IMG/VR virus record: IMGVR_UViG_3300037067_024288
Direction: 5' to 3' (one strand)
DNA from: an uncultured virus (IMG/VR IMGVR_UViG_3300037067_024288)
Taxonomy: Duplodnaviria > Heunggongvirae > Uroviricota > Caudoviricetes
Length of the DNA: 20,000 bases
The notes under the pieces: generated by a model
Databases searched by the model: none
Seen by the model: the letters and a program-made list of their open reading frames with translations, nothing else
Told to the model about the DNA's origin: nothing
Translations under genes and position numbers: made by a program
In this document: positions 1 through 20,000 of the stretch, piece by piece
Position numbering within the stretch: the stretch's first letter is position 1
Layout of the letters: each line of letters starts with the position of its first letter

Positions 1-518
1 TAATTGATATTCCTTATCGTCCAAATATGGTACTTATAGGATGGTTTCAGCGGCATGAGAGATTTGATTTTATCCGGGAAAAGCTTATCAAAGATGTTTT
101 CAAAATACCGGATAAACCAATGCCTGAAACAATAGGCATTCAAGTTCGTAGGGGTGATTTTTTGCAGGATCCCGTAAACTTCCCGACACAACCCGACCAA
201 TACTACCTAAATGCCTTAAATGAAATAGGTTATAAAGGAAAAAGAATAGTATTTTGTTCTGATGATATACCTTACTGTCGGAAACATTTCGGACATTTAC
301 CTAATGTATCATTTAGAACCGGATTCACCCCAGTACAAGATATAGAGTTTATGGCTAATTGTGAATCGCTTATTATTTCTAATAGTACTATGGGATTCTG
401 GGGAGGATACCTATCACTCAGGGAACGCCTTATTATTTATCCGCATAATTGGTTTGCAAAAAACTCAGGGAGGTTCGGAAATGAGATCTGTATGATATTA
501 GAATGGAGGGAAAGATGA
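1..518 (+). CDS. GT11 alpha-1,2-fucosyltransferase-like glycosyltransferase, 5'-truncated by the window edge
   Basis: Frame is open from base 3 (IDIPYRPNMVLIGWFQ, parallel to EIPYSPNLCIKGFWQ in the 964 paralog). GT11 motifs IGIQVRRGDF, VFCSDD and CESLIISNSTMGFWGGYL. Confidence 0.85.
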   Translation, partial: IDIPYRPNMVLIGWFQRHERFDFIREKLIKDVFKIPDKPMPETIGIQVRRGDFLQDPVNFPTQPDQYYLNALNEIGYKGKRIVFCSDDIPYCRKHFGHLPNVSFRTGFTPVQDIEFMANCESLIISNSTMGFWGGYLSLRERLIIYPHNWFAKNSGRFGNEICMILEWRER

Positions 519-967
519 TGGATTTTCAAACACCAAAACAAGTTTGCAATTATATGGCTTTACTATTACCAGATAATGCAGGAGATATACTTGAACCGAC
601 AAAAGGTTCAGGTAATCTAGTAGAAGCCTTGAAAAATAAAGGCAATGTTATTGCCCCAGATGATTTTTTTACAATGTTTAAAAGACAATTTGATTGGATC
701 GTAATGAACCCTCCATTTAGTCCAATGGCGCAAGGATACAAAATTCTTTATGAATGTATGGAAATGAGTAATAATATCATTGCATTAATGCCTTGGTTAA
801 CATTAATTAATGGACAAAAAAGAACATCCGATATAATGAATTTCGGTTTAAAAAGCATAACTCATTTACCTCGAAGTATATTCAATGGGGCAAGAGTTCA
901 GACATGTATATTAGAGATGCATAAAGGTTATACTGGTGATACTCTTTTTCAAACTTATAATATATGA
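515..967 (+). CDS. Small amino (N6-adenine-type) DNA methyltransferase, orphan
   Basis: FQTP, SAM motif I ILEPTKGSGNL, catalytic motif IV VMNPPF. ATG at 515 overlaps the upstream stop (ATGA); the ORF track starts it at 503. Confidence 0.75.
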   Translation: MMDFQTPKQVCNYMALLLPDNAGDILEPTKGSGNLVEALKNKGNVIAPDDFFTMFKRQFDWIVMNPPFSPMAQGYKILYECMEMSNNIIALMPWLTLINGQKRTSDIMNFGLKSITHLPRSIFNGARVQTCILEMHKGYTGDTLFQTYNI

Positions 968-1716
968 TAACGTGTGAAGAAAAAGGTCGGTTCGGGAATT
1001 ATCTATTTCAGATTGCAGCTACAATGGGCTTGGCTGAAAAATATGGTGATACTGCCGAATTTGATGATTATGTAAATAGCCAAGAATTCAAAAATCATTA
1101 TACTGCCGGGGTTGATGTAAGTTGGTTTCCCGATTTTGAACTTCCAAAAAGATCACACGAAATTGAGAATGTTTACGAAGAAATCGGGCATGGATACCAA
1201 GAAATACCGTATTCACCTAACCTTTGTATTAAAGGATTTTGGCAGTCAGAAAAGTACTTTTCCCATATTCGGGAAAAACTACAAACTACATTTCGGATCC
1301 CAAACGAGACTATTTCCGGCACCATCGCGATTCATTATCGCAGAGGAGACTTTTATCTTTACCCAGACTTATTTCCTATATTACCTTCAAGTTATTTTAT
1401 TCAAGCTTTAGGAATGCATTATGATTTTAATGAACATCAAAGAGTTATTGTGTTTTCAGATGAGATAGAAAGTTGCAAAAAAATATTTTCGAAGTATAAC
1501 TTTGAATATTCTGAAAATAAGAATCCCATTCAAGATTTTTACGCTATGTGCCGATGTGAGAACTTCATAATAAGTAATTCGGCCTTTTCTTGGATGGCTG
1601 CCTGGTTATCTCGATCTCAGAAAAAAATTGTAATTTGCCCAGAAGAAAGTAAATGGTATGGTAAAAGCGGGATGGACACAAAAGATTTATTGCCTGATGA
1701 ATGGATAAAAATTTAA
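964..1716 (+). CDS. GT11 alpha-1,2-fucosyltransferase-like glycosyltransferase
   Basis: GRFGNYLFQIA, GFWQSEKYF, IAIHYRRGDF, VFSDE and CENFIISNSAFSWMAAWL, the classic GT11 motif series. Confidence 0.9.
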   Translation: MITCEEKGRFGNYLFQIAATMGLAEKYGDTAEFDDYVNSQEFKNHYTAGVDVSWFPDFELPKRSHEIENVYEEIGHGYQEIPYSPNLCIKGFWQSEKYFSHIREKLQTTFRIPNETISGTIAIHYRRGDFYLYPDLFPILPSSYFIQALGMHYDFNEHQRVIVFSDEIESCKKIFSKYNFEYSENKNPIQDFYAMCRCENFIISNSAFSWMAAWLSRSQKKIVICPEESKWYGKSGMDTKDLLPDEWIKI

Positions 1717-1718
1717 AA

Positions 1719-1931
1719 ATGAGAGATTTATCGCAAATTTTAATTGACTGTAAAGTAGGATTATTAAAAATTGAAGATGCAAAACAGGAAATACACAAAT
1801 TGTTTAAAAATCTCTTTGTTTTTAAATCGGGATACGAAATAGGTCATAGAAAAGGAGAAGCGGGAAGACTATTTAACGAAAAAACTATAAAAATTGATTT
1901 TGATAACTGGATTAACACCTTAGAAAAATGA
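1719..1931 (+). CDS. Small hypothetical phage protein
   Basis: ORF fills the gap between GT11 and the methyltransferase. Its stop overlaps the next ATG (ATGA). Start could be 1701 or 1719. Confidence 0.6.
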   Translation: MRDLSQILIDCKVGLLKIEDAKQEIHKLFKNLFVFKSGYEIGHRKGEAGRLFNEKTIKIDFDNWINTLEK

Positions 1932-2611
1932 CTGAAGAACAAATTCACCAAAACGAATATCGTAAAGTTGAAGACCACGTAAAAGAGGTCATTCGCAGTA
2001 CAAACATTAATTACAGCCCTTACTACCATGTATTGCCTGAATTAATTAATCAACGAGGATATGAATATGGTATCGAATTGGGCGTGTTTACGTTTGGGCA
2101 TAGTCAGTCTATTCTTGATAAAACTAATATTAAATTAGTGATCGGAATTGATCCATATAAAGAATATCCATCAGATGCTATAAATATGGGTACAATCGTC
2201 AGCCAAACTGAATTTGACATACTTTATAGGTTGGTTAAAGAAGAATCGGCAAAATATAGCAATAGGTTTGAATTGTTTCGCATGTCAAGTGATGAAGGAT
2301 TTAAATATATTACTGAAACCGATAAATACATTGATGAATTGTATTTTACATTGATGAACAAAACTCTTGAATCAAAAGATAAATTTGATTTTTTTTTCGC
2401 GGATGGGTTACATACTGCCGATCAATTACAAAGAGATTTATATAATTATAGTCAATTAATCAACAAAGGCGGTATATGCGCTGGCCATGATATTGATCAC
2501 GGAACATTTCCGTTTTTAACTCCAGTAATTGAAAATTTCGCAAAAGTACATTCTCAAAATGTTATAAGAGGACCCTTCCATTCATGGTATATTGAAAAAA
2601 ATTGGGACTAA
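1928..2611 (+). CDS. Class I SAM-dependent methyltransferase (Methyltransf_24-like, probably glycan O-methylation)
   Basis: GIELGVFTFGHS, IGIDPY, FDFFFADGLH, LINKGGICAGHD motifs. Confidence 0.85.
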   Translation: MTEEQIHQNEYRKVEDHVKEVIRSTNINYSPYYHVLPELINQRGYEYGIELGVFTFGHSQSILDKTNIKLVIGIDPYKEYPSDAINMGTIVSQTEFDILYRLVKEESAKYSNRFELFRMSSDEGFKYITETDKYIDELYFTLMNKTLESKDKFDFFFADGLHTADQLQRDLYNYSQLINKGGICAGHDIDHGTFPFLTPVIENFAKVHSQNVIRGPFHSWYIEKNWD

Positions 2612-2769
2612 TGGTAGAGCAAAAATTCCACTTCGTAAAAGGTTATTTTAATTACCGAATAGTCAGAAAATGCCCGAATAACCATTTTGAATTAGTATGC
2701 AAGATTCCTGTATTTTGTAGTGATGCAAAGGAATTTACTGAGAAAATAACTAACTTTTTAAATAATTAA
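2611..2769 (+). CDS. 52-aa hypothetical protein (not in ORF track)
   Basis: ATG overlaps the upstream stop (TAATG). Translates as MVEQKFHFVKGYFNYRIVRKCPNNHFELVCKIPVFCSDAKEFTEKITNFLNN and ends 5 nt before the next ATG. Confidence 0.55.
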   Translation: MVEQKFHFVKGYFNYRIVRKCPNNHFELVCKIPVFCSDAKEFTEKITNFLNN

Positions 2770-2774
2770 AAGCT

Positions 2775-2984
2775 ATGTGGCCATTCACAAAAAATGTAAA
2801 GATGGGTTTTAAAATAGAGAATCACCCGCAAGACAGAAAATGTATATTAATTTCAATAAAAGGAACCGGGTTGAATATGAATAATCCTGTACATTTGGAA
2901 TGTGTAGAGGTCATAATTAAGGATAATATTCAGGAAATGTTTTGTGTCGGACATAACTTGCCTTCTCCACAGAAAAATATTTAA
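2775..2984 (+). CDS. Hypothetical protein (MWPF N-terminus)
   Basis: 69-aa ORF packed in the operon. Confidence 0.55.
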   Translation: MWPFTKNVKMGFKIENHPQDRKCILISIKGTGLNMNNPVHLECVEVIIKDNIQEMFCVGHNLPSPQKNI

Positions 2985-3000
2985 TTAAAACTATAAAGCC

Positions 3001-4665
3001 ATGATGTTAGATTTTAAAGTATTAGTAAAAAAATACGACCTGAAAATTTCGGGTATTTTACAAATCGGTAGCCATTTTTGGCAAGAACGCGATGTATTAT
3101 TGGATTTAGGAGTAAAGAAATTTGTACTTGTAGAGCCACAGAAACACGCTTTTAAGATTACTGAAGAAAGAAGTAAGGGTTTGGATGTCCAATTATTTAA
3201 TTGCGCCCTGTCTGATAAAAAAGGTACTGCAAAGCTATTTACAAATACAAACAATGAAGGCCAAAGTTCTTCATTATTAAAACCGGCACTTCATTTACAA
3301 AAATATCCCGATGTTACTTTTGAAGGGGAAGAAACTGTTGAAGTAAAACTTTTAGATTTTCTGAAATTTGACAGATCAGCTATAAATACTATTTTGGTTG
3401 ATGTGCAGGGTGCTGAAGGAAAAGTTTTTGCCGGTGGTGAAAATACTTTGGATGATATTGATATAATATATTCAGAAATCAACTTTGTTGAAATGTATGA
3501 AGGATGTATTCTAGTAACTGAACTTGATAAATTACTTGGAAAATCTGGATTTGTAAGAGTAGAAACAGGACCAGAGAATGCAGGATGGTCCGATGCTTTA
3601 TATCTCAAAAAATCGATTCTCGAAAAACCAAAATCTATACCTATGAAAGCTCAAATACCTGAAACTATTTCTGCGGATTCGGAAGGAGAATATCTGAAAA
3701 AATATCCCGATGTTGCAATGGCTATAATGAGAGGCTCTTTTAAATCTGGCCGGGAACATTATGATCGTTATGGTCGTAGCGAAGGCCGGGAATGGGGTGG
3801 TGGAAAAATTATTTCGGTAAATCCCTCAAATACCATAGTTAAAGTTAATAAAATTGATGTGCCACTTAAATATCGTCCAAATCAGTCGATTGTATATCCG
3901 AATGGAAATAATACGCCCTTTGAAAAATGGTTTTATCAATGGCATTTGGAACACAATCCTAAAACTATCAGGACTTATTTACCTATCTACTGGACAGCCT
4001 TTTACGTGAATCACCAATATGGCCAGGATAAAAAAGCAATTGCTGAACTTCAGAAATATATTGATAAGCTCGATAAGTCAAAAAAATACTTTACCATAGT
4101 CCAATATGACGACAATATCCTAAACTCATTGGATGGACTTGATATAATTGTTTACGCTTCCGGCAATAATAAACCCGGATGTTATCCTATTCCCCTTCTC
4201 TCCGAAACCATGAAAGTAGAACCTATTGACTATTCTATTAAAGATATTTTTATGAGTTTTCGGGGTGTAAATACTCACCCGATACGTAAAAAAATGGTTG
4301 ATGAACTGAGTAAACATGCACCTATTTCATTTGATGTCGTTCCCTGGGATGAATATATTGACGAGCTTAAACACTCGATTTTTGCATTGTGTCCTCGCGG
4401 GTACGGGGTGACTTCCTTCCGGCTTTATGAAGCTATGCAATACGGGGCTATTCCCGTGTATATCTCTACAGGTGCAGACTTCTGGGACCCATTTAATTTA
4501 CCTCCTGAATTTTATGTGAAAATTCGCGAAGATGAAATTAATCTCATCCCTGATATACTTGGAAAAGTTAATCCTATTGATATGCGTAAAAAAGTAGAAG
4601 ATTACTTCGGAAAGTATTTTACTTTTGAAAAGTGTGCTGAGAATATAATTTTTACATTGTCTTAA
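3001..4665 (+). CDS. FkbM-family methyltransferase fused to an exostosin (GT47)-like glycosyltransferase
   Basis: N-terminal ILQIGSH, VEP, NCALSD, VDVQGAEGKV, IIYSEI, WSDALY (FkbM). Central YLKKYPDVA...HYDRYGRSEGR module. C-terminal FALCPRGYGVTSFRLYEAMQYGAIPVYIS (exostosin/GT47). Confidence 0.85.
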   Translation: MMLDFKVLVKKYDLKISGILQIGSHFWQERDVLLDLGVKKFVLVEPQKHAFKITEERSKGLDVQLFNCALSDKKGTAKLFTNTNNEGQSSSLLKPALHLQKYPDVTFEGEETVEVKLLDFLKFDRSAINTILVDVQGAEGKVFAGGENTLDDIDIIYSEINFVEMYEGCILVTELDKLLGKSGFVRVETGPENAGWSDALYLKKSILEKPKSIPMKAQIPETISADSEGEYLKKYPDVAMAIMRGSFKSGREHYDRYGRSEGREWGGGKIISVNPSNTIVKVNKIDVPLKYRPNQSIVYPNGNNTPFEKWFYQWHLEHNPKTIRTYLPIYWTAFYVNHQYGQDKKAIAELQKYIDKLDKSKKYFTIVQYDDNILNSLDGLDIIVYASGNNKPGCYPIPLLSETMKVEPIDYSIKDIFMSFRGVNTHPIRKKMVDELSKHAPISFDVVPWDEYIDELKHSIFALCPRGYGVTSFRLYEAMQYGAIPVYISTGADFWDPFNLPPEFYVKIREDEINLIPDILGKVNPIDMRKKVEDYFGKYFTFEKCAENIIFTLS

Positions 4666-4702
4666 TGTCTGAATCATATCATTATTAATTAAATAGTCTA
4701 AA

Positions 4703-5446
4703 ATGATTGAACACTGGAATATACCCGAAATATTAAGAGAACAATATTTGGGTTTCATTAGATTATGTTTAGTGGATGAAAATGAATTTGCATATTTCAA
4801 AAGGCATCCTGCTATTAAGGTTATTATTGAGAATACAGATGTTGAAAGCGGATATGAGTGTTTAGAAAAGGCAAACGCAATAATTATGCGTATTGACTAT
4901 CCTCGCCATTTCAATGAAATTGAATCTATTTCTGACCATGAGAAAATAGGAAATCCTGATATTTTTAATAATATTTTCGGCGTAACTATTAGCCCGACAA
5001 CCTCACGTTATTTAATGCATTTAAGTCAAATATACGAATGGTTTGATGATTTGAACGAGTTAGTTATTGGAGAAATTGGAGCTGGGTATGGTGGACTTTG
5101 TACAATCATTCATGAATATTTTGATCCAAAAGAGTATATTCTCTTTGACCTTCCTGAAGTAATGGATTTTCAGGTCAAATACATCAAAAAATTCAATCCT
5201 GACATTAATGTAAGTAGAAATGTTAAAAAAGACACTAAACTTGACTTGATATTAGCATTTTGTTCATGGTCCGAACTTGACTACGACTTAAAAATGGATT
5301 ATTTAGTAAATGTTATCAGTAAAGCCAAGAAAGGTGTATTAGCAATTAACTATGACTATGAATTGAATGTTGAACTCGTCAGAAATGTTTTACTTGACAA
5401 GAAAATTACTGAGCGTATTCCGGGATTTATAATAACATTTGAATAA
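4703..5446 (+). CDS. Putative sugar O-methyltransferase
   Basis: IGNP, SPTTSRY, EIGAGYGGLC, YILFDLPEV and DLILAFCSWSEL resemble the putative sugar O-methyltransferase family. Confidence 0.75.
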   Translation: MIEHWNIPEILREQYLGFIRLCLVDENEFAYFKRHPAIKVIIENTDVESGYECLEKANAIIMRIDYPRHFNEIESISDHEKIGNPDIFNNIFGVTISPTTSRYLMHLSQIYEWFDDLNELVIGEIGAGYGGLCTIIHEYFDPKEYILFDLPEVMDFQVKYIKKFNPDINVSRNVKKDTKLDLILAFCSWSELDYDLKMDYLVNVISKAKKGVLAINYDYELNVELVRNVLLDKKITERIPGFIITFE

Positions 5447-6198
5447 TGCGAAAAATATTTATTACATATTGCGATTACCCTTTGGGACATTTGCGAAGGG
5501 AAATCTATGAGAAATACACAAAGCCAAGATTTATAGCTTATTGTGATAAGCATGGTTTTGAATTTATTCCTATTATGGAAAATATCGCTACTCCGCGAAA
5601 TTTAGGCTTTGCAAAAGTATTTTGGATAAAACAGAATATGGCAAACTTGGCCGATGGTGATGTAATTACCTACATGGATATTGATTGTTGCATTATGGAT
5701 GGTAGGGTTTCGGCAATATTTGATGCAGATTTTTCTATTGTCAGGGAATCTACCGGATGTCTTTGCATGGGTGGTACATGGAGTGTAAAAATTTCAGATT
5801 GGAGTCGTAAGTTTATCGAAGAAATGTGTTCTGAAGAAAGACATCAAAAAAGTTGTCATTTAGGATCATGGAACGTCTGGCATGAAAATGATGCTGTTTA
5901 TCACGTTCTTGGCCTTAATTGGGGACAGGAAATGACTGAAATGGGAACCAGAGATACGACTCCTTTTACCAAAGAAGAAATATTTAAGCATGTTAAAATA
6001 TTGCCGGTAGAATGGGGAGTTACCTATAATCCAAATGATACAAATAACCCACCCAATTATTATAAAACAATCGCTCAATATTTTAGACCTGAAAATTATC
6101 GATCTATTGATGATACTATTGTACGGCATTTATCTGCCAGTTCTATGTTGGAAGATTGGGCAGAAGAAAAATATTTTAAAATACCTATGAAAATATGA
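5446..6198 (+). CDS. GT-A fold glycosyltransferase, GT34 (GMA12/MNN10)-like
   Basis: AYCDKHGFEF, FAKVFWI, DxD motif YMDIDCCI, WHENDA, late VRHL. Confidence 0.65.
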   Translation: MRKIFITYCDYPLGHLRREIYEKYTKPRFIAYCDKHGFEFIPIMENIATPRNLGFAKVFWIKQNMANLADGDVITYMDIDCCIMDGRVSAIFDADFSIVRESTGCLCMGGTWSVKISDWSRKFIEEMCSEERHQKSCHLGSWNVWHENDAVYHVLGLNWGQEMTEMGTRDTTPFTKEEIFKHVKILPVEWGVTYNPNDTNNPPNYYKTIAQYFRPENYRSIDDTIVRHLSASSMLEDWAEEKYFKIPMKI

Positions 6199-6905
6199 TG
6201 AATGATCCCCGTAGAATAAGTGTTGTTTGCCCTTATTTTAATAGGAGTGATAAGATTATGGATATGCTTGAGCCATTACTTCCAGATAACCGTATTGATC
6301 AGATCGTTCTTTGTGATGATAGAAGCCCAGACGATGATTTCTATAAATTAATTGACATCGTAAAAGACTTCAAAAAAGTAGTTGTTTACCGGAATGTTAT
6401 CAATTTATATATTCAACAAAACAAAAGAACGGCCATATCTTTTTCTAAAAATGATTTTTTGGCTGTTGTAGATAATGATAACCGCATGGATAAGGATTTC
6501 TTTGATAAGATTTTTGCTATTCCAGATTGGCAACCTAATATCCTTTATTCACCGGCCTTTGGGTTTCCAAATTTCAATTATTGTCATTTAAACGGACAAA
6601 CCATTACAAAACAAAATATCTCATCATATACAGGAGATAAATCAATAATAACATTTTGCAATTTAAATAATTATTTTGTCAATCGAAACCAATTCCTGAA
6701 CACTTATATTCATGATGATAATGTAAGGGGTGCGGATGGTCTCGCAACATATTTTAATTGGCTAAAAGCAGGTAATTCAATATATGTAGTCCCGGACCTT
6801 ACTTATCAGCATAGAATAAGTCCTGATTCAGTATTTCTTTCTGAGACTGATTCAAATATGCAGAAAGTTTATTTGTGGTTTGAGAAATTGAAAGAACTGA
6901 AATAG
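6195..6905 (+). CDS. GT2 family glycosyltransferase
   Basis: ISVVCPYFNR, IVLCDDRSPD, FLAVVDNDN, YQHR. Confidence 0.85.
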   Translation: MMNDPRRISVVCPYFNRSDKIMDMLEPLLPDNRIDQIVLCDDRSPDDDFYKLIDIVKDFKKVVVYRNVINLYIQQNKRTAISFSKNDFLAVVDNDNRMDKDFFDKIFAIPDWQPNILYSPAFGFPNFNYCHLNGQTITKQNISSYTGDKSIITFCNLNNYFVNRNQFLNTYIHDDNVRGADGLATYFNWLKAGNSIYVVPDLTYQHRISPDSVFLSETDSNMQKVYLWFEKLKELK

Positions 6906-6937
6906 TTACGAAATAGCTAATATTTTTGACTAAAAGT

Positions 6938-6968
6938 TTTGCATATATCTCATAAATTACTAATATTG
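6938..6968 (+). promoter_or_regulatory. Bacteroidota-type housekeeping promoter (-33 TTTG / -7 TAnnTTTG variant)
   Basis: TTTG (6938-6941), 19-nt spacer, TAATATTG (6961-6968, one mismatch to TAnnTTTG), in an intergenic gap ahead of the next ORF. Confidence 0.55.
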
Positions 6969-6989
6969 AGTATCTAAAATAATTAAGCC

Positions 6990-7166
6990 GTGAGAATCAA
7001 ACCTTTAAATAATAAATTAGCATTTTGGCTATTTGTAATACTTACTATCATTGATATTGGCATAGTAATTTTTCATCCATTGATGTTTATAGGAAAAATT
7101 TTTATTGGGGCAAGCTTAGCTCTCTCAGTTGTCAATATCCCTTTGTTGTGGAAATATAAATTCTAA
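6990..7166 (+). CDS. 58-aa two-transmembrane-helix protein (not in ORF track)
   Basis: GTG start. MRIKPLNNKLAFWLFVILTIIDIGIVIFHPLMFIGKIFIGASLALSVVNIPLLWKYKF has two hydrophobic stretches and ends 5 nt before the next ATG. Confidence 0.6.
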   Translation: MRIKPLNNKLAFWLFVILTIIDIGIVIFHPLMFIGKIFIGASLALSVVNIPLLWKYKF

Positions 7167-7171
7167 AAAAA

Positions 7172-7621
7172 ATGAAAACTTTATTAATTTCAATCCTGAT
7201 TTTTATTTCATTTGAAATATTCTCTCAAAGTTCATCATCTATAATAATTAGCCCTGAAGATGTCGGTATTGGTCCATTGGGTTCTTATAAATTTGGTAAA
7301 TCAATTGTGTCAGCCGGGGTATCCTACGGAAATTATTATAATACTTCATTCTTACGCGATCATTGGAAAACATATACTTCCTATGGTTATTTTTTTGGGG
7401 ATCATTCATACCTTTTAGTTGATATTCATTATAACCAGTTTAACATTATTAGGGAAGTTCCATCTTGGTTTAATGAAAAAGCACTAACCAAATGGACTTA
7501 TTCAATAGGAGGGGGGATCATTCTTGATCAATTTCATTCTACACTTCAAGTTGATCTTATACAGCATATTGGAACGGTCAGTTTTGGCTATTATTTTGGC
7601 AGGGATTTAATTTATAAATAA
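7172..7621 (+). CDS. Secreted outer-membrane beta-barrel-like protein
   Basis: Signal peptide MKTLLISILIFISFEIFS followed by Q. Gly/aromatic alternating strands (AGVSYG, SYGYFF, YSIGGGI) and a C-terminal VSFGYYF strand. Confidence 0.65.
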   Translation: MKTLLISILIFISFEIFSQSSSSIIISPEDVGIGPLGSYKFGKSIVSAGVSYGNYYNTSFLRDHWKTYTSYGYFFGDHSYLLVDIHYNQFNIIREVPSWFNEKALTKWTYSIGGGIILDQFHSTLQVDLIQHIGTVSFGYYFGRDLIYK

Positions 7622-7710
7622 CCGTGCATAAAACAGTTGTAGATTATGATTAAGAATGTATGTAAAAACGGGAAAAGCGAGTTGCATTTGTTAATTAATA
7701 TTAATGAAAA

Positions 7711-7842
7711 ATGAGTCTGCAACATCCATTAGTAGGAATAGCATTAACCTTACTTGTATTAGTAATTATAGGCTTTACAGAGCATAGAAAGGCTAAGAAA
7801 CAAGCAAAAAAAATGAATGATGGTAAATCAAAGAATAACTGA
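7711..7842 (+). CDS. 43-aa single-pass membrane protein (not in ORF track)
   Basis: MSLQHPLVGIALTLLVLVIIGFTEHRKAKKQAKKMNDGKSKNN: one hydrophobic helix plus a basic tail. Confidence 0.5.
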   Translation: MSLQHPLVGIALTLLVLVIIGFTEHRKAKKQAKKMNDGKSKNN

Positions 7843-8191
7843 TCTCAGGAAAGTTATTAATATCCCAAATCATTTTAATCCAGGCATATTAGGGATACTT
7901 ATTTATGAACCATATATGCGAAAACAATATTATATGGATTCATTGAAATACTTTACCAATATTGAGATTAAGCAAGCAATTGTTTTTACCGATAATCCTA
8001 CAATAGCTAAAAAATATCTGTGTTACTCAATAATTGAATCTAATAATACAATTGATGAGTTTTTAAAGATTTGCATGTGTGAACATCTGATTATTGATAA
8101 GTCTCAATATGCTTATTTAGCAGCTATTCTCAATCCAAATAAAGATAAAATTATTGTCCATCCGGGCGATATTGATTTAATAATCACTTAA
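7817..8191 (+). CDS. Degenerate/truncated GT11-like protein (C-terminal half only)
   Basis: IVFTDNP, DEFLKICMCEHLIIDKSQYAYLAAILN and KDKIIVHP align by eye with the C-halves of the two GT11 genes. The HxRRGD motif is absent. Confidence 0.6.
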   Translation: MMVNQRITDLRKVINIPNHFNPGILGILIYEPYMRKQYYMDSLKYFTNIEIKQAIVFTDNPTIAKKYLCYSIIESNNTIDEFLKICMCEHLIIDKSQYAYLAAILNPNKDKIIVHPGDIDLIIT

Positions 8192-8201
8192 ATTTTTAAT
8201 T

Positions 8202-8468
8202 ATGACAAAAGCAGAATTAGTAGCTAGTATAGCTGCAAAAACAGGAAAAACAAAGATTGAAGCAGAACAATTTATTGAAGCATTTCAATCTGTAGTAAAA
8301 GAAAACATCAGTGCCGGGATTACCATTCGTGGTTTTGGTACATTTTTACTTAAAGATCGTGCCGCTAAACCTGCGAGAAATATCAAGACAGGAGAAACTA
8401 TTCAAATTCCAGCTCATAAGGCTCCTCTGTTAAAATTCGCAAAGGAATTCAAAGAAGAAGTTCGATAA
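8202..8468 (+). CDS. hup: HU family DNA-binding protein
   Basis: MTKAELVASIA, IRGFGTF, RAAKPARNIKTGETIQIPA: canonical HU/IHF signature, 88 aa. Confidence 0.95.
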   Translation: MTKAELVASIAAKTGKTKIEAEQFIEAFQSVVKENISAGITIRGFGTFLLKDRAAKPARNIKTGETIQIPAHKAPLLKFAKEFKEEVR

Positions 8469-8501
8469 GTCGCGCCCTGTATTGGGTGTGTGGATTGAAA
8501 C
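8469..8501 (+). CRISPR. Solitary type I-C-like CRISPR repeat (SRU), not an array
   Basis: GTCGCGCCCTGTATTGGGTGTGTGGATTGAAAC (33 nt). GTCGC start, stem CGCGCCC/GGGTGTG with two G:U pairs, TGGATTGAAAC end as in I-C repeats. Only one copy found; no cas genes in the window. Confidence 0.8.
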
Positions 8502-8542
8502 GATAATAAGTAGGTAGATTGTTGTTGATTTTCCTTTTGTGA

Positions 8543-8572
8543 GGACCGGGGATTTACTTCCCGGTCTTTTTT
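8543..8572 (+). terminator. Rho-independent terminator after HU and the repeat
   Basis: GGACCGGGGA-TTTAC-TTCCCGGTCT stem-loop followed by a T run. Confidence 0.85.
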
Positions 8573-8745
8573 ATTGCATAGGAAATTTCATATTCAATTA
8601 TTTAGTTGAATCGATTGAATGCAAAAAATTTGTAGTTCATCGTTCTATAAATCATACAATTACAAATTAATAAAAATATCAGAAATTGATCAGAAAAAGA
8701 ACTATCTTTGAATCCTAATTGGTTATCAATCCAAACTACAACACC

Positions 8746-8795
8746 AAAAAGAAAAAGCCCCAAGACTTGTTTCTGCAAACAATCTGGGGCTTTTC
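8746..8795 (-). terminator. Rho-independent, probably bidirectional, terminator of the minus-strand operon
   Basis: AAAAGCCCC-a-AGA-c-TTGTTT-ctgc-AAACAA-TCT-GGGGCTTTT hairpin, followed on the minus strand by TTTTTCTTTTT, about 20 nt past the stop at 8814. Confidence 0.8.
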
Positions 8796-8813
8796 GATTT
8801 AAACCTGTTAATA

Positions 8814-9695
8814 TTAATGATTATCGGGATTCTGGGCGTAGCTCTCTTTAATATCATTAATCCCTTCTTTTGATTCCTGTTTGATCCCAAATAATTCATC
8901 TACTGATATCTCTGAATCCGCTATCTGATTTATGAGACTGATCATTTCAATAATATCAAATTTATTGAATAGAAAAATGTCCTTTTTGAAGTATTCAGAA
9001 ATTTTCGTGTCTGAAATGCCATAGGATGCAAAAACTTGAATCAACTCATCTCGCTTAGAAATTAATTTTTCTGTTGTGCTTATGTCCCCAGTTAAAATAT
9101 CCGATGCCGTTTTAAGAAGGGTATCGATTAAAGAGGCTGGAACAATAGAAAGAATGGCTTTTCGCGTAGCTTTAGCAGTGGCAAAATTTCCAGCTTCAAT
9201 AATCATTTGATCAAAACTTTTAGTCTTATCTGCATTGTAAATTGCCTGTACACCTTCCGATTTTATGATAAGCATTGACTCTAAATCTATGATTACGCAA
9301 TCAGATGTTATAAATTGTCTCCTTTGTTCTCTCACCCGACTTTCTATCCTGAGATTATGATATGACTGTGAAATTAATTTTGCCAGGTAAATAGTAGGGA
9401 TCATTACCTTTTCATTACCTGGATCATTTATGATATAAAAACATTTTGAAGCCGTATTAATATCAATACCCGCTAGGCAATTATCAGTTACAACCTGTAA
9501 ATTTCTGGGGTATTTCCGGGCCACGTCAACCGATGTCATCATTTGTAAACTTGCCTCTTGCTCTGGAATTAGTTTAGGAGGTAAACTTTTTACACTCTTT
9601 TTTATAGAGTCCCGTGTAAATTTCTTCATGTCTTGCATATCAATCGTATTTAGAAGGTTCATTTCAACACTCAACAAAACCATACTATTTACCAA
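8814..9695 (-). CDS. Conserved phage protein, candidate single-strand annealing/recombination partner of YqaJ
   Basis: VARKYPRN...ASKCFY...PTIYLAKLISQSYHNLRIESRV...ATAKATRKAILSIVP resembles, from recall, an uncharacterised family found next to YqaJ genes. Function is inferred. Confidence 0.45.
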   Translation of the reverse strand: MVNSMVLLSVEMNLLNTIDMQDMKKFTRDSIKKSVKSLPPKLIPEQEASLQMMTSVDVARKYPRNLQVVTDNCLAGIDINTASKCFYIINDPGNEKVMIPTIYLAKLISQSYHNLRIESRVREQRRQFITSDCVIIDLESMLIIKSEGVQAIYNADKTKSFDQMIIEAGNFATAKATRKAILSIVPASLIDTLLKTASDILTGDISTTEKLISKRDELIQVFASYGISDTKISEYFKKDIFLFNKFDIIEMISLINQIADSEISVDELFGIKQESKEGINDIKESYAQNPDNH

Positions 9696-10098
9696 TACCC
9701 TCAGCTTTTATCATATATTCATCCATTGCTAACGGAATAATCCATTGCAAGTTTGGTATCACCTGCCACGTAAGAACATTACTGATATCAAATATTAATA
9801 TTTCTTCATCAGTCATGGTCTGGATTCCACGTATTTCAGACTTTGGAATAAATGCTTTAAAAAAATATACAATACAATCAGAATACTGAACTGTAAGAAA
9901 ATTATTCCATTCATCCCATTTCACTCCAGCCTCTTCAAGAAATTCACGAATCATTGCATCAAGTGGCTTTTCATAACTTTCAATATGACCACCAACTCCA
10001 TTCCATTGTCCTTTTTGCCATTGCGGCCTATTTTTTTTAATTAATACAACTTGGTCTGTTTCTTTACAAAACATAAACCCTACAACATAGTTTTTCAT
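9685..10098 (-). CDS. NUDIX hydrolase
   Basis: Complete Nudix box GGHIESYEKPLDAMIREFLEEAGV, preceded by RPQWQKGQWNG. Confidence 0.9.
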   Translation of the reverse strand: MKNYVVGFMFCKETDQVVLIKKNRPQWQKGQWNGVGGHIESYEKPLDAMIREFLEEAGVKWDEWNNFLTVQYSDCIVYFFKAFIPKSEIRGIQTMTDEEILIFDISNVLTWQVIPNLQWIIPLAMDEYMIKAEGIGK

Positions 10099-10138
10099 CG
10101 GAAATTATTTTATATTTTTAAGTCGTAAAACCCTGAAT

Positions 10139-10396
10139 TCACTCGCGCGGATAAATTAAATAATTGAACAATTCTTTTCTTACTTCCAAAATTTTACAAT
10201 TATATTCATCTGGTTTTTCAAGTTCAATAATCAAATAATCTTCTTTCTTAAAAATTGGTTCTGTGTGTCCATATCCTTCCATTTTTATTATTTTACCTTT
10301 CTTACCTTCCCAAACAACTTCTAATCCAACTTCTAATTCAGGCTTAACTAATTCAACCTGAAAATCTTTTTCTGTAAAACATTTTTTATTTCCCAT
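10139..10396 (-). CDS. Hypothetical phage protein
   Basis: 85-aa ORF whose start overlaps the YqaJ stop by 1 nt. Confidence 0.6.
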   Translation of the reverse strand: MGNKKCFTEKDFQVELVKPELEVGLEVVWEGKKGKIIKMEGYGHTEPIFKKEDYLIIELEKPDEYNCKILEVRKELFNYLIYPRE

Positions 10397-11280
10397 TATT
10401 TTTTGTTTTTAATGCGTAGTACCCTAAATTCACTGGCTTTCTTGCACTGATCATAAATCGAAGGTGCAATATCCAATAATTTTTTAGAATCAATTGTAGT
10501 TTTTGACTGAGCTTTCCAAGTTGCCAGAATATCAATCCCAAATCTTATTCCTTCATTCTGGCCGATCAGCATTTTGATTTCATCCTTCATTTTTTCAACT
10601 TGCTCATTCATTTCTTCAGCTTTATCTTCAAGTTCTCTGATAGTCTTTATTTTATGAATTACATCGATTTCAACCTCTCGGTAATTATCATAAATATCTA
10701 ACATTTTTTTGTAGTCCTCTACTGTATAGTCTGGGGGAATATTTTTAATGATATTTTCATTCCAGAAGTGGATTATAAAACCTTTCTGTTTGGCTGCAAA
10801 TTCAGGATCGTATGTTACTATCCGGTTATGAATCTTCCGGGCATCCATCTCAAAAACAGTGAATAGACAACTCTTCCTTTTTGTAATATCCAAAGTGTAC
10901 TGAATCTGGCAGTAATATTCGAGAGGTATATCACTTTCCCAATTTCTATACGCCCAGGAAGCGACGGTCTTAACTTCGTTATTACGAATTTCTTGTTGAT
11001 ATTCATGTTCACCATCAGGATGAGTACCCATAAAAGGATATTCCGGATCCCAATAATATTTATTGTTATTGACAACTTTAATATTCTCCCTTTGCTCAAT
11101 TACTCCGATAATAACCGGTTCGAGAAGTTTTCCGAATAGCATTATGTCATTTTGTTCTTTTTCGGGAACATCCTGAGTCTTGCGTTCCCAAATATCGTAA
11201 GGTGAATTGTACTGGTCAAGGCCAAGAATTCCGGCTACTTCTGTAGACCCGATATAGGTCCGGCGGTCAGGATTATTCAT
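10396..11280 (-). CDS. yqaJ: YqaJ-like viral recombinase / lambda-exonuclease family
   Basis: RRTYIGSTEVAGILG, SPYDIWERKT, FGKLLEP, THPDG, EVKT, IPLEYYCQIQY. Confidence 0.9.
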   Translation of the reverse strand: MNNPDRRTYIGSTEVAGILGLDQYNSPYDIWERKTQDVPEKEQNDIMLFGKLLEPVIIGVIEQRENIKVVNNNKYYWDPEYPFMGTHPDGEHEYQQEIRNNEVKTVASWAYRNWESDIPLEYYCQIQYTLDITKRKSCLFTVFEMDARKIHNRIVTYDPEFAAKQKGFIIHFWNENIIKNIPPDYTVEDYKKMLDIYDNYREVEIDVIHKIKTIRELEDKAEEMNEQVEKMKDEIKMLIGQNEGIRFGIDILATWKAQSKTTIDSKKLLDIAPSIYDQCKKASEFRVLRIKNKK

Positions 11281-11438
11281 TTTATTTTCAGATTAGAATT
11301 TAAACAACACCTATGTTTCTCATTAGTTAAAGATAATAATCCAACATACGGATCATGACAGATACAAGTACATTTACCTGTGTTTAACATGAATTTCAAA
11401 TAATCAAGCCTATTACTTTTAAGTTTTAGGTTGGCCAT
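11277..11438 (-). CDS. 53-aa Cys/His-rich microprotein (not in ORF track)
   Basis: MANLKLKSNRLDYLKFMLNTGKCTCICHDPYVGLLSLTNEKHRCCLNSNLKIK. TAATG overlap with the yopX-like stop and ATGA overlap with the yqaJ start. Confidence 0.6.
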   Translation of the reverse strand: MANLKLKSNRLDYLKFMLNTGKCTCICHDPYVGLLSLTNEKHRCCLNSNLKIK

Positions 11439-11947
11439 TATTTCAAAAGTTCAGGTTTGTACTCAATAATTTCAATATCCTGGGCATAACAAAGTAATTG
11501 ATGGGGTTGGTTTATATTCAAATTTGGACAATAAACAAAAGCTAAAAGGTTATCATCCCATTTTACCAGACAATTTTTATATGGTGTTCTATCTTTAAAT
11601 TCTGGATCAAACGCAACGCAATTAATTATTGCCCCTTCAAATATTTCTTTTTTATCCTTACTTAATTTTCCGGTAAACTGCAAAGGAATGAATTCACCTT
11701 CTTCAAACCAAACCCAATCTTCCCCAAATAATATAGAAGCAACCCATCCAATATCTTCGTTTCCATCTTCATCAATGATGTTTTTAAATATTCCACCAAG
11801 ATCGTAATCTAACCGACAACCTTTCGGTAAAGCATCTCTTAGATCATCTTCATTATATCCCATTTGGCCATTACCATAAAGAGTAATATCTTCCAGCATA
11901 ATTTCCAAGTCTGGGATCCAAGCATTATACTTTATAGTTCTTTTCAT
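11438..11947 (-). CDS. YopX-family phage protein
   Basis: MKRTIKYNAW N-terminus and LQFTGKLSKDKKEIFEGAII motif. Confidence 0.75.
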   Translation of the reverse strand: MKRTIKYNAWIPDLEIMLEDITLYGNGQMGYNEDDLRDALPKGCRLDYDLGGIFKNIIDEDGNEDIGWVASILFGEDWVWFEEGEFIPLQFTGKLSKDKKEIFEGAIINCVAFDPEFKDRTPYKNCLVKWDDNLLAFVYCPNLNINQPHQLLCYAQDIEIIEYKPELLK

Positions 11948-12161
11948 TTTTAAATATTTTAGTAAACATTTCGTCCTGCATCAGCTTAATTAAAGACTTT
12001 TCAATCGCTTTCAAAAACATTTGATTCTGTTCATCCACCATTTTATCAACCGATTTCCAAAATCTCCTGTCTTCAATAAATCCTAAAATCATATAATATA
12101 AGGATATAGAAACTATCCCAAAAATAAATGACAGACTTAATATTTCAAAAATAATTTTCAT
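11925..12161 (-). CDS. Small single-pass membrane protein
   Basis: Hydrophobic N-terminal segment, in operon. Confidence 0.55.
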   Translation of the reverse strand: MKIIFEILSLSFIFGIVSISLYYMILGFIEDRRFWKSVDKMVDEQNQMFLKAIEKSLIKLMQDEMFTKIFKNEKNYKV

Positions 12162-12163
12162 GA

Positions 12164-12490
12164 TTAATCCTCATCGTTAAATAACTTCATGGACTGATCT
12201 TCATCTGGAAATATTTGTTGATAAACATCCTGAAAACTTTCATTACCTTCTTCGTAAGTCATAGCAATTGAGCCAATCATTGATCTTAGGTTATCCATAT
12301 CTTTTTGAATATCCTCGGCATCAATAAGAATATTTCCTTTAATATCAACTTCCTGACCATGATGAACGGCATTGGACCGGGCAAATTGAGTTTCTGTTAA
12401 AATTGCATAATTAAGTTTTTCACAGAGAGATTCATAGGCATAAACTGCCTGTTTTCTCAGATTATTGAAGTTCACTGTCATTCCTGCCAT
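12164..12490 (-). CDS. Hypothetical phage protein
   Basis: 108-aa ORF with 2-nt gaps to both neighbours. Confidence 0.65.
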   Translation of the reverse strand: MAGMTVNFNNLRKQAVYAYESLCEKLNYAILTETQFARSNAVHHGQEVDIKGNILIDAEDIQKDMDNLRSMIGSIAMTYEEGNESFQDVYQQIFPDEDQSMKLFNDED

Positions 12491-12492
12491 AA

Positions 12493-12810
12493 TTAACTAT
12501 TTAATCGGTTGTATAATAATTCGTCCTTTTCTTTAATGTACTTCATAAATTCATCAAAGCATTTTAAAGATTTTTTTGCATAAATAGATCCATCATCCCA
12601 AATTTGATGACATCCTTTAACTCCATTAATTGATAAACATAAATAAGCCATGTTATCTAATTCAAGTTCCAAATCCTTGCGAAGACTGATCCTTATTATA
12701 TGGGCGCGGCTTAAAAAATTTGTGGTGCCACATCCCCGACAATACCTTTCATTTTCGTATTTCTTATCAAAGGCTTTATTTCTCTTACTTATTTCTGATA
12801 TGTGACTCAT
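12493..12810 (-). CDS. Zn-binding HNH/NinG-like nuclease
   Basis: CRGC...SRAHII...NMAYLC...GCHQIWD pattern. Confidence 0.65.
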   Translation of the reverse strand: MSHISEISKRNKAFDKKYENERYCRGCGTTNFLSRAHIIRISLRKDLELELDNMAYLCLSINGVKGCHQIWDDGSIYAKKSLKCFDEFMKYIKEKDELLYNRLNS

Positions 12811-12920
12811 ATTTAATGTGTTGACTATTTAAAACTCGAAATTTTCCACAATACTCACAATCAAAATCATAAGATTTTTGCTCTAAGCAAAAACTTATTC
12901 CTGTTTTTATTATTAGATTG

Positions 12921-13820
12921 TTACACGTTTTTACCATTTTGGAAGTTGTTTAATGTTAAACCTAAAATATTCTTTTTATCAAAAAATGGAACGTTGGCAG
13001 CTTTACATTGAGAGAATAATAACTCAATCCATTCTTTTTGCATTGGCCTTGCTTTTGTCCCCGTTTCAGGTCCACATATAACAAGATCAAGTGCAGGTCT
13101 GCTTGAGTCTCCGCAATTAAATATAGGTTCTAAGACTTGGTAGGATGCAATATGCTCACTTTCGCTGTTAAATTGCTGAATATTCTTCAGATCAACTTGG
13201 TCAAGCAAAGGTTCACAACTAATAAATCTCTTTGCTGCCGGTATTTTTAAAAGAATAGGTATCCTTTTATTAGCATATTCTTGGTTTTCTACGGTTGTTC
13301 CAAACCAACAATTTTTAAAAGGCCACAGACTCATTATTTCATCATAAAAATATAATTCACTTTCAAGTGTCTTTATATATTTATCATGTAACTGATTACA
13401 ATATTTATGTAGATATTCTTTGAACCTTTTAGATTCAAAAACTGATAATGCAATATCTGGCCTTTTTGTTAAAATCTGGAATGTATGTCGTTCATTTAAA
13501 AATATTGTAGCAAATACTTGGGCTATCCAATCTACTTTTACTGACTTATGAAATAAATCTCCCATTGACTCTACAAATATCATTTTGGGTTTTTTCCACT
13601 TAAATGGCTTATCCAATTCTGATTTTTCTAAATGTGTTTTGCCAGTCCACCCATTAGGACTAATCACACTCAGATATTTATCAGATATTTTTGGATTAGG
13701 ATTATTCACTAATCTTTTTGCAAATTGTTCTGCATAACATCTTGAACAACCAATACTTATTTTTTCGCATCCAATTACAGGATTCCATGTTTGTTCTGTC
13801 CAACCTATTTTATTTGCCAT
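12921..13820 (-). CDS. DUF5131 (phage Gp37/Gp68) three-Cys-motif protein
   Basis: IGWTEQTWNPVIGCEKISIGCSRCYAE, IFVESMGDLFH, HTFQILTKRP, RFISCEPLL, VICGPETG, VPFFDK. Confidence 0.9.
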   Translation of the reverse strand: MANKIGWTEQTWNPVIGCEKISIGCSRCYAEQFAKRLVNNPNPKISDKYLSVISPNGWTGKTHLEKSELDKPFKWKKPKMIFVESMGDLFHKSVKVDWIAQVFATIFLNERHTFQILTKRPDIALSVFESKRFKEYLHKYCNQLHDKYIKTLESELYFYDEIMSLWPFKNCWFGTTVENQEYANKRIPILLKIPAAKRFISCEPLLDQVDLKNIQQFNSESEHIASYQVLEPIFNCGDSSRPALDLVICGPETGTKARPMQKEWIELLFSQCKAANVPFFDKKNILGLTLNNFQNGKNV

Positions 13821-13822
13821 AA

Positions 13823-14257
13823 TTATTTCGTTATATTTTCAATTGCATCAACAATTCTTTGTAGTGTATCCATCATATCCGGGAAGTTTATTATATATTC
13901 TTTTCCTTCCTCGTTAATAATACAATCGGACAATACTTCTATTTCACCATTATTTTCAAAGACAAGTTGTGCCTTGTAAGCCCCCGTCTTTAAAGGGATT
14001 GATATATTAACAGATTTTAATTTATTTGAAGCAAAATAATCACAATTTATTTCTGATTTTCCGATTAATGTATCAACGATATAATGAGGATTCCTGACTT
14101 CAGGGCATGTAAAAGGGATTGTCAATATATCGTAATAAATATTGGGTTCAGTAGAATAACATAATTCTTCGCCAAGAGAATCTAATTTAAATGGCTCATC
14201 CAGAATATTAAAAAAGTTAGATGGTGTAGGCTGGTTAAGTATTTCAGAAATATTCAT
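13823..14257 (-). CDS. Hypothetical protein
   Basis: 144-aa ORF in operon. Confidence 0.6.
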   Translation of the reverse strand: MNISEILNQPTPSNFFNILDEPFKLDSLGEELCYSTEPNIYYDILTIPFTCPEVRNPHYIVDTLIGKSEINCDYFASNKLKSVNISIPLKTGAYKAQLVFENNGEIEVLSDCIINEEGKEYIINFPDMMDTLQRIVDAIENITK

Positions 14258-14281
14258 TTTTTGAAAGATTTAATGATTAAA

Positions 14282-14794
14282 TTAAGCTTTGAATCGCGCT
14301 CTCAGTCTATCGTATATAATTAATTTTCCACGATAAATTAATGCTTTTAAATTGTTAAATTTATTTATCTCTAAAAAAGTTAATATTTCATTATATGAAT
14401 AACCCATTTTTCTCATTATCAGCGCGCTTCTCATTTTTATATTCTTCAATTGTCTAATCTCTTTTCCCATTAATTTCATTAACCCACGCTTATCACTATG
14501 CTCATGATTCATATAATTAATAAGATATTCTATATCTATGTATTTTCTTTGTTGTTTATCAAATCTTGTTATTGGGGACCTTTTATCTCTTTGAGTTTTA
14601 TCAATAAATAAATTATGCAAAACTGATGCGCCCCAATGAAACATATCTTTATCGGTTTTAAAAGTTTCTAACTTGTTTAATATTTTGATATTTGTTTCTT
14701 GTAATAAATCCTCAGCATCCATCCTATTACGCGTTAATTTAATCGCATAGCTTAAAAGCCTTTTTTGGATAGATACTAAAGGATCCAGACTCAT
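14282..14794 (-). CDS. ECF-type RNA polymerase sigma factor
   Basis: Region 2 RLLSYAIKLTRNRMDAEDLLQET...W...LHNLFID; region 4 GYSYNEI...LKALIYRGK. Confidence 0.8.
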   Translation of the reverse strand: MSLDPLVSIQKRLLSYAIKLTRNRMDAEDLLQETNIKILNKLETFKTDKDMFHWGASVLHNLFIDKTQRDKRSPITRFDKQQRKYIDIEYLINYMNHEHSDKRGLMKLMGKEIRQLKNIKMRSALIMRKMGYSYNEILTFLEINKFNNLKALIYRGKLIIYDRLRARFKA

Positions 14795-14802
14795 CTCATA
14801 TA

Positions 14803-15225
14803 TTAATTATTTCTGTTTTTTATACTGTTTTTGACTGAATCAGAATCACTATCCCAAATTATACCGACAGATCTTTTAAGAGAATCACACCATAATTTAT
14901 ATTTAATCTTTGCTTTTGCAACATCCTTACTTGTCTGAATATCTGATTCTAATTTCATCTTTGCTATAATGCTTGGAATTTCATCTAATCTGTTTTGTCT
15001 GATGGAATCTAACTTCCTTTTCCCTTCCTTAACGATTTTATCAACGATTTGCATTTTATCATCTGCATATAACTTTAAACATTCGTTACAGCCTGCCTTT
15101 ATAGTATCATGTACAGGCGGCGTAATTACATATATCGTGTCAGTTAAAACAGATGAACATTTTGGACAATTGTCACATCCAATTAATGCAATTATAATTA
15201 ATGTGAAATAGATTAGTTTTTTCAT
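14803..15225 (-). CDS. Putative lipoprotein with coiled-coil
   Basis: MKKLIYFTLIIIALIG-C lipobox-like cleavage site, DTIYV/VHDTI low-complexity segment, helical C-terminus. Confidence 0.6.
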   Translation of the reverse strand: MKKLIYFTLIIIALIGCDNCPKCSSVLTDTIYVITPPVHDTIKAGCNECLKLYADDKMQIVDKIVKEGKRKLDSIRQNRLDEIPSIIAKMKLESDIQTSKDVAKAKIKYKLWCDSLKRSVGIIWDSDSDSVKNSIKNRNN

Positions 15226-15288
15226 AGTTTTTTATAATTTACTTGATGTTTAAGTTTAGCATTAGGTGCGGGTTATATAATTAATATT

Positions 15289-15492
15289 TTAGTTAAAAAT
15301 AATCTGAAATTTACACGAAGAAACAACTTTAACATTTAAGTTACAGGACTTTTTAATTTCCTGAGCTAACGAGTGATCATCAATCTTACAAAGCCTATCA
15401 ATTAATTTTGATTTAAAAGACTCATCTGAAATTCCAAATGGGCGTATTGATATTTCCGCAATTTCTTGTTTAGTTAATATTTCACTACTCAT
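15289..15492 (-). CDS. Hypothetical protein
   Basis: 67-aa ORF co-oriented with the operon. Confidence 0.5.
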   Translation of the reverse strand: MSSEILTKQEIAEISIRPFGISDESFKSKLIDRLCKIDDHSLAQEIKKSCNLNVKVVSSCKFQIIFN

Positions 15493-15575
15493 TTAATTAT
15501 ACTTTTATTGGTTTATAGCTGATTGTACGAATATATTAAATATTGGTTTCAAATCCCAAATAATTTTGACGAATG

Positions 15576-16037
15576 TTATAGATTATACATTTCTTTTTCG
15601 GCTTTATTAACCCAATATTTTTTACTATTCCTATTAATACATTCGTAGTCTTTAAAGGACCTTCCTGTTTTATCATTTTCAATTAATAATTGGCCATAAG
15701 TTAGAAGCTTAACTCTCTTATCAAAGCTTATTATATCCGCTATTGAAGGGGAAGGATACCGGAAATTATCAAGTAAATAACCTACAGCATCTTTTAATCT
15801 TAAATCCGAAAAATTATTAGCAATTATTCTTTCAGATAATAAATTAAACCAAAGTGGCTCCAATGCAGGAAAAGCAACTTGTACTTTTTTTACTTCCTGG
15901 GCGATACATTCAGGTGTTAAATCACCTTTGTATATGCTTATCTCGAATTCCCCGGTTGATTCCTTCAGCAATATTTGTGGCAAGTTCTGTGTCTGAGGTT
16001 GCGGGGTTCTTTGAGGTAAATTTTTGCTTAAATCCAT
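15576..16037 (-). CDS. Phage protein downstream of the replication initiator (possible helicase loader/inhibitor)
   Basis: AFP...F..L.ER...N.FS..RLKDAV...LDNFRYPSPSIADIIS pattern and its position after the initiator. Start is uncertain because of a long overlap. Confidence 0.5.
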   Translation of the reverse strand: MDLSKNLPQRTPQPQTQNLPQILLKESTGEFEISIYKGDLTPECIAQEVKKVQVAFPALEPLWFNLLSERIIANNFSDLRLKDAVGYLLDNFRYPSPSIADIISFDKRVKLLTYGQLLIENDKTGRSFKDYECINRNSKKYWVNKAEKEMYNL

Positions 16038-16629
16038 CTTTTTTATTTATTAATTCATCATTCCACGATTTATTATTTAAAAATGTTTCTGGATTTTTTC
16101 TGTATTGTTTATCAGGCTGAGCAATCTTATATTTCGGAATATATTCAAAAATAAGTTTCTTTTCTGATTCTGGAAGTTTATTCCATTTATTTATCAGCTT
16201 TTCATTATATCCTACCTTTTTATCATATAAGTTCCAAAACTCATCAAATGATATTTTATCAGGTGACATTTCTATCGTATTTTTGATTGTCTTACCACGT
16301 GTCTTTTTGTCAACATTGTACCCTATATATAACTCATATTCACAAATTGTTATAATGCTATATTTGTTTGTCGATTTTATTGTCACATCATTTGTTTGTA
16401 TCATCCTTGTTAAACATGTTCTAATTGATCTATCAGAAATACATGTTTCTTTTTTTAATGCTTTATTTGTTGTAATTAATTGGCCTCTTTTAATTTCAAT
16501 ACCATTAATTGTTTCATCTTCAGTATTGGCATTGATAAACAGATGAATAAATAATTGAATAGTATATGGTTTAGTATACCAATTTCTATCTTTGAGTAAT
16601 TTTAATGGGTTAATTTTAAAATTTTTCAT
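15922..16629 (-). CDS. Phage replication initiator / replisome organizer
   Basis: N-terminal wHTH (LFIHLFINAN, IKRGQLITT, ISDRSIRTCL, TNKYSIITICEY). C-terminal FDEFWNLYDKKVG...YRKNPETFLNNKSWNDE domain. Confidence 0.75.
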   Translation of the reverse strand: MKNFKINPLKLLKDRNWYTKPYTIQLFIHLFINANTEDETINGIEIKRGQLITTNKALKKETCISDRSIRTCLTRMIQTNDVTIKSTNKYSIITICEYELYIGYNVDKKTRGKTIKNTIEMSPDKISFDEFWNLYDKKVGYNEKLINKWNKLPESEKKLIFEYIPKYKIAQPDKQYRKNPETFLNNKSWNDELINKKDGFKQKFTSKNPATSDTELATNIAEGINRGIRDKHIQR

Positions 16630-17129
16630 TAATTAATTCTATATAATTCAAAATGAATCCCATCAATTTCATAAGAATAAGTGTATAAACTTAAATGGAA
16701 TAAGTCATTAGTTAAAATAATAGGTAAATATTTAAATTCATTATTTAAATTTATTGATTTCCCTATCAAACAAATGTTTAATCTGAAATTATATATTTTT
16801 CTTAACATTAAATAATCATAAATACCTTTACAATATCCAATGGCTTGTAAAAATGATCTAATATCAATAGTGTTTTGTTTTAATTCATACACTGTTATAT
16901 AATGATTGTATTCTTTATACATTTCAAACGATCTTTTTCCTTCAATCACATCTATTAGAGTAAATTCATCATCTTTTACAGTGGATCTACTTATTAAATC
17001 AGCCCTACCATAATTACCAATTGAAACTTGCCTTTTTTTAATACCATCAATATCAAGTCCCCGCTTTCTTAAATCTTCATTCTTTGAAATGAAAATAATA
17101 TCTTCTAAATCTTTTTCTAAAAAATCCAT
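16629..17129 (-). CDS. PD-(D/E)XK nuclease-fold protein (NucS C-terminal-like)
   Basis: LEKDLEDII, RQV...YGRADLI, VYELK, QAIGY: E...D...ExK...QxxxY series. Confidence 0.65.
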   Translation of the reverse strand: MDFLEKDLEDIIFISKNEDLRKRGLDIDGIKKRQVSIGNYGRADLISRSTVKDDEFTLIDVIEGKRSFEMYKEYNHYITVYELKQNTIDIRSFLQAIGYCKGIYDYLMLRKIYNFRLNICLIGKSINLNNEFKYLPIILTNDLFHLSLYTYSYEIDGIHFELYRIN

Positions 17130-17189
17130 TTTATTGATATTATTTAAGTTAAATATTTATTTTTGATATCCATGAGTAGAGAAATGCAA

Positions 17190-17687
17190 TTACCAGACAT
17201 CTATAATATCTCCTTTTTCGTTAATTTGACAGTGACATTTAAGCAATCCTTGGTTAGTTCTACCAAACCCTTCATGATGATATGTTCTCTCGAAATTTAT
17301 AGCCCAAATCTCGAAATTAAAGGGTAAAATATCACATGGGTATAATCTCATTATTTTCTTTACCAATCCTGGGCTTGTATTATGTTTAAAATTTAAAGGA
17401 TAATCATTTTTTACTGTTTTTAAATAGATCCACCAACCTCCAAAAAGCCAAGAATCATTATAAAATACCCATATATATGCAGGTTTAATATATACATGTC
17501 TTCTTTTATAACGAATATTGCACTCTTGTATTGCTTTCTTTTTTGCAAAGATATCTTTATATGTAACTGGCTTCCAATCTGGTTTTAAATCGAATCCACA
17601 GCCGTTATTTGTTAAATAAGCTATTTCTCGTGGTAAATCTATTTTCCACCAAGATTTTGCAGCTGATCTTGACATTATAGTTGACAT
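17190..17687 (-). CDS. Hypothetical Trp-rich phage protein
   Basis: 165-aa ORF in operon. Confidence 0.65.
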   Translation of the reverse strand: MSTIMSRSAAKSWWKIDLPREIAYLTNNGCGFDLKPDWKPVTYKDIFAKKKAIQECNIRYKRRHVYIKPAYIWVFYNDSWLFGGWWIYLKTVKNDYPLNFKHNTSPGLVKKIMRLYPCDILPFNFEIWAINFERTYHHEGFGRTNQGLLKCHCQINEKGDIIDVW

Positions 17688-17692
17688 AAATA

Positions 17693-17830
17693 TTATTTTT
17701 TTCTATTATTCAAAGCCTTGTCAATCATAGAATGCAACTCTTTAATTAAGTCCTCAGATTCTCCTTTACCAAACTCACTTTTTAGAGTTGCAAGCAGTGT
17801 ACTACCTTTGGTTATATCTTCAGCTTTCAT
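17693..17830 (-). CDS. 45-aa hypothetical protein (not in ORF track)
   Basis: MKAEDITKGSTLLATLKSEFGKGESEDLIKELHSMIDKALNNRKK. ATGA overlap with the HNH-AP2 stop; fills the gap exactly. Confidence 0.55.
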   Translation of the reverse strand: MKAEDITKGSTLLATLKSEFGKGESEDLIKELHSMIDKALNNRKK

Positions 17831-18459
17831 CTAGGATATATTTTAATGTCAATATATTTTTCTTCTGCTGCTTTTCTTGCATTGATTGCATCATTTATAT
17901 TATTAAAATAACCTAATTTTATAAATTTATAATTAACTGTTATATAAGCTTCCCATTTATTATAATTTTTATAAAAACTAACCCCAACGCATCCTGAAGT
18001 ATTAGTTTTTCTAATATAATTATTATGCCCGTTTTGAGATATAGTTATCAATCTCAAATTAGATTGTCTATTATTTAATTTATTTCTATCATAATGATCA
18101 ATTTCTTTTTTATGCCCAAATACACCCAATATTAATTGATGTACATAACATGTAATAGCTAATGATTTCGTATGAACATAACCGTTTTTAGTTAATCCCC
18201 ATTTATATTTTTTTATAACATCAAAATCTATTAAATCTATAATTAAAAAACCTTTTATATTAAAATCTTTATCAAATAATGTAATTTCTACTACATCCCC
18301 AATTATTTTATAAGGATTCGGATCTTTATGCGTTCTTTCTAAAATATGTCCACATTTATAAATTTGACGTCTATGTTTCAAACATAAATAATCACTATAT
18401 ATTTTATTAAAATATACTCTATATTCACCTTGACAAATAGAACATTTTTTATTTTTCAT
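17827..18459 (-). CDS. HNH homing endonuclease with AP2 domain
   Basis: N-terminal CxxC...CxxH, then IDHYDRNKLNNRQSNLR (HNH_3), then NTSGCVGVSF...WEAYI...LGYF...AINARKAAE (AP2). Confidence 0.9.
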   Translation of the reverse strand: MKNKKCSICQGEYRVYFNKIYSDYLCLKHRRQIYKCGHILERTHKDPNPYKIIGDVVEITLFDKDFNIKGFLIIDLIDFDVIKKYKWGLTKNGYVHTKSLAITCYVHQLILGVFGHKKEIDHYDRNKLNNRQSNLRLITISQNGHNNYIRKTNTSGCVGVSFYKNYNKWEAYITVNYKFIKLGYFNNINDAINARKAAEEKYIDIKIYPR

Positions 18460-18742
18460 GATTTATTTTATTTTCATCCAAAATCTTTTTTAGAATGATA
18501 CAATCGTTAAAACGTTCTTCTTTGATAGCCAATTCCAGCTTTTGCTGAATGGTTAATACGAAAAACTTTTCAATATCTTCAATATTCTCTCCGTTAATCT
18601 TAAAATCAACAATATAGCCTTGTGATTCCAAGAGAAATTTAGAAAATAATCCGGCTGCAACCCCTATTATAGAGGTAGCTTCCTTTAAAGCCCGTTTCTT
18701 TTCTTCAGGAGTTAATCTGGAAAATGCTGATTTTTTGCTCAT
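18449..18742 (-). CDS. Hypothetical protein with C-terminal UVR (UvrB/C)-like motif
   Basis: QQKLELAIKEERFNDCIILKKIL resembles the UVR coiled-coil motif. Confidence 0.55.
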   Translation of the reverse strand: MSKKSAFSRLTPEEKKRALKEATSIIGVAAGLFSKFLLESQGYIVDFKINGENIEDIEKFFVLTIQQKLELAIKEERFNDCIILKKILDENKINHEK

Positions 18743-18897
18743 CTAAGTTCAATTAGAAACGCTTCTGCCTGATCTCTCTCTGACAAATCAACATGGACCT
18801 GTTTAAGAGGATGTCCTATATAATTAGTGTTATTTTTTGAACACGAATCAAAGAATGAATCAAGTTCTAATTCTGATTTAATGACAAATTTTTGCAT
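18739..18897 (-). CDS. 52-aa hypothetical protein (not in ORF track)
   Basis: MQKFVIKSELELDSFFDSCSKNNTNYIGHPLKQVHVDLSERDQAEAFLIELR; ATGA overlap with the next start. Confidence 0.55.
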   Translation of the reverse strand: MQKFVIKSELELDSFFDSCSKNNTNYIGHPLKQVHVDLSERDQAEAFLIELR

Positions 18898-18976
18898 ATT
18901 AAAATCAATTAATTAAAATCTTTGGTATCGCGGGTTCTGACGTACTAATTGTGTCTGAAGGCGAGAGTCTTTACGG

Positions 18977-19312
18977 CTAAAAAATCGTAATGAAGCCATT
19001 CCATAATTTAGCAAATTCATTAATTAATGTTTGTCCCTCATTTTTACTCATTAAAATAGGATGTACACTTGTAAAACAATTTCCACAGGGAAAATAAGGG
19101 TGTAATGTGTATATATCAATACCTTCGTGCCTTACTTTTGAAATCTTCCCAATAAATAAGTTTTTATAATGGAAAGTTCTCATCCACCTGCCTTGTTTGT
19201 CATAATCATTCGTTTCAGAATATCGACATTTTATAGAAATACCGACAGTTAAAAGCGTGTTATACTCCAGTTTTGTCGTATCTTGTTGATAATTTTGTTT
19301 TTGATTTTCCAT
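18977..19312 (-). CDS. Hypothetical protein, first gene of the leftward operon
   Basis: ATG at 19312 (the track uses TTG at 19324), just downstream of a consensus promoter. Confidence 0.6.
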   Translation of the reverse strand: MENQKQNYQQDTTKLEYNTLLTVGISIKCRYSETNDYDKQGRWMRTFHYKNLFIGKISKVRHEGIDIYTLHPYFPCGNCFTSVHPILMSKNEGQTLINEFAKLWNGFITIF

Positions 19313-19342
19313 TTCGCTTTTCAATAATTAATTGACATTCCC

Positions 19343-19373
19343 CAAACCTAAAAAAAAGAATTAATATACCAAA
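19343..19373 (-). promoter_or_regulatory. Consensus Bacteroidota promoter driving the leftward operon
   Basis: Minus strand reads TTTG (19373-19370), 19-nt spacer, TAGGTTTG (19350-19343): exact TTTG-N19-TAnnTTTG. Confidence 0.75.
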
Positions 19374-19467
19374 CATCTTCGTCAAAATATAAAAATCGTT
19401 TGTCAAAAATTAATTGTAAATACCGTTTTTATTTGTTTAATTTGATGTAAACTAATTTATAATCATT

Positions 19468-19785
19468 ATGAAACAAGCATTTAGACATGGGGAAATCGGT
19501 TTTATAAAGATAGATTCAATCCCAAAAGATTTAACACCATCCACTTCAAATATTATTGTTGAAGGGTCGCATGGTAATTCACATTCTTTTAAAGGAGGTA
19601 TTTTTTATCCGAAAACTGATAATTATATAATCGGATATTTTAAAGCTGAAAATACTATTCTTTTACATGCAGATCATGGCGATACAGAAGGTCCAATAAA
19701 AGAAGCTAAACTTCCTGACGGATTTTATGAAATTCGTAAGCAAAAAGAATTTATTAACGATGAATTAAAACCTGTAATTGACTGA
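19468..19785 (+). CDS. Conserved His-motif phage protein
   Basis: RHGEI...VEGSHGNSH...LLHADHG...LPDGFYEIRKQKE pattern; function unknown. Confidence 0.7.
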   Translation: MKQAFRHGEIGFIKIDSIPKDLTPSTSNIIVEGSHGNSHSFKGGIFYPKTDNYIIGYFKAENTILLHADHGDTEGPIKEAKLPDGFYEIRKQKEFINDELKPVID

Positions 19786-19787
19786 TT

Positions 19788-20000
19788 ATGAAAACATATA
19801 AAGGAAATATAGAAGTAACCACTGAAAATTCAGATAAGTGGAATAAAAAGATACAATATTATACTCAAGTATCCGGCGACATCAGGGTCTATCAGGGCGC
19901 AACCCTCACATGCCCGAATTTAAGCGAAGTATCCGGCTACATCTGGGTCTATCAGGGCGCAACCCTCACATGCCCGAATTTAACAAAATCCGGCTACATC
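19788..20000 (+). CDS. Tandem-repeat (LRR/receptor-L-like beta-solenoid) protein, 3'-truncated (not in ORF track)
   Basis: Open frame from ATG 19788: MKTYKGNIEVTTENSDKWNKKIQYYTQV-SGDIRVYQGATLTCPNLSEV-SGYIWVYQGATLTCPNLTK-SGYI... Confidence 0.75.
   Translation, partial: MKTYKGNIEVTTENSDKWNKKIQYYTQVSGDIRVYQGATLTCPNLSEVSGYIWVYQGATLTCPNLTKSGYI
19867..20000 (+). repeat. Near-identical 60/57-bp in-frame tandem repeat
   Basis: 19867-19923 and 19927-19983 differ at two positions only (19878 G vs 19938 T; 19884 A vs 19944 T). The third unit begins 57 bp after the second. Confidence 0.95.

Follow-up and report, generated by a model that had tools for sequence, protein, structure and literature searches.

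A complete type I-C CRISPR repeat behind a phage HU gene, flanked by a PAM and a short duplication, and its possible capture at a former protospacer

A genuine, full-length and well-preserved solitary type I-C CRISPR repeat occupies positions 8469–8501 (+ strand) of the window, the 20,000-nt stretch of phage-like DNA analyzed here, in the same orientation as the HU gene that it follows. New here is the architecture of its junction: the 5-nt sequence GATAA stands on both sides of the repeat, a duplication whose left copy comes after the type I-C PAM, TTC. We tentatively favor, at somewhat less than an even chance, a reading in which the repeat came in by capture at a former protospacer and would now yield a Cas5c-processable, crRNA-like RNA, either a competitor of host crRNAs or possibly a guide against un-inserted sibling phages.

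The 33-mer begins with the base directly after the HU stop codon TAA (8466–8468). Its GC content of 55% sets it apart as an island in surrounding DNA of ~30–33% GC (~31% for the whole window). At up to three mismatches it has one copy in the window, and 0 of 200 shuffles matched; the 150 nt on either side contain no degenerate copy of the repeat (alignment scores of 5 and 8). An array has at least two repeats separated by spacers, and the window has a single one. None of the 37 ORFs in the window belongs to a Cas family according to Pfam and PHROG profiles. The element is therefore described here as a lone repeat: it is intergenic and lies in phage-like DNA, with neither cas genes nor partial repeats nearby.

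Because the Rfam CRISPR-DR models are too narrow for the 33-mer (15.8 bits against a cut-off of 45), we built our own covariance model, trained only on 11 genuine 32-nt repeats from real I-C arrays. In the training repeats, every one of the 77 stem cells is paired, and all four Watson–Crick types occur at one covarying pair. The model recognizes the 33-mer over its full length with 41.3 bits (E ~1e-9) as the unique match in 20 kb, the next best match reaching 9 bits. Real arrays on which the model had not been trained score 39.3–55.5 bits and decayed terminal repeats 25–34 bits, so the 33-mer is as good as a working repeat. Its ends (GTCGC at the 5′ side, GTGGATTGAAAC at the 3′ side) agree exactly with the columns that are invariant among 22 repeats of real arrays.

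On the + strand, the 33-mer RNA is predicted to fold into a 2-nt overhang, a 7-bp stem (8471–8477 paired with 8484–8490), a 6-nt loop (8478–8483) and an 11-nt tail, with a folding energy of −11.8 kcal/mol (z −3.1). Two of the stem pairs are wobbles, G8472:U8489 and G8474:U8487. The hairpin is strand-specific, since folding of the opposite strand is poor (−4.6 kcal/mol, z −1.2). The nearest array repeats are those of Paenibacillus sp. y28 and of an uncultured Prevotella; two transitions and one extra loop base set the 33-mer apart from them, and both transitions retain pairing, as G:U. The G:U at the second stem pair is also found in 1 of the 11 real array repeats, and the other G:U corresponds to the stem pair that covaries in the arrays (GC in five, AU in four, CG and UA in one each). 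Published work on Cas5c describes recognition of a 7-bp stem, a U-G-G after the cut and an 11-nt tail (PMC8524198); set against that description, the fold of the 33-mer retains all of these features. The loop, 6 nt here instead of 5, is reported in the same source to be non-critical for BhaCas5c. The predicted Cas5c cut falls at 8490|8491 and would leave an 11-nt 5′ handle (8491–8501). The initial annotation, made from the letters of this DNA, had described a lone repeat abutting the HU stop codon, GC-rich in AT-rich surroundings, with I-C ends, a 7-bp stem whose two mismatches become G:U on this strand, no second repeat or cas gene in the window, and a processed 5′ end at 8491. This description was borne out throughout, and the 5′ end agrees with the Cas5c cut geometry of PMC8524198 as a predicted site.

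The same annotation expected the repeat to be matched by I-C arrays of Bacteroidota, which holds in part. Closely related 32-nt array repeats occur in 10 different assemblies of a collection scanned at one genome per species, and three of these are Bacteroidales; a 33-nt repeat of the window form is absent from that collection. In an uncultured Bacteroidales locus (L122), Cas3, Cas5c, Cas8c/Csd1 and Cas7/Csd2 (NCBIfam) lie directly upstream of the array and in the same orientation, and this order and orientation fix both the subtype, I-C, and the transcribed strand of the repeat family. Cas8c was found in 45 of 401 sampled Bacteroidota genomes; we took 44 Bacteroidota I-C loci, 32 of which have arrays, and in 29 of these 32 arrays the repeat belongs to the same family as the 33-mer. 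Two side observations concern such loci. At L122 (2518–8494), the array starts 11 nt after the cas7c stop codon, and transcription of the cas operon appears to run on into it; no ORF of at least 180 aa lies between cas7c and the array, so there is no cas1 at that place. In an uncultured Prevotella (L126, 1467–1562), two degenerate I-C repeats of 25–32 bits in the covariance model lie ~900 nt past the end of the array, possibly a regulatory mini-array resembling CreR/CreA.

The gene that the repeat follows (8202–8468, +) encodes an 88-aa HU/IHF-family DNA-binding protein, identified by Pfam PF00216 (Bac_DNA_binding, 2e-25), phrog_379 and HU/IHF chains in the PDB (down to 8e-17). It is the last of four small same-strand genes. 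The three ORFs upstream of it (6990–7166, 7172–7621 and 7817–8191, all +) match no Pfam or PHROG family beyond weak matches, and the products of 7172–7621 and 7817–8191 have no sequence match in the PDB. In the gap upstream of the four-gene block, a Bacteroidota-style −7 motif, TAnnTTTG (6921–6928, +), identified by motif match only, is a possible start of the transcript carrying the repeat. A further short ORF of <50 aa with a hydrophobic stretch was read by eye at 7711 to ~7860, overlapping the start of the 7817–8191 ORF in another frame.

Downstream, the repeat lies in the HU 3′UTR, 39 nt ahead of a strong intrinsic terminator (8541–8575, +) composed of a 12-bp stem, a 5-nt loop and a T-run; the window has three terminator-like sites, against 0.4 expected from shuffles. 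The + block ends at HU and the − block ends at 8814, which places the element in a convergent intergenic region. Between repeat and terminator is a spacer-like segment (8502–8540, +) of AT-rich, native-looking 3′UTR that opens with the right GATAA copy and whose first 34 nt are 8502–8535. In Bacteroidota I-C arrays, spacer lengths have a mode of 34 and are mostly 33–36, and the distance from handle to terminator hairpin here, 39 nt, comes close to that range. With the terminator 39 nt after the repeat, the unit is therefore laid out like a single crRNA, with the handle first, then a stretch as long as a spacer and then a hairpin at the 3′ end. From position and strand we infer that the repeat would be transcribed together with HU and that the transcript would end at the terminator.

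The simplest functional account of such a unit is the one given by the initial annotation, an RNA anti-CRISPR (Racr) decoy. The repeat would be a sponge for Cas5c and Cas7 riding on abundant HU mRNA, TTC and GATAA would be coincidental, and the downstream segment would be uninformative. The annotation's premise, that phage solitary repeats can mimic crRNAs, has direct precedent: viral solitary repeat units are established RNA anti-CRISPRs, and one of them, RacrIC1, is a gene-linked solitary I-C repeat that lies 11 nt behind an acrIC5 homologue, shares one transcript with it and inhibits I-C interference (PMC10651486). The same source reports that RacrIF1 sequesters Cas proteins in a dose-dependent manner, and it makes sense for a decoy of this kind to ride on a well-expressed mRNA; non-targeting crRNA is likewise reported to reduce interference. 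What stood of the proposal is the genuine sense-strand repeat with its Cas5c features intact. It had missed the terminator as well as the PAM and duplication, which point beyond a plain decoy.

To place the element in a wider setting, we compared it with a set of at least 73 solitary I-C-like viral repeats from IMG/VR. Among the matches listed, 37 of 73 lie no more than 80 nt behind the end of a same-strand ORF, as a decoy carried on an mRNA would. After four duplicate contigs had been dropped from these 37, 33 upstream ORFs were scanned: 28 have no Pfam family and, among the matches listed, 0 of the 33 encode HU. The linkage of a solitary I-C repeat to HU is thus unusual within this listed set, in keeping with the initial annotation, which could recall no HU-linked example. 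Against a plain decoy, and equally against the reading favored here, no recognizable acr gene neighbors the repeat (Pfam and PHROG, and PDB for the two larger upstream ORFs), and its best blastn score is 34.2 bits against 56 array repeats, below the SRUFinder criterion of at least 41.1, which applies to a published database of 17,823 repeats. As a separate observation, three repeats among the matches listed (L011, L071 and L081) are followed 39–51 nt downstream by a 12-bp terminator and resemble stand-alone small-RNA units, L071 with a sigma-70-like −35 box upstream.

The junction itself is the feature that a plain decoy leaves unexplained. Its order is TTC (8461–8463, +), the left GATAA copy (8464–8468, +), which includes the HU stop TAA, the repeat, the right GATAA copy (8502–8506, +) at the start of the spacer-like segment, and the remaining native 3′UTR. 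TTC is the type I-C PAM (PMC8406640) and comes directly before the left copy, and removing the repeat together with one GATAA would put TTC directly against the segment from 8502 onward. When a 33-nt slot is slid along the window, 55 of its 19,890 positions are flanked by a duplication of at least 5 nt, and 2 of the 19,890 also have TTC in front of it; these statistics were computed after the signature had been noticed and concern 5 nt in AT-rich DNA.

Recurrence of the signature in other viruses provides a second view of the same arrangement. Of the other distinct viral solitary I-C repeats among the matches listed, 71 in number, two have TTC, k nt, the repeat and the same k nt in this order; the arrangement is absent from the remaining 69 and from four solitary repeats in bacterial genome loci. 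One of the two (L080, 1481–1560) has a 7-nt duplication with TTC before the left copy, and its repeat lies between a gene end and a terminator; the other (L041, minus strand, ~1501–1532) has a 3-nt duplication, again with TTC before the left copy, on a contig unrelated to L080. Permuting the flanks of the 71 listed repeats gave a mean of 0.055 signatures, with two or more in 4 of 5,000 permutations. Three loci among the listed viral repeats have a duplication of at least 3 nt, and TTC precedes it in two of the three. This recurrence, like the junction in the window, is unaccounted for by a plain decoy, which we regard as a possible but rather unlikely explanation. The lengths of the duplications vary (3, 5 and 7 nt), which argues against a transposase with a fixed stagger. 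An origin by recombination between two spacers was considered and rejected, because only 30 nt separate 8468, where a neighboring protospacer would end, from the nearest TTC upstream (8436–8438), a length below that of nearly all spacers. Searches for un-inserted relatives of the window phage, L080 and L041 in IMG/VR found none, those with L080 and L041 returning their own loci only. A narrow literature search turned up no description of a PAM plus duplication around solitary repeats.

The reading we favor ties the junction to the layout of the unit, and we infer its chain of events from the capture event through transcription, processing and Cascade loading to an effect on immunity. A complete I-C repeat would have been captured into the HU 3′UTR at a former PAM–protospacer junction, possibly when a protospacer end left by a nick was joined to the repeat exactly at its 5′ boundary, a step that fits the variable duplication length. 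The insert would part the PAM from the old target, and the phage would thereby escape the host spacer; the HU protein is unchanged because the join falls after TAA. The repeat would then be transcribed with HU in a transcript ending at the terminator 39 nt downstream. Cleavage at 8490|8491 would release a crRNA-like RNA with an 11-nt 5′ handle, a spacer-length stretch of phage sequence and a terminator-derived 3′ hairpin, in which the resident 3′UTR would serve as the 'spacer' of a phage-encoded RNA. Such an RNA may load Cas5c, Cas7 and Cas8c and compete with host crRNAs in a Racr-like manner. It would be unable to target its own genome, because AAC stands where the PAM would be, and it could target sibling phages that have no insert.

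A bolder version of the capture, which we consider doubtful, would make the element a protein-free, self-propagating guide cassette, joined at a nick a few nucleotides inside a targeted protospacer and homing into siblings. The joining might involve, for example, the host Cas1–Cas2 integrase acting on a 3′ end made by Cas3, followed by recombination via the matching spacer. Joining of this kind would account for the PAM, for duplications of variable length (3, 5 and 7 nt in three phages) and for the precise boundary of the repeat. The carrier would be immune to that spacer, and its resident sequence would become a crRNA against siblings lacking the insert. During mixed infection, the siblings could be cut by host Cascade–Cas3, and the repeat would pass to them as the carrier serves as template for repair.

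If the segment were a guide, a target might be expected outside the locus. The evidence of guide type is internal to the phage: its own junction, with the PAM, 5 nt, the repeat, the same 5 nt and the segment. A search of IMG/VR with every sixth base left free returned 0 targets, named phages gave matches at chance level only, the window has no second site for the segment, and 401 Bacteroidota genomes contain 0 copies at up to three mismatches. Across 60 type I-C loci (869,798 bases), a set that does not include the host's own locus, the longest TTC-flanked seed match of the segment is 8 nt, and 160 of 200 shuffled segments reach a seed of 8 nt or more in the same loci. The failure to find a target in IMG/VR, the named phages, the 60 I-C loci and the 401 genomes sits well with a plain decoy. 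It also bears on a further reading, in which the RNA would be a Cracr-type mimic of host CreR/CreA RNA and would steer Cascade through a short PAM-proximal match to repress a cas or creT promoter. The layout in the window does match that of the published viral CracrVA1, and I-C Cracrs are reported (preprint 10.1101/2024.10.29.618823). However, the 8-nt seed is equaled or bettered by most shuffles in loci other than the host's own, and the published Cracrs are from Pseudomonadota, Bacillota and Actinomycetota. We consider a mimic of this type very improbable.

Whether the repeat has any present function is a separate matter, and the capture could have left an inert scar: a repeat that recombination or failed targeting brought in recently from a host array, perhaps an escape at the time and functionless now. 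The junction signature would explain the origin of such a scar without requiring function, and the comparison of copies is compatible with it. An identical locus is present in a 6-kb metagenome contig (L133), and a contig from a run of another study (X2) covers 7287–8875 with 0 differences. The other copies of the locus (L133, X2) are all 100% identical, so that they document presence in more than one sample and supply no evolutionary comparison; the element is seen in one lineage only. Three further runs (X3–X5) hold only short, partly diverged pieces, with X5 having no coverage of 8471–8539. No contig from runs X2–X5 joins across the repeat, and contigs cannot show absence. Nor did spacers provide a link to a host, since 273 and 850 unique I-C spacers compared with the window gave no match longer than 15 exact nt; the lack of both a segment target and a spacer-linked host in these searches also suits a scar. 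The repeat itself speaks against one. No base is missing at either end, its score exceeds that of decayed terminal repeats, its 55% GC persists in DNA of 31% GC, and both stem changes keep pairing on the transcribed strand only. Moreover, any transcript with the repeat would be a Cas5c substrate in an I-C host. We therefore regard an inert scar as unlikely.

Run X2 also contains material that does not belong to the identical phage. An HU variant (P0002) is encoded at a loose end, at 8295, of a diverged relative, and in one contig 8359 is joined to 8941 with low similarity. These diverged pieces stand beside the identical phage, and related phages therefore co-occur in that sample.

A last alternative places the function of the repeat in DNA. 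It might be a homology patch for recombination or integration at host arrays, or a decoy for Cas1–Cas2, perhaps aided by an IHF/HU-like protein. The nearest viral look-alike repeat among the matches listed (L013, 1501–1532, minus strand; L088, 301–332) stands immediately upstream of an ORF that by eye resembles a phage integrase N-terminus, and may mark an attachment or recombination site. Integration into arrays is mentioned as an earlier proposal in PMC10651486, and IHF is part of I-E and I-F integration complexes according to PDB titles and a literature abstract. The window, however, has no integrase among its 37 ORFs, the wobble pairs and the strand dependence of the fold suggest that selection acts on the RNA, and the literature covered holds no link between IHF and I-C adaptation. 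A DNA-level site is the reading to which we give the least credence.

The phage-like character of the window is evident from a RecE-like exonuclease, a sigma factor, a DnaD-like loader, an HNH endonuclease, a DUF5131 protein and a block of glycosyl- and methyltransferases. This block, a long same-strand stretch at 27–6905 with glycosyltransferases (GT11, GT2 and GT47-like) and methyltransferases, stops shortly before the HU operon and may serve DNA or cell-surface modification. No named phage resembles 7800–9700, and the 33-mer is matched in named phages by two weak partial records only. The protein encoded at 8814–9695 and the RecE-like exonuclease led to no close relatives in IMG/VR. The nearest non-self relatives of HU are 65–67% identical (P0002 and P0003, on metagenome contigs), and its cellular relatives, Flavobacteriaceae IHF-beta among them, are ~50% identical. 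A repeat behind the HU stop is absent at 15 HU loci of no more than 50% identity, which are too distant to bear on conservation; one of the HU loci (L145) has a stray 8-mer on the other strand ~160 nt away. Shine–Dalgarno cores precede 2 of the 37 ORFs in the window, and this scarcity, together with the Flavobacteriaceae relatives of HU, fits a Bacteroidota host.

Solitary phage repeats are known as RNA anti-CRISPRs, while the route by which they are acquired and the role of the adjoining sequence are largely open. If lone repeats land at PAM–protospacer junctions, each would be the record of a specific CRISPR attack that failed or was escaped. The favored reading, if true, suggests a route by which host machinery hands repeats to phages, predicts single-repeat guides aimed at sibling phages, and makes the distinction between Racr decoys, regulatory mimics of the Cracr kind and mini-array guides less sharp. 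A simple sequence rule, with PAM, k nt, repeat and again the same k nt, would also follow from it and could be tested on the viral solitary repeats already published, ~2,000 in number. Should the signature be due to chance, the element is simply another I-C Racr candidate from an under-sampled phage group.

Among known systems, the Racrs are the first to compare with the element. Like RacrIC1, it is a solitary I-C repeat in a phage, a few nucleotides behind a gene and without cas genes or a second repeat, and engagement of Cas5c is expected in both; co-transcription is demonstrated for RacrIC1 and deduced from position here. RacrIC1 follows an AcrIC5 homologue and has a Bifidobacterium host, whereas the window has HU and a Bacteroidota-like phage. 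The activity of RacrIC1 has been demonstrated, and the window element is known from sequence alone. A PAM and duplication at the junction are seen for the window element and are not mentioned for RacrIC1 in the available part of PMC10651486. The SRUFinder catalogue (PMC10651486, Supplementary Data 1) likewise consists of intergenic lone repeats in viral contigs, many of them I-C. It contains the nearest of the listed viral look-alikes (L013 type) and gave 0 matches for the first 13 nt of the window element. With a sequence absent from this catalogue and an unusual linkage to HU, the element adds a new member to a class already known.

Two other systems share the layout of the unit. Cracrs combine one repeat-like element, a spacer-like segment and a terminator of the rho-independent type; a short PAM-proximal match steers Cas proteins to the host's own cas or creT promoter (10.1101/2024.10.29.618823). 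The window has the same succession of repeat, spacer-like segment and terminator but, unlike a Cracr, no match to a cas or creT promoter was found for it in the 60 I-C loci. The spacer part of a Cracr is a copy of a host regulator, whereas the segment in the window looks like the phage's own former target. Virus-borne mini-arrays (PMC11656645) borrow the host effector and carry a guide against related viruses, and the predicted product of the window would similarly match un-inserted siblings. Mini-arrays, however, place at least two repeats around an acquired spacer, while the window has one repeat, with resident phage DNA in the position of the 'spacer' and the terminator in that of the 3′ hairpin.

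Follow-up and report, generated by a model that had tools for sequence, protein, structure and literature searches.

The element at 8469-8572 of the window, by which we mean the whole stretch of 20,000 nt analysed here from an uncultured virus (IMG/VR IMGVR_UViG_3300037067_024288), joins a single type I-C CRISPR repeat to a 39-nt spacer-like segment and an intrinsic terminator, all on the + strand and directly behind a gene for an HU-like protein. On balance, we favor the interpretation that this is a solitary-repeat RNA anti-CRISPR of the phage, a decoy that would be aimed at a putative type I-C system of the host. The predicted RNA has the outline of a crRNA for which no target was found, and would thus compete with real crRNAs as a decoy.

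The repeat (GTCGCGCCCTGTATTGGGTGTGTGGATTGAAAC; psiR, 33 nt, 8469-8501) follows the stop codon of the HU-like gene with a gap of 0 nt. It folds with a 2-nt 5' overhang (GU), a 7-bp stem (8471-8477 with 8484-8490), a 6-nt loop and an 11-nt tail (TGGATTGAAAC, 8491-8501), and its energy of -11.8 kcal/mol is equalled by 2 of 200 shuffled sequences. The - strand yields -4.6 kcal/mol, and the repeat structure therefore exists in the + strand transcript only. The stem itself leads to the same conclusion, since it includes two G-U pairs, both of them pair-preserving changes from a fully G-C stem, so that the hairpin is kept only in + strand RNA. The repeat also stands out as an island of 58% GC in a window of 31% GC. 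The generic I-C pattern, GTCGCNCC-N10-16-GTGGATTGAAAC, matches the window once, as against 0.00 matches expected from 200 shuffles, and a chance origin is thereby excluded. No second repeat lies within 140 nt on either side, where the best ungapped matches reach 15/33 downstream and 13/33 upstream, and a repeat finder run over the whole window returned no further copy of the I-C repeat. Past the terminator, at 8592-8622 on the + strand and 87 nt after the repeat, there is an AU-rich hairpin (ATTCAA/TTGAAT, 8-nt loop) followed by CGATTGAATGC. It loosely recalls the outline of the repeat, a hairpin followed by GGATTGAAAC, with 15/33 identity by hand alignment; the likeness is probably due to chance, GATTGAA being expected about 5 times per window.

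The assignment to type I-C draws on the processing of such repeats as described in PMC8524198, where they have a 7-nt stem with overhangs of 2 and 11 nt, and where Cas5c cuts at the 3' base of the 7-bp stem to leave an 11-nt 5' handle. For the B. halodurans enzyme, the UGG that directly follows the cut, rather than the loop, is the center of recognition (PMC8524198). All of this has its counterpart in the window repeat, with its 7-bp stem, 2-nt 5' and 11-nt 3' overhangs, the UGG right after the predicted cut, the tail end GGAUUGAAAC and the start GUCGC, and its termini are shared by a repeat that is labelled I-C in the supplement of PMC10651486. The loop is of 6 nt rather than 5, and the length of 33 nt is that of 72 of 244 viral I-C repeats. 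Rfam gave 15.8 bits for CRISPR-DR9 against a gathering score of 45, and nothing in the whole window reached a gathering score; we treat this miss as a reflection of narrow DR models and not as disqualifying. Judged by sequence and fold, 8469-8501 is a type I-C repeat and structurally a Cas5c substrate, in which cleavage is predicted between 8490 and 8491 and would leave the 11-nt handle UGGAUUGAAAC (8491-8501).

The handle is followed by the spacer-like segment (psiS, 8502-8540, 39 nt) and by the terminator (8541-8572), in which a stem of 12 pairs (8541-8569) encloses a 5-nt loop and the T run occupies 8567-8572. Folded by itself, the terminator reaches -17.9 kcal/mol, a stability matched by 0 of 200 shuffles. 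Two further candidates were rejected, psiS as a structured RNA, its fold not being significant (z -1.19), and the terminator as a degenerate second repeat, the best identity being 15/33. A preliminary description of this DNA had ended the repeat stem at 8490 and counted 11 nt from 8491 to 8501 and 39 nt from 8502 to 8540; sequence and fold agree with it on all of these coordinates, and the 10-bp terminator stem that it started at 8543 proves to be the core of the 12-pair stem located by the terminator scan. The RNA of about 80 nt that it derived from one Cas5c cut comes by coordinates to 82 nt (8491-8572), given the predicted cut after 8490, and handle and psiS together span 50 nt to the foot of the terminator. 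Its picture of mature I-C crRNA, with an 11-nt handle and a 3' hairpin, agrees with PMC8524198, where a spacer of 33 nt and a 3' stem-loop of 21 nt follow the handle. Its term spacer-length is apt only in part: psiS is near the size of I-C spacers, but its 39 nt fall just beyond all 125 spacers measured in 28 I-C arrays of viral contigs, which range from 31 to 38 nt with a mode of 34.

The HU-like gene (8202-8468, + strand, 88 aa) was identified with Pfam PF00216 (Bac_DNA_binding, 89.3 bits, E 2e-25) and PHROG 379 (DNA binding protein, E 1.6e-23), and is the last in a run of + strand genes. Between its TAA stop (8466-8468) and the repeat there is no gap, so that the repeat lies within the 3' untranslated region of the gene. 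Elsewhere in the window, PHROGs identify a RecE-like exonuclease, an HNH endonuclease, a DnaD-like loader, a sigma factor, methyltransferases and glycosyltransferases, and no cas genes appear among the window genes scanned in this way. The repeat accordingly has the marks of a solitary one: it is intergenic, it is set in phage gene content, and it has neither cas genes nor a second (partial) repeat for company. No anti-CRISPR was recognized among the neighboring genes with PHROGs and Pfam. The small ORFs upstream of the HU-like gene, ORF 7711-7842 included, fall into no Pfam or PHROG family, and a sequence search of ORFs 6990-7166, 7172-7621 and 7817-8191 against solved structures returned nothing to suggest an anti-CRISPR. 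On the other side of the element, 8757-8791 holds a hairpin (AGCCCCAAGA...TCTGGGGCT) followed by a T run on the - strand, with a long loop and missed by the terminator scan. It is likely to be the terminator of the convergent - strand gene at 8814-9695, which would place the lone repeat at a convergent junction. At the end of the window, 19867-19983 (+ strand) consists of two tandem 57-nt copies at a spacing of 60 nt, 96% identical and relatively GC-rich, within an ORF whose start is at 19788 and whose end is beyond the window.

The same neighborhood suggests how the repeat would be expressed. A sigma-70 scan found no promoter from the HU start codon up to the repeat. TAnnTTTG is a Bacteroidota-type promoter motif; its nearest upstream + strand copy (7288-7295) is inside ORF 7172-7621, and its nearest intergenic copy (6921-6928) stands ahead of the small-gene block that ends with the HU-like gene, the motif being unenriched in the window as a whole (35 matches vs 32.8 expected). 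Because of the 0-nt gap and the position of the terminator, we infer that the repeat is co-transcribed with the HU-like gene, and its expression would rest on read-through from the HU operon. The public runs found to hold the phage are two DNA runs and no RNA run. Shine-Dalgarno-like motifs precede 2 of 37 predicted genes, a scarcity that we take to point to a Bacteroidota-like host and that is the sole hint of the host.

Among the 50,697 phage records of INPHARED, the phage has no close relative: megablast with 7000-10000 matched none of them, and the tblastn hits of two phage proteins are all below 40% identity and scattered across many host genera. In a protein-seeded scan of IMG/VR, there was no relative of ORF 8814-9695 and one relative, at 31%, of ORF 12921-13820. 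Three distant relatives of the HU-like gene are present in IMG/VR (43-50% identity), all of them without the repeat and with a plain terminator at the end, roughly 65-85 nt past the stop by hand count. The phage itself occurs in two public DNA runs from two studies, of groundwater and of landfill, the first of which is possibly the window's own source. One contig per run covers the element (7810-9195 and 7287-8875), with no difference over the element among the differences listed, and the phage varies elsewhere in the same two runs. All other copies of the element that were found are identical, so constraint is not readable from variation. In the region 13000-16050, both runs hold a diverged variant of the phage, with dense substitutions, small indels and the segment 13303-13833 replaced by 405 other letters; several strains therefore coexist in those samples.

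Searches with the repeat itself reached further. IMG/VR contains no exact copy of the repeat, and a wobble-stem pattern matched 9 of its loci, none of them related. A degenerate pattern specific for the loop matched one metagenome contig (L121), which is identical to the window across 701 aligned bases, and one genome record (L120), an Anaerolineales MAG with an orphan mini-array of two repeats, of which the match is the first. That first repeat and the phage repeat have the loop CCCTGTATTGGG in common, and the spacers behind them match over their first 5 bases (GATAA). No Cas5d was found in this MAG, for which completeness is not given. The mini-array (L120/L126, 9629-9705, - strand) has two differing I-C-like repeats that enclose a spacer of 32 nt, and it lies upstream of genes for trigger factor (tig) and ClpP (clpP).

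A target for psiS was sought in phages, plasmids, viral contigs and the window. With blastn against INPHARED (50,697 records), E values were 0.6 or higher and the matches began at psiS position 3 or later, leaving the PAM-proximal end uncovered; against PLSDB (72,556 plasmids) the best E was 0.1, and the single long match was 80.6% identical with an E of 6. IMG/VR was searched with a seed pattern of 20 specified bases in which every sixth base is free (the PAM-proximal bases are GATAATAAGTAGG, with position 6 free), and gave 0 matches. Within the window, psiS has no second copy at 3 or fewer mismatches, and its 12 non-self sites (11 with a seed of at least 8, and 1 on 24/39 identities alone) compare with 10.6 in shuffled sequence, none of the 12 having a TTC or TTA PAM. 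With no such copy and no PAM-flanked seed site, the earlier remark that the window contains no full protospacer is confirmed. The L120 contig gave nothing above chance. In the reverse direction, 76 spacers from I-C arrays in the fetched viral loci matched the window over 15 nt at most. These negative results, which apply to the collections covered, are compatible with a partial target in a host that has not been sequenced.

Viral contigs often contain solitary I-C repeats. The generic I-C pattern identified at least 115 loci in IMG/VR; a single strict match is present in 87 of the 115 loci listed, 78 of which were left after removal of duplicates, and a degenerate second repeat (up to 10 mismatches, within 140 nt) in 4 of the 78 listed (L021, L023, L053 and L085). 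By a crude motif test, 19 of the 78 listed repeats have a ribosome-binding site and a start codon within 70 nt, and these loci, about a quarter of those listed from the L001-L115 set, appear to be 5' leaders of genes and not sites ahead of a terminator. A stricter terminator search covered the 76 listed loci with enough flank, the window included; in 11 of them, the 140 nt downstream contain a terminator, the stems starting at 10, 30, 36, 36, 41 (the window, by the stem call of this search), 47, 48, 59, 61, 85 and 99 nt. Besides the window, 4-5 of 75 listed solitary I-C repeats therefore have a strong terminator that begins 30-48 nt downstream; L073, with its stem at 48 nt, reads as coding sequence by eye. 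In the control, made on the opposite strand and the other flank, 10 of 72 loci had hairpins, mostly weak ones, and 1 of 72 had one in the 30-48 range. For 4 of 10 within a 19-nt span, the binomial tail is about 0.035, on the assumption of a uniform distribution over 0-140 nt and for a span picked post hoc. The layout thus recurs, and the clustering of terminators at 30-48 nt is no more than suggestive. The clear analogues (L011, L035, L080 and L090) are heterogeneous, one of them lying 25 nt behind an ORF and another having a TTGACT-type promoter just upstream.

A pathway for the decoy can be outlined from these features. The HU-like mRNA, a + strand transcript, would carry the repeat in its tail and end at the terminator at 8541-8572. 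In a type I-C host, Cas5c would recognize the 7-bp hairpin and the UGG, cut after 8490, and stay on the downstream 82-nt piece with its 11-nt handle, 39 nt and terminator hairpin. Cas7 subunits would then coat the 39 nt, and the terminator hairpin would close the 3' end. Loading would be expected for this downstream piece because Cas5c occupies the 5'-handle end in Cascade (PMC8524198). The expectation rests on that position of Cas5c and is our own proposal for type I-C; in RacrIF1, of type I-F, inhibition came from the RNA on the upstream side of the cut and not from the handle-bearing piece (PMC10651486). Once assembled, the target-less complex would be a dead end, rivaling real crRNAs for Cascade subunits and lowering interference against the phage, much as a Racr does, or a non-targeting crRNA, which likewise lowered interference (PMC10651486).

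If it matched a host promoter in part, this RNA would instead act as a Cracr, an alternative that we consider possible but less likely. As a regulatory guide, the RNA would use its first 9-12 PAM-proximal bases to pair with a promoter, be it that of the host cas operon, of a CRISPR-supervised toxin or of a defense gene, and Cascade would repress that promoter without cutting. The order of psiR, psiS and terminator is that of CracrVA1, I-C Cracr candidates have been reported (bioRxiv 10.1101/2024.10.29.618823), and host I-C crlRNAs arise from a single repeat after protein genes (bioRxiv 10.1101/2024.12.27.630466). The terminators at 30-48 nt, in 4-5 of 75 listed loci vs 1 of 72 in the control, suggest that the length of the segment is not arbitrary, and psiS opens with GATAAT, which resembles a -10 box and is a weak sign in AT-rich DNA. 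Yet its 12 sites in the window hardly differ from the 10.6 of shuffled sequence and have neither PAM, the 5 bases shared with the L120 spacer are below the published criterion of at least 9, and the 39 nt exceed the 21-24 nt of the CracrVA1 and CracrIE spacers (bioRxiv 10.1101/2024.10.29.618823). A more specific version of the regulatory guide, which we put forward as speculative and doubtful, is a one-repeat guide gene carried in an mRNA tail. Here the Cas5c cut would free a Cracr-type RNA that uses the HU terminator as its 3' hairpin, the HU message would be left capped by the repeat hairpin, and the I-C Cascade of a Bacteroidota-like host in groundwater or landfill would be steered to its own cas or defense promoter.

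The preliminary description had also raised the possibility of a true guide against a competing element, a one-repeat crRNA that would turn the host's Cascade-Cas3 on another phage or a plasmid. Viral mini-arrays against other viruses are known (PMC10120712), and the RNA outline does resemble a full crRNA; nonetheless, no match in INPHARED or PLSDB covers the seed end of psiS, the seed pattern has 0 matches in IMG/VR, the window holds no protospacer, there is a single repeat, and no natural spacer among the 125 measured is as long as 39 nt. The proposal is thus unsupported, and we consider it very improbable. An inert relic is also unlikely, if less remote. In that case, the repeat would be the scar of recombination with a host array or what is left of a decayed mini-array, and the 39 nt and the terminator would be the original 3' end of the HU-like gene. 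Since the distant HU relatives have a plain terminator and no repeat, the repeat does look inserted into an ordinary 3' UTR, and the terminator is unlike any repeat. Against a relic, the repeat is intact at every position relevant to Cas5c, with both stem changes being G-U, whereas decay would be expected in DNA of 31% GC; moreover, the element is unchanged in two runs of two studies (one of them maybe the window's source) while the phage varies elsewhere.

If the favored decoy is active, it would be one more RNA anti-CRISPR, from an uncultured AT-rich phage of groundwater and landfill metagenomes, and the current picture of phage counter-defense is unchanged by it. Its interest is in the type I-C setting, where the position of Cas5c at the 5'-handle end means that the segment after a solitary repeat should load, and where a terminator at spacer distance would give a crRNA-shaped product. 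Viral loci with a strong terminator 30-48 nt past a lone I-C repeat provide a concrete set in which decoys could be told from promoter-silencing guides. Should the mRNA-tail guide prove correct, the 4-5 similar IMG/VR loci would mark a subclass of their own among I-C solitary repeats, one in which the distance from repeat to terminator is fixed, and a Bacteroidota-like host would be outside the phyla so far reported for Cracrs, which in bioRxiv 10.1101/2024.10.29.618823 are Pseudomonadota, Bacillota and Actinomycetota for its 219 candidates, I-C ones included.

Regardless of which of these roles applies, the element belongs by its sequence with the viral solitary repeat units of the Racr and Cracr kind. 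Such units number 2,103 in Camara-Wilpert et al. (Nature 2023, PMC10651486), whose supplement has many labelled I-C; in the part of its supplementary SRU table that was searched, the loop motif of the window repeat was not found. RacrIF1, RacrIC1 and others inhibit interference by sequestering Cas proteins (PMC10651486). The closest of these is RacrIC1, which inhibits I-C interference and is likewise a lone phage I-C repeat with no nearby cas genes or second repeat. Each lies right behind a protein gene, RacrIC1 at 11 nt from acrIC5, with which it forms a bicistronic RNA, and the window element at 0 nt, and competition for Cas proteins is proposed for both. The difference is that RacrIC1 has a known anti-CRISPR upstream and was tested experimentally, whereas the window element has an HU-like gene and is known from sequence alone. 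Viral mini-arrays are also virus-borne repeat material without cas genes, and PMC10120712 describes regulatory mini-arrays in CRISPR loci together with phage copies, in addition to those targeting other viruses. However, mini-arrays of the latter type have two repeats around a spacer with a full match, and the window has one repeat and, in the collections searched, which are not exhaustive, no PAM-flanked protospacer.

The layout itself is that of CracrVA1, which is also phage-borne and in which a single repeat-like sequence is joined to a spacer-like one and a rho-independent terminator (Liu et al., bioRxiv 10.1101/2024.10.29.618823), the same psiR, psiS and terminator as in the window, with processing by the host effector shown there and predicted here. 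What separates a Cracr from a Racr in that work is a match of at least 9 PAM-proximal bases to a host CreR/CreA spacer or to a cas or creT promoter; for the window element, no PAM-flanked seed match above chance was found in the window or the L120 contig, and its 39-nt psiS contrasts with regulatory spacers of 21-24 nt in CracrVA1 and CracrIE. Host I-C crlRNAs, which supervise defense genes and use TTC or TTA PAMs (bioRxiv 10.1101/2024.12.27.630466), differ in residing within host cas operons and having identified promoter targets, as against a phage location and no target found. They nonetheless share with the window element a single I-C repeat right after a protein gene, an 11-nt handle (predicted here) and a 3' hairpin, within which the crlRNA ends, and their 48-50 nt compare with the 50 nt of handle and psiS. 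The complete crRNA shape from a single repeat to which the preliminary description drew attention is thus sound as a shape, but as a concept it was already in print for CracrVA1 and, in similar form, for the host I-C crlRNAs.
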